Below, piece after piece: positions 1 through 64,000 of a stretch of 64,000 nucleotides of DNA; position 1 is the stretch's first letter, and every line of letters starts with the position of its first letter. The translations under genes were made by a program, and so were the position numbers. The stretch comes from Patescibacteria group bacterium (GTDB taxonomy: Bacteria; Patescibacteriota; Patescibacteriia; Magasanikbacterales; GWA2-37-8). Location of the stretch: positions 1-64,000 of the forward strand of contig SCQK01000004.1 of NCBI GenBank assembly GCA_004321885.1. Reading direction: 5' to 3'. A model generated the notes under the pieces. It did not search any database, was not told where the DNA came from, and saw only the letters and a list, made by a program, of their open reading frames with translations.

Positions 1-13586: not shown

Positions 13587-16500
13587 ATGCCCATCAAACG
13601 AGTTCAAAAAGGACGACTAAAACCACCTGTCATTGCGAGACCTGAAAGAGGCCGCCTGCCCGCCTCTGGCGGGAAGCAATCCCCCGCGATTAAGAGAGGG
13701 ATCGCCGCGTCGCCCCGACGTAACGTCAGGGCTCCTCGCAATGACAAAGTGAAACCCGACACGAGCGGCGGTTACAGCGCCAAAAACATCACGGTGCTGG
13801 AAGGCTTGGAGGCCGTGCGCCGGCGGCCCGGCATGTATATCGGTTCCACGGGCACGACGGGCCTGCATCATCTGGTTTGGGAAGTGGTGGACAACTCCAT
13901 TGACGAAGCCATGGCCGGACATTGCGACCAAATTGACATCGCCTTGCTCCCCGGCCACCTGGTGGAAGTGCGCGACAACGGCCGCGGCATTCCGGTTGAC
14001 ATTCACCCCCAGCAAAAAGTCAGCGCCCTGGAAGTGGTACTCACCAAACTGCACGCCGGCGGTAAATTCGGCGACGGCGGCTATAAGGTCTCGGGCGGCC
14101 TCCACGGCGTGGGCGTGTCTGTGGTCAATGCTTTGTCGTCGTACGTAAAAGCCGAAGTGCATCGCGACGGAAAAATTTGGCTGCAAGAATACAAAAACGG
14201 CGGCCAGCCGGTAAAAAAAGTGCGGGCCATTGGCCCGGCCAAAGACACAGGCACGACCATTACTTTTTTACCCGACGCGAGCGTTTTTGAAACATTGGAT
14301 TTTGACTGGAAGACAATCGTGGACCATATCCGCCAACAGGCCTATCTAAACAAGGGCGTGCTTATTTCCGTTTCCGACCGGCGCCAGGGCGAGGAAAAAA
14401 CCAAAGACGGAACGGCTCTCCCTTATCCCAATCCCTCATATCAATTTTATTTTGAAGGCGGCATTGCTTCTTATGTGCGCCACCTGAATCAAAACAAAGA
14501 ACTGAAAAACGAAACTATTTTTTACGTTGATAAAGAGACCGATGGCGTGCGCGTGGAAACCGCTTTGCAATACACCGACGAATACACCGAATCGCTGTTC
14601 GCCTTTACCAACAACATCCACAATCCCGAAGGCGGCACGCATGTGGCTGGTTTTCGCGCGGCTCTCACACGCGGCCTGAACACCTACGCGCGCAACAAAA
14701 ATATCCTGAAAGAAAAAGACGCGAACCTGACCGGCGAGGACGCGCGCGAGGGCTTGAACTGCGTGATTTCGGTAAAGGTGCGCGAGCCCCAGTTTGAAGG
14801 TCAGACTAAAGCCAAACTGGGAAACACCGAGGTCAAGACCGCGGTGGAATCGGTGTTTGGCGACGCGTTTTTAATTTATTTGGAAGAGCACCCGCGGGAC
14901 GCCGAGGCCATCGTGGGCAAGTGTATCTTGGCGTCCAAAGCGCGCAACGCGGCCAAAATTGCGCGCGACGCCATCCTGCGCAAGGGCGCGCTGGAAGGCT
15001 TTACTTTGCCGGGCAAGCTGGCAGATTGCTCCAGCCGTCACGCCGAAGAGAGCGAATTGTTTTTGGTGGAAGGCGACAGTGCCGGTGGCTGTTTTTTTGG
15101 CTCAACTAAGCTAAAATTAGCCGACGGTCGCAGTTTATCTTTCAAAGAATTGGTGGAGGAAAACAAACAAGAAAAGAAAAACTATTGCTATACAATAAAA
15201 GAGGACGGCGATATTGGCATTGAACTGATAAAAAATCCACGAATGACGAAAACAGGCGCGGAAGTGATAAAAGTTATATTAGATAATGACGAGGAAATTA
15301 TTTGTACTCCGGACCACAAGTTTATGTTAAGGAACGGAGAATACAAGGTGGCACAAAATCTGACTCCCTGCGATTCATTAATGCCTCTATATAGGAAAAT
15401 ATCTGAAAAGAGTGGCAGAATCACAATTGAAGGATATGAAATGACCTTTAACCCGAAAGATGCAAGATGGATTTTCACTCATCTACTGGCAGATGATTAT
15501 AATTTACGAAACGGGGTGTACCCCGATGATAGAGGCACCAACAAGCATCATGTTGATTTTAATAAGTTAAATAATAACCCAGATAATATAGTAAGGATGA
15601 CTCACGAAGATCATATGGCTTATCATGCCATGATGCTTCAATTTGGTTTGCACAGAGCGGATGTAAAAGAAAAATCCAAAAAAGCTCACCAATCCGAGGG
15701 GTTTAAAGAAAAAATGAGCAGAATCATGAGTACTCCGGAAATGAAACAAATGTTAAGCCGCAGAGCGAAAAAGCAATGGGAGAACGAGGAATATAAAAAG
15801 TTCATGACGCAAAAATTCTTGGAATTTTACAATTCTAATGAGGAATACAAAAAAAAGAATAATGATTTTCTTAATAAGGCGCAGGAAGAATATTGGGCTG
15901 ACAAAGCCAACAGGAAAAAACAAGCCGAAAGAGTCACTGCGCATTTCAAGGAACATCCCGAAAGAAAAAAATGGCTTAGGGATTTCGCGAAACGGGAATG
16001 GACAGACAAAAATCTGCTTAAATGGCGAGCCGGGAAAACCAAGGAGCAATGGACTGACGAGTTTAGAAGGAAACGAAAAGAAGCATATGACAAGGTCTAC
16101 TTGACCAGCAGTCTGGCTTTCGCCAAAAAGCTTCTTGAATCCAAAGAAGATATGCTGAAAAAATATGACACTGCGCGAATTAATCTTCCGAAAAAAAATA
16201 CCAACCTGTTGAGCTTGAGGACTTTAATTGACAGATTTTTCAACGGCCAAAAACAAAACTTCCTTGAGGCGGTGGCGAATTATAACCATAAAATAATAAG
16301 AATTGAAAAAGTTGCCGAAAAAATGGACGTATATGATATTGAAGTGCCGCACACGCACAACTTTGCATTGGCCAGCGGCGTGTTCGTGCACAATAGCGCA
16401 AAATCCGGACGCGATCGCGAACACCAGGCCATACTCCCCTTGCGCGGCAAGGTGCTGAACGTGGAGCGCGCGCGCTTGGACAAAATCATCGGCAACAACG

Positions 16501-17117
16501 AATTAAAATCGCTGATTATCGCCCTGGGCACGAACATCGGCGAACAATTTGACATCTCCAAATTGCGCTACCACCGCATCGTTATTATGACCGACGCGGA
16601 CGTAGACGGCGCCCACATCCGCACTTTGCTTCTCACTTTTTTCTATCGCCACTTCCAGGACCTGATAACCGGCGGGCACATTTACATCGCCCAGCCGCCT
16701 TTATACAGCGTAAAATACGGCAAAGAAATGAAATACGCTTTTAACGACGAAGAAAAAGAAAAAATCTTGAAAGAATTACAGGGCAAGGGCAAGACGGCCA
16801 AGATTTCCTCCCCTGCCCGAGGGGAGGATGAAGGAGGGGCGGGAACGGAAGCTGAGAGCGGCGAAGAAGAAGCACAGTCATTGGTGGTGGGCGGGGTAAA
16901 GGTGAACATCCAGCGCTACAAAGGTTTAGGTGAAATGAACCCCGAACAGTTGTGGGAAACCACCATGAATCCTGAGAACCGAATAATGAAGCAAGTAACC
17001 GCGGAAAACGCGGAAGCGGCCAACCAAATGTTTGAGGTTTTGATGGGAGACGAGGTGGAGCCGCGCAAAAAATTCATCCAGACCCACGCCAAGCAGGTGC
17101 AGAATTTGGACGTGTAA
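13587..17117 (+). CDS. gyrB: DNA gyrase subunit B, interrupted by an intein
   Basis: Motifs LEGLEAVRRRPGMYIGS, HHLVWEVVDNSIDEA, EGDSAGG / SAKSGRDR flanking the intein, PLRGKVLNVE and QRYKGLGEMNPEQLWETTM. The first 54 codons run through a P-family palindrome, and GTG 13749 gives a normal-length N-terminus (MKPDTSGGYSAKNITVLEGL). The start is therefore uncertain. Confidence 0.95.
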   Translation: MPIKRVQKGRLKPPVIARPERGRLPASGGKQSPAIKRGIAASPRRNVRAPRNDKVKPDTSGGYSAKNITVLEGLEAVRRRPGMYIGSTGTTGLHHLVWEVVDNSIDEAMAGHCDQIDIALLPGHLVEVRDNGRGIPVDIHPQQKVSALEVVLTKLHAGGKFGDGGYKVSGGLHGVGVSVVNALSSYVKAEVHRDGKIWLQEYKNGGQPVKKVRAIGPAKDTGTTITFLPDASVFETLDFDWKTIVDHIRQQAYLNKGVLISVSDRRQGEEKTKDGTALPYPNPSYQFYFEGGIASYVRHLNQNKELKNETIFYVDKETDGVRVETALQYTDEYTESLFAFTNNIHNPEGGTHVAGFRAALTRGLNTYARNKNILKEKDANLTGEDAREGLNCVISVKVREPQFEGQTKAKLGNTEVKTAVESVFGDAFLIYLEEHPRDAEAIVGKCILASKARNAAKIARDAILRKGALEGFTLPGKLADCSSRHAEESELFLVEGDSAGGCFFGSTKLKLADGRSLSFKELVEENKQEKKNYCYTIKEDGDIGIELIKNPRMTKTGAEVIKVILDNDEEIICTPDHKFMLRNGEYKVAQNLTPCDSLMPLYRKISEKSGRITIEGYEMTFNPKDARWIFTHLLADDYNLRNGVYPDDRGTNKHHVDFNKLNNNPDNIVRMTHEDHMAYHAMMLQFGLHRADVKEKSKKAHQSEGFKEKMSRIMSTPEMKQMLSRRAKKQWENEEYKKFMTQKFLEFYNSNEEYKKKNNDFLNKAQEEYWADKANRKKQAERVTAHFKEHPERKKWLRDFAKREWTDKNLLKWRAGKTKEQWTDEFRRKRKEAYDKVYLTSSLAFAKKLLESKEDMLKKYDTARINLPKKNTNLLSLRTLIDRFFNGQKQNFLEAVANYNHKIIRIEKVAEKMDVYDIEVPHTHNFALASGVFVHNSAKSGRDREHQAILPLRGKVLNVERARLDKIIGNNELKSLIIALGTNIGEQFDISKLRYHRIVIMTDADVDGAHIRTLLLTFFYRHFQDLITGGHIYIAQPPLYSVKYGKEMKYAFNDEEKEKILKELQGKGKTAKISSPARGEDEGGAGTEAESGEEEAQSLVVGGVKVNIQRYKGLGEMNPEQLWETTMNPENRIMKQVTAENAEAANQMFEVLMGDEVEPRKKFIQTHAKQVQNLDV
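13629..13745. repeat. P-family palindrome, copy 2 (in gyrB leader or N-terminal extension)
   Basis: GTCATTGCGAG at 13629 and CTCGCAATGAC ending at 13745, with inner GAAGCAATC. Confidence 0.8.
15090..16394 (+). mobile_element. GyrB intein (435 codons) with HNH homing-endonuclease motif and Lys/Glu-rich repeats
   Basis: Inserted between GDSAGG and SAKSGRDR.
- Starts with Cys (CFFGSTKLKLADG).
- Block B TPDH (ICTPDHKFML).
- Ends VFVHN followed by Ser.
- HNH-like HHVDFNKLNNNPDNIVRMTHEDHMAYH.
- Then repeated K/E-rich units (KAHQSEGFKEKMS, RRAKKQWENEEYKKFM, EYKKKNNDFLNKAQEEYW) resembling NUMOD-type DNA-binding repeats.
- Visibly more AT-rich than the exteins. Confidence 0.85.
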
Positions 17118-17225
17118 GACTTGACAAAAAATCGTGTATATAATATAGTAGGCATAATTACGGCCGAGAGGCCTTTTTTGAAACCATATAAAATTGTCAT
17201 TCCCGCGCGAGCAGGAATCCATAGT

Positions 17226-17414
17226 ATGTTAAACACTATCAAAAACTATTTTCTCGGCTCTTACGCCGAGATGCGAAAAGTGAACTGGCCCACCAAAAAG
17301 CAGACCTTCAATTACAGCCTGCTGGTGATTGGCATGAGCATCGGCATGGCCGTGTTTTTCAGCATTTTAGATTATATTTTCAATCTGGGAATAGAAAAAA
17401 TGATAATTAAGTAA
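17226..17414 (+). CDS. secE: preprotein translocase subunit SecE
   Basis: 62 aa, MLNTIKNYFLGSYAEMRKVNWPTKKQTFNYSLLVIGMSIGMAVFF, with one TM segment. Sits in the canonical position before nusG. The track ORF's earlier start reads through a repeat. Confidence 0.85.
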   Translation: MLNTIKNYFLGSYAEMRKVNWPTKKQTFNYSLLVIGMSIGMAVFFSILDYIFNLGIEKMIIK

Positions 17415-17415
17415 T

Positions 17416-17453
17416 ACCCCTCTCTGTCTCTCCCCTTATAAAGGGGAGAGGAA
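17416..17453. repeat. S-family hairpin (CCTCCCC-TTATAA-GGGGAGG type), intergenic example
   Basis: ACCCCTCTCTGTCTCTCCCCTTATAAAGGGGAGAGGAATC between secE and nusG. Confidence 0.8.
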
Positions 17454-17458
17454 TCAAT

Positions 17459-18004
17459 ATGGCTAAACAAACACTAAATCTGGGACGCCGCTGGTATGTC
17501 CTGCACACCTACAGCGGTTACGAAGAAAACGTCAAGAGCAACCTATTGCAAAGGGTGGAATCGTTCGCCATGAGCGACAAAATTTTCAACGTGCTGGTGC
17601 CCAAAGAGAAAAAAATAAAAATCAAAAACGGCCGACGCAGTACCGTGGATGAAAAAATCTTTCCGGGCTATGTGCTGGTGGAAATGGTTGTAACCGACGA
17701 TTCGTGGTATGTGGTGCGCAACACCCCGAACGTGACCGGCTTCGTGGGCTCGGGCACGACCCCCACTCCGGTTGACCAGTCCGAAGTTGATTCTTTGCTC
17801 AAACGGATGTCGGCCGCCGAACCCCAGCACAAAATTGATTTGGAAGTGAACGAACCGGTGCGAATTACTGACGGGCCGTTCAAAAATTTTGAAGGCAAAA
17901 TCAGCAACATAGACGGCGAGCGCGGCAAGGTGAAAGTTCTAATAACCATGTTCGGCCGCGAAACGCCCGTGGAGCTGGACGTGATGCAAGTAAAGAAAAT
18001 TTAA
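17459..18004 (+). CDS. nusG: transcription termination/antitermination factor NusG
   Basis: RWYVLHTYSGYEENVKSNL, FPGYVLVEM, and the KOW region GPFKNFEGKISNIDGERGKVKVLITMFGRETPVEL. Confidence 0.95.
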   Translation: MAKQTLNLGRRWYVLHTYSGYEENVKSNLLQRVESFAMSDKIFNVLVPKEKKIKIKNGRRSTVDEKIFPGYVLVEMVVTDDSWYVVRNTPNVTGFVGSGTTPTPVDQSEVDSLLKRMSAAEPQHKIDLEVNEPVRITDGPFKNFEGKISNIDGERGKVKVLITMFGRETPVELDVMQVKKI

Positions 18005-18013
18005 TTTATATAT

Positions 18014-18436
18014 ATGGCTAAAAAATTAATGACGCAAATCAAATTGCAAATACCGGGCGGAGCGGCCAATCCCGCGCCTCCGATTGGCCCGGCTTTGGGC
18101 CAGCACGGGGTAAACATCCAGGGGTTCTGTAAAGAATTCAACGACAAAACCAAAGACAAACACGGTGAAGTAGTACCGGTGGTAATTTCTGTTTACGAAG
18201 ACCGCAGTTTCACCTTTATCATGAAAACCCCGCCGGTGCCCGAACTGATAAAAAAAGCGGCCGGCATTGCCAAGGGCTCGGCCAAACCCCTGCAGGAAAA
18301 AGTGGGCAAAATCACCAAAGCGCAGGTGCGCGAAATCGCTCAAAAGAAAATGCCCGACCTGAACGCCAACGACGTGGAAGCCGCCATGAGAATGGTGGAA
18401 GGCACGGCCAAGCAGATGGGCGTGACGGTGGAATAA
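18014..18436 (+). CDS. rplK: 50S ribosomal protein L11
   Basis: [36 protein letters not shown] terminator hairpin GCGGCT-TGATT-GAGCCGC plus T run follows at about 18455-18488. Confidence 0.95.
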
Positions 18437-18537
18437 AAAATAATGAAAAGCAGCAAATAAAAGGCGGCTTGATTGAGCCGCTTTTTATTGTTTTACAATT
18501 ACTGTATAATAGATGCCGCCTCATTCGTCTTAACAAT

Positions 18538-19107
18538 ATGCGGACAGAGCAAGACAAAATTATCGACGCCGAGCTGGCGGCTAAAGCGGCCGGCGGCGAC
18601 CAAAACGCGTTCGTCATTCTTTATGATAAATACGCCGGGGCTATTTTCAGGCATATTATTTTTCGCGGAGGCGACAAGGCCGTTGCCGAAGACATCGCCA
18701 GCCAAACCTTCATGCGCTTTTGGGATTGGTTGCGGGAAAACAAACCCGTAAAATCCTGCAAGGCGCTTCTCTACCGCATCGCCGGCAATCTTTTTATTGA
18801 CTTGACCAGAACAAAAGAATACAAAAATTTATCGCTTGAAGACATGAGCGAAAACAAAGGCGCCCAGCCCGCGGCTAAAGAAAATATCGCCATTGATTTG
18901 GAAAAGAAAGAAGAAATTACTGCCCTGAAAAACGCGCTGAACAAACTGCCGGAACTTTACAAACAAATACTCACTATGCGCTATCTGGACGAACTCTCGG
19001 TGGCGGAAATCGCCAAAGCCACCGGTAAGAAAAGCGGGGCCATATACGTCTCTATCTATAGAGGCATCAAAGCCCTGCGGCAGGCCATGGTCGAGGCCAA
19101 GCGCTAA
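18538..19107 (+). CDS. RNA polymerase sigma-70 family factor (ECF-like)
   Basis: Region 2 (AFVILYDKYAGAIFRHIIFRGGDKAVAEDIASQTFMRFW) and region 4 (LPELYKQILTMRYLDELSVAEIAKATGKKSGAIYVSIYRGIKALR). Start placed at ATG 18538. Confidence 0.85.
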   Translation: MRTEQDKIIDAELAAKAAGGDQNAFVILYDKYAGAIFRHIIFRGGDKAVAEDIASQTFMRFWDWLRENKPVKSCKALLYRIAGNLFIDLTRTKEYKNLSLEDMSENKGAQPAAKENIAIDLEKKEEITALKNALNKLPELYKQILTMRYLDELSVAEIAKATGKKSGAIYVSIYRGIKALRQAMVEAKR

Positions 19108-19128
19108 ACAACAAATAAATCCAAGTAT

Positions 19129-19815
19129 ATGGAAAAAATAAAATTCAGCGCAATTAAAAAACTGTTTCAATCGGCGCGCTCTTTGCCTGTAGGCGGAACG
19201 GACTTGAATAAAGGCAAAGAAAAAGCGCTCAATTACATGCGCGCGCATCCGATTGAAGCAAAGGCGCGTTCGCAAGGCTTTGGCCCAATATTATTCCCTC
19301 TTAATTTTAAGCATATGGTTTCTATTATTATCATAGTGGCCCTGCTCTTCGGGGGCGGAGGCGCGGTGGTGGCTTCGCAAAACGACATGCCGGGCGATAT
19401 TCTATACCCGGTAAAATTACTCAGTGAAAATGTGCGCGAGGCCCTGACTTTTTCTGTAAAAAGCCAAGCCAAACTGGACGCTGAATTGGCCAACGAGAGA
19501 GCCGAAGAATTAAAATACGTGACGGTTGAAAAAAAAGCCAAAGAGCTTGTGGCCGAGACGGCTGAGCGATTACAGGAACAACTGGAGGAACTGCAAGATG
19601 ATTTGGATGAACTTTCCGCGGCCGATAGGGCAAATATTATGTTGCAAACCTCACCTCTCATCGCCAGCACCAGCGTGCAAACGCAATTAAAAATAGAGTT
19701 GGAAGACGATGACGAGATTGAAAAAGAGGATGACGAAATTGAAGTCAAAGCCGGCGTGAAGCTTAAAGTGGAAACAGAGATAGAAAACGAAGTGGAAACA
19801 GAGATAGAAAACTAG
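19129..19815 (+). CDS. putative anti-sigma / DUF5667-like membrane protein
   Basis: One TM segment (MVSIIIIVALLFGGGGAVVA), then PGDILYPVKLLSENVREALTF, which I associate with DUF5667. Acidic C-terminal repeats (VETEIENEVETEIEN). Adjacent to the sigma factor. Confidence 0.6.
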   Translation: MEKIKFSAIKKLFQSARSLPVGGTDLNKGKEKALNYMRAHPIEAKARSQGFGPILFPLNFKHMVSIIIIVALLFGGGGAVVASQNDMPGDILYPVKLLSENVREALTFSVKSQAKLDAELANERAEELKYVTVEKKAKELVAETAERLQEQLEELQDDLDELSAADRANIMLQTSPLIASTSVQTQLKIELEDDDEIEKEDDEIEVKAGVKLKVETEIENEVETEIEN

Positions 19816-19840
19816 ATTAAAATAGATTAAAAATCCGGAT

Positions 19841-19870
19841 AAAAAAGACAGCCGCAAGGTCGTCTTTTTT
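19841..19870. terminator. bidirectional rho-independent terminator
   Basis: A run, then hairpin GACAGCC-GCAA-GGTCGTC, then T run. It serves the plus-strand anti-sigma gene and the minus-strand tRNA-like gene. Confidence 0.65.
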
Positions 19871-19872
19871 AG

Positions 19873-19946
19873 TGGTGGAGCGAGGGGGAGTTGAACCCCA
19901 AAAGCTAACATGGCAATGGTAGCTGCAGACCGTCTGCGCTCGCCCC
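19873..19946 (-). tRNA. tRNA-like gene with alanine-type acceptor (G3:U70, A73, encoded CCA) and an aberrant anticodon arm
   Basis: Minus-strand sequence: GGGGCGA GC GCAG-ACGGT-CTGC A GCTAC-CATTGCCAT-G(T)TAGC TTTT GGGG-TTCAACT-CCCC C TCGCTCC ACCA. Acceptor, D and T arms fold. The anticodon region gives only a 9-12 nt loop, which contains TGC (Ala) and GCC (Gly) triplets. Confidence 0.5.
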
Positions 19947-19991
19947 TGTTCCACCGAGCAATAGTATATCACAAACGCAAAACGGAGCATA

Positions 19992-20062
19992 TCAAAAGAG
20001 CTCCCTTACGGGAGCTCCGGGGTTCTGTAGACGGTATTCTACAACTAACCTTGCCATGTTAA
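19992..20062 (-). ncRNA. anti-tRNA small RNA 3
   Basis: Minus-strand promoter: TTGACA (plus 20089-20094), 16-nt spacer, TATAGT (plus 20067-20072). AACATGGCAA (plus 20051-20060) is the exact reverse complement of the tRNA-like anticodon region (plus 19907-19916). AGACGGT/ACCGTCT pair between 20029-20035 and 19929-19935. Terminator GGAGCTCCC-GTAA-GGGAGCTC plus TTTTG. Confidence 0.55.
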
Positions 20063-20232
20063 AAACACTATAACATATCCACAAAAATTGTCAATATTTT
20101 ATCCACAAGCTAAACTATTGACTGGGGGTTGACATTTATGTATACTTATGATAAAGTTTTTTGCTCTTTGAGTCACGCCGGAGTGAAATCCGGAGTACGT
20201 TGTTCCACTTCAAACTCGCAGCGGAGGCAGAA

Positions 20233-20655
20233 ATGTATTTGTATCGGAACGAGAACAACGACGCGCCGCGCTACAACCCGTCGTTTCCCGTCTTCACGAA
20301 GGAGATGACGGCCGACCTGTCGCAGGCGAGCGCCACGATGCTCGCCGCGTACTTCAACGACGTCGCGAGCCGGGACGGCGGTGAGAGCTTCGTGTACGAC
20401 CTCGCCGAGCGGCTGGCGGCCGACATGCCGCTCGCGACGCTCCTCGCCGCGGCCCACCTCTGCCGGCTCTCGTCGGCCGAGTTCATCTCGCACATCCTCT
20501 GCGCGTGCGGGAAGAACGGCCGCGCCCTGGAGTGCGCGCGAGCAGTGGCCGAGGCCTCGCTCGCGGTGTTCCGCGAGCACAGCGAAAAACGCCGCGCGCG
20601 GCGGCTGGCTGTGGCGTGCTACACGCACCGGCTCTACCGCGCGGCCCGAGCCTGA
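20233..20655 (+). CDS. hypothetical protein encoded by a strongly GC-rich foreign segment
   Basis: Promoter: TTGACA 20129-20134, 17-nt spacer, TAAAGT 20152-20157. GGAGG at 20223-20227 lies 5 nt before ATG 20233. 140 codons, of which roughly nine in ten end in G or C by manual reading. This singles out this frame among the overlapping ORFs. No recognisable motif. Confidence 0.65.
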   Translation: MYLYRNENNDAPRYNPSFPVFTKEMTADLSQASATMLAAYFNDVASRDGGESFVYDLAERLAADMPLATLLAAAHLCRLSSAEFISHILCACGKNGRALECARAVAEASLAVFREHSEKRRARRLAVACYTHRLYRAARA

Positions 20656-20825
20656 CGCTCTTTCCCTCTCCCCGCTCTTTCCCGCCATATTCTGCTTCGC
20701 CACATCGGCGGCGCAGACCAACCTACGAGCCCCGAGTCACTGACCCGGGCGCTTCTGTTTTAGAGGGATCCTTCCCCCCGACTGAGTCGGGGGTCAGGAT
20801 GACATGGTCGCTGCAGGCGACCATG

Positions 20826-22025
20826 TCACTTTAGCAACATCGCGTCGCCGAAACTGTAAAATCTATACTTGGCTTCAATCGCTTTTTTATAACAATCCAA
20901 AGTGAATTTAATTGCTTGACGACTGGCGACCGGAGATCCTGAAACAAGTTCAGGATGACAATCGGCGATGAAAGCGGATACCAGCATCAGCAGGGTTGAC
21001 TGGGGCAGATGAAAATTGGTAATCAGCGCGTCTATTATTTGAAACTTGAAACCCGGGGTGATAAAAAGATTAACGTCGCCGGTGTATGGCCTGACCGCGC
21101 CGCTTGCGGCGATCCCTTCCAACGCGCGCACGGTGGTTGTGCCCACGGCCACCACTCGCCTGCCCTCGCGCTTGGCCGCGTTTATTAGGTCGGCATTTTT
21201 GGCCGAGAGCTCCACCCACTCGCCGTGCATTTTGTGTTCTTCCACTTTTTTTGTTTTCACCGGCACAAAAGTGCCCATCCCCACGTGCAATGTTACTTCG
21301 GCAAACTCCACGCCCTTGTTTTTTAATTGTTCAATCAACTCTGGCGTGAAATGAAATCCGGCCGTGGGCGCGGCCACCGAACCCTCGTGCTTGGCGTACA
21401 CGGTTTGGTATTGTTCGGGCGTGGCTGACGCTCCGATGTATGGCGGGGTCGGCACCTCGCCGTACTTGTTCGCCTTCTCGCGCACCACTAAATCATCATC
21501 GCCAAATTGCGCCAAAAAAGTCCCGTTATTTTCTTTAAGCAAAATTTCGCAGGCGAAGTCCTCGGCAAAAACCACTTTCATGCCCAGCCGCAATTTCCTG
21601 CCCGGCTTAGCCAGTACCCGCCAGACGCCTTTGTTTTCCATGGGACGGACCAAAAATATCTCCACCGGCGGGGCGTTCAAAATCACGCCAGTGCTGTCAT
21701 TGTGAGGAGTTCCGAGTACTCGGGACGACGAAGCAATCCCATTCGTAACTGCAAGGGATTGCTTCATTCCACTTCGTTCCATTCGCAATGACAATCGCGT
21801 GTCCAGCATCGCCCGTCCGCGCAAACGCGCCTTAAAAACTTTTGTGTTATTCCACACCACCAAATCGCCGGCGCCCAAATAGTGAACAATATCATAAAAA
21901 TGCCGGTGCGTAATGGTCCGGCTTTTTTTATCCACCACCATCAAACGCGACCAATCGCGCCGTTCTGCGGGGAATTGAGTTATCAATTCCTTTGGAAGCG
22001 CGTAATCAAAAAGAGAGGTTTCCAT
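20826..22025 (-). CDS. queA: S-adenosylmethionine:tRNA ribosyltransferase-isomerase
   Basis: METSLFDYALPKELITQFPAERRDWSRLMVV, GEVPTPPYI, VAAPTAGFHFT and GTTTVRALE. Two in-frame repeat-derived insertions: RLSLRMERSGMKQSLAVTNGIASSSRVLGTPHNDS and CHPELVSGSPVASRQ. Confidence 0.9.
   Translation of the reverse strand: METSLFDYALPKELITQFPAERRDWSRLMVVDKKSRTITHRHFYDIVHYLGAGDLVVWNNTKVFKARLRGRAMLDTRLSLRMERSGMKQSLAVTNGIASSSRVLGTPHNDSTGVILNAPPVEIFLVRPMENKGVWRVLAKPGRKLRLGMKVVFAEDFACEILLKENNGTFLAQFGDDDLVVREKANKYGEVPTPPYIGASATPEQYQTVYAKHEGSVAAPTAGFHFTPELIEQLKNKGVEFAEVTLHVGMGTFVPVKTKKVEEHKMHGEWVELSAKNADLINAAKREGRRVVAVGTTTVRALEGIAASGAVRPYTGDVNLFITPGFKFQIIDALITNFHLPQSTLLMLVSAFIADCHPELVSGSPVASRQAIKFTLDCYKKAIEAKYRFYSFGDAMLLK
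21696..21792. repeat. P-family palindrome, copy 3 (in frame inside queA)
   Basis: GTCATTGTGAGG...GAAGCAATCC...GGATTGCTTC...TTCGCAATGAC. Confidence 0.8.
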
Positions 22026-22040
22026 TTTTGAAAAAATACT

Positions 22041-22152
22041 AATTCCCAATTTCCAATGACCAATTTCCAATCAAGCACCAAACCACAATTACCAATTTGG
22101 ACATTGGGATTTAGGATTTGTTTGGTCATTGAAAATTGATAATTGGAAATTT
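22041..22152. repeat. Q-family AT-rich palindrome, copy 2
   Basis: AATTCCCAATTTCCAATGACCAATTTCCAAT ... ATTTGGACATTGGGATTTAGGATTTG ... GGTCATTGAAAATTGATAATTGGAAAT, between mltG and queA. Confidence 0.8.
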
Positions 22153-22201
22153 TTAAAGCAAGCTATTTGATGTGTAACCACCAATCCCAAAAAAACTATC
22201 T

Positions 22202-23053
22202 TCATTTGAGATATTTAAACTTATTATGATTATGCTCCTCCAACGTGCGCGCGAAGCGGGCGCGGCCTTCCTTGTCCGTCAAAAAAAACCAGTAATCATT
22301 GGCCCGCGGATTGATGGCCGCGCGCAGAGAGCTAAACCCGGGGTTGCTGATGGGCCCGGGCGGCAGGCCCGGATACTTGTACGTGTTCCACGGCGAATCA
22401 TAGTCGCGCTCTTTGGCCGTGGTAAAAACATCGCCCGTGCGCGCCACCGCGTAATGCACCGAGGAGTCCACCTGCAAGGCCCAATTTTTCTTGTAGCGCC
22501 TCCACAATATATCAGCCACCATTGCCCTGTCCTCGTCAAACTTCACTTCTTTTTCCAAAATACTGGCCATGATAAGGGCCTGAAAAAAATTCCTGTTCTC
22601 GTTGATTATCTCCGCGCGCGTTTCAGAGGTAATTTTTTCCTCCAAATTGGCAAAAACTTTTTTTAGCAAATCTTCCAGCCTGGCGTCTTTGTACACGCGA
22701 TAAGTGTCGGGAAAAAAATATCCCTCATACGACACGCCATCGGGCTTACCAGAAAGCAAAGGAAAAATTTCAGCGCCGCTGTCGTCCCTAAAATTCAACA
22801 CCGGCGCGCTTTTGCCAAAGGCCGCGTAATTATAGGCCGGCTGGCCCAGCTTGCCGTAAAATTCATCATCATTTTTCACTATGTTATTTTTCACCAGCAT
22901 CTCCGCCACCTGCCGCAAATTCCAGCCCGGAATTATGGTGATATTTATTTCCTCTCTGGGAATAATCGGCGCGGGTTTGGGCCTGGCCGATTTTTTTATT
23001 AAAAAAAATACAGCGACTCCGATGATTATTACGACAAGCAAAATTTTTTTCAT
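22202..23053 (-). CDS. mltG: endolytic murein transglycosylase MltG (YceG-like)
   Basis: N-terminal TM segment, SYEGYFFPDTYRV and ASILEKEV motifs. Start ATG 23053 overlaps the upstream stop by 4 nt. Confidence 0.85.
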   Translation of the reverse strand: MKKILLVVIIIGVAVFFLIKKSARPKPAPIIPREEINITIIPGWNLRQVAEMLVKNNIVKNDDEFYGKLGQPAYNYAAFGKSAPVLNFRDDSGAEIFPLLSGKPDGVSYEGYFFPDTYRVYKDARLEDLLKKVFANLEEKITSETRAEIINENRNFFQALIMASILEKEVKFDEDRAMVADILWRRYKKNWALQVDSSVHYAVARTGDVFTTAKERDYDSPWNTYKYPGLPPGPISNPGFSSLRAAINPRANDYWFFLTDKEGRARFARTLEEHNHNKFKYLK

Positions 23054-23745
23054 AACGGCATAAACAATCTCTCCGCGAGCCGGTACTTCTCCAAAGTATC
23101 GGTCGGAAACCACTGTTCCTTGTGATGATAGGCATAAACCATTCCCTGCCCGGCCAGCGCCTCAAAACACTGCCTCTCTATGGATGAAACCCCGTCCGGC
23201 AAAATGTCCAGGGCTTTCTTGCGGAGCACAAACGCGCCCGCGTTTATCAAATTGCCCGGCGCTTCTTCTTTTTTGGGCTTTTCCACGAAACCGATAATTT
23301 TATCGCCCTCCAGCAAAGCCACGCCAAAATGTTCCACGTCTTCTCTGGGGGTAAGGGTCATGGTGATGAGACCTGGGTTAGCCGCGTGGACTTTGACCAG
23401 TTCCGTAATATCAACATTCATCAAATTGTCCCCCCAAATTAGAACAAATTCATCGGCCAAATTTTGCGCCGCCTGTTTTACCGCGCCGCCCGTGCCCAGG
23501 GGTTCGCTTTCCACCGAGTACGTCAAATTCGCGCCCAACGCGGCGCCGTCCTTAAAATATTCCCTGATTTTATCCGCGTGATAACTGACGGCCAAAGTAA
23601 TGTCTTTGATGCCATGCGCCAGTAAATTTTCAATCGCGTACTGCATAGTGGGCCTGCCTCGCACCGGAAGCAGCGGCTTGGGAGTATTGTCCGTAAGCGG
23701 CCGCAGGCGCGTGCCCAGCCCCCCGACTAAAATTATCGCTTGCAT
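23050..23745 (-). CDS. sugar-phosphate nucleotidyltransferase
   Basis: MQAIILVGGLGTRLRPLTDNTPKPLLPV, an NTP_transferase signature. 231 aa. Confidence 0.85.
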   Translation of the reverse strand: MQAIILVGGLGTRLRPLTDNTPKPLLPVRGRPTMQYAIENLLAHGIKDITLAVSYHADKIREYFKDGAALGANLTYSVESEPLGTGGAVKQAAQNLADEFVLIWGDNLMNVDITELVKVHAANPGLITMTLTPREDVEHFGVALLEGDKIIGFVEKPKKEEAPGNLINAGAFVLRKKALDILPDGVSSIERQCFEALAGQGMVYAYHHKEQWFPTDTLEKYRLAERLFMPL

Positions 23746-23837
23746 ATTGGTGTATTCTACCAGCTAATTCCGCGTTGCGCAAGATGCCGGTCTCTTGAAA
23801 AAAAACAGCTAAAATGGTATGATTCCCGCCGAAATAC

Positions 23838-23910
23838 GCGCCTGTAGCTCATCGGTTAGAGCAATTGCCTTATAAGCAATGGGCAGATGGTCCGACTCCA
23901 TCCAGGCGCA
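23838..23910 (+). tRNA. tRNA-Ile, anticodon UAU
   Basis: GCGCCTG TA GCTC-ATCGGTTA-GAGC A ATTGC-CTTATAA-GCAAT GGGCA GATGG-TCCGACT-CCATC CAGGCGC A. No encoded CCA. Upstream promoter TTGAAA, 17-nt spacer, TATGAT. Confidence 0.9.
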
Positions 23911-23923
23911 CGAATAATTGTAT

Positions 23924-24574
23924 ATGTTTTACAAAAACATCCCAAAACCCGGCGCTAATTTTAGAGCCAAGACCGGACTAAGCAGTTTTCAAAGAAGAAT
24001 AAAAAGCGCCGCCTTCTATAATTCCGCCAGTCCGCAGGCCGCGCTAAAACTTCATCCAAAAGCCGTTGACGCCCTCATCGGGCAGGTGGCCGCCAAAGAA
24101 AACGTCATCAGGCAAAACAAACTGACTTCCTATCACGTTACTAAAATGCGCGCGAACATTAAAAAAGCCGACCCTACCCTAACCAAAGTCAGCGAGGCGA
24201 TTATTCGTAAAACCCTCACCGGACTCACGGCCCAGGCCGCCAAAGAACAATCCCCGCAAGAAAAAAAGGCAATTATCGCGCGTAATCTGGCGCGGCGGCG
24301 CGAGGCTGATTCCGAACAGCAAAACCAAAACCAGCTTCGCCAGGGCACAATCAGCAGTATGAATAGGCGGTTTATAAAGGGTTCGGCCACTGCGCTCGGA
24401 AGACGTGGATACGAAACCACGCCGGACAAACTCGGTTCTCGCAACGCCACCTATGGCAGTATAGACGCCAAAGTAAAAGCCGCTCAATACGCCAAAAAAG
24501 AAGTCAAGGGTTCGGCGATTGGGCCGGTAAAGCCCTCGGCCAAACGACCGCCTCTCATGGATTTAGCGATTTAG
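23924..24574 (+). CDS. hypothetical basic protein
   Basis: ORF of about 216 aa, rich in K/R/Q, with no motif recognised. First ATG at 23924. Confidence 0.55.
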   Translation: MFYKNIPKPGANFRAKTGLSSFQRRIKSAAFYNSASPQAALKLHPKAVDALIGQVAAKENVIRQNKLTSYHVTKMRANIKKADPTLTKVSEAIIRKTLTGLTAQAAKEQSPQEKKAIIARNLARRREADSEQQNQNQLRQGTISSMNRRFIKGSATALGRRGYETTPDKLGSRNATYGSIDAKVKAAQYAKKEVKGSAIGPVKPSAKRPPLMDLAI

Positions 24575-24577
24575 CGC

Positions 24578-25339
24578 ATGCCCAAGCAACCTTATAAAAT
24601 CATTGCTGAAACTGCGGATTATCTGGTGGTGGAAAAACCGGCCGGCCTGTTGACGCATTCCACCGCCAAACGCGAGCCAGACTCACTGGCTGAGTTGTTG
24701 GCAAAAAAATACCCGGAAATGCGCGAGGTGGGCGACTCCCCGGCCGAACGCCCGGGCATTGCGCACCGGCTGGACAAAGAAGCCTCGGGCTTGCTGGCGG
24801 CGGCGCGCACCCAAAAGATGTTTGAACATTTGAAAAAACAGTTCCAGGAACGAACCGTGGAAAAAGAATACATCGCCCTGGTACACGGCAAGGTGGCAAA
24901 AGATGTCGGCGAAATAAACTTCCCCATCGGCCGAGCGACGAACAAGGAGAGGATGGCGGCCAGGCCGTTTACCCCTCCCTCGCCACCACACCAAAAATTT
25001 TGGTGTGGTGGCGAGCCCTCCCCTTCTAAGGGGGAGGGGAAAATGGCCAGCACTGAATTTGAGGTGGAAAAGCGATTCATCAATTTCACCCTATTGCGCG
25101 TCAAAATCCACACCGGCCGCATGCACCAGATTCGCGTTCATTTGCTCGCCTACGGCAACCCGCTCGTCGGCGACCCGCTCTACATCAAAAGAAAACAAAA
25201 GCGCAAATGGGACCAGGCGCTGGGACGACTTTTCTTGCACTGCGTAAAATTAGTGTTCAAAGATTTGAATGGGGCGCCGCGAACATTTACTTCCCCGTTG
25301 CCGCTTGAATTGGAAAATTTTCTTAAAAAAATAAAGTAG
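24578..25339 (+). CDS. RluA-family pseudouridine synthase
   Basis: GIAHRLDKEASGLL catalytic motif and HTGRMHQIRVHL. Carries an in-frame palindromic insertion (PPSPPHQKFWCGGEPSPSKGEGK). Confidence 0.85.
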   Translation: MPKQPYKIIAETADYLVVEKPAGLLTHSTAKREPDSLAELLAKKYPEMREVGDSPAERPGIAHRLDKEASGLLAAARTQKMFEHLKKQFQERTVEKEYIALVHGKVAKDVGEINFPIGRATNKERMAARPFTPPSPPHQKFWCGGEPSPSKGEGKMASTEFEVEKRFINFTLLRVKIHTGRMHQIRVHLLAYGNPLVGDPLYIKRKQKRKWDQALGRLFLHCVKLVFKDLNGAPRTFTSPLPLELENFLKKIK

Positions 25340-25340
25340 T

Positions 25341-25925
25341 ATGGGACTTCTCGTCATCATCTCATCTCCCTCGGGCGGCGGCAAAGACTCGGTTATCAAC
25401 GGGTTGCTTAAGATAATTCCCAATTCCGGACGCCTGGTAACCGTTACCTCTCGCCCGCCCCGCCCGGGCAATATGGAGGGAATTGACTACCACTTCATCA
25501 GCCAAAAAGAATTTAAAAAACGGCTAAGCGAAAAATGTTTCTTTGAATATAATATGTATTCAAACCATTATTACGGCACGGACAAACATCTGCTCAACGA
25601 GGCGCTGGCCAAATATGACGTTATATTTTCCCAAATTGAAATAAACGGCAAGCACAATCTGGACAAGGCCGGGGTGAAAAATTTGTCCATATTCTTGATG
25701 CCGGAAAATCTAAACGATTTGCGCCAAAGAATCGCGCGGCGGGGCGGTTTGACGCCGCAACAGATTGAAGAAAGGATGAAAATCGCGGAGAAAGAGATGA
25801 AAGAATCGGCGGATTATGATTTTAGGGTGGTAAATAAAGAAGGAAAGCTGGATAAAACCATAGAGCGGGTAAAAAAGATAATCTTGACAAAAATGAGAAA
25901 AAAAGATAGAATGCCTGGTACTTAA
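25341..25925 (+). CDS. gmk: guanylate kinase
   Basis: VIISSPSGGGKDS P-loop and TSRPPRPGNMEGIDYHFISQKEF. Confidence 0.9.
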   Translation: MGLLVIISSPSGGGKDSVINGLLKIIPNSGRLVTVTSRPPRPGNMEGIDYHFISQKEFKKRLSEKCFFEYNMYSNHYYGTDKHLLNEALAKYDVIFSQIEINGKHNLDKAGVKNLSIFLMPENLNDLRQRIARRGGLTPQQIEERMKIAEKEMKESADYDFRVVNKEGKLDKTIERVKKIILTKMRKKDRMPGT

Positions 25926-25957
25926 AACAACTGGATTCCCCCGACTAAGTCGGGGGA

Positions 25958-26302
25958 ATGACAATTATGACCGAAACAACCACAAAAGCGGCAGTCTACA
26001 AGCCCGGCATGACCGTGAAGGTGCACCAAAAAATCAGGGAATTAAACGTTAAAGGCGAGGAAAAAGAACGCATTCAGATTTTTGAAGGCATGATTATCGC
26101 GGCCAAGCACGGCAATGAGCCGGGCGCCACCATTACGGTGCGCAAGGTTTCAGGCGGCGTGGGCGTGGAAAAAATTTTCCCGATTCATTCGCCCATCATA
26201 GAGAAAATAGAGGTGGAGCGCGAATACGCGGTGCGGCGCGCCAAACTCCACTATCTGCGCGACCCGAAATTTAAGAGGCGGCTGAAAGAGAAAACGAAGT
26301 AA
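25958..26302 (+). CDS. rplS: 50S ribosomal protein L19
   Basis: [55 protein letters not shown]. Confidence 0.9.
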
Positions 26303-26311
26303 ATAAAAAAA

Positions 26312-26388
26312 CTGGCTCCATACTCTGTGTGGAGCCAGTTTGCAATACGGCTCCACAGCCCCGACTAAGTCGGGGACTATGGAGCCAG
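26312..26388. repeat. R-family repeat, copy 4
   Basis: CTGGCTCCATACTCTGTGTGGAGCCAGTTTGCAATACGGCTCCACAGCCCCGACTAAGTCGGGGACTATGGAGCCAG, between the convergent rplS and uvrA. Confidence 0.85.
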
Positions 26389-26416
26389 CTACTGACCAGC
26401 GATTGGGAGCGGGATT

Positions 26417-29341
26417 TTATCCTTTTAAGTACTTCCCGGTCCAGCTTTTTTTGCTCTTCATAATATCACGCGGAGCGCCCGCGGCCACAATCTCTCCGCC
26501 CTTGTCCCCGCCCTCTGGCCCCATGTCTATCACCCAATCGGCTGAACGTATCACGTCCAGATTGTGCTCTATCACCAGCACGGTGTTGCCTTTGGCCACC
26601 AATCTGTTCAACACTTCCAACAAATGTTTTATATCTTCAAAATGCAAGCCAGTGGTGGGTTCGTCCAAAATATATAATGAATGTCCGGACGCGCTGCGCG
26701 ACAGCTCGGCGGACAGCTTTATTCTCTGGGCTTCGCCGCCCGAAACCGTGGTGGCCGGCTGGCCCAGCTGAACATAGCCCAAACCGATTTCGCGCAACAC
26801 GCCCAACTTGCCGGCGATGGGCGGAACGTCGTTAAAAAAAGCAAAGGCCTCGTCTACGGTCATACGCAAGACATCGGCGATATTCTTGTTGCGGTAATGT
26901 ATCTCCAGGGCCTCGCGATTATAGCGGTCTCCGCCGCACTCATTGCACTGCATGTACACGTCGGCCAAAAATTGCATGGGGATGCGCACATAGCCCTCAC
27001 CGGCGCAGGCCTCGCAACGGCCCCCGCCCTTCACGTTAAAACTGAACTTGCCGGCGTCGTAGCCGTTCATTTTGGCTTCGGGCAAACCGGCGAACAAATC
27101 GCGAATCAAAGTAAACAGCCCCGTGTACGTAGCCGGATTACTGCGCGGGGTGCGGCCGATGGGCGACTGGTCCACGGTAATTACTTTGTCAATATTTTCA
27201 ATGCCTTTAATTTTTTTGTGCTCGCCCGGCAAATCTTTGGCCCGATAAAAATGGCGGGCCAGCTGTCTGCCCAAAATATCCACGATGAGCGAAGACTTGC
27301 CCGAACCAGACACGCCGGTCACGCACACGAATTTGCCCAAGGGGATGTCGGCGTCCACATTTTTCAAATTAAAGGCCCTGGCGCCGAGGATAGAAATTTT
27401 TTTGTTGGATTTTTGCAGACGCGCCCCCATTTTTATGGGCAGGACGCCCCGGCCGACTAGATACTTTCCCGTAACCGATTTTTTATTTTTTTTTATCTGT
27501 TGTAAACTGCCGGCCGCCACGATTTCGCCGCCGGAGAGGCCGGCGCCCGGCCCCATATCAATTAAATAATCCGCGCCGGCCATCATAGCGCTGTCGTGCT
27601 CCACCACTATTACAGTGTTGCCCAAATCGCGCAAAAATTTCAGGGCGCCGATGAGTTTGGCGTTGTCTTTGGGATGCAGGCCCACCGAAGGCTCGTCTAA
27701 AATATATATAATGCCGGTAAGGCCCGACGACAGCTGGCCGGCCAAACGCACGCGCGTCACCTCTCCACCCGAGAGCGTGTTCATGGCGCGCCCCAGCGAC
27801 AAGTATCCCAAGCCCACCTCCTGTAAATTTTGCAAGCGCTTGATTGTTTCTTTGATGATGGTTTCACCGTGCTGGGCAAAAACTTTGCCTCCCATCCCCC
27901 ATTTGTCCCCCCCTCTGGCAGAGGAAGAAAGCTTTTCCAAAACCGACACGGCTTGCCCGGCCGACAGCTCGGAAATATCCGCGATGCTGTACTGGCCCAG
28001 CTTCACGGCCAATGACTCCACGCGCAAACGTTTGCCATGGCACAGGGAACACACCTGCTCGCGCATGTACTGTTCTATTTCACCGCGCACATAATCAGAA
28101 TCGGTCTCCAAATGCCGCTGGGTCAGATTGGTAATCACCCCGGAAAAAACGGTTTTCTTTCCGTCTATTTCGTATGTCTCGTTGTCGCCGTACAAAATCA
28201 GCTTCATCTGCGCATCGGAAAGTTCTGCTACTGGCGCATTCAGAGAAAAATCATGTTTCTGCGCGACCGCGGCCAGAATTTTTTGGTACCACGTTTGATT
28301 GCCGGTAATGCGGGTCCAGGGCTGGATAGCGCCCTCGGCCAAAGTAAGCCGCTTGTTAGGCGCCACCAGCTCCGGGTCAACTTCCATGGTCACGCCCAAA
28401 CCAGTACAACGCGGGCAGGCGCCATAAGGGCTGTTAAAACTAAAACTGCGCATGTCAATCGCCGGCATTACTTTGCCGCATTTAGCGCACAGCCCTTCGG
28501 TGGAAAACAACACTTCCCTCCCCCTTTTTAAGGGGAAGGCGGGGTGGGGGTAAGACGCCGCAATCACACTGCCGTTGCTCAAATCCAAGGCCGTCTCCAC
28601 CATTTTGGCGATGTTGGGCTGTTTCTTGGCATTCTGGGTGGAAATATTTCCCACCACCAGTTCCACGTTGTATTTTTTATTGGGCAAAAAACCAAAACGC
28701 GCGAATTCGTTTAGTTTCATCAGCTCGCCGTTTACCCGCACCGTGTCAAAACCCGACTTTTCCACTTTGTCCAGCAATGCGGCATGACTGGGTTCCCCTC
28801 CCCCTTTTAGAGCTTGTCCCGAACTTGTTTCGGGAGGGAGGACAGAGGAGGGGGTATTTGGCGAGGATGGGGTCAATGGAGACAACACCCACACCTCGGA
28901 ACTATTCCGCGTCATCTTTCTCACTTCCTCGGTAATCTGGCCGGGCGTAAACGACATCACTGGCACGCCGCAACCGGGGCAGTATTGCGCGCCCACGCGC
29001 GCGAAGAGCAAACGCAAATAATCGTAAATCTCGGTGATAGTGCCCACGGTGGAACGCGGATTCTGCGAAGAACTTTTCTGGCCGATGGCGATGGTGGGAG
29101 AAAGCCCCTCCACGCTGTCCACGTCCGGCTTGTCGCGCACGTCCATAAACTGGCGCGCGAAAGAAGACAGCGACTCGGCGTAGCGGCGCTGGCCCTCGGC
29201 GTAAATTGTGTCAAAGGCGAGCGAGGATTTTCCCGAACCGGACAAGCCGGTAATCACTACCAGCTTGTTCTTGGGAATTTCCACGTTTATATTCTTCAAG
29301 TTGTGTACTCTCGCCCCTTTGATGATTATTTTATCAGCCAT
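26417..29341 (-). CDS. uvrA: excinuclease ABC subunit A
   Basis: [54 protein letters not shown], two ABC modules and zinc-finger cysteines. 974 aa including in-frame repeat-derived segments ([15 protein letters not shown]). Confidence 0.95.
28796..28856. repeat. S-family hairpin inside the uvrA coding sequence
   Basis: CCCCTCCCCCTTTTAGAGCTTGTCCCGAACTTGTTTCGGGAGGGAGGACAGAGGAGGGGG. The ORF stays open across it. A second copy lies at about 28516-28552. Confidence 0.75.
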
Positions 29342-29625
29342 ATAATTGCTATCAAGCCATTATATGCACAAAATACGCCCGTGTCAACTTCTGCGCCGAC
29401 AGCCCCATTATATTTCCCAAACCTTAATTATCGGGTAGGAAGCAATTAAATTTTTTCCACATCAAAACACGCGATTTGTAATTCAAAAAATCCCGTCTTT
29501 TCATTATTGAGATTGAAGATATTTATCTCGCTCCATCATTTTCCTTCTTTGCGCCTCAAAACCGATTAACGCTGACAGTAAGTTATCTATGACCACGCTA
29601 CAAGTAACGATAATCTCGCCGTATT

Positions 29626-31128
29626 TCACAATGTTTTGTCTTTCCCCCATGGCAGACAGTCGGTTTTATCCGCCCACCCAAGCACTGATGACATAATCGT
29701 GCCAGCCGTTGCATTATCAATCGCCGGAAATTCGCCTCTATCTATTTTTATATCGCAAAGATAACCTCTTTTTAACTCATCCACGGTTATTAAATATTTT
29801 TTTATTAATGGAAGTACGCCATTAAGGAGTTTAAGCTCGCTATACGAATAAATATAGGAACACGAACAGCGGGCATCCTTGGCGCCTTTGCAATTGTCGT
29901 TTCCCGCGTTCACCAAGGCTTTTGATAAATTCACGCTGCACGAATGCGACCCGGGTCCGGCCTGCCCCACAGCCATCCAATCATCTATGCCCCAAGAAAA
30001 AGGCATTCCTTCCATGAATCTGCCGGTGGCGCCTGACTCGTCGTTCACTTCCACCCCCAGATAAAAACCAACCGGGTCAGCCCCATTTTTACAGATTTTT
30101 TCCACATTTTTCACGGGGAAAATATATGACCTACCTTTTTCATCAACATCTATCTTATCGCCAACCTGCAACAAATTTTTGGCCGTGCCCCCGCTCTCCG
30201 GGTCCTCACAAATAGCTATTAATATTGCGTCGTTATTATTATCCACCACCGGCGCCCCGGCGAGCCCGAGGGTCCCGGGAATCTTGCCGGCCAGCATGCC
30301 GTCAGCGCAGTAATTCGGCTGTTGCTTGTCGCTGGAGCCGACATCAAAGCACACTTTTCCCTTTGGGCAATAATTTCCCCAGCAAGTCGCGGCGCCGCCT
30401 TTTTCCATAAAATACCGGTTGCCGCAATAAAAATTCTTATCATTATCGCTTTCCAGTTTAAGATTGTAATCTGGTTTCTCAATCTTCACCGGCGAAACCT
30501 GGTCCTTGGCCAATGCCGCCACGGAAAATTTTGTGCCCTTGGGAGCCTCCAGACAGTACTGGGGCATGGTTGTCTGCTCTTTTATCATATACACCTGGGG
30601 CAGACGCAAATCCACTGTGGCCGGATTGATGGCGTGCAAAATAAAATACGACATGTAGGCGATGAACAGGCCGATGAGCGCGCCGAAGATGCGCTTTTTG
30701 GCGCTGGTGATGCGCTCGCTGTTTCCGCCCGAGGTTGTCCATTGCACGCCGGCGATGATAATGACAATCACCGCCAGTATGGCCGCTATCTGCAGGGCGT
30801 ACTTATAGAGCATGGCAATGAACTCGCCGACATTCTCAAAATCCTTCCGTCCGCCAAAAGCAATTTGCGTGGTGGTTTTGCCGGCCGGCAGACACATGCC
30901 CCAATCGCCCGCGCAAATCTGCGGATTTTTTACCCAGCCCTGGGCCGCGTCTTTTTTTTCGGCCCCGAATTTAATTCTGACCTGCTCGCATTCGTCTTTT
31001 TTCCAGCACAGCGGATTAAATTCAGGGATTTTACTAACGGCACTACCTTGAGCGAGAGCTGCCAAGGGGGCGACCAGGGATACGAAGAGGAAAATTAAAA
31101 ACAGAAACGCTGGTGTTTTTTTTAGCAT
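29626..31128 (-). CDS. secreted Cys-rich protein with a TrbC/VirB2-like (T4SS pilin-like) membrane domain
   Basis: Signal peptide, then ALQIAAILAVIVIIIAGVQWTTSGGNSERITSAKKRIFGALIGLFIAYMSYFILHAINP. That segment fits the two-TM pilin-like pattern common in CPR proteins. The C-terminal ~300 aa is rich in Cys. Confidence 0.6.
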   Translation of the reverse strand: MLKKTPAFLFLIFLFVSLVAPLAALAQGSAVSKIPEFNPLCWKKDECEQVRIKFGAEKKDAAQGWVKNPQICAGDWGMCLPAGKTTTQIAFGGRKDFENVGEFIAMLYKYALQIAAILAVIVIIIAGVQWTTSGGNSERITSAKKRIFGALIGLFIAYMSYFILHAINPATVDLRLPQVYMIKEQTTMPQYCLEAPKGTKFSVAALAKDQVSPVKIEKPDYNLKLESDNDKNFYCGNRYFMEKGGAATCWGNYCPKGKVCFDVGSSDKQQPNYCADGMLAGKIPGTLGLAGAPVVDNNNDAILIAICEDPESGGTAKNLLQVGDKIDVDEKGRSYIFPVKNVEKICKNGADPVGFYLGVEVNDESGATGRFMEGMPFSWGIDDWMAVGQAGPGSHSCSVNLSKALVNAGNDNCKGAKDARCSCSYIYSYSELKLLNGVLPLIKKYLITVDELKRGYLCDIKIDRGEFPAIDNATAGTIMSSVLGWADKTDCLPWGKDKTL

Positions 31129-31150
31129 AAGACTTTATAAAGAATGCTTT

Positions 31151-31250
31151 AAATTTCCAATTTCCAATCAATGTCCAATGACCAATTACCAATATCCAAT
31201 TTGGACATTTGGATTTTGGCATTGATTTGACATTGGAAATTTGTCATTTG
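31151..31250. repeat. Q-family AT-rich palindrome, copy 3
   Basis: AAATTTCCAATTTCCAATCAATGTCCAATGACCAATTACCAATATCCAATTTGGACATTTGGATTTTGGCATTGATTTGACATTGGAAATTTG. Confidence 0.8.
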
Positions 31251-31967
31251 TCATTTCGCCAACACCTTCTCCCACTCGCTCATAGGCACTACGCCTTCCA
31301 CTTTCTCGCTGTTGATAAAAAACGTGGGCGTGCCCTGCACCCCAAATCTAAATCCGTCAGCGTAATCGCGATTCACTTTCACTCCGGTCCGGCCCGAGTC
31401 CACGCATTCTTTTAATTTTTGCGCGTCCAGGTAGGCGGTATCGGCCAAAAACTTGTAATCCTCGCCGGCCAGCTCTTTACTAAACGCGTCTTGATTGGAA
31501 AACAAGGCGTCGTGCGCCTCCCAAAAACGGCCCTGCTCGGCGGCGCAGGCCGCCACTATGGCAAACTTGTTCGCGCCCGGGTGAATTGACTCGGAGGGAA
31601 AAAGCCGGACCGTTAATTTCACTTTGTATCCATATTGGGCCATCATCTGGCGCATTATGGGCGCGGCCATTTTGGAATTTGGGCACTTGAAATCCACAAA
31701 CTCCACAATGGAAATTTTGGCATTGGGATTGCCCAAAAACAGCCCGCCCCCTTCTAACTCGGCTCGGCCCGGCTTGGCCGCGGCGAGCGGCGTTTTTATG
31801 GACCGGTCAAAATTTCCGTAAAATGTCTGCCGCAGTTTCAGCCCCTCGCCATTTTTTATCTGCCGCCAGTACCCAATGGTATAAAAAACAAAAAGCGCCA
31901 AAAACAGCGCCAGCAAAGCGCCCAGCCCCAAAATCACGATAGCCCACCAGTGGTGATACCAACGCAT
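31251..31967 (-). CDS. DsbA-like thioredoxin-fold protein, membrane anchored
   Basis: N-terminal TM segment, IVEFVDFKCPNSK (CxxS active-site-like) and GTPTFFIN. Start placed at ATG 31967; the track start reads through a Q repeat. Confidence 0.75.
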   Translation of the reverse strand: MRWYHHWWAIVILGLGALLALFLALFVFYTIGYWRQIKNGEGLKLRQTFYGNFDRSIKTPLAAAKPGRAELEGGGLFLGNPNAKISIVEFVDFKCPNSKMAAPIMRQMMAQYGYKVKLTVRLFPSESIHPGANKFAIVAACAAEQGRFWEAHDALFSNQDAFSKELAGEDYKFLADTAYLDAQKLKECVDSGRTGVKVNRDYADGFRFGVQGTPTFFINSEKVEGVVPMSEWEKVLAK

Positions 31968-31971
31968 ATGT

Positions 31972-32092
31972 TGAAATGACCAATTACCAATAACCAATTT
32001 CCAATCAAATCCAAATGCCAAATAACAAACTTGGACATTTTAACTTTGACATTAGGAATTGATTTGATATTAGAAATTTGGATTTTGGCATT
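31972..32092. repeat. Q-family AT-rich palindrome, copy 4
   Basis: Same unit composition as copy 3. Copies 3 and 4 bracket the DsbA-like gene. Confidence 0.8.
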
Positions 32093-32169
32093 TACCGGAT
32101 TGTTATATTCTATCATAAATAGTTGACATTTGCCATAAGATATGGTAAAGTATCTCTACCCTAAAAAGT

Positions 32170-32388
32170 ATGTCTTCCCCTGTCTTCAATATCATCCAAG
32201 TGATTTTGGCCGCTTTGCTGGTGGCGGTTATTCTTTTACAACAAAAAGGTTCCGGCCTGTCGGGTGTGTTCGGCGGCTCTTCCAATATCTACAGCACCAA
32301 AAGGGGCGTGGACAAGATTCTGCATTATTCCACCATCGTCATCTCTTCACTTTTTTTCCTGGTCTCGCTGGCGAGACTCACCTTCTAA
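32170..32388 (+). CDS. secG: preprotein translocase subunit SecG
   Basis: 72 aa, VILAALLVAVILLQQKGSGLSGVFGG, with two TM segments. Confidence 0.85.
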   Translation: MSSPVFNIIQVILAALLVAVILLQQKGSGLSGVFGGSSNIYSTKRGVDKILHYSTIVISSLFFLVSLARLTF

Positions 32389-32401
32389 ATACCTTTCTAA
32401 A

Positions 32402-34315
32402 ATGAGTTGGAAATCTACCAAAGATTTTGATAAAAAATTGGTCAACAAAATCAATGCCGCTTTTTGGCCGAGCCGCGCCCAATTCAAATACATTGGCCGG
32501 TTCTTAAATCCGGCCGAGCGCAAAATTATCCGCGCCAGCATTTTTCTCATCGTCCTTTCGGTAGTCGTGCTGGGCGTGTCGTTTTTCATGGCCAACGCGG
32601 TGGCGGTGCCAGCCGAGGGCGGGGCGTACAGCGAAGCGCTCGTGGGCCAGCCCAAGCTGGTCAATCCGCTTTTCACGGCCGCGAGCGACGTGGACGCGGA
32701 CCTGGCCTACCTGATTTATTCCGGCTTGTTCAAGATAGAAGGGCAAAAACCGATTCCAGACCTCGCCAAATCCTACACGGTCAGTAAAGACGGCTTAAAA
32801 TACGACATTGCCTTGCGCGACGACGCGCAGTGGTCCGACGGCGAACCCTTCACGGCCAGCGACGTACTCTATACTTTTGAAATGATTACCGACCCCGAGG
32901 TGGACAGTCCCCTTCTGCCGTCTTTTGCCGGGGCCGGTGTGGAGCAAATTGACGACTATACTGTTCGCTTTACCCTAAAAGAACCATACGCCCCGTTTTT
33001 AAGCGCTTTGGCCGCGGGCATTCTGCCCCAGCACTACTGGTCCGACATCCAGCCGGCTAGCCTCAAGCTGGCGCGCAACAATTTACAGCCCATTGGCACG
33101 GGCCCGTGGCAGTTTTCCAAGCTGACCAAAGACGAAATCGGCAACATCCAAACCTATTCCCTGTCGCGCAACGAGAATTATTACGGCCAAAAACCCTATC
33201 TCAAAAATTTGGTTTTCAAATTTTACGCGGACCAAATTCAGGCGCTCGGCGCCCTGAAAAGCCAGGAAGCGGACGCGCTGGCCTTTATTCCAAAAAGCGC
33301 CAAAGACAAAGTGCCGGGCAAGGTCTATAATTTTTACAGTTTCAAATTGCCCCAGTACACGGCGCTGTTTTTAAACCAGGAACAGAACGGGGCTCTAACA
33401 GACAACGATTTGCGCGAGGCCCTGGACCTGGCCATAGACAAAGACGCGCTCTTGCGCGAGGCGCTTGGCGGGGCGGCTGAGCCGGCGAGCTCACCGTTTT
33501 TGCCGGGCACGACCGGGTACAACAGCGAAATAAAATATCCGGCGTGGAGCCGCGACGAGGCGAACAAAAAACTGGATAAAAAATGGAAAAGAATCCAGCC
33601 CGAACAATATTTCAAAACCCAATACGAAAAGGCCCTTAAAGACAGACAGGAGGAGATTGACCGAATTAAAAACAGCACCTCCACCCCCGATGCCACCTCC
33701 ACCATCAAATTGATAGAGGAAGAGGCGGCCAGCGCCATAAGAGAGGAGATGCAGGCAGACCAGCCATACTACCGCAAAGACAAGGACGACAATATTTTGG
33801 CTCTGGTTATTACCACGGCCGATACGCCGGAATACAAAGAGGCGGGAGAATTCGTGGCCAGAATGTGGCGGGCCGTGGGAGCGCAAACCAGCGTGCGCCT
33901 GGCCAGCAGTCTGGAACTGACCAAAGATATTTTGAAAACCCGCGACTATCAAATCCTGCTTTACGGCGAAATCGTGGGCAGCGACCCGGACCCGTATCCG
34001 TTTTGGCATTCCTCGCAGACCAGCTACCCGGGGCTGAACCTGGCGCTTTTCGCGGATAGAAACGCGGACAAAATTCTGGAAGAGGCGCGGGGCAAGGCCG
34101 AGCCGGAAAAACGGGTTGAGCTTTACAAAAAATTCCAGGAGATTCTATTCAAAGAAAAACCGGCCATATTCCTTTACGCTCCCACCTACGAGCTGGCCGC
34201 GAATAAAAATATAAGAGGAATTTCCCTAAACCAGATTTCCAATCCGCCGGAACGATTCGCGGATTTAAAAAATTGGTACGTGAAAATGAAAAGGAAGTGG
34301 AAGTTTGGAAAATAA
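32402..34315 (+). CDS. ABC transporter substrate-binding protein, family 5 (peptide/nickel type), membrane anchored
   Basis: N-terminal TM segment, then LVGQPKLVNPLF..DADLAYLIYSGLF..YDIALRDDAQWSDGEPFTASDVLYTFE, which is SBP_bac_5-like. Start placed at ATG 32402; the track start overlaps secG. Confidence 0.8.
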   Translation: MSWKSTKDFDKKLVNKINAAFWPSRAQFKYIGRFLNPAERKIIRASIFLIVLSVVVLGVSFFMANAVAVPAEGGAYSEALVGQPKLVNPLFTAASDVDADLAYLIYSGLFKIEGQKPIPDLAKSYTVSKDGLKYDIALRDDAQWSDGEPFTASDVLYTFEMITDPEVDSPLLPSFAGAGVEQIDDYTVRFTLKEPYAPFLSALAAGILPQHYWSDIQPASLKLARNNLQPIGTGPWQFSKLTKDEIGNIQTYSLSRNENYYGQKPYLKNLVFKFYADQIQALGALKSQEADALAFIPKSAKDKVPGKVYNFYSFKLPQYTALFLNQEQNGALTDNDLREALDLAIDKDALLREALGGAAEPASSPFLPGTTGYNSEIKYPAWSRDEANKKLDKKWKRIQPEQYFKTQYEKALKDRQEEIDRIKNSTSTPDATSTIKLIEEEAASAIREEMQADQPYYRKDKDDNILALVITTADTPEYKEAGEFVARMWRAVGAQTSVRLASSLELTKDILKTRDYQILLYGEIVGSDPDPYPFWHSSQTSYPGLNLALFADRNADKILEEARGKAEPEKRVELYKKFQEILFKEKPAIFLYAPTYELAANKNIRGISLNQISNPPERFADLKNWYVKMKRKWKFGK

Positions 34316-34320
34316 TCCAC

Positions 34321-34404
34321 GCCGGGGTGGTGAAATTGGTAGACACGCTAGCTTCAGGAGCTAGTTCTCGCAAGGGAATGGAGGTTCGAGTCCTCTCCCC
34401 GGCA
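34321..34404 (+). tRNA. tRNA-Leu, anticodon CAG
   Basis: GCCGGGG TG GTGAAATTGGTAGACAC, anticodon arm CTAGC-TTCAGGA-GCTAG, long variable arm, T arm GGAGG-TTCGAGT-CCTCT, CCCCGGC A. No encoded CCA. Confidence 0.9.
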
Positions 34405-34543
34405 CAACTTGGAGGTTCGTCCGGTCATACGACCGGACGCCCAGTCAAATGACTGGGCGAGTCCCTCCTTGCCCACGTCTTTTTCCTCCCCTTGTTAAGG
34501 GGAGGATTAAGGAGGGGTATTCTTAATTATTAAAGAGAAATAT

Positions 34544-36358
34544 ATGATTAGACAACATTCACGAGGACGGCATCAGCGCGCGCGACGCGCCTATAACACG
34601 CCGCCCAAAGAAGCGCCGGCGCAAAGCGCGAACGGCAAGCCAAATATTATCCGGCCCATCTACCAAAAGCCGTCGTTTTCGCGTTTCAAAAACGATGATT
34701 TGAAACTAAAAATCGCGGTCTTGGGCGGGCTGGAAGAAGTGGGTCGCAACTGCACTTTATTTGAATACGACGGCGATATTATTTTGGTTGACATGGGCCT
34801 GCAATTCCCCGAAGAAGATATGCCCGGCATTGATTACATCATTCCCAACATCGGCTATCTGAAAGGCAAGGAAAAAAATATCCGCGGGGTGATTATCACC
34901 CACGCTCACTACGACCACATCGGCGGCATACCCCACCTGATTCCGGCTCTCGGCTATCCCCCGATTTACGGCCTGCCGCTGACGAACGCCATCATCAAAA
35001 AGCGCCAGGAGGATTACCGTGGCCTGCGGCCGCTAAACATTCATAATATAAATGTGGCTGATAAGTTGCAATTAGGAAATTTTGAACTGGAATTTTTTCA
35101 CCTGAACCACAACATCCCCGATTCCATGGGCGTGGTGATTCGCACTCCAGAAGGCGTAGTGGTGCACACCGGCGACTGGAAATTTGACTACCAACCGGCC
35201 GGCGAACAGCCCGCGGACTTGCAAAGAATAGCGTCCATCGGCAGTCAGGGCGTGCTGGCGCTTTTGTCCGACAGCACCAATGCCTCGTCCCCGGGCCACC
35301 AGATCTCCGAGTCCGAAATCCGCACCAATCTGGATGACATCATTGCCAAGGCCCCGGGCCGCATAATCATCGGCACTTTTTCTTCGCTCTTGTCGCGCAT
35401 CAAGCAGATTATTGAAATCTCCGAAAAACTGGGCAAGGTGGTGGCCCTGGACGGCTTTAGCATGAAAAGCAACGTGGCCATTGCCAAAGAACTAAACTAC
35501 ATGCGATTCAGTCCCAAGACCTTGATTGACCTAAACCGCACGCGCGATTACCCGGACAACAAGGTGGTCATCGTGTGTACTGGCGCCCAGGGAGAAAAAA
35601 ACGCTTCCCTAATGCGTATTGCCAGCGGCGAGCACCGCTTGATAGAACTGACGCCCGGGGATACGGTGGTGTTTTCTTCTTCGGTTATCCCGGGCAACGA
35701 GCGCACTGTTCAGCGCCTCAAAGACACTCTTTTTCGCAAAGGCGCCGAGGTGATTCATTACCAGATGATGGACGTGCACGCCGGCGGGCACGCCAAGGCC
35801 GATGACGTGAAGCTAATGATACGCCTGCTTTCGCCCAAGTATTTTATTCCCATTGAAGGCAACCACTTTTTATTGCACTACAACGCCAAGGTGGCTGAAA
35901 GCATGGGCTTTCCCAAAGAAAATATTTTTATCGCCGACAACGGGCAAGTAATGGAATTTTTCCGCGGCGCCGGCCAGCTCACCAGAACCAAACTGCCGGC
36001 CGATTACGTGTTCGTGGACGGCCTGGGCGTGAGCGATGAAACCAACATTGTTTTGCGCGACCGGCAAGTCCTGGCCGAAGACGGCATGATTGTGGTGATA
36101 GCCACCGTGGACAGCAAAACCGGCAAGCTGGTGCAAAACCCGGATATTATTTCGCGCGGGTTTGTGTTTTTGAAAGAAAACAAGGAGCTGATAGAAGACC
36201 TGCGCCACCGCGTAAAAAAGCTGGTTACCGACAGCGACCCGCTTTCCTGGGCCGACACCAACAACATCCGCAACAAAATCCGCGACTATGTGGGACAATT
36301 TCTGTTTTCCAAAACCGAAAAACGCCCCATGGTGCTTCCAGTGGTGATAGAGGTATAA
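34544..36358 (+). CDS. rnj: ribonuclease J
   Basis: Metallo-beta-lactamase HAHYDHIGG, a beta-CASP region and typical RNase J length (604 aa). Confidence 0.9.
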   Translation: MIRQHSRGRHQRARRAYNTPPKEAPAQSANGKPNIIRPIYQKPSFSRFKNDDLKLKIAVLGGLEEVGRNCTLFEYDGDIILVDMGLQFPEEDMPGIDYIIPNIGYLKGKEKNIRGVIITHAHYDHIGGIPHLIPALGYPPIYGLPLTNAIIKKRQEDYRGLRPLNIHNINVADKLQLGNFELEFFHLNHNIPDSMGVVIRTPEGVVVHTGDWKFDYQPAGEQPADLQRIASIGSQGVLALLSDSTNASSPGHQISESEIRTNLDDIIAKAPGRIIIGTFSSLLSRIKQIIEISEKLGKVVALDGFSMKSNVAIAKELNYMRFSPKTLIDLNRTRDYPDNKVVIVCTGAQGEKNASLMRIASGEHRLIELTPGDTVVFSSSVIPGNERTVQRLKDTLFRKGAEVIHYQMMDVHAGGHAKADDVKLMIRLLSPKYFIPIEGNHFLLHYNAKVAESMGFPKENIFIADNGQVMEFFRGAGQLTRTKLPADYVFVDGLGVSDETNIVLRDRQVLAEDGMIVVIATVDSKTGKLVQNPDIISRGFVFLKENKELIEDLRHRVKKLVTDSDPLSWADTNNIRNKIRDYVGQFLFSKTEKRPMVLPVVIEV

Positions 36359-36365
36359 ATAATCG

Positions 36366-36535
36366 CTGGCTCCATAGTCCCCGACTAAGTCGGGGCTGTG
36401 GAGCCGTATTGCAAACTGGCTCCACACAGAGTATGGAGCCAGCGGGTGTAGAAAATCGCTGGCTCCATAGTCCCCGACTAAGTCGGGGCTGTGGAGCCGT
36501 ATTGCAAACTGGCTCCACACAGAGTATGGGGTCAG
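36366..36535. repeat. R-family repeats, copies 5 and 6 in tandem (inverted relative to copies 1-4)
   Basis: Two units (36366-36442 and 36459-36535) of CTGGCTCCATAGTCCCCGACTAAGTCGGGGCTGTGGAGCCGTATTGCAAACTGGCTCCACACAGAGTATGGAGCCAG, between the convergent rnj and ldh. Confidence 0.85.
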
Positions 36536-36553
36536 CGAGCAAAGGGAGGGGTT

Positions 36554-37474
36554 TTACAAATACTTCTTTACTGCTTCAGCGGATTTTTTGAACTTCTTTT
36601 GCTCAACCGAAGGCAATTTCAACGGCCAAATTTTCACAATCCCCTTTCGGCCCAGCACCGCCGGAACGCCCAGACAGACACCGCTGACACCGTTCCAGCC
36701 GTTCAGACGCACCGAGAGGGGTAAAATTTTATTTTGATCATAAAGCACCGCTTCTATAATATCCGCCACCGTCAAGGCGATGCCGTAAAAAGTGGCGCCT
36801 TTGCGGTTGATGATTTCATAGGCCTCATTTTTTACCTTTTCCGCGATTTTATCCAGCTCTTTGGTCTTGATGAAATTGGTCACCGGCGCGCCGCCGATCG
36901 TTACCGTTGACCAGGCCGCGAATTCGCTGTCGCCGTGCTCGCCGAGCACAAAGCCGCTCACGCTGTGCGCGTTCACTTTCAATCTGACGGCCAGCGCGTG
37001 CCGCAGGCGCGCCGTATCCAGCGCCGTGCCCGTGCCAAACACCTGGGCGCGCGGCAAACCCGAAACTTTTTGCGCGACGTGGGTCAGCACGTCCACCGGA
37101 TTGCTTATCATTATTACAATCGCGCTCGGCTTGATTTTGCCGATGGATTTGAAAATGGATTTTATCACCGCGCGATTTTTCTTCACCAAATCCAGGCGCG
37201 TTTCCCCGGGCTTTTGCGCCAGCCCGGCCGTGACTACGATGATATCGGCATCGGCCGCGTCTTTGAAATCCGCGCCCTTCACATTGCCGGTTTCCACGAA
37301 AGACAAACCGTCGGCGATGTCCATTACTTCGCCTTTTTCTTTTTTCTCGTTCAAATCAATCAAGAGCACCTCCGAGGCCAAATTTTTGACCATGTCCGTG
37401 TAGGCCACGGTGGAGCCCACGGCCCCGGCGCCGATAACCGCGATTTTTTGCGCGGGGTATTTTTTGTCAGGCAT
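36554..37474 (-). CDS. ldh: L-lactate dehydrogenase
   Basis: KIAVIGAGAVGSTVAY, AGLAQKPGETRLDL (Gln at the LDH/MDH discriminating position) and GEHGDS. Confidence 0.85.
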   Translation of the reverse strand: MPDKKYPAQKIAVIGAGAVGSTVAYTDMVKNLASEVLLIDLNEKKEKGEVMDIADGLSFVETGNVKGADFKDAADADIIVVTAGLAQKPGETRLDLVKKNRAVIKSIFKSIGKIKPSAIVIMISNPVDVLTHVAQKVSGLPRAQVFGTGTALDTARLRHALAVRLKVNAHSVSGFVLGEHGDSEFAAWSTVTIGGAPVTNFIKTKELDKIAEKVKNEAYEIINRKGATFYGIALTVADIIEAVLYDQNKILPLSVRLNGWNGVSGVCLGVPAVLGRKGIVKIWPLKLPSVEQKKFKKSAEAVKKYL

Positions 37475-37488
37475 AATAATAAATTATT

Positions 37489-37884
37489 TTATTCTTTCAA
37501 GTCCTTCATCAGCGAACTGGCCGGACTAACTTCGCCCGCAGGCATTGGCATAAGCTCAAAATAATTGTCCGCTGAACCTGCTTCGCGGACCAACAATACG
37601 TTAAAACGCGCTTTGCCTTCTTCTGTCTGCAAAACAAAATCACCGATTTCTTGAGGCACAACTGCGTGGGTTAGGATACTGCTTGTTTGCGGGCCGCTCT
37701 TTTCTTTGGTTAAATCAAAGAGCCCTTGTAAAACCTCAACGGCCTCCTCGCGAGGCAAAGTCCTGCCTTTTGTTTCAACCGCGAGCGCGTTTATGGCCAT
37801 CTTGACCTCGGCCATTAAAGCCCGGCGCCGCTTTTCCTCCTTGTCTCCTTCCCTATCCCCTTTGCCTTCATTAAACTCTGTCAT
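37489..37884 (-). CDS. hypothetical protein
   Basis: 131-aa ORF with an acidic N-terminus and no motif recognised. Confidence 0.5.
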   Translation of the reverse strand: MTEFNEGKGDREGDKEEKRRRALMAEVKMAINALAVETKGRTLPREEAVEVLQGLFDLTKEKSGPQTSSILTHAVVPQEIGDFVLQTEEGKARFNVLLVREAGSADNYFELMPMPAGEVSPASSLMKDLKE

Positions 37885-37949
37885 ACATAAATTTCAAATC
37901 TCCTTTTTAGATAGTATAGCAAACAAAAACGCCCCTGTTAAGGGGGCGT

Positions 37950-38410
37950 TTGTGGTTCATGGTTATAAGCCGAATTTTGTACCCCGACGTTACGTCGGGG
38001 CGATGTTCATTTCTCTGGTCTTGACATTGCTGTCAAAATCTTAGCGAGCGAACTTTTTATCCCGACTAAGTCGGGACTCTGCTCTTGCGCCAGACAGGGC
38101 TTGGCACTCTTCGACGTTGCCGCCGAAGGGAGTATGGTAGCTTTGGTCTCGAGAACCACAACTCCCATACACTTTTCACCTTTGACGAACCCCGACTAAG
38201 TCGGGGTGAACGTCCGCCTGTGGCGGACTCTCATGAATCGCTAGTATTGTCTCTGTGCCGCTTTCCCTACGCCGACGTTGCCGCCGACGTGGCGGGTGTT
38301 ACCCGTTGCCTTTTTCTTTACCGGCTAGTTCCGCTAAGGGCGGACAGACGGAAAGGGCGTTCGGACTTTCCTTCCCGACTAAGTCGGGACGAACATCTGC
38401 CACGAACTGA
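37950..38410 (-). ncRNA. rnpB: RNase P RNA (bacterial type A-like)
   Basis: Minus strand contains GGAAGGAAAGTCCGAACGCC (P4 5' strand), ACAGAGACAA, GGTGAAAAGT and ACAAAATTCGGCTTATAACC (P4 3' strand). P1 pairs GTTCGTGG (plus 38400-38407) with CCATGAAC (plus 37955-37962). Terminator ACAAACGCCCCCTTAACAGGGGCGTTTTTG follows. Ends are approximate. Confidence 0.8.
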
Positions 38411-38470
38411 TTAAATGTAGCACAAAAACGCCGACTTGTCAAGACAGCTAAAAAAGAGTAAAATGGCAGT

Positions 38471-39886
38471 ATGAAAAGACTTGACTACACCTTTACTTTT
38501 CTCCAACTTCCGGTGGATTACCTGATGCTTATTCTGGCCGGCTTTAGCGCCTATGGTTTGCGCTTCAGCAAATTCGCGGTCTCCATCCGCCCCATCATGT
38601 TTGACTTGTCCTGGAGTAAATATTGGCCCACAGCGCTTTTGGCCGCCGCGGGCTGGGTGATTATTTTCGCCCTGGCCGGGCTTTATCACTCCAACCCCAA
38701 CCGCAAATTACTGCGCGACCTGTCCCGCGTGCTCTTCGCCTGCTCCACCGGCTTCGCGGGCATCACCATTTACGTTTTTTTCACCCTGCAAAAATTTGAT
38801 TCGCGCTTTTTGGTTTTGGCCGGCTGGATTTTGGCCGCGCTCTATGTGAGCGCTGGCAGAATTATCATGCGCGGTCTAAAATTATTATTTTATAACCTGG
38901 GCCTGGGCCTGCGCCGCACGGTGATTGTCGGCTCGCAAATCATGGCCGAGCAGATTATCGGCGCCCTGGGCGGCCGCCAATATCTGGGGTACAAGGTAGT
39001 CGGTTTTTTTGACTGTTTTGATATTAGCTCGGCCAAAAAAATCGCCGCCCTTTCCCCGGATGAAATTATTTTCGCGGACCCCAAAGCCCACGGCGAGGAA
39101 GCCGTGGACGCGGTGGATTTTGCCAACGAGCACCATATCGCCTTCAAGTACTCGGCCGACCTCTTTTCCACCATCTCCACCAACATGACTGTGTCCACCA
39201 TTGCCGGCATTCCCATCATAGAGCTGGGGCGCACGCGCCTGGTGGGCTGGGGCATGATTGTCAAGAGAATTTTTGATATTCTCGGCAGTCTGATTTTGTT
39301 AATTTTCTTCTCGCCTATTTTCGCCCTGGCCGGCCTGGCTGTGCTGGCGGAAACCGGCCGTCCGGCGCTGTACCGCAACAGGCGCGTGGGGCAAAACAAC
39401 CGCGAGTTTATCGCCCTAAAATTCCGTTCCATGCGCCAAAAAGATTGCGTGGGGGAAGAATACGACAATGCCAAAAAAGCCCTGGCCAAAGAGCAAAAAC
39501 TAATAGAAACGCAGAGCGCGAAAAGCGGCCCGATTTACAAGATTAAAGACGACCCGCGCGTCACCAAAGTCGGCGCCTTTATCCGCCGCTGGAGCATAGA
39601 CGAACTGCCTCAACTGTGGAATGTGTTACGGGGGGAAATGAGTCTGGTGGGTCCGCGCCCGCACCAGCCCAGGGAAGTGAATAAATACCCATCGCGCCAC
39701 AAAATCGTCCTGGCCATCAAACCGGGCATCACCGGCCTGGCGCAAATTTCCGGCCGCAGCAGTTTAAGTTTTGAAGAGGAAATCCGGCTGGATACTTTAT
39801 ATATAGAAAAATGGAGCATCATTATGGATTTGATTATTTTGCTTAAAACCCCCTTTATTGTTTTGCGCAAAGAAGGCGCGTGGTGA
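38471..39886 (+). CDS. polyprenyl-phosphate sugar phosphotransferase (WbaP/Bac_transf family)
   Basis: Multiple N-terminal TM segments. C-terminal KRIFDILGSLILLIFFSPIFAL..KFRSM..DELPQLWNVLRGEMSLVGPRP. Confidence 0.85.
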   Translation: MKRLDYTFTFLQLPVDYLMLILAGFSAYGLRFSKFAVSIRPIMFDLSWSKYWPTALLAAAGWVIIFALAGLYHSNPNRKLLRDLSRVLFACSTGFAGITIYVFFTLQKFDSRFLVLAGWILAALYVSAGRIIMRGLKLLFYNLGLGLRRTVIVGSQIMAEQIIGALGGRQYLGYKVVGFFDCFDISSAKKIAALSPDEIIFADPKAHGEEAVDAVDFANEHHIAFKYSADLFSTISTNMTVSTIAGIPIIELGRTRLVGWGMIVKRIFDILGSLILLIFFSPIFALAGLAVLAETGRPALYRNRRVGQNNREFIALKFRSMRQKDCVGEEYDNAKKALAKEQKLIETQSAKSGPIYKIKDDPRVTKVGAFIRRWSIDELPQLWNVLRGEMSLVGPRPHQPREVNKYPSRHKIVLAIKPGITGLAQISGRSSLSFEEEIRLDTLYIEKWSIIMDLIILLKTPFIVLRKEGAW

Positions 39887-39893
39887 GACCCCT

Positions 39894-41015
39894 ATGAAAA
39901 TTGCCCTGGTCCATGATTATCTGGCTCAAGACGGAGGGGCCGAGCGCGTACTGAAAACGTTTCATGAAATCTGGCCGCAAGCGCCTATTTTTGTTCTTTT
40001 CCACAACAAAAAAATGATAGACAGCCTGCCCGAGGCTAAAATCAATCAGTCGTTCATCTCCCGCCTGCCTTTCGGGAAAAAATTTTTTCAATGGTATCTG
40101 CCTCTCATGCCCGTGGCCACGGAAAAGCACAACCTGCATGAATTTGACGTGGTGCTTTCTTCCACCAGTTCATTTGCCAAAGGCGTGCTCACGCGGCCCG
40201 AAACCCTGCACATCTCCTATTGCCACACTCCCCCGCGCTATTTGTGGACCGAGGCCCACGAATATCTAACCGACCTGCGCCTGAACCGCGCGGTCAAAGC
40301 CCTGCTCCCGCGCATCATTTACAAACTGCGCATGTGGGACCAGATGAGCGCGGACCGCGTGGATTTTTTCATCGCCAACTCGCGCACGGTGCAGTTGCGC
40401 ATAAACAAGTATTACCGCCGTGCGAGCGATTTGATTTACCCGCCCGTGGACTTGGAAAAATTTCGCGTCGCGCCCGCCATCAGCGACTACTTCGCGGCCG
40501 GCGGCCGGCTGGTGCCTTATAAAAAAATTGACCTGGTCGTGAAAACTTTCAACCGGCTGAAATGGCCCCTGAAAATTTTCGGCGTGGGGCCGGAGCTAAA
40601 CGCTCTGCAAAAAATGGCCAAGCCGAACATAGAATTTCTGGGAAAAATTTCCGATGAAGAGAAAGCGTCTTTGCTGGGTCAGGCGCGAGCGTTCATTCAT
40701 CCGCAATTAGAGGACTGCGGCATCACGCCGCTTGAAACCATGGCCAGCGGCCGGCCGGTGATCGCCTATGCGGCCGGCGGGGCCACGGAAACGGTTTTGC
40801 CAAACGAGACCGGCGTTTTTTTCCACAAGCAAAATTGGGAATCGCTTTATAAAATCCTGCTTAATTTTGACCCATATTCCTGGGACGGCGAGCGCGTGCG
40901 CCAGCATGCGGCCAAATTCAACTCCGCCAATTTCAAGCAAAAAATAAAGGATTACGTGGAGCATCGGTACGAAGAATTCAAAAAGGGACTAAGCCAGGAA
41001 AGATTATTTGTATAA
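39894..41015 (+). CDS. glycosyltransferase family 4
   Basis: MKIALVHDYLAQDGGAERV and EDCGITPLETMASGRPVIAYAAGGATETV (E-x7-E region). Confidence 0.85.
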   Translation: MKIALVHDYLAQDGGAERVLKTFHEIWPQAPIFVLFHNKKMIDSLPEAKINQSFISRLPFGKKFFQWYLPLMPVATEKHNLHEFDVVLSSTSSFAKGVLTRPETLHISYCHTPPRYLWTEAHEYLTDLRLNRAVKALLPRIIYKLRMWDQMSADRVDFFIANSRTVQLRINKYYRRASDLIYPPVDLEKFRVAPAISDYFAAGGRLVPYKKIDLVVKTFNRLKWPLKIFGVGPELNALQKMAKPNIEFLGKISDEEKASLLGQARAFIHPQLEDCGITPLETMASGRPVIAYAAGGATETVLPNETGVFFHKQNWESLYKILLNFDPYSWDGERVRQHAAKFNSANFKQKIKDYVEHRYEEFKKGLSQERLFV

Positions 41016-41018
41016 TAT

Positions 41019-42212
41019 ATGCGCGTTGGCATTGATGTCAGGCCGCTGATGAATGACGTGCGCACCGGCATTGGCGAATACACGCATTTTTTGCTGGACA
41101 CTATTTTTGACATTGATAAAAAGAACGAATATTTTCTGTTTTACAACTCCGGCAAAGATGTCGGCGCCAATATTCCCCAGTGGACGCAAAATAATATTCA
41201 TTATGTCGCGAGCAGATGGCCCAATAAAATTTTCAACGCGTCCATAAAATTTTTCAACCGGCCGCGAATCAAAGAGGTGGACATTTTTTTTTCTCCTAAT
41301 CTCAACTTCACCGCCCTGTCGCCGAAAACAAAATTTATTCTCACGGTTCACGACTTGTCCTTTGAGCTGTTTCCGGAATTTTTTTCCGCCAAACAGCGGC
41401 TGTGGCACAAAATGATAAACCCGCGCAGACAATGCCAGCGGGCCGATATTATTATCGCGCCCTCTGAAAACACCAAGCGGGATTTGAGGGAGATATATAA
41501 TATAGAAGAGAAAAAAATAAAAGTGATTTACCCGGGAATATGTCATCCCGACCCGCCACAGGGCGGGGAGGGATCTCTGTTCACGGCTGGCTCCATAATC
41601 CCCCCCACAGGGGTGGAGCTAAACTGCAAGCTGGCTCCACAGCCCGCCTTTGGCGGGATTATGGAGCCAGCCAATTCCAATCCCTACATCCTCTTCCTCG
41701 GCACCATTGAGCCGCGCAAAAATATTATCGGCCTGATAGAGGCGTTTGAAAAAGCCTGCCCCTCGCTCCCGGCGCCTTACACCCTCGTTATCGCCGGGGC
41801 CGCGGGCTGGAACAATAAACAGATTTACGAACGCGCCAAAAATTCCCCCATTAAAGATAAAATTAAAATTTTGGGATACGTGCGGCCGGAAGAAAAGCCG
41901 GCTCTGTATGCCGGCGCGGCCTTGTTTTGCTATCCCAGCATTTACGAGGGCTTTGGTTTTCCGGTTTTGGAAGCCATGTCCGCGGGGACTCCGGTTTTAA
42001 CCTCAAACCGCTCTTCCCTGCCGGAAATAACGAGCGGCGCCGCGCACCTGGTAAATCCAAACAATGTTTCCGACATGGCCGCAGGCATAATAAACATTTT
42101 AACCAACGAAAAACTGCGCAATTTTTTGAAAGAAAAGGGCCAAGAGCAGGCCGCGAAATTTTTATGGCAAGAAGCGGCGGAAAAATTTTTAAGCGTTATT
42201 CGCTCTTTGTAA
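41019..42212 (+). CDS. glycosyltransferase family 4 with a ~45-codon in-frame repeat insertion
   Basis: PSIYEGFGFPVLEAMSAGTPVLTSNRSSLPEI. The segment ICHPDPPQGGEGSLFTAGSIIPPTGVELNCKLAPQPAFGGIMEPANS is encoded by a short palindrome plus R-family copy 7. Confidence 0.85.
   Translation: MRVGIDVRPLMNDVRTGIGEYTHFLLDTIFDIDKKNEYFLFYNSGKDVGANIPQWTQNNIHYVASRWPNKIFNASIKFFNRPRIKEVDIFFSPNLNFTALSPKTKFILTVHDLSFELFPEFFSAKQRLWHKMINPRRQCQRADIIIAPSENTKRDLREIYNIEEKKIKVIYPGICHPDPPQGGEGSLFTAGSIIPPTGVELNCKLAPQPAFGGIMEPANSNPYILFLGTIEPRKNIIGLIEAFEKACPSLPAPYTLVIAGAAGWNNKQIYERAKNSPIKDKIKILGYVRPEEKPALYAGAALFCYPSIYEGFGFPVLEAMSAGTPVLTSNRSSLPEITSGAAHLVNPNNVSDMAAGIINILTNEKLRNFLKEKGQEQAAKFLWQEAAEKFLSVIRSL
41587..41670. repeat. 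R-family repeat, copy 7 (in frame inside a glycosyltransferase gene)
   Basis: CTGGCTCCATAATCCCCCCCACAGGGGTGGAGCTAAACTGCAAGCTGGCTCCACAGCCCGCCTTTGGCGGGATTATGGAGCCAG. Confidence 0.85.
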
Positions 42213-42321
42213 AAACCGCCAAACGTAGTAAAATAATAAACAGTAATTGATTTTAGTTAAAAAAACAGAAAATGCTCAATAAGAAATAAATAAGTTAAAG
42301 ATCAACTAGAAACCGACGAGT

Positions 42322-43449
42322 ATGGCAGAAAAAAAAATCCTCATCCTGCACGACTACTTCCTGTACAAAGGCGGCGGAGAACGGCTGGTGATTTCTTTGG
42401 CCAAGGGTTTGGGGGCCGATATCGCCACGGCTTTTATCGCGGCCGGCGCCTTTGACCCGCGCGACCACGGCATCAAAACCTTTGAATTATACAAAGAGAG
42501 CCGTTTTTCGCGAATCCCCGGCTTCAGATATTTGCAAACGCAATTCGCTTTTTTGCTCAAAACCGGCTTTGCCAAAAACTACGATGTCGTTATTTACAGC
42601 GGCGACTGCCTCACAGCGCGATTGCGCCTAACCAAACCAAAAAGCATCGCCTACATGCATACTCCTCCGCGTCATTTGTACGACGCCTATAGCGAACGCC
42701 TGCGCGAATATCCGTTGTGGAAAAAAATAATTTTTGTTCCCTTTGTTTGGTTCAACCGTTTGCGCTTTTCTTATTTAACAAAAAAAATGAACGTGATCGT
42801 CACAAATTCTCAAAACACGCGCGCGCGCATCAAAGAGTATTTGGGATTGGATTCCATTGTCGTTTATCCGCCCTGCGATGTCGTGCCCTTGTCCAATCTG
42901 GGCTACGGCGATTATTTTTTTTCCTGGGCCCGGCTCTATCCGATTAAACGCGTGGATAAGATCGTGGAGGCCTTTGCCGCCATGCCGGATAAAAAACTGG
43001 TGGTGGCCTCGGGCGGGCCGGATCTGGAAAAAATCCAAAAACTGGCGGCCGGCTGCCAGAACATCAAAGTGCTGGGCTGGATCAGCGACCAAGAATTGGA
43101 ACAACACCTGGGCAAATGTTTGGCCACCATTTACGTTCCGGTGCGCGAGGACTTTGGCATGAGCGCGGTTGAATCCATGAATGCAGGCAAACCGGTAATC
43201 GGCGCGGCCGAAGGCGGGCTCTTGGAAATAATTGAACACGAAAAAAACGGCTTTCTGCTAAAACCCGATTTTAGCGCCGAAGATTTACGCGCGGCCGTAC
43301 GCGCCATGACCGCGGACAAAGCCGCGGCTATGGCCAATGCCTGCCTGGCCACGAGCAAAAAATTCAGCGAGCAAAACTTCATTGAGGGAATGAAAAAAAT
43401 AGTGTATAATGTCATTGCGAGGCCGAAGCAAACCCATGCCCAACGATAG
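42322..43449 (+). CDS. glycosyltransferase family 4
   Basis: KILILHDYFLYKGGGERL and REDFGMSAVESMNAGKPVIGAAEGGLLEII. Confidence 0.85.
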   Translation: MAEKKILILHDYFLYKGGGERLVISLAKGLGADIATAFIAAGAFDPRDHGIKTFELYKESRFSRIPGFRYLQTQFAFLLKTGFAKNYDVVIYSGDCLTARLRLTKPKSIAYMHTPPRHLYDAYSERLREYPLWKKIIFVPFVWFNRLRFSYLTKKMNVIVTNSQNTRARIKEYLGLDSIVVYPPCDVVPLSNLGYGDYFFSWARLYPIKRVDKIVEAFAAMPDKKLVVASGGPDLEKIQKLAAGCQNIKVLGWISDQELEQHLGKCLATIYVPVREDFGMSAVESMNAGKPVIGAAEGGLLEIIEHEKNGFLLKPDFSAEDLRAAVRAMTADKAAAMANACLATSKKFSEQNFIEGMKKIVYNVIARPKQTHAQR

Positions 43450-43482
43450 GGATTGCTTCGCCACTTCATGGCTCGCAATGAC
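43411..43482. repeat. P-family palindrome, copy 4
   Basis: GTCATTGCGAGGCCGAAGCAAACC...GGGATTGCTTCGCC...GGCTCGCAATGAC. It spans the stop of the glycosyltransferase gene and the leader of the next gene. Confidence 0.8.
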
Positions 43483-43491
43483 AGCGACACA

Positions 43492-45897
43492 ATGGCTAAG
43501 ATACAACTGCGCCGGTGCGCTCTTTGCCAAGAGCCCGGCCACAACAAATCCACCTGCCCCCAGCGGCACGATTTTGAAGTAGCCAAGCCCTCCGCGGCCC
43601 TGCATTTTTTTGTGCACCACACGAACCGCGACTCTTCCCCTTCTCCGCACGTAGTAAACCTCAAAGAAAAAGAGGAGCTCTGGCGCGACATAGAATCTTG
43701 CGAGCCAGAACACGGCCCGAAAAATGACGACTATTATTTTTATCACATCAAACACGCTGGCCACGACGACCCGCGCCAAACCCCGGTCGTCAATATCCTG
43801 CCGCAGGACCTGGACGCGCCCACGCCGCGGCCCTTGCCCAAAAAAAGCCAGCCCAAAAACGACAAAAAATTTTTCTCTGGAGCCGTGAGAAGCTTTAGGA
43901 AAACGTTTACTCCGGCGCGGGCCGCAGTCATTGTCTCTATTCTCACGCTGGTCGCGTTCGCCCCGTCCAGCGCGCAAAATTACTATCTAAGCGTGAAGTC
44001 AACCGCGGCCACGGCGGCCGAAAGCGGCGCCGCCGCTTTTTCGGCCCTGCGCGATTCCACCGCCGCCATTATGAGCGGCCAGCTGGACCTGGCGAGGAGC
44101 GCGCTGGAAAACGCCCTGCGCAATTTCAATCTGGCAGTGGAAACATTAAACAGCAACCATCGTTTTTTACAAACCGCCGCCGCCAGCCTGCCTATTGTGG
44201 GCCGCGACGTTTCGGGTAAGCAAAAACTGCTGCTGGCCGGCCAAGCCATTGCCCGCGGCAATGCCGAGCTTTTGCAAGGCGCGACGGAAATGGAGCGCGC
44301 AGACGCTGACCTGGCAAAAAAACTTAACGGCCTGGTGTCTTATATACAGCTATCCGTGCCGGAATTTCAAAAGGCCCTGGCCAGCCTGAAGGACGTAAGT
44401 GACGACAGCCTGCCGGAAAATTTTCAGCCGGCCCTGCAAACCGTTAAATCGGTTTTTCCCGCGCTGGTAAATGATTTAAGCGACATCGCGCGCCTGGCCC
44501 AATCCATTTCCGAAATTTCGGGCGCCCGGGGTTTGCGCCGCTATCTTTTAATTTTCCAAAATCCAAACGAAATCCGGGCTACCGGCGGATTTATGGGCAG
44601 TTTCGCCCTGCTGGAAATAGAAGACGGCAAAATGCGCAATCTGACGGTGCCGCCCGGGGGTTCATACGACCTGCAGGGTCAGCTGGACACCTACCTGGAG
44701 CCGCCGGCGCCCCTGCTTCTTTCCAACAAGCGCTGGGAATTTCAAGACGCAAACTGGTTTCCGGATTTTCCGGCCAGCGCCCAAAAAATTCTTTGGTTCT
44801 ATCGCCACAGCCGCGGCATTACGGCCGACGGGGTCATTGCCATAAACGCCACTGCGCTAAACCGCGCGCTTGAGCTCACCGGGCCCGTGGCGGACAAAAA
44901 ACGGGGGCTGATTTTGGCCAAAGACAACGCCCTGGACGTCATTTCCAAGGTGGTGGAATTTGGTCCGGAAAAGAAGGACAAAAAACCAAAGCAGATTTTA
45001 TCCGACCTGGCGCCAATTTTCGCGGACTATTTTCAAAATCTTAAAGCCGGCGAAACCCTGCCCGCCCTGTCCTCCCTGCTTGACGCCTTGCAAAAAAAAG
45101 AAATTCAGGTATATTTCAACGACAAGGCAACGCAGAACATTATGGAAGAATTCGGCTGGGCCGGCAAAATGGCGAATACCTACCCGGACCAGGATTATTT
45201 AATGGTGGTTAATTCCAATCTGCAGGGTCAAAAAAGCGACGCGGCCATTTCCCAGCTGGTCAGTCACCAGGCGGTAGCGCAAGCCGACGGCAGTATCATA
45301 GACAGCGTGGTGATAGAACGAAAACACAACGGCGTCCCCGGCGAACCACTCTACGGCCAGACCAACATAGATTATATCCGCGTCTATGTGCCGGCCGGCA
45401 GCGAACTCAAGAGCGCCAGCGGTTTTGTCTGGCCCGATGAAAAAAAATTCAAAGCCCCGGCCGCCTTTTATCAAAAAGACGCTTTCCTGGCCGGCCTGGA
45501 AAAAGAAATAGCCATAGACGACAGGTCTGGCACGCGCGTAACCGATGAATTCGGCAAAAGGGCTTTCGGCAACTGGCTCATCACCGAACCGGGCCAGACC
45601 AGCCGCGTGGAATTCGTATATCAGTTGCCTTGGCTGGCTTTTGCCGCCGATAAAGCAAACTCGCTAAAATGGGCGGAAAAAATTTTTGGCGGAGCAATTT
45701 CGGCCCGCTATCAGTTGGTGGCTCAAAAACAATCCGGGGTGGAGTCCGCGTTTGAAAGCCAATTTATTTTCCCGGCCGGTTGGACGCCGGTTTGGCGCCA
45801 GGGCGAAAATATGACGTTGGCCGGAAACGGCGCCGATGTTTCCCAAACTATGTTGGACACGGACAAGATTTGGAGTTTGGTTTTAGAAAAAGAATAA
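43492..45897 (+). CDS. DUF4012 domain membrane protein
   Basis: YLLIFQNPNEIRATGGFMGSFALLEIEDGKMRNLTVPPGGSYDLQ is the block I associate with DUF4012. Often found next to glycosyltransferases in CPR genomes. Start placed at ATG 43492. Confidence 0.75.
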   Translation: MAKIQLRRCALCQEPGHNKSTCPQRHDFEVAKPSAALHFFVHHTNRDSSPSPHVVNLKEKEELWRDIESCEPEHGPKNDDYYFYHIKHAGHDDPRQTPVVNILPQDLDAPTPRPLPKKSQPKNDKKFFSGAVRSFRKTFTPARAAVIVSILTLVAFAPSSAQNYYLSVKSTAATAAESGAAAFSALRDSTAAIMSGQLDLARSALENALRNFNLAVETLNSNHRFLQTAAASLPIVGRDVSGKQKLLLAGQAIARGNAELLQGATEMERADADLAKKLNGLVSYIQLSVPEFQKALASLKDVSDDSLPENFQPALQTVKSVFPALVNDLSDIARLAQSISEISGARGLRRYLLIFQNPNEIRATGGFMGSFALLEIEDGKMRNLTVPPGGSYDLQGQLDTYLEPPAPLLLSNKRWEFQDANWFPDFPASAQKILWFYRHSRGITADGVIAINATALNRALELTGPVADKKRGLILAKDNALDVISKVVEFGPEKKDKKPKQILSDLAPIFADYFQNLKAGETLPALSSLLDALQKKEIQVYFNDKATQNIMEEFGWAGKMANTYPDQDYLMVVNSNLQGQKSDAAISQLVSHQAVAQADGSIIDSVVIERKHNGVPGEPLYGQTNIDYIRVYVPAGSELKSASGFVWPDEKKFKAPAAFYQKDAFLAGLEKEIAIDDRSGTRVTDEFGKRAFGNWLITEPGQTSRVEFVYQLPWLAFAADKANSLKWAEKIFGGAISARYQLVAQKQSGVESAFESQFIFPAGWTPVWRQGENMTLAGNGADVSQTMLDTDKIWSLVLEKE

Positions 45898-45907
45898 CTA
45901 TAATTTT

Positions 45908-47803
45908 ATGGAAAAAGACCCCCGATTTGTCTCTAAATCTTTGGACAATCCGGAGGAGCCGGCCAAAGTCATAAAACCGCGCCGAAAAGTGACACGCAAA
46001 AAAATCGCGCCGGTCAAAAGGGTGAGCAAAAAAGAAAGGCAAATCAATTCCCAGCTCACTTCCATATACAGCGACGCCAACGGCCGCATCCCCAGCATGG
46101 ACCGCATTATCATCAAACGAAATCATCCGCTGGTGAAGATTTTTTTCTTTCTGCTCGTCGTGGGCGGGGCCCTGGCCGCGGCGGCCTGGTCTGGCCTTTT
46201 GGTTTTGCCGGAAAAAAAATTCGCCGAAGAAAAAGTGTCGCTAGTCGTGCGCGGGCCAATGGCCGCCGCCCTGGGCGCCACCACCACCTATACTATTGCC
46301 TACAAAAATGACCAAAACGCCACTCTGAATAACGCGGTGCTCTCGACGCAATTTCCCAAAGACTTTGTTTATCTCTCCAGCGAACCAACGGCCCGCAACT
46401 CGGGCAACAGCGAATGGCAGCTGGGCTCGGTGGGCCCGGGCGAGGGCAGACAAATCACGATTACCGGCCTGCTCTACGGCCGGCCCGGGGGCGAGCAGTC
46501 GTGGCGCGTCTTTCTCACCTACCGGCCGCAAAACATGAACTCTGACTTGCAAAAAATCGCCATCTACAACGTGGCCGTGGAAGAGGCCGGCGTGTCGCTC
46601 GCTATTGCCGGACCGGCCAAGGCTGTCTTGGGAAACAAAGCAGAATATACTTTCCGCGCCACCGCCGCCGACAAATGGCCGGCCGGCAAATTGGAGCTCC
46701 AGCCAATCCTGCCGGATAATTTTTACCTTGTTTCTTCCTCGCCGGCTTTGGATAAAAACAAAATTTGGACCATTAAAAATACGCCCGCGACCAGCACTAT
46801 TGTTTATAAAATCGCGGGCAAGTTCAGTACTTCCTCGGAAAACGCGGCGGTCATAAAAGGAACCCTGTCGCTGGCGGCCAAAGAAACCGGCCGGCTGTTT
46901 GAGCTGGCCAGCGCCGGCGCCGACACCCAGTTGGAAGACAACGACATCAGTCTTAATCTGGCAGTCAACGGCTCCACCGGCAATATGAACGCGAGCCCGG
47001 GAGAACTGCTCAATATGTCGCTGTTTTTGAAAAATATGACGCGGCTGGAAATGAAAAACGCGGCCATCAAGTTGGCGATAGACGCGCCTTCGTACAAAAA
47101 ACAAAGCGTGCTCAACTGGACGGAAATCACCGACGAACTGGACGGCGTCATCAGCGGAGCCCAGCTTGGAGATAATGTGCGGCGGGGAGAAATCACCTGG
47201 GACAAAGCCAAATTGCCCGCGCTGGCCAAACTAAAGCCCAATGACTCGGCGAGCATAGACGTGCGCCTGCCCATCAAAGACAGCCAGGCATTCGCCTTGG
47301 CCGAACTGAAAACCTTTGAAATAAAAATCGCGGCCGAGCTGACTTACACCGACAACAACAACAAAACGCAAGTCCTGGCTACCGCTCCCATCGTCATCAG
47401 ATTAAATTCCGACCTTAAGTTAGAAGTGCGCGATACCATCACGAGTGGCGACGCGGCCAAAGAAGAGCATAAAGCCGTGTGGGTGCTGACCAATAATTTT
47501 CATCCGGTGAAAAACATAAATATATCCGCGGATATCTACGGCCTGATTGACTGGTTTGGCGGCAATACCTCCACGGTGCCGGCCGGCCAGCTGACCTACG
47601 ACCCCAAGGCGCAAAAAATCACGTGGACCGTAAACGAGATGCCGCTTTCCGTGGATACCCTGGCCCTGCCGTTTACTTTCACTTTGAAGCAAAAAAATAC
47701 CACGCAAAAAGTGCTGGTATCAAAGGCGCATGTGCAGGCCGTGGATGCGACCACCGGCGAAGCGCTTGATTTTATGGGCGATGCCATCGGCCTCAATCCT
47801 TAG
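45908..47803 (+). CDS. hypothetical membrane-anchored protein with repeated beta-sandwich-like (DUF11/CARDB-like) segments
   Basis: 631 aa with an N-terminal TM segment (IFFFLLVVGGALAAAAW). Repeated TYTIAYKN..N-type segments. The domain call is weak. Confidence 0.55.
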   Translation: MEKDPRFVSKSLDNPEEPAKVIKPRRKVTRKKIAPVKRVSKKERQINSQLTSIYSDANGRIPSMDRIIIKRNHPLVKIFFFLLVVGGALAAAAWSGLLVLPEKKFAEEKVSLVVRGPMAAALGATTTYTIAYKNDQNATLNNAVLSTQFPKDFVYLSSEPTARNSGNSEWQLGSVGPGEGRQITITGLLYGRPGGEQSWRVFLTYRPQNMNSDLQKIAIYNVAVEEAGVSLAIAGPAKAVLGNKAEYTFRATAADKWPAGKLELQPILPDNFYLVSSSPALDKNKIWTIKNTPATSTIVYKIAGKFSTSSENAAVIKGTLSLAAKETGRLFELASAGADTQLEDNDISLNLAVNGSTGNMNASPGELLNMSLFLKNMTRLEMKNAAIKLAIDAPSYKKQSVLNWTEITDELDGVISGAQLGDNVRRGEITWDKAKLPALAKLKPNDSASIDVRLPIKDSQAFALAELKTFEIKIAAELTYTDNNNKTQVLATAPIVIRLNSDLKLEVRDTITSGDAAKEEHKAVWVLTNNFHPVKNINISADIYGLIDWFGGNTSTVPAGQLTYDPKAQKITWTVNEMPLSVDTLALPFTFTLKQKNTTQKVLVSKAHVQAVDATTGEALDFMGDAIGLNP

Positions 47804-48731
47804 CATCCAAAAATTTTTCAACCAACTCTTCGGCCTTTTTTGGGTCGCTTCCCTCAATCCATTTTATCCTCTGGTCGCGCTTAAACCATGTAATCTGGCG
47901 CTTGGCGTAATTTTTTGTGTCTTTTTTGAGCGTCGCCAAGGCCTGCTCCAAACTCATCTCGCCGCGCAGATAATAGCCGATTTGCCGGTAGCCGAGCGTG
48001 CTCATGCTGGGCAAATCCCATCCGTATTTTTGCTTGGTTAAGCCAGACACTTCTTCAAGCAGGCCGCGCTTAATGTATGAATCGCATCTTTCCTCTATGC
48101 GCTTTAACAAAATTTCTTTGGGCCAGTGAAGGCCGATTTGCAAAACGTCAAACAAGGGCGCGCCCTTTTTTCTTTGCGATGAAAATGACGCGCCCGTGAT
48201 TATTTGCACTTCCAGGGCGCGAATCACGCGGCGCGGATTTTTGAGGTCAATTTTACGGGCGCCGGCCGGGTCAAGTTGCCGCAACAACCTGGCCAACTCG
48301 TCCAAACCCTTGCTTTCCAGACTGCGGCGCAAATTTTTGTTTGGCGCGATGGCCGGGATGTCAAGATTGTCAATTAAAGACCAGAGGTAAAGGCCGGTGC
48401 CGCCCACGACAATCGGCAATTTCCCGCGCGCGCTGATATCGCGGCAAATTCTGATTGCCGCGGACTTAAAATCAGCCACCGTGTAATTTTTGCCCGGGTC
48501 TATGATGTCCATCAGATAGTGCGGCACGGCTTCCACGAAATACGCTTTGTGCCGGCCGTGGCGGCGCCACTCGCCCACGGGCTTGTCCGTGGCAATGTTC
48601 ATTTTTTGATAAATCTGCCGCGAATCAGCCGAAACAATCTCGCCGTTAAATTTTTTGGCCAGCGCGATGCCCAGCTCGGTTTTGCCCGAAGCCGTGGGCC
48701 CGACAATGGCGATGATTTTAGGAAGAGACAT
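47793..48731 (-). CDS. miaA: tRNA dimethylallyltransferase
   Basis: IIAIVGPTASGKTELGIALAKKFNGEIVSADSRQIY and PIVVGGTGLY. Start placed at ATG 48731. Confidence 0.9.
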   Translation of the reverse strand: MSLPKIIAIVGPTASGKTELGIALAKKFNGEIVSADSRQIYQKMNIATDKPVGEWRRHGRHKAYFVEAVPHYLMDIIDPGKNYTVADFKSAAIRICRDISARGKLPIVVGGTGLYLWSLIDNLDIPAIAPNKNLRRSLESKGLDELARLLRQLDPAGARKIDLKNPRRVIRALEVQIITGASFSSQRKKGAPLFDVLQIGLHWPKEILLKRIEERCDSYIKRGLLEEVSGLTKQKYGWDLPSMSTLGYRQIGYYLRGEMSLEQALATLKKDTKNYAKRQITWFKRDQRIKWIEGSDPKKAEELVEKFLDAKD

Positions 48732-48804
48732 AGGTCGTTCCCCTCCCCTTGATATCTGCGGATATTTACTCATTCGTTCGGAAGTAAAAGTATAAACTTT
48801 TACT

Positions 48805-50139
48805 TCACTCACTCATTTCGTAAATAAGGGGAGGGTTAGGGAGGGGTAAAATAATTTCACCCTTTAAGACCCAAACATCAGCGGAAGTAATCTTAACATC
48901 CAAAATTTTTCCAATCAAATTTTTTGCGCCGGCAAACTGCGCGAGCTTCATTTCCGAAGAGTTGCCCGAGCAAATCCCTGCCTCGCATTTGTCCGCCAAT
49001 ACCGAAACTGTTTTGCCGATGTATTTTTGATTTTTGCGATAAGTTGTTTCTTCCATCAATTCTTGTAAAATCTGCCAGCGGCGCTTTTTTTCTAGGCGCG
49101 GCACATCATCTTTGAAGGCCCTGGCCGCGGCCGTCCCACTGCGCTGACTATACATGGCCGTGTAGGAAATGTCAAAATCACACTCTTTGTACAGAGCCAC
49201 CGTGTTTTGAAACTGTTTCTCGGTCTCGCCGCAAAAACCCGCGATAATATCCGTGCCAATGGCGATACTTGGTTTGGCCTGGCGGATTTTTTTTATCAAA
49301 TCAATATATTGCTCCCGCGTGTACTGGCGATTCATCTTGCGCAAAATTTCATTATCCCCGCTTTGAACCGGCAGGTGCAGATAATTCACCTGCTTGGGCA
49401 GTTTCAGCGCCTCTATTTGCGCGTCGGAAAAATAACGCGGGTCCGCGGCGGTAAAATGCAAGCGCTCCAACCCAGCCAACTTATTCAGCTCTTTCAGTAA
49501 ATCGACGAAACTGTCCCCCTCCCCCTTTTTAAGGGGGAGGTTGGGTAGGGGTAAATCCGGATCGCGGTAATTATTCACCACCTGCCCGAGCAGAATAATT
49601 TCTTTCGCGCCATTTTCAATCGCTATTTTTACCTCGTTAATAATTTCTTTGGCCGGCCGGTTTTTCTCGCGGCCGCGCGCCTGCGGCACCACGCAATAGG
49701 TGCAATAATTATCACAGCCGGTCTGAATAGTGATAAACGTTTGAAATCTACTCGTTCGCGCCGGCGCCAACTCTAAATAATCTCCAAGGTCAGCGCCTCC
49801 CAGCCATCTTGACAGCACCCCCATTTCGTGTATCGGAAAATACAAGTCAACCCCTTTTAGCCTGCTTTTTAACTTCCCGTCTTTGTCGCGGCCCGGCATA
49901 CAGCCGGTAACAGCGATTGTCAAATCCGGCTTTTTTGCCTTAAGTTGGCTCCAATTTCGCACTAGCCCGTGAACGCGGTCTTCGGCGCTTTGGCGCACCG
50001 AGCAGGTATTGACAATTAGTAAATCCGAGTTTTCGGCTTTGGCGCTTCTGGTCATCCCCAAGAAATTCAAAAAACCGGCGATTCTCTCTGAATCGTTTTT
50101 GTTCATCTGACAGCCGAAGGTAACGAGAAAATACTTCAT
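48805..50139 (-). CDS. miaB: tRNA-2-methylthio-N6-dimethylallyladenosine synthase (radical SAM)
   Basis: MKYFLVTFGCQMNKNDSERIAG, the CDNYCTYCVVP radical-SAM cluster and a TRAM-like C-terminus. In-frame S-family insertion [15 protein letters not shown], and a repeat-derived C-terminal tail. Confidence 0.9.
   Translation of the reverse strand: MKYFLVTFGCQMNKNDSERIAGFLNFLGMTRSAKAENSDLLIVNTCSVRQSAEDRVHGLVRNWSQLKAKKPDLTIAVTGCMPGRDKDGKLKSRLKGVDLYFPIHEMGVLSRWLGGADLGDYLELAPARTSRFQTFITIQTGCDNYCTYCVVPQARGREKNRPAKEIINEVKIAIENGAKEIILLGQVVNNYRDPDLPLPNLPLKKGEGDSFVDLLKELNKLAGLERLHFTAADPRYFSDAQIEALKLPKQVNYLHLPVQSGDNEILRKMNRQYTREQYIDLIKKIRQAKPSIAIGTDIIAGFCGETEKQFQNTVALYKECDFDISYTAMYSQRSGTAAARAFKDDVPRLEKKRRWQILQELMEETTYRKNQKYIGKTVSVLADKCEAGICSGNSSEMKLAQFAGAKNLIGKILDVKITSADVWVLKGEIILPLPNPPLIYEMSE
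49515..49553. repeat. S-family hairpin inside the miaB coding sequence
   Basis: CCCCCTCCCCCTTTTTAAGGGGGAGGTTGGGTAGGGG. Confidence 0.75.
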
Positions 50140-50537
50140 TAGTTAGACAGCTTCTTTTTTGGCCGGCTTCCCAACTGAATCCTGGATACCATCGCGTGAA
50201 TCCTATCAACAATCTGCCCAGCCTCATGTTCAATCGCGATTTCTTGCTGATTAATTCTTTGAGCCAACGACGTTCCTTTTTCCACAGCCTTTTTTTGCCG
50301 CTTGAGGTGAGTTTGATTTTGTCTCGCCTGCGCCTCGGTCCATTCTGCGGCCGCCAGCGCCAAAGCGCCCGCTTCAATTTCTTCCTCGGTCCATTTTGCC
50401 AGTTCAAACAAAGTTATCGGCCCATTTTTCTGGTCTATCTTTAACAGAATCTGTTTATCAACATTGTCCAGGGTCTCGTTTCTATTTATTTCGTCCAAAA
50501 TACCCGCGTGAAAAATATCGCCTGATTCTCCATTCAT
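50139..50537 (-). CDS. hypothetical protein
   Basis: 132-aa ORF whose stop overlaps the miaB start by 1 nt. No motif recognised. Confidence 0.55.
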   Translation of the reverse strand: MNGESGDIFHAGILDEINRNETLDNVDKQILLKIDQKNGPITLFELAKWTEEEIEAGALALAAAEWTEAQARQNQTHLKRQKKAVEKGTSLAQRINQQEIAIEHEAGQIVDRIHAMVSRIQLGSRPKKKLSN

Positions 50538-50548
50538 ATTGTTCTACA

Positions 50549-52354
50549 TTATTTCCTCCCGCTGATTTCGGTTTTCAAGCGAGAGATAAAATTTTGTTTA
50601 GACATTTTTATCTGGTCCTTTTGCCCGCGCGCGCGAATCATCCACGGCTCGCCGCCGATTTCCTTGTCGCCCACCACCACCACGTACGGAATTTTGCGCT
50701 CGGCCGCTTTGCGGATTTTATTGCCCAAGGTTTCGTTGGCCTCGTCTGTTTCCACTCGTATGCCCGCGTCTTTCATTTCACCCTCAATGGCGCGAGCGCC
50801 ACCGACGTGCTTTTCCGAAACCGAAGCCAACAAAACCTGGACCGGCGACAGCCAGAGCGGCCATACTCCCCCGTAATGTTCTATCAAAAACGCCGTGAAC
50901 CGCTCGTGCGTGGACAGCGGGGCGCGATGAATGACAAACACCTCGTTATTTTCTTTGCCGCTTTCGTCCGTGTAACTCAACTCAAATCTTTTCTTGGCCG
51001 CGAAATCAAGTTGAATCGTTGACATCGTCTCTTCGCGCCCGACGATTGATTTGAATTGCACGTCAACTTTGGGTCCGTAAAACGCCGCTTCGTCGTCAAC
51101 TTCAACAAAATCCACAAATGCTTCTTGGAGAACTTCACGAATAACGCTTTCGCAAAATTCCCAATTTTTTGGCTCATTGATATATTTGTCCAGACGCTCC
51201 GGGCTCCACTTGGACAAACGAAACCAATAATTTTTTAAGCCGAAAATTTCAAAATATTTTATATTTAATTGCAATACATCCATGAATTCTGCCTTGATTT
51301 GATCTTTGCGGCAATAAATATGCGCGTCATTCATGGCCAAACAGCGCACGCGCAACAATCCGGCCAGGGTACCGGATAACTCATTGCGGTAAACCGTGCC
51401 GTATTCAGCCATGCGCAAAGGCAATTCGCGATAACTGCGTTGGTTATGTTTGTAAATCAAATGGTGGTGCGGGCAATTCATGGCTTTCAGATAATACGTG
51501 CCATCATCCATTTTCATGGCCGGATACATACTGTCTTTGTAGTACGGCAAATGCCCGGATTTAATGTACAGCTCTTCCTTGGCCAAATGCGGAGTTACGA
51601 CGCGCGTGTAGCCGTGTATGTTTTCCATCTCAATGGCTAACTTTTCTATCTCATTTCTTATCACAGTTCCGTTTGGCAACCACATGGCCAATCCTTTACC
51701 CACCATGTCATCAATAAAGAACAGGCCTTGCTCCTGCCCAATTTTGCGGTGGTCGCGCTTTTCGGCTTCGGCCAGCATGGCCAAATATTCGTCCAATTCT
51801 TTTTGCGAAGCAAAACAAGCGCCGTAAATTCTTTGCAGCATTTTATTTTTTTCGCTTCCGCGCCAGTAGGCCCCGGCCAATTTTGTCAGCTTGAACGCGC
51901 CGATTTCTTTAGCTGATTGCACGTGCGGCCCGCGACACAAATCCACAAATTTACCCGTTTTGTACAAAGATACAATTCCTTTTTTCGGCTTTTCGCCAAT
52001 CACATCGGCTTCGTCTTTCGTCACTCTTGTTGTTCCCTTTTTCTTCAAATCCTTTAACAATTCAACCTTGTAATCCTGCTTTTCTTTTTTGAAAAACTTT
52101 ACGGCGTCGTCAATATCCAATTCATTTTTTTCAAACAACAAATCTTTTTCAATCAGCTGGCGCGCCTTGATTTCTATCTTTTCCAAATCCGCTTCGCCAA
52201 TGGGCTCTGAAAAATCTATGTCATAATAAAAGCCATTCTCCACCACCGGTCCCACGCCAAACTTGGCCTTGGGATAAAGCTCTTGTACCGCGGCCGCTAC
52301 CACATGCGCGCACGAGTGGCGCATTGTCTCCAATTTTTTGTTTTTCTCGTACAT
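50549..52354 (-). CDS. thrS: threonine--tRNA ligase (no TGS domain)
   Basis: RHSCAHVVAAAV (editing domain), class II motifs (YRNELSGTLAGLLRVRCLAMNDAHIY, VIHRAPLSTHERF) and an anticodon-binding C-terminus. The first ATG is 52354; the track start at 52369 is TTG. Confidence 0.9.
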   Translation of the reverse strand: MYEKNKKLETMRHSCAHVVAAAVQELYPKAKFGVGPVVENGFYYDIDFSEPIGEADLEKIEIKARQLIEKDLLFEKNELDIDDAVKFFKKEKQDYKVELLKDLKKKGTTRVTKDEADVIGEKPKKGIVSLYKTGKFVDLCRGPHVQSAKEIGAFKLTKLAGAYWRGSEKNKMLQRIYGACFASQKELDEYLAMLAEAEKRDHRKIGQEQGLFFIDDMVGKGLAMWLPNGTVIRNEIEKLAIEMENIHGYTRVVTPHLAKEELYIKSGHLPYYKDSMYPAMKMDDGTYYLKAMNCPHHHLIYKHNQRSYRELPLRMAEYGTVYRNELSGTLAGLLRVRCLAMNDAHIYCRKDQIKAEFMDVLQLNIKYFEIFGLKNYWFRLSKWSPERLDKYINEPKNWEFCESVIREVLQEAFVDFVEVDDEAAFYGPKVDVQFKSIVGREETMSTIQLDFAAKKRFELSYTDESGKENNEVFVIHRAPLSTHERFTAFLIEHYGGVWPLWLSPVQVLLASVSEKHVGGARAIEGEMKDAGIRVETDEANETLGNKIRKAAERKIPYVVVVGDKEIGGEPWMIRARGQKDQIKMSKQNFISRLKTEISGRK

Positions 52355-52380
52355 ATTTAATACAAACAATTAAAATTTAA

Positions 52381-52555
52381 CAAAAACCCCAATACTACTT
52401 AAAGTATCGGGGTCCTTCATTTTTGAAAGACGGTTCCACCCGAAGTTTAACTTTTACCCTGTTAAATCGCCCCATAGGGACGTCGGCCTTTGGCCGAATT
52501 TAACAGGGTTGAATTTGTAGATACTCCGAGAGTGGTTAGTTCTCGTGCAAACGTA
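52381..52555 (-). promoter_or_regulatory. T-box riboswitch leader of thrS (Thr ACC specifier, short stem I)
   Basis: On the minus strand:
- Hairpin GAGA-ACTAACCAC-TCTC presents ACC followed by A (plus 52534-52536).
- A long helix CCCTGTTAAAT/ATTTAACAGGG encloses two hairpins.
- T-box core CGGGTGGAACCGTC lies at plus 52431-52441.
- Terminator ACCCCGATACT-TTAAGT-AGTATTGGGGT plus TTTTTG ends about 25 nt before the thrS ATG. Confidence 0.6.
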
Positions 52556-52558
52556 TCG

Positions 52559-52768
52559 CTACGCACGGTTGATGCAAAGATTCCTCATCTGCCTCACCGG
52601 AACAAAATTTTCTAAATTAATATCCATTATGTCAATTCCCACAACTTCGCCTTTTTTATTATAATCCACCACCACATTTCCCGCGATATCAGAATCAACA
52701 CTTTTTTCTTTTCTAAAGCGTATGGATAGAATGCGATCTTTTTTTATGAAATTGATTTTAGGCGCCAT
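52559..52768 (-). CDS. DUF2283 family protein (putative antitoxin)
   Basis: 69 aa. DYNKKGEVVGIDIMDI matches the DUF2283 C-terminal pattern. Overlaps the upstream small ORF by 25 nt. Confidence 0.65.
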   Translation of the reverse strand: MAPKINFIKKDRILSIRFRKEKSVDSDIAGNVVVDYNKKGEVVGIDIMDINLENFVPVRQMRNLCINRA

Positions 52769-52923
52769 ACTAGTGGAAAAATCTTTTTGGCAACGAATCT
52801 GTTGAAGCTTGTGCGATCACGGGCAATTTCGTCTGGACTGTTAATCGCGCCGATTACCTCTGTCCGCGATATACCCCGCTCGCGCATTCTTTTTATCGCG
52901 TGGGTAGTAAAACTGACCCGCAT
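52744..52923 (-). CDS. DUF4258-like small protein (putative toxin)
   Basis: 59 aa, just below the ORF-track cutoff; translated by hand as MRVSFTTHAIKRMRERGISRTEVIGAINSPDEIARDRTSFNRFVAKKIFPLVWRLKSIS. The HAxxRMxERGIS motif is the DUF4258 pattern. Confidence 0.6.
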   Translation of the reverse strand: MRVSFTTHAIKRMRERGISRTEVIGAINSPDEIARDRTSFNRFVAKKIFPLVWRLKSIS

Positions 52924-53057
52924 AGGGATAAACTATCAATAAATAGCTAAATAGTCAACAGCTCTACTTCTTCCCTTTTTTTGCTTTCTTGGGCGCTTTT
53001 TTGGCCTTCTTCATCGGGCCGCAAGCGCATTTGCAGCATCCCATAGAATAAAGTTAA

Positions 53058-54200
53058 CTATTTCACATTTTTCACAATCACTTTTATCCTGTCCCCCACG
53101 CTCGGGGCCGTGCGCATCCAGGAGGGCGAAAATTTCACTTCCACGCCGACCACATGGCTGATGCCCATGATGTCGCGCTCAATCTCATCTTTCTTTTTGC
53201 CGAAAAAATTGCTGGCCGCGAAGCGCGAACCGTTTACGTCTATGGTCGCCAGCACGTCTTGCGTAGCCGCAATCCGGGCCGTCTCTTTTTCCAAATCATA
53301 ATTGGCCAGAGAAATTACAGGCTCTTTGCCCACGGATAAAACTTTTTCAAAACTGACGTCCACTTTGCCCCGCACTTCTTTGGCGACCAGCTCATTCAAA
53401 TCAGCGGTTTTAACGCTGACCATAGCCAGGGTGCTGGTGCCGGAAATGAAAAATTCCGAAACCTGGTCCCCGGCCTTGGCGCTGGCGCGGGTATCGCCGG
53501 TCTTTACGTCCACCACTGTTTTTACGCCCGCGTCCGGCGAAGCGAATTTTATTTTGGCTTGCTCTTTGATTTTAGACAAATAATCCAGCTCGGCCTGTTT
53601 TATGTCAGCCTCGGCCAGCACCCCGATTTTGCGCGTGCCGCCGGTCATGGCCTTGGCGCTTTCACCGTAAATGTATTTTTGCTTTTCAGCCGACAGCCCG
53701 GGAATGGTAAACTTGCTCGGGCCGATGTTGTACGCCGCGCCCTGGCCGTCGGCATAAACCCCGGCAATAATCTGCCCGTTCGCCGGCACCAGCACATTGT
53801 TGGCCAGCCTAAACAAAACCCCGTCGGCCGTGATAAATCTGGTAATTTTTACCAGCGTCTGGCTGGCCGAGGTTTTATTGTAAATGGTGATTTCGCCGGT
53901 CGCGGTCCCGTCTTCCTCTTTGTTGCCGGTGGGATAATATTTTTCGGTCCAGGCAAAAACAGCCGAGGTGACTGTGCCGCTGATGGCGCCCGGCCCTGCC
54001 TTTTTGGCCACTGGAATTTCCAAACTCACGTTTTTATTGTCGGTTTTGGCCACCACCACGATGGTGGCTTTTTTGGAGGTGAAAAAAATCACCACGCCGA
54101 GCAGGGCAATGGTGAGAACCAAAAAAGTAATCGCGATGGTGCGATAAAAACCGACCGGCGCCTCGGGCGTCATTTGGGTGGTTACGCGATGAGTAATCAT
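53058..54200 (-). CDS. hypothetical membrane-anchored protein downstream of the PilB-type ATPase
   Basis: 380 aa with one N-terminal TM segment (FLVLTIALLGVVIFF). No motif recognised. Confidence 0.6.
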   Translation of the reverse strand: MITHRVTTQMTPEAPVGFYRTIAITFLVLTIALLGVVIFFTSKKATIVVVAKTDNKNVSLEIPVAKKAGPGAISGTVTSAVFAWTEKYYPTGNKEEDGTATGEITIYNKTSASQTLVKITRFITADGVLFRLANNVLVPANGQIIAGVYADGQGAAYNIGPSKFTIPGLSAEKQKYIYGESAKAMTGGTRKIGVLAEADIKQAELDYLSKIKEQAKIKFASPDAGVKTVVDVKTGDTRASAKAGDQVSEFFISGTSTLAMVSVKTADLNELVAKEVRGKVDVSFEKVLSVGKEPVISLANYDLEKETARIAATQDVLATIDVNGSRFAASNFFGKKKDEIERDIMGISHVVGVEVKFSPSWMRTAPSVGDRIKVIVKNVK

Positions 54201-54238
54201 ATAATTATATTACACAATTATCGCCTTCAGCGCAAGGC

Positions 54239-55987
54239 TTATTCCGTCACCCTAAACACCTCCTCCACCGAGGTGATTTTTTGCAAGGCTTTCAAAAGCC
54301 CGTCTTGCGCCATGGTGACCATACCGCTTTTTACGGCCAATTCTTTGATAACATATTCCGAAACCTGGGCGCCCAGTATGGTCTGCTCCAATTCTTTGTT
54401 CATCGTAAAAATTTCATAAATGCCGATGCGGCCTTTATAGCCCAGGCCGCTGCACCCGGCGCACCCGCGGCCGCGATAAAATTGCAAATTTTTCAAATCA
54501 ATTTTGGTTTTTTTCCCGGGCGGCAAACTGCCTAAAATCTCGGCCGCTCTTGCCATTTTTTCATTGTCCAGCTTGTCTTCTTCCATGCAACTTGGACAAA
54601 CGCGGCGCACCAGACGCTGGCCAATGACCGAGTTGATGGCCGGAGCCAGCAAAAACGGCTTGACGCCCATAGACAGAAAACGCGGCACTGCCCCGGAGGC
54701 GTCGTTGGTATGCACCGTGGAAAGCATCAGATGGCCGGTAAGCGCAGCCTGAATGGCGATATCAGCCGTTTCCAAATCGCGAATTTCGCCCACCATGCAA
54801 ATATCCGGGTCCTGGCGCAATAAACTGCGCAGGCCCTTGGCAAATGTGTAATCACGGCCCGGGTCAACCTGGCTTTGATTAATGCCCTCCATTTTTATTT
54901 CCACCGGGTCTTCCAAAGTGATAATTTTTACCCCGGGCTTGTTCAGCGCGCGCATGATGGCGTACATGGTGGTGGTCTTGCCCGAGCCGGTCGGGCCGGT
55001 CGTGATAATCATGCCGTTGGGCCGCTCCATTTCTCTTTTTAATTTGTCGTACGCGCTGCCGAGCAATCCAAGCTCGTCAAAAGTAACTCCCTTTTGACTG
55101 CTATGCAAAATTCTCATCACCACGCTCTCGCCCCAGGTGGTGGGCATGGTGGACACGCGCACATCCAGCGTGCCCGAAGACAAGCGCAAGGTAACGCGGC
55201 CGTCCTGGGGCTTGTCCGTAATATTTATTTTCAACGCGGCCAAAAGCTTGATGCGCGAGACAAATCTCTTCCACTGCTCTTTGGGCAAAACAGCCACATC
55301 GTGCAAAACCCCGTCTATGCGGTAGCGCACGGCGATGCCATTTTCTTCGGCTTCCACGTGGATGTCCGAAGAGTTGACTTTCAAAGCCGAAGCCACCATC
55401 AGGGTGAGGATGTCGGTGATGGAAACATTTTCAAAAAGGGTTTTCAAGTCGCGAAAGTCGGTGACGTTGGCTTTAAATTTTTCCAATTCTTCATCCGTGA
55501 TATTGATGTCTTTGGAAATGGGTTTTATCTGGGGCAAGTTGGTATAAAGTTTCAATACGCTGTCAAAGCTGTGTTGTGAAATAAGGTAAAGCCGGGCGGC
55601 CACATGATGCCGTTCGCCGAATTGATAAACCAATTCTTTTATTTCATCGCCCGGCTCCACGCAAGCCAGCCGCGCGTCTTCTGGGGAAAAATAAAAACAG
55701 ATAATTTTTTTATCGCGCGCTGTTTTTTCGGGTATGGCCGAAAGCGCCTCGGAGGAAATGGGAAACTTGGATAAATCTATAAACGGCAGACTCGCGCTGG
55801 CGGCCGCCGCGCCGGCCAGCTCTTCCCTGGCCTTGATATCCAGAGTTTTCATTTTTTGCTCAAATTTTTCTTCGGCCGATTCCTCGCCCTTGGCGGTTTT
55901 TTGGGCAGGCTTTTTCGCGCCGCCCGGGCCTTTGAGCAAGCTGTTAATTGAAGGAAAATCCGACATAGAACCACTAATCTTTTTCAC
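54239..55987 (-). CDS. type II/IV secretion ATPase (PilB/GspE family)
   Basis: GMIITTGPTGSGKTTTMYA Walker A, MVGEIRD, and a CPSC...CAGC zinc motif. The track start at 55987 is GTG; the first ATG is 55966. Confidence 0.9.
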   Translation of the reverse strand: MKKISGSMSDFPSINSLLKGPGGAKKPAQKTAKGEESAEEKFEQKMKTLDIKAREELAGAAAASASLPFIDLSKFPISSEALSAIPEKTARDKKIICFYFSPEDARLACVEPGDEIKELVYQFGERHHVAARLYLISQHSFDSVLKLYTNLPQIKPISKDINITDEELEKFKANVTDFRDLKTLFENVSITDILTLMVASALKVNSSDIHVEAEENGIAVRYRIDGVLHDVAVLPKEQWKRFVSRIKLLAALKINITDKPQDGRVTLRLSSGTLDVRVSTMPTTWGESVVMRILHSSQKGVTFDELGLLGSAYDKLKREMERPNGMIITTGPTGSGKTTTMYAIMRALNKPGVKIITLEDPVEIKMEGINQSQVDPGRDYTFAKGLRSLLRQDPDICMVGEIRDLETADIAIQAALTGHLMLSTVHTNDASGAVPRFLSMGVKPFLLAPAINSVIGQRLVRRVCPSCMEEDKLDNEKMARAAEILGSLPPGKKTKIDLKNLQFYRGRGCAGCSGLGYKGRIGIYEIFTMNKELEQTILGAQVSEYVIKELAVKSGMVTMAQDGLLKALQKITSVEEVFRVTE

Positions 55988-56021
55988 TAATCACACTAAC
56001 TAACGACAGACGCTTGGGTAA

Positions 56022-56990
56022 TTACGCTCTGCGCGCTATCCAATGCAAAAAGCGCACGATGCGGCTGGGTATGCCCACATGATGCATTTTCACGAACAAA
56101 TGCATCCAGATGCTGATGTTGTAGGCATTAAACACGCCAGCGCAGAGCGCGGCGAAAATCATCCAGAAAAATACCCCCACTGCCAACCCGCCCGTCACCA
56201 GCAGGGCGGACGGGCCCAAAAATCCGGCCAATAGCCACAAAATTAAAGACGGGGTAAAGGCCAGGAAAAATGACATAAAAACAGCGCCCACAAACAGCAG
56301 ATTCAAAACGACCAGAATAACTCCCACTTCCAGCGAAACCAGCACGTGCTCCCAAAACATTTTCGCGCCCTTGGCCAGGGCCTCGGGCATTTTTACATTC
56401 GTGGCCACGGCATAGCCAATGGCATAGATTGAGACGGCGTACACGGCCACATAAACAAAAAACAGCAGGCCCAACACAAGCAAGACCCCGAAATTGACCG
56501 CCCAGCCGGCTTCACTCTCCAAAACAAAACTCAAATAGTACAGGAAGAGCGCCATCAGGGCCGTGGCCAAAATTTTACGCAAAAAATTTATTCCCAAGAC
56601 GCGCCAAAAATGATTGACCCCGCGGCGCCAGGCCTTGGTCGCGTCGGCGCGCCCTTTTTTGTACCATTCTAAAGCATAGGCCGCAGCCGCGCCCTGGGCG
56701 CAGGCAGTAAGGCAGGCGGCCGCCAAAAGTATTAAAAGCAAAATGCCCACGGCCCAGGTAAGACCCACGATGCTTTGCCAGCCCGCGGGCCAATCAGCCG
56801 TAAAAAAATCCAGCCACCATAAATTGACGGCCTGGCCGCCGCGCAAGAATAAATAGAGCTGGCCGAAAAAATCGCTTAGGCCGAACTGGCCCAAAAAAGT
56901 GGCGGCCAAGCCAAAAATCCACAGCACTTTATGGCGCCAGACCAAATGCCAGGCCTTGGCCAGGGCCTCGGTATAATGCGGCTGATGCAT
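56022..56990 (-). CDS. hypothetical polytopic membrane protein
   Basis: 322 aa with about 7 hydrophobic segments. No motif recognised. Confidence 0.6.
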   Translation of the reverse strand: MHQPHYTEALAKAWHLVWRHKVLWIFGLAATFLGQFGLSDFFGQLYLFLRGGQAVNLWWLDFFTADWPAGWQSIVGLTWAVGILLLILLAAACLTACAQGAAAAYALEWYKKGRADATKAWRRGVNHFWRVLGINFLRKILATALMALFLYYLSFVLESEAGWAVNFGVLLVLGLLFFVYVAVYAVSIYAIGYAVATNVKMPEALAKGAKMFWEHVLVSLEVGVILVVLNLLFVGAVFMSFFLAFTPSLILWLLAGFLGPSALLVTGGLAVGVFFWMIFAALCAGVFNAYNISIWMHLFVKMHHVGIPSRIVRFLHWIARRA

Positions 56991-57046
56991 AAAATAATAT
57001 TAGAGACTTAGGTCTCTAATATTATACCACAATTTAGGACGCGCGG

Positions 57047-58891
57047 CTACTGGCCGGCGGTTTCCTTTTCCACGCCTAAAATTTGCTTGATTTCTTCCTG
57101 TTCAACCGTTTCTTTCACCATTAGAACTTCCACCAGTTTATCCAGCTTGTCGCGCCGCGCCACCACCACTTCCCGCGCGCGGGCCTGGGCCTCTTCCACC
57201 AAGCGCCGTATTTCTTCGTCTATTTGCTGGGCGGTCTTGTCGCTGTAATCGCGCTCTTCGTGAATTTCGCGCCCCAAAAATATCAGCTCTTCGTGTTCGC
57301 CGAACGTGCGCGCGCCCAAACTTTCGCTCATGCCGAAACGGGTAATCATATCGCGCGCCGCGCGGGTGGCGTTTTTCAAATCGCTGGCCGGGCCCGTGGA
57401 AACATCGCCGAAAATCATTTTTTCCACCACAAAGCCGCCCATCAGCATGGCCAGCTCGTCCTTAAATTGCGCCGAGGTGTGATAGCGCTTGTCCTGCGAG
57501 GGCATTTTTAGAGTATAGCCGCCGGCCTGGCCGCGGGAAATGATAGACACCTTGCGCACCTGGTCGCAGTTGGGCAAAAAATATCCCACCACGGCGTGGC
57601 CGGCTTCGTGATAAGCCGTTACTTTTTTGTCATGCTCGCTGATAACGCGCGTTTTTCTTTCCGGGCCAAGCAAAACTTTTTCCACGCTCTCTAAAATCTC
57701 CTGCTCACCGATTTTTTTCAGTCCGCGGCGCACTGTCAGGATAGCCGCCTCGTTGAGCAGATTTTCCAAATCAGCCCCGGAAAACCCGGGCGTGCGTTCG
57801 GCGATTTTGCGCAGGGAAAGGGTTTTGGCGAGCGGTTTGCCCACCGCGTGAATAGCCAGAATTTCTTCGCGGTCGCGGATGTCGGGCATATCCAGCACTA
57901 CGCGTCTGTCAAAACGACCAGGGCGAAGCAGGGCCGGATCAAGTACATCTGGCCTGTTAGTGGCCGCCATAATAATAACGCCCAAATTCGGCTCAAAGCC
58001 GTCCATTTCCACGAGTATTTGGTTCAAAGTTTGTTCTCTTTCATCGTGCCCGCCGCCCAGCCCGGCTCCGCGCCGACGGCCAACCGCGTCTATTTCATCT
58101 ATAAAAACAATAGCCGGGGCCACTTTTTTAGCTTTGTTAAACAAATCGCGCACGCGGCTGGCGCCCACGCCCACAAACATTTCCACAAATTCCGAACCAG
58201 ACATGTGAAAGAAAGGCACATCAGCCTCGCCGGCCACGGCCTTGGCCAAGAGGGTTTTGCCCGTGCCCGGACTGCCCATCAGCAAAACGCCCTTGGGAAT
58301 TTTCGCGCCCATATCAGCGAATTTTTTGGGGTCTTTCAAAAATTCCACCACTTCCACTAACTCCTGTTTGGATTCCACCACCCCGGCCACGTCTTTAAAA
58401 GTTTTTTTATTTTTTTCATCCGGCTTCATCTGTTTGGGATTGCTCTGGCCAAAACCCATGGCGCGATTGTTCATACCCTGCATGCCGCGCGTCATAAAGT
58501 AGAAGAAAAGGACGAAAATGATGAGAGGCAAAAGCGCGGGAAGCAGATTGGCCGCCCAAAATTTCCACGAGCTCTCGCTTTTTACTTCCACGTCCAAGGC
58601 CTTGCGCGCGTCTTCGGACACGCCATAATTTTTAATGATGTCGCCAAACGACTCGCCCGGCTCTTTTTGCACTTCCTGGAGTTTGGCCTTCTGGTCTTTC
58701 AGCTCGGCGCGAATAATACTGCCCTCCACGGTTATTTTTTTTATCTGTCCCGCATTTATTTCTTCCACCAGTTTGCCCACGCCGATTTTTTCCGGCTTTT
58801 TGTCTTCGCCGGTTTTCACCATGCTTAAAACACCGGCCACTAAGAGCAGTGAGATAAAAATGATGAGAAAATTCTTTAAAAAATTGCGCAT
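57047..58891 (-). CDS. ftsH: ATP-dependent zinc metalloprotease FtsH
   Basis: [22 protein letters not shown], the AAA second region of homology, and the HEAGHA zinc site. Start placed at ATG 58891 ([12 protein letters not shown]). Confidence 0.95.
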
Positions 58892-58899
58892 AAATATTA

Positions 58900-64000: not shown

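What the first reader, a model, noticed from the sequence alone, without database searches (positions are those of the whole stretch)
19873..20094. Cassette 3: same architecture on the opposite strand with unrelated sequence and a malformed anticodon arm
On the minus strand the order is:
- a TTGACA, 16-nt spacer, TATAGT promoter
- a ~70-nt RNA ending in GGAGCTCCC-GTAA-GGGAGCTC plus U run
- a TATACT box
- a 74-nt tRNA-like gene

The small RNA begins with AACATGGCAA, the exact complement of the tRNA-like anticodon region TTGCCATGTT. It continues as a diverged but collinear antisense copy through the D arm, with a second perfect 7-mer ACCGTCT/AGACGGT.

The primary sequence is unrelated to cassettes 1 and 2, so the shared organisation is unlikely to be simple duplication. 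The tRNA-like gene folds in the acceptor, D and T arms. Its anticodon region forms only a 9-12 nt loop, CAUUGCCAU, containing UGC and GCC.

The cassette is transcribed divergently from the GC-rich foreign ORF about 35 bp away.
Basis: partly seen in the sequence, partly recalled or inferred. Interest (0 to 1): 0.8.

Follow-up and report, generated by a model that had tools for sequence, protein, structure and literature searches.

The report
Alanine-type tRNA-like gene with dedicated antisense sRNA
This is a real, conserved two-gene RNA module of Patescibacteria, in which a small RNA is matched base for base to the anticodon arm of a neighbouring alanine-type tRNA-like RNA, and I found no description of it in Rfam or in the papers I could search.

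Summary
On the minus strand, 19841-20107 carries a DnaA-box-like 9-mer, a near-consensus promoter, a 67-nt sRNA with terminator, an extended -10 box, a GGUGGA leader, a 74-nt tRNA-like gene with encoded CCA, and a second terminator.

The "malformed" anticodon arm is a family trait: a 6-bp stem with an 8-nt loop, N-U-U-R-Y-C-A-N.

I collected 19 non-redundant relatives, mostly Patescibacteria.
- Their cloverleaf covaries: 92% of cells pair, against 50-57% when partners are slid.
- G1-C72, G2-C71, G3·U70, A73 and CCA never vary, which is the alanine identity set.
- Each sRNA 5' end complements its own partner's loop and 5' stem strand. Cognate duplexes average -45 kcal/mol, non-cognate -25.

No protein neighbour is conserved, and there is no Rfam, phage or plasmid match. 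Cassettes 1 and 2 belong to a sister subfamily: normal 7-nt loops, Arg anticodons on the same alanine chassis, and a permuted sRNA.

Most likely mechanism (inferred): the sRNA nucleates on the loop, unfolds and neutralises an AlaRS-chargeable, mis-decoding tRNA, giving a toxin-antitoxin-like or gated-mistranslation module. The pairing is shown. Expression, charging, decoding and direction of control are not.

Closest known are allo-tRNAs, which have no reported antisense partner.

The parts
20099..20107 (-). TGTGGATAA, identical to the DnaA-box consensus (reverse complement of TTATCCACA), 13 nt upstream of the start of the -35 hexamer
   Evidence: One of only 3 perfect copies in the 64-kb window; the others are at cassette 1 and upstream of gyrB. 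A copy with at most 1 mismatch sits 13-17 nt upstream of the -35 in 16 of 30 cassettes, in either orientation, against a background of 0.39 per kb. Binding by DnaA is inferred from the consensus only.
20067..20094 (-). Promoter P1 of the sRNA: TTGACA, 16 nt, TATAGT with TG upstream. The spacer holds a second box-like 9-mer, TGTGGATAT (20075-20083).
   Evidence: Promoter scan, 11 of 12 consensus positions. A TTGACA-type -35 is present in nearly all related cassettes.
19994..20060 (-). Antisense sRNA of about 67 nt. The 5' end AACAUGGCAAGGUUAGUUG is anti to the loop and the 5' strand of the anticodon stem. The hairpin UGUAGA-AUACCG-UCUACA is anti to the D arm. GAACCCC is complementary to the T-arm GGGGUUC. 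The terminator is GGAGCUCCC-GUAA-GGGAGCUC-UUUU (20018-19994).
   Evidence: Sequence. Duplex -47.2 kcal/mol, z = -6.7. Terminator scan. Family-wide cognate specificity. Cofold ddG -14.2 kcal/mol. The transcript ends are predicted, not measured.
19963..19973 (-). Promoter P2 of the tRNA-like gene: extended -10 TGTGATATACT with no clear -35
   Evidence: TGnTATAMT lies exactly 7 nt upstream of GGTGGA in all three window cassettes and in most relatives.
19947..19955 (-). 5' leader GGUGGAACA, with the predicted transcription start at the first G. GGUGG pairs with C74-C75-A76-C77-U78.
   Evidence: GGTGGA is conserved in the family. In the MFE fold of the primary transcript the cloverleaf is kept and the leader pairs with CCACU. 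C77 is conserved in 21 of 21 and Y78 in 20 of 21 cassettes, although neither search pattern required them.
19873..19946 (-). 74-nt alanine-identity tRNA-like gene: acceptor GGGGCGA/UCGCUCC (G3·U70), G8, D arm GCAG(A)-CGG-(U)CUGC, a 20-nt anticodon-like arm, T arm GGGG-UUCAACU-CCCC, A73 and encoded CCA
   Evidence: RNAfold gives a cloverleaf at -31.3 kcal/mol. Covariation across 19 sequences. CM R1 scores it at 89.5 bits. ARAGORN does not call it. The Rfam tRNA model gives no hit even at E <= 10, and only weak tmRNA (15.4 bits) and Tymo_tRNA-like (22.5 bits) hits appear.
19910..19917 (-). Anticodon-like loop A-UUGCCA-U, matching the family consensus N-U-U-R-Y-C-A-N. It contains both UGC and GCC.
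   Evidence: Alignment columns 31/38 are unpaired in 16 of 19 sequences. In this copy A-U can close the loop to 6 nt. All six loop bases pair with the sRNA in 19 of 19 cognate pairs.
19841..19872 (-). Trailer CU plus an intrinsic terminator-like hairpin, AAAAAAGACG-ACCUUGCGG-CUGUCUUUUUU
   Evidence: Sequence and the MFE fold of the primary transcript. The consensus terminator scan did not list it.

Best explanation
Cassette 3 is one copy of a self-contained, RNA-only, two-gene module that is widespread in Patescibacteria.

**Gene 2** makes a tRNA-shaped RNA. It carries the full acceptor-end signature read by alanyl-tRNA synthetase (G1-C72, G2-C71, G3·U70, A73, CCA). Its anticodon arm is non-standard, with a 6-bp stem and an 8-nt loop. 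It is therefore probably charged with alanine whatever its loop reads. If it entered the ribosome it would mis-decode or frameshift, for example on GGC/GGCA.

**Gene 1** has a stronger promoter preceded by a DnaA-box-like site. It makes a 67-nt sRNA whose single-stranded 5' end is the exact complement of that loop.

**Proposed mechanism**
1. The sRNA nucleates on the loop.
2. It zips through the 5' strand of the anticodon stem and the D arm.
3. The cloverleaf is converted into a long heteroduplex.
4. The tRNA-like RNA is kept out of translation and probably exposed to double-strand-specific RNases.

The pair would then behave like an RNA-RNA toxin-antitoxin or gated-mistranslation switch. Loss of sRNA synthesis would release a stable, alanine-charged, mis-decoding tRNA.

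**Shown:** the anatomy, the cloverleaf covariation, the invariant alanine identity set, the co-varying complementarity and the favourable energetics.

**Inferred:** separate transcription, charging, ribosomal activity or toxicity, the direction of control and any role for DnaA.
For: **Same architecture in relatives**
- It recurs in 19 non-redundant c3-type cassettes from different Patescibacteria MAGs and metagenomes.
- An independent twentieth copy, L027:4494-4568, was found only with the covariance model and has its own cognate sRNA.

**Cloverleaf**
- 92% of cells are paired, against 50-57% in slid controls.
- The acceptor and D stems are 100% paired, with compensatory changes in 4 of 7 and 4 of 4 pairs.
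- G3·U70 is present in 19 of 19.
- G3·U70, A73 and CCA are also present in members found with a pattern or model that left those positions free.

**Pairing specificity**
- Cognate duplexes average -45.1 kcal/mol, non-cognate -25.3. The cognate is best in 16 of 19 rows and 17 of 19 columns.
- The loop pairs in 100% of cognate pairs. Flanking positions pair in 78-100% of cognate pairs and 39-57% of non-cognate pairs.
- sRNA head x anticodon 5' strand plus loop: -20.7 versus -8.4, cognate best in 18 of 19. sRNA middle x D arm: -14.0 versus -9.4.
- The heteroduplex beats the two separately folded RNAs by 9-20 kcal/mol for cognate pairs and by 2.4 on average for non-cognate pairs.

**Context**
- P1 has both -35 and -10 elements. 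P2 has only an extended -10.
- No protein partner is conserved across about 33 loci.
- Several cassettes occur per genome, in non-syntenic positions.
- Sister cassettes 1 and 2 put Arg anticodons GCG and CCG on the same alanine chassis. CGC is this genome's main Arg codon and GGC its main Gly codon, so an unrestrained copy would be harmful.

**Precedent**
- Identity/anticodon-mismatched allo-tRNAs insert Ser or Ala in E. coli, arrest growth when induced, and lie near toxin-antitoxin loci (PMC5389517).
Against: - There are no expression, processing, charging or toxicity data. Everything about function is inferred from sequence.
- An 8-nt loop may not decode at all. Some allo-tRNA-like species are charged but not used in translation (PMC5389517).
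- The 49:65 position never forms a pair, which might weaken EF-Tu binding and argue for a non-ribosomal role.
- Complementarity does not give the direction of regulation. The tRNA-like RNA could equally be a sponge for the sRNA.
- One c1-type member (L024/L066, anticodon GCA) has no recognisable upstream sRNA.
- The defence or toxin-antitoxin context is weak. A PDC-S13 candidate lies next to cassette 1 and next to the L061 cassette. Cassette 3 sits among housekeeping genes.
- I could not check whether this genome has canonical tRNA-Arg and tRNA-Gly genes elsewhere.
Confidence: 0.45

Rival explanations
1. Control runs the other way. The sRNA is the effector, with other targets such as mRNAs or genuine host tRNA anticodon loops. 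The tRNA-like RNA is a stable decoy or sponge that titrates it, as the 3' external transcribed spacer of a tRNA precursor sponges sRNAs in E. coli.
For: The sRNA looks like a classic trans-acting sRNA, with a single-stranded 5' seed and a Rho-independent terminator. Complementarity alone cannot give direction. The 6-nt core UUGCCA of cassette 3 resembles a tRNA-Gly(GCC) loop (my knowledge of E. coli tRNA-Gly3; not tested here).
Against: The seed differs from cassette to cassette and tracks only its neighbour's loop, so no common external target is evident. Loops such as UUACCA and UUAUCA correspond to anticodons that bacteria do not normally use (ACC, AUC), and the extra loop nucleotide separates the tRNA-like loop from real 7-nt loops. 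This model does not explain why a decoy keeps an invariant alanine identity set, an encoded CCA and a full covarying cloverleaf.
Confidence: 0.2
2. The tRNA-like RNA is an alanine donor or handle for a non-ribosomal process such as cell-wall cross-bridge synthesis, lipid aminoacylation, protein tagging or ribosome rescue. The sRNA merely tunes its level. It is not a toxin.
For: The alanine identity set is invariant while the loop is non-canonical. The 49:65 position never pairs, or alternatively the structure is 8/4 through G8-C65. The ends resemble a tmRNA tRNA-like domain (tmRNA model 15.4 bits). Non-proteinogenic tRNAs for peptidoglycan synthesis are known in Firmicutes (my knowledge).
Against: No Fem/MurM-type, MprF-type or SmpB-type gene recurs next to the cassettes. 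A pure donor has no need for many loop variants, each with a matched sRNA. Sister cassettes carry perfectly canonical Arg anticodon loops.
Confidence: 0.12
3. The module is a cis-acting autoregulatory leader, analogous to a T-box. The 'sRNA' is the 5' leader of a read-through transcript, and the mature tRNA-like RNA binds its anticodon-complementary 5' end to control termination upstream of its own gene.
For: Both units are on the same strand and adjacent. The leader's specifier-like complement to the anticodon loop is followed by a terminator. In read-through transcripts the two halves would pair in cis.
Against: A separate extended -10 box sits at a fixed 7 nt before GGUGG in nearly all cassettes. 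No T-box or other riboswitch family matches, even at E <= 10. The body is only about 45 nt, I found no antiterminator alternative to the terminator, and the element complementary to the 3' end (GGUGG) lies downstream of the terminator.
Confidence: 0.1
4. It is a decaying tRNA-Ala pseudogene next to a chance or mobile-element-derived inverted repeat, with no function.
For: ARAGORN and the Rfam tRNA model do not recognise it. The nearest relative, L017, lies in a different gene context.
Against: All four stems show compensatory covariation, identity elements are invariant in 19 sequences, and the sRNA co-varies. Promoters and terminators are conserved in distant lineages. The signature pattern had no hits in shuffles.
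Confidence: 0.02

Closest known systems
Allo-tRNAs (Mukai et al., Nucleic Acids Res 2017, PMC5389517)
   Same: They are non-canonical bacterial tRNAs whose aminoacylation identity is uncoupled from a very diverse set of anticodons, with UAU, GCG and GUC predominant. Some carry G3·U70 and insert Ala in E. coli. They have a long D stem with a small loop, a 6-bp anticodon stem and an 8/4 acceptor/T arrangement; here G8 and C65 are invariant and could make the eighth pair. They arrest growth when expressed, often lie near toxin-antitoxin genes, and were suggested to be possible regulatory RNAs.
   Different: Allo-tRNAs have a long variable arm and mostly serine identity. They were reported from Acidobacteria, Clostridia and Proteobacteria, and no antisense partner RNA is described for them. 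The RNAs here have a 3-4-nt variable region, uniform alanine identity, an 8-nt loop in the c3 type, an encoded CCA with a GGUGG leader, and a dedicated co-varying sRNA gene. They occur in Patescibacteria.
RNA-antitoxin toxin-antitoxin systems (type I; type VIII RNA-RNA pairs such as SdsR/RyeA and CreT/CreA) - from my own knowledge
   Same: A small adjacent module in which a strongly transcribed antisense RNA neutralises a potentially harmful neighbouring transcript. Such modules are multi-copy, non-syntenic and sometimes sit in defence islands. CreT also acts through a tRNA, by sequestering tRNA-Arg.
   Different: The would-be toxin here is itself a tRNA. The antisense RNA is encoded in trans on the same strand, not overlapping. 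No toxicity has been demonstrated.
T-box riboswitch
   Same: An RNA presents a single-stranded sequence that pairs with a specific tRNA anticodon loop, and a second element (here GGUGG) is complementary to the tRNA 3' end.
   Different: There is no T-box sequence, Stem I platform or antiterminator and no Rfam match. Pairing extends far beyond the anticodon and would unfold the tRNA. There is no downstream aminoacyl-tRNA synthetase or amino-acid gene.
Frameshift-suppressor and 8-nt-loop tRNAs (SufB2, SufJ; yeast mt-tRNA-Thr(UAG))
   Same: An anticodon loop enlarged to 8 nt with U33-like and A37-like positions kept. Such tRNAs can still function on ribosomes (PMC7803779 and PMC4238358, from the abstracts listed; PMC7609411).
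   Different: Those are point variants or reassigned versions of ordinary tRNAs with matching identity. Here the loop format is a family trait on an alanine chassis, and decoding is untested.
tmRNA tRNA-like domain
   Same: A GGGGC... 5' end, G3·U70, a GGGGUUCAACUCCCC T arm and a UCCACCA 3' end. The tmRNA model gives a weak hit (15.4 bits).
   Different: It is only 74 nt with complete D and anticodon arms. There is no mRNA-like domain, tag reading frame or pseudoknots, and ARAGORN finds no tmRNA.

Membership tests
Canonical elongator tRNA (Rfam RF00005 / ARAGORN) | Four-arm cloverleaf with 7-bp acceptor stem, conserved GG in the D loop and a UUCRANY T loop | tested here: met
   Covariation count on 19 sequences: 92% of cells paired. 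The D-loop GG and T-loop UUCRAMU are invariant.
Canonical elongator tRNA (Rfam RF00005 / ARAGORN) | 5-bp anticodon stem with a 7-nt loop (Y32-U33-NNN-R37-N38), and recognition by general tRNA models | tested here: not met
   The stem is 6 bp and the loop 8 nt in 16 of 19 sequences. ARAGORN does not call it. RF00005 gives no hit at E <= 10. Cassettes 1 and 2 do meet this feature (63.9-65.4 bits).
tRNA-Ala (AlaRS substrate) | G3·U70 wobble pair with G1-C72, G2-C71 and A73 | tested here: met
   Invariant in 19 of 19, and present in members found without constraining these positions.
tRNA-Ala (AlaRS substrate) | Alanine anticodon (NGC) in a standard loop | tested here: not met
   The cassette 3 loop contains UGC, but relatives carry UUACCA, UUAUCA, UUGUCA, UUGCUA, UUGUUA and UCGUCA. 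Cassettes 1 and 2 carry GCG and CCG.
tRNA-Ala (AlaRS substrate) | Actual aminoacylation with alanine | not testable with these tools
   Needs an in vitro AlaRS assay or an acid-urea Northern blot.
Allo-tRNA (PMC5389517) | 12-bp acceptor branch split 8/4 or 9/3 | tested here: inconclusive
   G8 and C65 are invariant and could pair, and 49:65 never pairs. No covariation is possible because neither base varies.
Allo-tRNA (PMC5389517) | Long variable arm (serine-type) | tested here: not met
   The variable region is 3-4 nt.
Allo-tRNA (PMC5389517) | Long D stem with a small loop, and an anticodon stem longer than 5 bp | tested here: met
   D stem of 4-5 bp with a 3-5-nt loop, and a 6-bp anticodon stem.
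tmRNA | mRNA-like domain with tag reading frame and pseudoknots, about 300-400 nt | tested here: not met
   The gene is 74 nt. ARAGORN finds no tmRNA. RF00023 scores 15.4 bits against a gathering score of 47.
T-box riboswitch | Stem I specifier plus T-box antiterminator, upstream of an aminoacyl-tRNA synthetase or amino-acid gene | tested here: not met
   No T-box match at E <= 10. The sRNA body is about 45 nt, and the downstream gene is the tRNA-like RNA itself.
RNA-antitoxin toxin-antitoxin module (type I/VIII-like) | Adjacent antisense RNA specifically complementary to the partner transcript | tested here: met
   Cognate-specific complementarity across the family.
RNA-antitoxin toxin-antitoxin module (type I/VIII-like) | Partner is toxic when unopposed, and the antitoxin is labile and in excess | not testable with these tools
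   The only indirect evidence is that P1 has -35 and -10 elements while P2 has an extended -10 alone, and that the codons potentially read are abundant.

The most novel reading that the evidence does not exclude
The module is a toxin-antitoxin or abortive-infection switch whose toxin is a transfer RNA. The tRNA is alanine-charged with a wrong-sense or frameshifting anticodon loop. A cognate antisense sRNA holds it inactive, and the sRNA promoter is wired to DnaA through a DnaA box. When sRNA synthesis stops, through replication or transcription stress or phage attack, the stable tRNA is released and corrupts translation across the proteome. The many loop variants, each with its own matched sRNA, would be mutually orthogonal copies.
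Probability: 0.25. Interest if true: 0.92.

Novelty: categorically new. Interest (0 to 1): 0.82.

Why it matters
If the module works as proposed, a cell would be deliberately keeping mis-decoding, alanine-accepting tRNAs under antisense RNA control. That would be a new way to regulate, or weaponise, translational fidelity, and a new class of RNA-only genetic module in the poorly understood Patescibacteria.

It would also give a function to the puzzling natural tRNAs whose identity and anticodon disagree, such as the allo-tRNAs.

It would supply ready-made orthogonal tRNA/anti-tRNA pairs for synthetic biology, for example switchable suppressor or quadruplet-decoding tRNAs.

Even if the proposed mechanism is wrong, several things stand. 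The family is a well-defined, covarying pair of structured RNAs that current tRNA finders and Rfam miss. Its Arg-anticodon members are currently annotated as ordinary tRNA-Arg genes, which would mislead any inference of the genetic code or the tRNA set of these genomes.

Tried and rejected
**Known RNA families**
- Standard detectors and models do not explain it: ARAGORN, Rfam at the gathering threshold, and Rfam at E <= 10.
- The MIR159, Plastid-ycf2 and STnc40 hits are artefacts of the terminator hairpins or of the antisense strand of the tRNA-like gene. tmRNA and T-box were rejected on their defining features.

**Mobile-element origin**
- The viral-contig scan gave 0 hits.
- The phage and plasmid collections gave no blastn match.

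**Protein partner**
- All-against-all comparison of ORFs around about 33 cassettes found no shared family. The neighbours are PNPase, S1, glycosyltransferases, TrmB, a DHH phosphoesterase, ClpP and LamG proteins.

**Synteny-based orthology**
- This failed. The adjacent DUF5667 protein has no relatives in the 5.8-billion-protein set apart from itself, and the only other contig is the same sequence.

**Peptide coding**
- The 21-codon ORF starting at the AUG in AACAUGG is not conserved, because other sRNAs have no AUG there.

**sRNA middle hairpin**
- RNAalifold recovered only the terminator, because indels blur the alignment.

**sRNA tail against the T arm**
- The match of GAAYYYC to GGGGUUC is only modestly better than shuffles (-7.9 versus -5.0 kcal/mol). 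It is convincing for the window copy (-14.3; 0 of 300 shuffles) but not family-wide. I treat it as unproven.

**Leader register**
- Leader pairing with positions 70-75, which would compete with the acceptor stem, was replaced by pairing with positions 74-78. That register is compatible with the cloverleaf and is supported by the conserved C77-Y78.

**Literature**
- Six searches found no description of a tRNA-like/antisense sRNA module. A seventh, on allo-tRNA, and a term search within the allo-tRNA paper found no antisense partner either.
Full report
**1. What is in the sequence**

- TTGACA (20094-20089), 16 nt, TATAGT (20072-20067). This scores 11 of 12 consensus positions with an upstream TG.
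- A transcript predicted to start near 20060 with AACAUGGCAA. It ends in GGAGCUCCC-GUAA-GGGAGCUC-UUUU (terminator 20018-19997).
- TATACT (19968-19963), preceded by TGTGA, which makes it an extended -10.
- A 74-nt tRNA-like gene at 19946-19873.

The correct acceptor register follows from the T arm. GGGG-UUCAACU-CCCC is followed by UCGCUCC-A-CCA. The 5' strand is therefore GGGGCGA, the third pair is G3·U70, the discriminator is A73, and CCA is encoded. GGUGGAACA upstream is a leader.

RNAfold gives a cloverleaf at -31.3 kcal/mol. ARAGORN does not call the gene. The Rfam tRNA model does not reach even E = 10, and only weak hits appear to the tmRNA ends (15.4 bits) and to the Tymovirus tRNA-like element (22.5 bits).

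**2. Is the antisense relationship more than chance?**

The predicted sRNA:tRNA-like duplex scores -47.2 kcal/mol, z = -6.7 against shuffled sRNAs. Cross-pairing with the two other cassettes in the window gives -17 to -28.

**3. The other two cassettes**

The genes ARAGORN calls tRNA-Arg(GCG) (4058-4131) and tRNA-Arg(CCG) (7514-7587) have the same layout:
- a consensus promoter;
- an sRNA of about 80 nt with a terminator;
- TGnTATAMT, exactly 7 nt, then GGTGGAC;
- a 74-nt tRNA with G3·U70, A73 and CCA.

The window's ordinary tRNA-Ile and tRNA-Leu genes do not encode CCA. A signature built from the shared features hits exactly these three places and none in 100 shuffles.

They are divergent relatives, and the cassette 3 covariance model scores them at 28.7 and 32.3 bits.

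**4. Context**

The window is a Patescibacteria chromosome. It carries GyrB with an intein, NusG, L11, an ECF sigma factor plus a DUF5667 protein, QueA, YceG, LamG-domain secreted proteins, DUF3800 proteins and a T4SS pilin. NCBI names the source "Patescibacteria group bacterium".

Cassette 3 lies between the DUF5667 gene and a divergent 140-aa ORF. That ORF has its ATG at 20233 and no Pfam, NCBIfam or PADLOC match.

**5. Relatives elsewhere**

A scan of one genome per species with the signature returned 46 loci. About half are ordinary tRNA-Ala genes that happen to have a matching leader. The rest are cassette-type genes from Magasanikbacteria, Komeilibacteria, Paceibacter, Peribacteria, Saccharibacteria and unclassified MAGs.

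A second pattern left positions 66-76 unconstrained and was run on metagenomes. It returned more members. All of them still end in U70-C-C-A73-C-C-A.

I assembled 19 non-redundant cassette 3-type loci. Every one has the promoter, sRNA, CUCCC/GGGAG terminator, extended -10, GGUGG leader and tRNA-like gene.

A covariance model then found a further copy, L027:4494-4568, that both patterns had missed. It has its own matching sRNA: GGUGAUAAUCC against the loop region GGAUUAUCACC.

There are no hits in viral contigs, phage records or plasmids.

**6. The tRNA-like RNA is under selection**

On the 19-sequence alignment, the cloverleaf I specified pairs 92% of cells, against 50-57% when the 3' partners are slid by 1-3 columns. 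No shuffle of 500 reaches the observed covariation score.
- The acceptor and D stems are 100% paired, with compensatory changes in 4 of 7 and 4 of 4 pairs.
- G1-C72, G2-C71 and G3·U70 never change.
- All seven anticodon-stem positions vary on both sides.
- The innermost position (columns 31/38) is unpaired in 16 of 19 sequences. This leaves a 6-bp stem and an 8-nt loop with consensus N-U-U-R-Y-C-A-N.
- G8, the D-loop GG and the T loop are invariant.
- Position 49:65 never pairs. G8-C65 could pair instead, giving an 8/4 arrangement.

The "malformed" arm is thus a conserved design, and the gene is not a pseudogene.

**7. The sRNA tracks its partner**

| Test | Cognate | Non-cognate |
|---|---|---|
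| 19 x 19 duplex energy, mean (kcal/mol) | -45.1 | -25.3 |
| Six loop bases paired | 100% | 74-100% |
| Two bases 3' of the loop paired | 78% and 89% | about 40% |
| Four bases 5' of the loop paired | 89-100% | 43-57% |
| sRNA head x anticodon 5' strand plus loop (kcal/mol) | -20.7 | -8.4 |
| sRNA middle x D arm (kcal/mol) | -14.0 | -9.4 |
| Cofold gain over separately folded RNAs, mean (kcal/mol) | -13.5 (range -9.0 to -20.5) | -2.4 |

- In the 19 x 19 matrix the cognate partner is best in 16 of 19 rows and 17 of 19 columns. The exceptions include near-identical loci such as L006/L059.
- For the head segment the cognate is best in 18 of 19 rows.
- For the window copy the cofold gain is -14.2 kcal/mol.
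- The conserved tail GAAYYYC matches the invariant T-arm GGGGUUC. This is only modestly better than shuffles family-wide (-7.9 versus -5.0), although it is strong in the window copy.

**8. The cassette 1/2 subfamily**

In thirteen such cassettes the cognate duplex averages -22.4 kcal/mol against -13.6 for non-cognate pairs. Their sRNAs are permuted rather than collinear. The order is anti-(26-33), then a hairpin whose 3' strand is anti-(4-12), then anti-(33-45), then the terminator. In both designs the anti-loop sequence is left single-stranded.

Anticodon GCG recurs in several lineages (window cassette 1, L028, L058, L005, L079). One member with GCA (L024/L066) has no recognisable sRNA.

**9. 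Further anatomy**

*Leader and trailer.* In the predicted primary transcript the cloverleaf is kept, and GGUGG pairs with C74-C75-A76-C77-Y78. C77 is present in 21 of 21 cassettes and Y78 in 20 of 21, although neither pattern required them. The CCA end is therefore held in a leader-trailer helix until processing.

*DnaA-box-like site.* TGTGGATAA is the reverse complement of the DnaA-box consensus TTATCCACA (established knowledge). It lies 13 nt upstream of the start of the -35 hexamer in cassette 3 (20099-20107).
- Only three perfect copies exist in the window: at cassettes 1 and 3 and upstream of gyrB.
- A copy with at most one mismatch occupies the same position, 13-17 nt from the -35 and in either orientation, in 16 of 30 cassettes. 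The background is 0.39 per kb.
- Whether DnaA binds there is untested.

**10. No protein partner**

ORFs around about 33 cassettes share no family. The neighbours are housekeeping genes.

The BRO-N protein beside cassette 1 matches the PADLOC defence candidate PDC-S13 (E = 2e-112), and a homolog lies beside the L061 cassette. This is a weak hint of a defence-island context for some copies. It does not apply to cassette 3.

**11. Mechanism**

*Shown:*
- two adjacent predicted transcription units;
- a covarying cloverleaf with the invariant alanine identity set;
- a non-canonical conserved loop;
- a co-varying sRNA whose 5' end covers that loop;
- energetics that favour unfolding of the cloverleaf by the cognate sRNA only.

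*Inferred:*
- The tRNA-like RNA is charged by AlaRS, which does not read the anticodon (established knowledge; reviewed in PMC9976931).
- If it reaches the ribosome it mis-decodes or frameshifts.
- The sRNA keeps it inactive.

Two facts make an unrestrained copy plausibly harmful. CGC (25.5 per 1000 codons) and GGC (44.6 per 1000) are the main Arg and Gly codons in this genome. Identity-mismatched allo-tRNAs insert Ser or Ala and arrest growth when induced in E. coli (PMC5389517).

I put about 0.45 on this antisense-gated mis-decoding tRNA reading. Within it, I put about 0.25 on a true toxin-antitoxin or abortive-infection role.

The rivals are:
- the tRNA-like RNA acting as a sponge for the sRNA;
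- a non-ribosomal alanine donor;
- a cis-acting autoregulatory leader;
- a pseudogene, which the covariation effectively excludes.

**12. Comparison with known systems and novelty**

Allo-tRNAs are the closest known RNAs. They share identity/anticodon uncoupling, some G3·U70 members, a long D stem, a 6-bp anticodon stem, a possible 8/4 arrangement and proximity to toxin-antitoxin loci. They differ in having a long variable arm and mostly serine identity, in coming from other phyla, and in having no reported antisense partner.

Eight-nucleotide loops that still decode are known (PMC7609411).

T-box, tmRNA and canonical tRNA membership each fail a defining feature.

Neither Rfam 15 nor seven full-text searches turned up a description of a tRNA-like gene paired with a dedicated, co-varying antisense sRNA gene. 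I therefore rate the module as a new kind of RNA-RNA system. Two caveats apply: its function is inferred, and my literature access is incomplete.

Noticed in passing
window 3904-4165 (+) and 7356-7620 (+): Cassettes 1 and 2 are annotatable as tRNA-Arg(GCG) and tRNA-Arg(CCG), but both carry G3·U70, A73 and an encoded CCA on an alanine-type acceptor stem. Their sRNAs are circularly permuted antisense copies of the anticodon arm. An annotation pipeline would count them as ordinary Arg tRNAs.
   Followed up: partly
window 4358-5227 (-); L061 3695-4135 (+): The BRO-N domain protein beside cassette 1 matches the PADLOC candidate defence family PDC-S13 (E = 2e-112). A homolog lies next to the cassette in L061. 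DUF3800 proteins at 749-1324 and 10158-10814 match DUF3800_VII weakly.
   Followed up: partly
window 13376-13384 (+): This is the third perfect TGTGGATAA (DnaA box) in the window. It lies in the 260-bp divergent intergenic region upstream of gyrB. Gene orientation and GC skew switch sign there, so it may be the replication origin.
   Followed up: no
L040 about 250-560 (-); L033 similar: In an Acutalibacteraceae MAG, a tRNA-Ala(UGC) 5' half is followed by a complete cassette-type tRNA-Ala with a GGTGGAC leader. After that comes a tandem series of at least three tRNA 3' halves, each starting at the anticodon-loop CAT and ending in CCACCA, separated by 12-13-nt spacers.
   Followed up: no
L024 3334-3407 / L066 106-179: This cassette-type tRNA has the Cys anticodon GCA on the alanine chassis, with the GGTGGAC leader and CCA, but no recognisable upstream sRNA.
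   Followed up: no
L054, L063, L072 (metagenome contigs): These loci carry another irregular tRNA type with a canonical 7-nt loop CUAUCAA or similar (anticodon AUC), A3-U70 instead of G3·U70, and a CCG 3' end. The pattern picked them up, and R1 scores them at 32-37 bits.
   Followed up: no
window 37950-38408 (-): The RNase P RNA class A match spans 459 nt for a 367-position model (131.8 bits), which implies sizeable insertions.
   Followed up: no
window 13587-17117 (+): GyrB is interrupted by an intein between the GyrB domain and the Toprim domain.
   Followed up: no
window 61251-61314 (+): There is a DUF3800-II RNA motif (67 bits) about 20 nt from a 180-aa ORF on the opposite strand (61336-61878). 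I did not check that ORF for a DUF3800 domain.
   Followed up: no
window 3871-3898, 4177-4204, 4338-4365, 5194-5221, 7633-7660; 9894-9989 and 10753-10848: The gene 5' ends (ribosome-binding site, ATG and signal-peptide start, read on the minus strand) are repeated around cassettes 1 and 2. A 96-nt near-identical repeat is shared by two neighbouring genes. This suggests recombination or gene conversion among the LamG-protein genes.
   Followed up: no
L001, L039, L041, L042 (Saccharibacteria MAGs): Here the alanine-chassis tRNA-like genes have odd D arms and loops. A different conserved upstream element (…TAGAGAYAACTATCTTG…) replaces the promoter-sRNA module seen elsewhere.
   Followed up: no

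Follow-up and report, generated by a model that had tools for sequence, protein, structure and literature searches.

In the genome of a member of Candidatus Magasanikbacteria (Patescibacteria/CPR), the spacer between the convergent core genes rplK (L11) and queA holds the strongest GC outlier (bases ~20245–20765) of the 64-kb window analyzed here, by which we mean the entire stretch of DNA under study. The question raised by this locus is whether the outlier contains a genuine gene and, if so, how DNA of such a composition came to sit in this genome. The conserved right-hand neighbor, queA (S-adenosylmethionine:tRNA ribosyltransferase-isomerase; 20826..22070, minus strand), ties the window to its lineage, with the best QueA matches found in Magasanikbacteria MAGs at 58–64% identity.

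The GC-rich segment (20245..20765, plus strand; ~520 bp, GC 0.69) was delimited by its GC profile and by GC3 periodicity, and comprises a coding body followed by a 110-nt GC-rich 3′ flank. In 300-nt windows, the mean GC of the 64 kb is 0.494 (sd 0.061) and the maximum of 0.727 falls on this segment, with values elsewhere of at most 0.67. In 200-nt windows, GC rises from 0.40–0.47 at 20000–20300 to 0.705–0.74 at 20300–20700 and is back to 0.46 by 20800, which bears out the abrupt switch to very high GC reported in the first-pass annotation of this DNA. The 3′ flank (20656..20765, plus strand) has a GC of 0.62, compared to 0.43 in host intergenic sequence, is pyrimidine-rich and without codon periodicity, and carries two copies of the direct repeat CGCTCTTTCCC. 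Long ORFs in several frames and on both strands had also been remarked upon, and stop-free runs of at least 100 codons are indeed present in five of the six frames of the segment; as evidence of coding, however, they fail, given that an equally long open run arises in 22% of mononucleotide shuffles of the segment. It is therefore the periodicity, and not the length of the ORF, that speaks to coding.

That periodicity singles out the ORF at 20233..20655 (plus strand), which encodes a product of 140 a.a. and corresponds to TAN34020.1 / EPN28_00730 at NCBI, where the start is placed at a TTG at codon 3 and the identical protein is labelled "Patescibacteria group bacterium". In the frame of the ATG at 20233, the GC of the three codon positions (GC1/GC2/GC3) is 0.65/0.51/0.92, an order of GC3 > GC1 > GC2 that differs strongly among positions (chi-square p = 6.6e-14), and GC3 reaches 0.94 once the first seven codons are left out. 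The other long ORFs in the window (n = 46) have a GC3 of 0.58 ± 0.08 with a maximum of 0.69, placing the ORF at z = 4.3, and 140-codon stretches of the other window genes reach a GC3 of at most 0.77. The periodicity sets in at codon 5 (CGG, 20245) and ends at exactly the stop codon (20653–20655), and because of these sharp limits we regard the ORF as a coding sequence shaped in a genome of ~70% GC. The minus strand offers poorer candidates: in its 182-aa ORF, the GC-saturated position would fall at codon position 1, and the minus frame sharing its third positions with the plus frame is split into ORFs of 74 a.a. or fewer; since both fit poorly, the plus frame is taken as the coding one. The description of a single frame combining near-saturated GC3 with a promoter and a GGAGG thus stands, with a measured GC3 of 0.92. 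The accompanying statement that the first ~7 codons are AT-rich applies to codons 1–4 (ATG TAT TTG TAT), which are unlike the GC-rich codon choice of the remaining ORF, but not to codons 5–7 (CGG AAC GAG), which already carry the GC3 signature.

Upstream of the ORF, the expression signals have a host-like appearance. A Shine-Dalgarno GGAGG (20223..20227, plus strand), read from the sequence, lies 5 nt before the ATG, and three sigma-70-like promoter matches, overlapping one another and oriented toward the ORF, occupy 20088..20157 on the same strand (TTGTCA-17-TAAACT, TTGACT-17-TATACT, and TTGACA-17-TAAAGT), the last of which (20129–20157) is the best site. Five sigma-70-like sites were observed in the upstream region against 0.6 expected. 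Both the AT-rich promoter and the GGAGG noted in the first pass are therefore present, as consensus matches only. The further proposal that local expression signals were fused to an imported coding body fits with the onset of periodicity at codon 5; the same pattern would follow equally well if the AT-rich 5′ end of the gene were native.

On the opposite side, the right edge of the segment is set by a hairpin starting at 20768 (20768..20800), with 16-nt arms around CCCGACTGAGTCGGG, at which the DNA returns to host sequence. The 15-mer CCCGACTNAGTCGGG, which is CCCGACTGAGTCGGG with any central base, occurs in 10 copies in the window against 0 expected; by their coordinates relative to ORFs and Rfam hits, the copies lie mostly just past gene ends, with three inside the RNase P RNA. 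Given this recurrence across the window, the hairpin at 20768–20800 belongs to the host, and the foreign DNA is bounded by it at ~20765. A second, perfect 12-bp hairpin (20800..20828) overlaps the stop codon of queA.

The site itself is conserved in its borders and changeable in its content. In 22 related Magasanikbacteria loci, NusG-L11 faces QueA across a gap of 55–880 bp with diverse content; in the window, this gap measures 2.4 kb and contains an ECF sigma factor (18469–19107, plus strand), a DUF5667 membrane protein (19129–19815, plus strand), a degenerate tRNA-like cassette, and the GC-rich ORF. Because of this difference in length, we consider the rplK–queA interval to be an insertion-tolerant, variable spacer. 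The ECF sigma factor and DUF5667 genes have a host-like composition, and in none of the 40 Magasanikbacteria loci examined (0/40) does such a pair adjoin queA. A search with the DUF5667 protein returned only its own MAG record at E ≤ 1e-10 and therefore no genome of a closer relative in which the site might be seen empty. As for the ORF, tblastn found no match in any of 80 loci, with the nearest relatives being distant (QueA at most 64% identical), and nothing comparable is present at the site in the 22 relatives. In four relatives (L007, L012, L018, and L022), a gene encoding a ~160-aa helical protein lies within the same gap and appeared similar by eye; it was rejected as a homolog at an hhalign probability of 0.1%.

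Taken together, the explanation that we consider probable is that the segment at ~20245–20765 was recently imported from an organism or virus of ~70% GC into the rplK (L11)–queA spacer, with one intact gene at 20233–20655. The imported gene would now stand behind host-type sigma-70 promoter matches and a GGAGG and before the recurrent hairpin of the host. DNA that the cell had taken up may have entered by recombination, illegitimate or at microhomology, with no dedicated integrase involved (DNA-uptake machinery is common in CPR cells); alternatively, it may have arrived on a mobile element lost at a later time. The join would lie within the first few codons, so that codons 1–4 and the upstream signals may be host-derived, although a gene whose AT-rich 5′ end is native is just as good a reading. 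Given the near-saturated GC3 of the ORF against a host GC3 of 0.58, the transfer would be evolutionarily recent, and it is by the amelioration reasoning of Lawrence and Ochman that recency follows from an unameliorated GC3. Recent horizontal acquisition had been the simplest reading in the first-pass annotation; the foreign composition, the real reading frame, and the variable site all agree with it, whereas a donor was not found.

The search for that donor, and for relatives of any kind, was extensive. Across ~15 billion proteins overall, the only match to the product was its own MAG record: this was the sole match in a word-indexed search of 5.8 billion clusters, and an exhaustive phmmer/HMMER search of 1.84 billion representatives added to it only nine weak matches (E < 1e-3), which we dismissed as noise since they come from FG-GAP-like or TPR-like repeat proteins that align over short stretches many times. 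No match was obtained with Pfam (on three frames), PHROGs (best E = 0.06), PADLOC, NCBIfam, or PDB sequences, in keeping with the earlier remark that the product has no recognizable motif. Scans of viral, GTDB-genome, and JGI-metagenome contigs showed no relative of the ORF, a BFVD fold search with the product gave no match, and tblastn and blastn against phages and plasmids yielded nothing beyond chance; the hits seen in these searches, to Rhizobium in the phage/plasmid search (E ~0.1) and to Streptomyces and Halobaculum over 45–80 nt, are at chance level. Within the segment, Rfam returned no family at E < 1 and only sub-threshold noise at E ≤ 10. Homologs of similar composition spread through related CPR genomes, which would have spoken against an import, were likewise not found. 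In the collections searched, the ORF thus presents itself as an orphan gene without homologs. No relative of the protein or its DNA that could mark a donor lineage was recovered from any collection, including the same sequencing run, and one might expect the donor lineage of a recent transfer to be present in the same sample. With only 140 codons and no homolog, the donor is not narrowed beyond "high GC", and any high-GC organism or virus could be the source; an actinobacterial or host donor, as suggested in the first-pass annotation, is neither supported nor contradicted.

A doubtful alternative, though the one that survives best, is that the gene is leftover cargo of a mobile element, such as a prophage "moron", a small island aimed at the tRNA-like gene, or an integron-type cassette, the rest of which has decayed or been excised. 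The unit is moron-like in layout (a small ORF between its own promoter and a hairpin) and deviates in GC, orphan ORFs are typical of phage and cassette cargo, and mobile-type genes do reach this genome, given that a Bro-N domain protein and DUF3800 genes are encoded elsewhere in the window. The surroundings of the ORF argue otherwise. Pfam scans covering the large ORFs from 0.7 to 32 kb, and thus over at least 10 kb on each side, revealed no integrase, transposase, or phage gene, in line with the observation, already made from the letters alone, that no integrase is present. The core genes identified in these scans include gyrB (with an intein), nusG, rplK, queA, and yceG, which form the neighborhood of the segment, together with a nucleotidyl transferase, a pseudouridine synthase, gmk, rplS, and uvrA. 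The PHROG and BFVD results described above also count against phage cargo, and the downstream inverted repeats are all host hairpins, leaving no evident attC-like site. Separately, an oriC reading of DnaA-box-like 9-mers was discarded, as these are scattered singly at promoters rather than clustered.

The same alternative draws on the fact that the ORF has a tRNA-like gene as its neighbor, along with a partial copy of that gene in inverted orientation. The degenerate tRNA-like gene (19873..19946, minus strand), part of what we term cassette 3, has a G3:U70 pair, a 6-nt anticodon loop (UUGCCA), and an encoded CCA. It was missed by ARAGORN at default settings and by Rfam at the gathering score, and was called as tRNA-?(Ala|Gly) by ARAGORN with -ps80; in Rfam, the element scores 15 bits as tmRNA and 22 bits as Tymo_tRNA-like, both sub-threshold. 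A tmRNA reading was rejected, given the 15 bits against a gathering score of 47 and an ARAGORN call that appears only at the 60% threshold with an implausible tag. In the upstream half of the cassette (19997..20094, minus strand), a promoter (TTGACA-16-TATAGT, 20094..20067) is followed by a leader (20061..20038) whose sequence is the 5′ half of the tRNA-like gene in reverse complement, and then by a hairpin bearing a T-run (20018..19997). This design occurs three times in the window, at the tRNA-like gene and at two tRNA-Arg genes (4058 and 7514), in the fixed order of a promoter, a ~45-nt leader complementary in reverse to the 5′ half of the tRNA, a hairpin with a T-run, an extended −10 (TGTGnTATAnT), a CGGTGGA motif able to pair with the 3′ CCA end, and the tRNA. 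The promoter motif TTGTGGATAAAA-N-TTGACA is found upstream of cassettes 1 and 3, and when all three cassettes are folded as single transcripts, the leader pairs with the tRNA (z = −4.2 to −6.0). The tRNA-Ile and tRNA-Leu genes lack the design.

Because the same design recurs at the two tRNA-Arg genes, the tRNA-like cassette is host-native, and the inverted half-copy of the tRNA that might have been taken as a trace of integration is one of its regular parts. The segment is not flanked by a direct repeat of a tRNA 3′ end; only the inverted copy of the 5′ half is present, and the ORF is placed at the promoter side of cassette 3 and not at its 3′ end. Since both the missing 3′-end repeat and the promoter-side position depart from an attachment site, the suggestion that the location beside a tRNA-like gene fits island integration is not supported. 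As an observation in its own right, all three cassettes stand head-to-head with compositionally unusual genes, namely two LamG genes (with flat codon-position GC) and the GC-rich ORF. The cassettes, in each of which the tRNA is preceded by a unit antisense to it, are perhaps what is more unusual about the region.

The product (140 a.a., 15.5 kDa, pI 8.7) has no transmembrane segment or signal peptide, and no hydrophobic segment, with a top Kyte-Doolittle hydropathy of 1.29 in 19-residue windows. Ala, Leu, and Arg together make up 41% of its residues, and it contains five Cys (residues 77, 90, 92, 101, and 129), one fewer than the six first counted, and four His (75, 87, 116, and 132). A single-sequence AF2 model has a pLDDT of 72, with 80–89 across residues 20–100, and shows eight helices. 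From these properties, the product would be a soluble, basic, all-helical, cytoplasmic protein, with a putative role more likely in binding another macromolecule than as an enzyme. In a narrower and rather improbable version of the import, the gene was taken directly from the high-GC organism that the Magasanikbacteria cell lives on and was kept as an interaction or regulatory factor. Should this version be true, the codon signature would provide a first clue, at the level of sequence, to which hosts this CPR lineage uses.

Still less probable, in our view, is an assembly artefact in which a short piece of a high-GC organism, sequenced as part of the same metagenome, was spliced into the CPR contig. 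The gene is known from one sample only, with no homolog linking it to CPR, and part of the locus depends on a single assembly. A Logan contig of SRR8426592 (3308 bp) matches window positions 17421–20728 at 100% identity and runs without a branch across the left junction and the entire ORF; the next contig retrieved covers 20933–23982, so that the right junction (20729–20932) is supported by the MAG assembly alone. The 204 nt between the two contigs contain palindromic host repeats, and it is at these repeats that the gap falls. Misassembly, raised as a possible refutation at the outset, is thus excluded for the left junction only, which a second assembler reproduces with 2.8 kb on the host side and 480 nt on the GC-rich side and with no branch. 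A chimera would further need two joins at a distance of ~520 bp, both falling in a single spacer whose bordering genes keep their synteny in relatives, and would have to leave the ORF in frame with an ATG preceded by a GGAGG at 5 nt. The gene occurs on no other contig of the run or of other datasets, leaving no source genome for it. Least credible of all is a native segment, either GC-rich for a function in DNA or RNA (e.g., a structured non-coding RNA) or a native gene of unusual composition: long open frames are expected from composition alone and the protein has no homolog, but a three-base periodicity at GC3 0.92 that begins and ends with the ORF (p = 6.6e-14) and that amino-acid content cannot explain, a GC3 that no other window gene comes near, a segment without an Rfam family at E < 1, and 22 relatives with nothing comparable at the site all stand against it.

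A recent import from a high-GC source would make this locus a clean, well-bounded case of very recent acquisition by a reduced CPR genome without visible mobility machinery. A donor, if found, would reveal a DNA-exchange partner of an uncultured, episymbiont-type cell and might indicate its host. For the present, the orphan gene is of value as a marker and as a lead, and less as a discovery in itself.

Several known systems invite comparison. WhiB-like proteins and zinc-binding anti-sigma (ZAS) domains are small regulatory proteins with Cys residues, found in high-GC bacteria and in the phages that infect them, with a C-xn-C-x2-C-x5-C spacing in WhiB and an H-x3-C-x2-C motif in ZAS. The product resembles them in being small, basic, and helical, with several Cys and His, high-GC codons, and a position beside an ECF sigma/anti-sigma pair; however, its own Cys spacing (C-x12-C-x-C-x8-C, with H-x2-C-x-C) fits neither motif, and it has no Pfam or NCBIfam match. 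Unlike a tRNA-targeted genomic island, the locus has no integrase among the large ORFs scanned and no flanking direct repeat of the tRNA 3′ end. With integron gene cassettes and CALIN arrays it shares a small orphan ORF of foreign composition beside a promoter, but the downstream inverted repeats (CCCGACTNAGTCGGG and the queA stop hairpins) include no evident attC-like site, and no intI was seen among the large ORFs scanned. The prophage "morons", reportedly associated with Hendrix and colleagues, are comparable in that the ORF is likewise an autonomous promoter-ORF-hairpin unit with GC unlike its surroundings and inserted between two genes; here, however, it lies among core chromosomal genes (nusG, rplK, the ECF sigma factor, queA, and yceG) and has no PHROG or viral fold match.

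The closest likeness is to the compositionally atypical, horizontally acquired genes known in bacteria and treated in the amelioration framework of Lawrence and Ochman. Of the features looked for in an acquired foreign gene, a deviating composition and absence from the syntenic site of relatives were both found, and a donor lineage was not. The present case departs from that class in that no donor lineage, mobility gene, or flanking repeat was found, the recipient is a reduced CPR genome, and the insert, at ~520 bp, amounts to one gene and not to an island. It agrees with the class in its small size, in a GC and codon-position GC far from those of the host, and in its absence from the same site in relatives, and an import of this sort is an ordinary, well-known kind of event.

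Three loci in the window share one architecture around a tRNA or tRNA-like gene, each combining its own promoter, a leader antisense to part of its own tRNA and an internal hairpin. These are cassette 1 (3903-4131) and cassette 2 (~7400-7587), both on the forward strand and ending in tRNA-Arg(GCG) in one case and tRNA-Arg(CCG) in the other, and cassette 3 (20110-19870, reverse strand), which ends in a degenerate tRNA-like gene. Each is ordered as a promoter, a leader, a hairpin with a T-run, an extended -10 element (TGTGnTATAnT) 3' of that hairpin, and, ahead of the tRNA or tRNA-like gene, a CGGTGGA motif whose sequence complements the 3' CCA end; the promoter motif TTGTGGATAAAA-N-TTGACA precedes cassettes 1 and 3. 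The leader (~45 nt) is the reverse complement of the D and anticodon arms of its own tRNA, and when each cassette is folded as a single transcript the two are predicted to pair (z = -4.2 to -6.0). The design is absent from the tRNA-Ile and tRNA-Leu genes.

The two tRNA-Arg cassettes lie beside genes for secreted LamG proteins (Laminin_G_3 domain, ~700 aa), three paralogues of which are encoded on the reverse strand (1811-3889, 5309-~7380 and 7791-9989; the long ORF call of 5309-7651 runs past the tRNA at 7514). The first two are each head-to-head with a cassette, and the pair of LamG gene and tRNA-Arg cassette looks like a duplicated unit. Codon-position GC is flat in all three (GC1 = GC2 = GC3 = ~0.45-0.49), which differs from other host genes.

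A DnaA-box-like 9-mer, TTATCCACA, directly adjoins the -35 elements of divergent promoters, with perfect copies at 3904, 13376 and 20099 and single-mismatch copies at 7356 and 20075. At up to one mismatch there are 27 matches in the window against 11 expected, and given that these are dispersed rather than gathered in an origin-like cluster, the 9-mer may be the site of a regulator.

A second recurrent element, the genome-specific palindrome CCCGACTNAGTCGGG, occurs 10 times (none expected), at 1775, 7757, 20777, 25940, 26360, 36380, 36473, 38061, 38191 and 38374. By comparison of coordinates, most copies lie directly beyond the end of a gene, and the RNase P RNA (37950-38408) contains three, each inserted as an additional hairpin.

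The queA-rplK gap, which houses the high-GC 140-aa orphan gene in the window, is also occupied in related Magasanikbacteria. In one relative (L015), a moderately GC-enriched insert (7119-7902 of that locus; 0.55-0.63 vs. 0.44 for the locus) sits at the same position and encodes a 185-aa ORF, lipoprotein-like at its N-terminus as judged by eye and unrelated to the orphan gene; in four others (L007, L012, L018 and L022) the gap holds a conserved ~160-aa helical gene. GC content, averaged over 300 nt, reaches its lowest values in the window (0.28-0.31) at 62200-62650, within an ORF on the reverse strand (61882-62751, GC3 0.30) that, on composition, could be a second foreign gene of opposite sign. 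Elsewhere, the window encodes a gyrB with an intein (13587-17117, forward strand; Intein_splicing domain at residues 511-936), a Bro-N domain gene (4358-5227) and, in separate places, a DUF3800-II RNA motif (61251-61314, forward strand; 67 bits, above the gathering score) and two reverse-strand DUF3800 protein genes (749-1324 and 10158-10814).

To our knowledge, the shared design of the three tRNA cassettes has no described equivalent. The tRNA-like gene of cassette 3 (19873-19946, reverse strand) has G3:U70, an encoded CCA and a 6-nt anticodon loop (UUGCCA); it was called neither by ARAGORN at default settings nor by Rfam at the gathering score, and in Rfam it matches tmRNA weakly, at 15 bits, as it does the tymovirus tRNA-like element, at 22 bits.

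Follow-up and report, generated by a model that had tools for sequence, protein, structure and literature searches.

A dense family of intrastrand triplex-motif repeats with copies in frame in core genes of a CPR bacterium

The stretch analysed here, a window of 64,000 nucleotides from the very small genome of a CPR (Patescibacteria) bacterium, contains a dispersed family of short three-armed repeats, termed the S-family, at a density of about one copy per 5 kb. Nine of its 13 copies lie inside open reading frames, where they are in frame and interrupt none of them. By its sequence rules the family is a class II intrastrand triplex motif, the class to which the BoxC/PIT/TMECO elements belong (Bachellier and co-workers, 1990s; Hoyne & Maher, 2000; Holder et al., 2015). 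The class is already known; the family is new, and it is the density of the copies and their intragenic location that set the window apart. We consider it probable that the S-family is the BoxC/PIT/TMECO-type repeat of this lineage, dispersed, non-autonomous and filtered by selection. BoxC/PIT/TMECO elements have been known for some 30 years, during which neither their function nor their copying mechanism has been found and intergenic DNA has been regarded as their place. New material is provided by a lineage whose density of such repeats is about 40 times that of E. coli K-12, with copies in uvrA, gyrB, miaB and an rRNA pseudouridine synthase gene.

The S-family unit comprises a C-rich arm (CCTCCCC), an A/T loop, the complement of that arm (GGGGAGG), a spacer of 3–7 nt and a mirror copy of the second arm (GGAGGGG), with TA at the end of the third arm in most copies. 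The first-pass annotation of the window had described these sequences as hairpins, often doubled with a GGAGGGG tail. The hairpin is indeed present, but the tail is a regular mirror-repeat third arm, so that the term understates the unit. The modal length is 36 nt, the arm order is constant and is retained as C-G-G even in interrupted or decayed copies, the spacers ACAGA, ATTAA and TTA recur, and a GGGGTA terminus is common to about ten of the 13 copies. Arms 2 and 3 mirror one another and co-vary, as GGGGAGG/GGAGGGG in the copies at 16806, 34484 and 11306, GGGGAGAG/GAGAGGGG at 17415, G7/G7 at 9855 and GGGGGAGG/GGAGGGGG at 63888. The first loop spans 5–9 nt by the arm definition, or 3–5 nt if a TT/AA extension of the stem is counted, and the spacer that forms the second loop has its minimum of 3 nt at 9855, 11306 and 48828. 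The copies are not near-identical among themselves, with both loops and spacers varying, and a recent burst is therefore not indicated. A search of Rfam returned no family covering them.

All 13 copies listed in the first-pass annotation were recovered at the coordinates given there, and the proposal that they form a real dispersed family is borne out by their statistics. The heptamer GGGGAGG/CCTCCCC occurs 21 times in the window as against 7.1 ± 2.5 times in dinucleotide shuffles, none of 100 of which reached 21. Under a strict three-arm rule (7-nt arms, at most one mismatch in the hairpin and at most one in the mirror-repeat third arm), ten matches at nine loci were obtained, compared with a mean of 0.015 and a maximum of one in 200 shuffles. 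The window has 18 perfect hairpins with a stem of at least 9 bp, and eight of these are S-family members. When 11 copies were folded computationally as DNA, the hairpin between arms 1 and 2, with a stem of 9–10 bp, was the minimum-energy structure in seven, and the third arm was left unpaired. The copies at 24970 and 28796, which contain nested hairpins, adopt a different fold, and the decayed copies at 28516 and 11306 fold no better than shuffled sequence. Several of the G-rich halves, for example GGGGAGGGTTAGGGAGGGG at 48828, match a G-quadruplex pattern. This was rejected as the sole rationale for the unit: several copies lack four G3 tracts and the mirror rule holds throughout, and we therefore retain the triplex motif as the structural description.

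Assignment to class II rests on the C-G-G order of the blocks, on arms 1 and 2 being reverse complements and on arm 3 mirroring arm 2, which means that G*G:C and A*A:T triads could form. Loops in this class are 1–6 nt by the rules of the ITxF database and 3–6 and 3 nt for TMECO, the published consensus of which is CCCTCNCCC-N3-6-GGGNGAGGG-N3-GGGNGAGGG (Holder et al., NAR 2015, PMC4666352). TMECO oligonucleotides form a triplex as single-stranded DNA, as judged by CD and NMR, and the element is multi-copy, with palindromic pairs occurring; E. coli K-12 has 23 copies per 4.6 Mb, all of them intergenic, and the sites have been linked to local genome instability (PMC4666352). The S-family shares with BoxC/PIT/TMECO the C-G-G arms, a length of about 36–37 nt, many dispersed copies, palindromic doubles and the lack of a known associated transposase, and the TTA variant of the second loop is also seen at 48828. 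It is not TMECO in the strict sense, since its arms are CCTCCCC/GGGGAGG/GGAGGGG and not CCCTCNCCC/GGGNGAGGG; the C-rich arm has 7 nt instead of the 9 nt of CCCTCNCCC, the loops have a greater length and are rich in A/T, the host belongs to the CPR and, whereas the E. coli elements are always intergenic, most S-family copies are inside genes.

The class II three-arm pattern was found at no fewer than 120 genome loci in many phyla, from Proteobacteria to CPR, and many of these loci hold two to nine copies. Positions that the search left free are also conserved: 85% of matches have C as the base preceding arm 1, 86% have G at both ends of the spacer, and TT, TTA or CC makes up the core of the spacer. 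Chance was rejected as an explanation for these cross-phylum matches, given the 85–87% conservation of the free positions and the loci with two to nine copies. In GC-rich genomes the raw pattern alone could yield tens to hundreds of chance matches.

Four copies are intergenic. The one at 11306..11341 (minus strand) follows the stop codon of the gene at 11346–13325 (minus strand) at a distance of 5 nt, has one mismatch in its first arm and folds weakly, being partly decayed. The copy between secE and nusG (17415..17451, minus strand) has the three co-varying arms CTCTCCCC / GGGGAGAG / GAGAGGGG, and the complement of its first arm, GGGGAGAGG on the plus strand, is located 7 nt upstream of the nusG ATG (17459). 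A perfect copy (34484..34519, plus strand) separates a tRNA gene (34321–34404) from an RNase J gene (34544). The last, at 63888..63940 (no strand assigned), is unique in having four arms and being palindromic throughout (TACCCCT-ACCTAA-CCTCCCCC-TTAATAA-GGGGGAGG-AAACA-GGAGGGGG-TA) and ends 5 nt upstream of the start of an Nramp gene (63883, minus strand). The non-coding 9% of the window thus holds four of the 13 copies, an approximately 3-fold enrichment, as is expected if most intragenic insertions have been purged.

A fifth copy, at the miaB/miaA junction (48738..48850, plus strand), had been annotated as an intergenic copy at 48822–48850. The copy is real, but that interval is the right part of a larger, interrupted one and codes for the final 15 codons of miaB. 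Arm 1 lies at 48742–48748, and the loop that follows has received a 79-nt insertion with an 11-bp hairpin of its own (48781–48806). Arms 2 and 3 (48828–48850) read GGGGAGGG-TTA-GGGAGGGG-TA and code for the terminal miaB codons, and GGGGAGGGG on the minus strand lies 8 nt upstream of the miaA ATG (48731).

Pfam confirmed every gene identity proposed for the remaining copies, namely uvrA (26417–29341, minus strand), gyrB (13587–17117, plus strand, with an intein), miaB (48805–50139, minus strand), an RluA/RluD-type synthase gene (24578–25339, plus strand), the gene for a LamG3 protein (7791–9989, minus strand) and the gene call for a surface protein (11346–13325, minus strand). The LamG3 copy (9855..9890, minus strand; CCCCCCC-TTAATAA-GGGGGGG-CTA-GGGGGGG-TA) encodes FPPLNKGGLGGV just after the hydrophobic core of the signal peptide. 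The surface-protein gene, on the minus strand, holds plus-strand copies at 12710..12745, encoding PPSVPPLIGEG, and at 12767..12800, the latter slightly decayed. Both are present as described, but they are not separate insertions: they belong to a 57-nt tandem duplication (12678–12801), which implies a single insertion followed by duplication. The gyrB copy (16806..16840, plus strand) is perfect (CCTCCCC-TGCCCGA-GGGGAGG-ATGAA-GGAGGGG) and encodes SSPARGEDEGGA. In the synthase gene the copy (24970..25041, minus strand) encodes TPPSPPHQKFWCGGEPSPSKGEGK and has a hairpin with a 17-bp stem (24979–25015) nested in its second loop. The gene for UvrA carries two plus-strand copies, site 1 at 28796..28856 (residues about 162–182), with the hairpin TCCCGAA-CTTGT-TTCGGGA nested in the first loop, and site 2 at 28516..28552 (residues about 264–276), which is decayed. 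Finally, miaB has an internal plus-strand copy at 49514..49553 (residues about 196–208). Signs of birth and decay across the catalogue are foreign hairpins nested in two copies, the 79-nt insertion in a third, one tandem duplication and two decayed copies.

The recurring peptides quoted earlier, SPSKGEGK included, are correct. C-runs translate to Pro, Ser or Leu and G-runs to Gly, Glu, Arg or Lys, giving flexible peptides (PPL-x-KGEG and similar) that suit loops, and the inserted peptides are not conserved in sequence. Whether the intragenic copies are insertions at all, as the first-pass annotation held, or ancestral sequence, the possibility that it had named as its refutation, was assessed against homologues. 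In a search of 5.8 billion proteins for closer relatives that would suit an empty-site comparison, the best UvrA, MiaB and RluD hits were only 66–68% identical, and overall the nearest relatives share only about 66–70% protein identity. UvrA site 1 adds 22 residues relative to all close homologues and is present in one of 120, with one other homologue carrying an unrelated 10-residue insert at the same position; site 2 adds about eight residues relative to the solved Geobacillus UvrA; and the RluD-like site adds 13 residues relative to the modal homologue, the insert being missing from most of 120. On these alignments the three sites are lineage-specific insertions in variable loops, which argues against ancestry at UvrA site 1 and the RluD-like site. 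For MiaB and GyrB the claim of insertion is not supported. The MiaB copy occupies the most insertion-prone loop of CPR MiaB, where it replaces the usual sequence with no change in length relative to the nearest CPR homologues, and the GyrB copy lies in the charged, variable linker that connects the Toprim domain to the C-terminal tail, with no net gain over the nearest homologue; insertion is therefore not demonstrated at these two. The AlphaFold model of UvrA shows the site 1 segment as coil, with a pLDDT below 50, and places site 2 in a loop that separates two beta strands where the UvrB-binding domain ends.

That copies should sit in frame in core genes had been thought unusual, which is so by comparison with E. 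coli but not within the CPR clade. Rare insertions at a few hot-spot loops are carried by 36 UvrA, 59 MiaB and about 30 RluD proteins among 120 homologues of each, and many of these insertions read like translated small palindromes; related CPR genomes have other small palindromes at the same loops. In another CPR genome, on an independently assembled contig (L121), three-arm elements occur in frame in uvrA and, at the same loop as in the window, in the RluD gene, although the two RluD proteins are only 60% identical. Of the two explanations offered earlier for the preserved frame, filtering for insertions that loops tolerate is supported, since every site falls in a variable loop or linker. 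There is no indication of an insertion mechanism with a length constraint, as the apparent unit lengths (36, 36, 36, 34, 35, 37, 72, 37, 61, 36, 40 and 51 nt) show no bias towards multiples of three, which were found for three of four intergenic and three of eight intragenic copies, a small sample with boundaries accurate to 1–2 nt.

How such a family might spread can be outlined from these features. In single-stranded DNA, arms 1 and 2 would form a hairpin of 9–10 bp and leave the third arm free to fold back, and by analogy with the E. coli relatives in vitro this fold-back may give a purine-motif triplex. Copies would be gained, some would be duplicated or take up other small hairpins, and decay would follow. 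As the genome is about 91% coding, most new copies would land in genes, and the survivors would be those that keep the frame, bring no stop codon into the frame used and are located in surface loops or linkers. A Pfam scan of the approximately 50 ORFs of the 64-kb window found no transposase, integrase, Y1/HUH or RAYT-type gene, and the S-family copies in the window show no consistent target-site duplication.

Several other accounts have to be set against a selectively filtered mobile repeat. The copies could be functional DNA-structure elements, triplex or G-quadruplex, that are selected because they pause replication or transcription, promote recombination and local variation, or bind a conserved protein. 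This would fit the conservation of the architecture from Proteobacteria to CPR, free positions included, the link between TMECO and local genome instability (Holder et al., PMC4666352), the G-quadruplex matches of several G-rich halves and the recurrence of three-arm elements at the RluD loop in proteins only 60% identical. It is nonetheless unlikely: published tests in E. coli gave no promoter, terminator or regulatory role, some window copies are decayed, interrupted or duplicated, and the same loops accept unrelated palindrome families in other genomes, which is better explained by permissiveness than by site-specific function. We regard it as distinctly improbable that the copies arose locally, through template switching or fold-back synthesis that perfected quasi-palindromes at G-rich (Gly/Glu) codons in variable loops. 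The unchanged lengths of MiaB and GyrB, the overlap of the right arm in RluD with the conserved residues E-G-K, the variation in loops and spacers and the lack of a target duplication would all agree with local origin, but it leaves unexplained the shared GGGGTA termini, the constant arm order, the recurrent spacers and the modal length of 36 nt, and UvrA site 1 is a clean addition of 22 residues.

The positions of the intergenic copies raise the question of whether these are expression signals, either a GGAGG Shine–Dalgarno sequence masked by CCTCC or terminators, with the intragenic copies as by-products. GGAGG-type arms do lie 7–8 nt upstream of the nusG and miaA ATGs and close to the Nramp start. 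However, an SD-like motif precedes only three of 47 ORFs of at least 100 residues, so that this genome barely uses such sequences and a Shine–Dalgarno role was rejected as a general explanation. The intergenic copies at 11306 and 34484 are 24–35 nt from the next start codon, the hairpins are not followed by a T-run and most copies are intragenic, all of which makes this account very doubtful. That the intragenic segments represent ancestral protein sequence, or else artefacts of assembly, is scarcely credible, even though the MiaB and GyrB segments match their homologues in length and the window derives from a metagenome-assembled genome. Ancestry is countered by the lack of UvrA site 1 in essentially all 120 homologues and of the RluD insert in most, with peptides that are not conserved, and artefact by the open frames and the same type of in-frame element on the independent L121 contig. 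Parts of the window are also reproduced exactly in a separate Logan assembly, although the matching parts contain no S-family copy; a search for sequence that would carry the contig past the window gave only short Logan contigs from SRR8426592, again with no copy.

A filtered, dispersed repeat invites comparison with other families of small elements. REP elements are imperfect palindromes of 20–40 nt, extragenic by definition, that share a conserved GTAG head at the 5' end and lie beside a RAYT (Y1/HUH) gene. S-family copies resemble REPs and REPINs in being short, highly repeated imperfect palindromes that are sometimes paired in inverted orientation, but they lack the GTAG head, are mostly intragenic and have a third mirror arm, and the 64-kb window contains no RAYT. 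The SDRs of heterocystous cyanobacteria are reportedly very short mobile repeats that nest in one another and are said to be present in coding regions as well as in genes for structured RNAs; they differ in sequence families and host phylum, and a mirror-repeat third arm is not a defining feature of them. A MITE was rejected for want of a consistent flanking direct repeat and of a transposase in the window. In manner of working the S-family is like the RPEs, described as Rickettsia-specific families of about 100–150 bp that encode a conserved peptide (Ogata et al., 2000, as summarised in PMC10969869). These too are palindromic repeats in frame in unrelated housekeeping genes of a small genome, with added peptides compatible with the fold. 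The S-family lies outside the RPE family, being about 36 nt long and rich in G/C homopolymers, with peptides that vary with frame and orientation and no sequence similarity to RPEs.

More tentatively, several families of very short structured repeats, among them triplex-motif units and palindromes of 15–40 nt, may be resident in CPR (Magasanikbacteria-like) genomes and may colonise time and again the same permissive loops of essential proteins, as well as peripheral helices of the RNase P RNA, as a general mode of loop evolution; no report of such a mode in reduced CPR genomes was found in the literature searched. If so, comparison of filled and empty orthologous sites could show how BoxC/PIT-type repeats are copied. 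Every intragenic copy has orthologues that lack it, which would allow boundaries, target preferences and decay to be determined precisely when nearer relatives become available. For annotators and structural modellers the result is a warning that an extra Pro/Gly-rich loop in a CPR protein can be repeat DNA in translation and not a functional motif, and a further question is whether triplex- or G4-prone DNA in essential genes affects replication or transcription where repair capacity is minimal. A further segment of uvrA (27888..27928, minus strand; residues about 471–481) may be another, strongly decayed copy; it has the same length in CPR homologues, is thus not an insertion relative to them, and was left out of the count.

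The S-family is a repeat of about 36 nt, described here in the orientation in which the C-rich arm leads. A first arm, (T/C)CCTCCCC, is followed by an A/T, TTATAA-like loop and then by a second arm, GGGGAGG, the reverse complement of the first; a spacer of 3-7 nt (ATTAA, ATGAA, ACAGA or TTA/TTGG) leads to a third arm, GGAGGGG, with T(A) mostly next. The palindrome reported in the first-pass annotation is present at every site named there, its gene calls are confirmed by Pfam and the peptides it quoted are correct. However, its term 'hairpin' with a tail understates the anatomy, as the GGAGGGG tail is not incidental. It mirrors arm 2 and co-varies with it, the pair reading GGGGAGG/GGAGGGG in the copies at 16806, 34484 and 11306, GGGGGAGG/GGAGGGGG at 63888, GGGGAGAG/GAGAGGGG at 17415 and G7/G7 at 9855. 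A fourth arm, giving a full palindrome, occurs only at 63888-63940.

In the window, which has a GC content of 44-55%, GGGGAGG/CCTCCCC occurs 21 times against an expectation of 7.1 (none of 100 shuffles scored as high), and the S-family accounts for eight of the 18 perfect hairpins with a stem of at least 9 bp. When hairpin and mirror arm were both required, each allowed a single mismatch, the search returned 10 matches at nine loci, compared with a mean of 0.015 in 200 dinucleotide shuffles. Most intact copies, modelled as single-stranded DNA, fold into a hairpin of 9-10 bp and leave arm 3 unpaired; the copies at 28516 and 11306 give folds that are no better than those of shuffled sequence, and are therefore decayed.

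Judged by its arms, this architecture is that of the published class II (C-G-G) intrastrand triplex motif, named in turn BoxC (in E. coli), PIT elements and TMECO (PMC4666352). The TMECO pattern is CCCTCNCCC-N3-6-GGGNGAGGG-N3-GGGNGAGGG (Holder et al., NAR 2015, PMC4666352), and CD and NMR showed that, as a single strand, it folds into a stable purine-motif triplex. The same study put the count at 3610 copies across 262 proteobacterial genomes, noted palindromic pairs, reported many G/C-rich motifs in cyanobacteria and an association of TMECO sites with local genome instability, and found neither a regulatory role nor any connection with transposons, phages or plasmids (PMC4666352). The S-family follows the rules that define the arms of the class and departs from the strict TMECO consensus, which marks it as a new family inside a known class; no Rfam family covers its copies. 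Whereas all 23 TMECO copies of E. coli K-12 are intergenic (PMC4666352), S-family copies also reside within essential genes. As far as the searched literature shows, it is this residence, together with the density and the CPR host, that is new for a class of element already known.

The pattern CCTCCCC-N5-9-GGGGAGG-N4-7-GGAGGGG, scanned across phyla with one genome per species, was found at at least 120 genome loci, although in GC-rich genomes tens to hundreds of raw matches could arise by chance alone. The matches listed include Alpha-, Beta-, Gamma- and Deltaproteobacteria, Planctomycetota, Nitrospirota, Chloroflexota, Acidobacteriota, Omnitrophota, Saccharibacteria and other Patescibacteria. 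Among them, the position before arm 1, which the pattern does not fix, is C in 85%, the first and last bases of the spacer are G in 86% (about 10% expected), the core of the spacer reads TT, TTA or CC, like E. coli types A and B, and many loci hold several copies. Such conservation at unfixed positions, coupled with the many multi-copy loci, argues against chance. At least 120 viral or proviral IMG/VR contigs carry the pattern too, and one of them (IMGVR_UViG_2936130024_000001) has nine three-arm copies in 13.9 kb.

The proposal that intragenic copies are insertions absent from orthologues holds for part of the set. By alignment, insertion is demonstrated at three sites and is only plausible at the others. 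In UvrA (26417-29341, minus strand), site 1 (28796-28856; residues ~159-183) adds 22 residues relative to all 21 aligned homologues, and just one other homologue among 120 has an insert there; site 2 (28516-28552; residues ~264-276) adds about eight relative to the solved Geobacillus UvrA, in a segment that most of the 21 CPR homologues in the alignment lack. The third site, in the RluD-like protein (24578-25339, plus strand), adds about 21 residues relative to solved structures and 13 relative to the modal CPR homologue. In contrast, the MiaB copy (gene 48805-50139, minus strand) adds eight residues relative to a Bacteroides structure, but its loop equals that of the nearest CPR homologues in length, so that the unit replaces the usual APDPESFSxxNPFKxKD. 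Likewise, the GyrB copy (gene 13587-17117, plus strand) lies in the charged linker from Toprim to the C-terminal tail, which has the same length in the closest, 70% identical homologue. Judged by its proteins, the window belongs to a metagenome-assembled genome of Patescibacteria (CPR) near Magasanikbacteria; beyond that genome, the closest homologues of UvrA, MiaB and the RluD-like protein are 66-68% identical. The two copies in the surface protein (11346-13325, minus strand) represent one insertion and a 57-nt tandem duplication, and 48822-48850, the last codons of MiaB, belongs to a larger unit with a 79-nt insertion in its loop. Separately, the 1176-residue GyrB carries an intein between its GyrB and Toprim domains (15117-16394, residues 511-936), and the 253-residue RluD-like ORF is without the N-terminal S4 domain found in nearly all of its ~320-residue homologues; a 218-residue ORF with no Pfam match lies upstream in the same frame, one TAG intervening (23918-25339).

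Loops also collect inserts in CPR relatives. Rare inserts of at least six residues occur in 36 of 120 UvrA and 59 of 120 MiaB homologues, in about 30 of 120 RluD homologues the loop at the site of the element is lengthened, and the inserts concentrate in a few hot-spot loops. By eye, many resemble translated small palindromic DNA of several families (PPLGKG..., VIPAKAGIQ, VILSEAKDL, LPAGRQ, HPELVSGS, WIPVFTGMT), the DNA being examined in one syntenic contig of another CPR genome. There, uvrA has in-frame three-arm and related G/C elements at two sites and another kind of palindrome at a third. The RluD gene has two three-arm elements, in the loop that also holds the element in the window. It thus seems common in this CPR clade for short structured repeats to colonise permissive loops, in a way that resembles the Rickettsia palindromic elements.

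The account that best fits these observations, and which we consider rather probable, is that the S-family is a dispersed, non-autonomous repeat of the triplex-motif class, with selection retaining copies that lie in loops, preserve the frame and lack stops. The reading frame would be kept across copies because broken genes are lost, and C-runs and G-runs inherently encode flexible Pro/Gly-rich peptides. The loop filter that had been suggested is supported; in UvrA, site 1, at a strand/helix junction of the UvrB-binding domain, is coil with pLDDT <50 in the AlphaFold model and site 2 is a loop joining two strands. Nothing indicates the suggested alternative of a length-constrained insertion mechanism: unit lengths are 36, 36, 36, 34, 35, 37, 72, 37, 61, 36, 40 and 51 nt (mode 36), and multiples of three make up three of four intergenic and three of eight intragenic copies. 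About 91% of the window is coding by a simple longest-ORF tiling, and the remaining 9% holds four of the 13 copies, a roughly threefold enrichment, consistent with the loss of most insertions that land in genes. Among the ~50 ORFs of the window, none was found to encode a transposase, integrase or Y1/HUH protein, and the S-family copies show no target duplication. Foreign hairpins at 24979-25015 and within 28796-28856 are nested in two copies; together with the duplication, the decay of some copies and the 79-nt insertion in a loop, they fit a birth-and-decay dynamic. A role related to Shine-Dalgarno sequences is unlikely as a general explanation, since only three of 47 ORFs of at least 100 residues have such a motif within 22 nt upstream of the start, the leaders being A/T-rich.

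The window holds other repeats. The RNase P RNA (37950-38408, minus strand) is 459 nt long against 367 nt for the Rfam model, and contains the 15-nt palindrome CCCGACUUAGUCGGG at 38061-38075, 38191-38205 and 38374-38388; one copy stands in for the model's first stem-loop, one sits in a large insertion that separates paired regions and one stands in for a further peripheral stem-loop. Here a second repeat family has colonised an RNA that is both structured and essential. Ten loci (1775, 7757, 20777, 25940, 26360, 36380, 36473, 38061, 38191 and 38374; 0.01 by chance) carry the palindrome CCCGACTAAGTCGGG, three of them in the RNase P RNA gene and the others mostly between genes. A third hairpin family, CTGGCTCCA-N9-TGGAGCCAG, has six loci (4231, 9937, 10796, 26312, 36416 and 36509; none expected), and two of its copies with the CCCGACTAAGTCGGG palindrome build a tandem repeat downstream of the RNase J gene (36361-36537; 93-nt unit, 1.9 copies). 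Three minus-strand genes, queA, T4SS-pilin-like and DsbA-like, have arrays of four to eight AATTTCC heptamers (variants AATTACC/AATGACC) at their 5' ends or immediately upstream (22041-22071, 31152-31202 and 31975-32005). The queA gene (20826-22070), in an unusually GC-rich (55%) block, encodes 414 residues, of which 19-413 match a Pfam profile of 322 positions, leaving some 70 extra. A DUF3800-II RNA motif (61251-61314, plus strand) adjoins one of three DUF3800 genes (749-1324, 10158-10814 and 61336-61878). Finally, the longest ORF for a LamG3 protein (5309-7651, minus strand) shares its 5' end with a tRNA gene that it overlaps (7514-7584, plus strand), and the true start of the LamG3 gene is probably further downstream.
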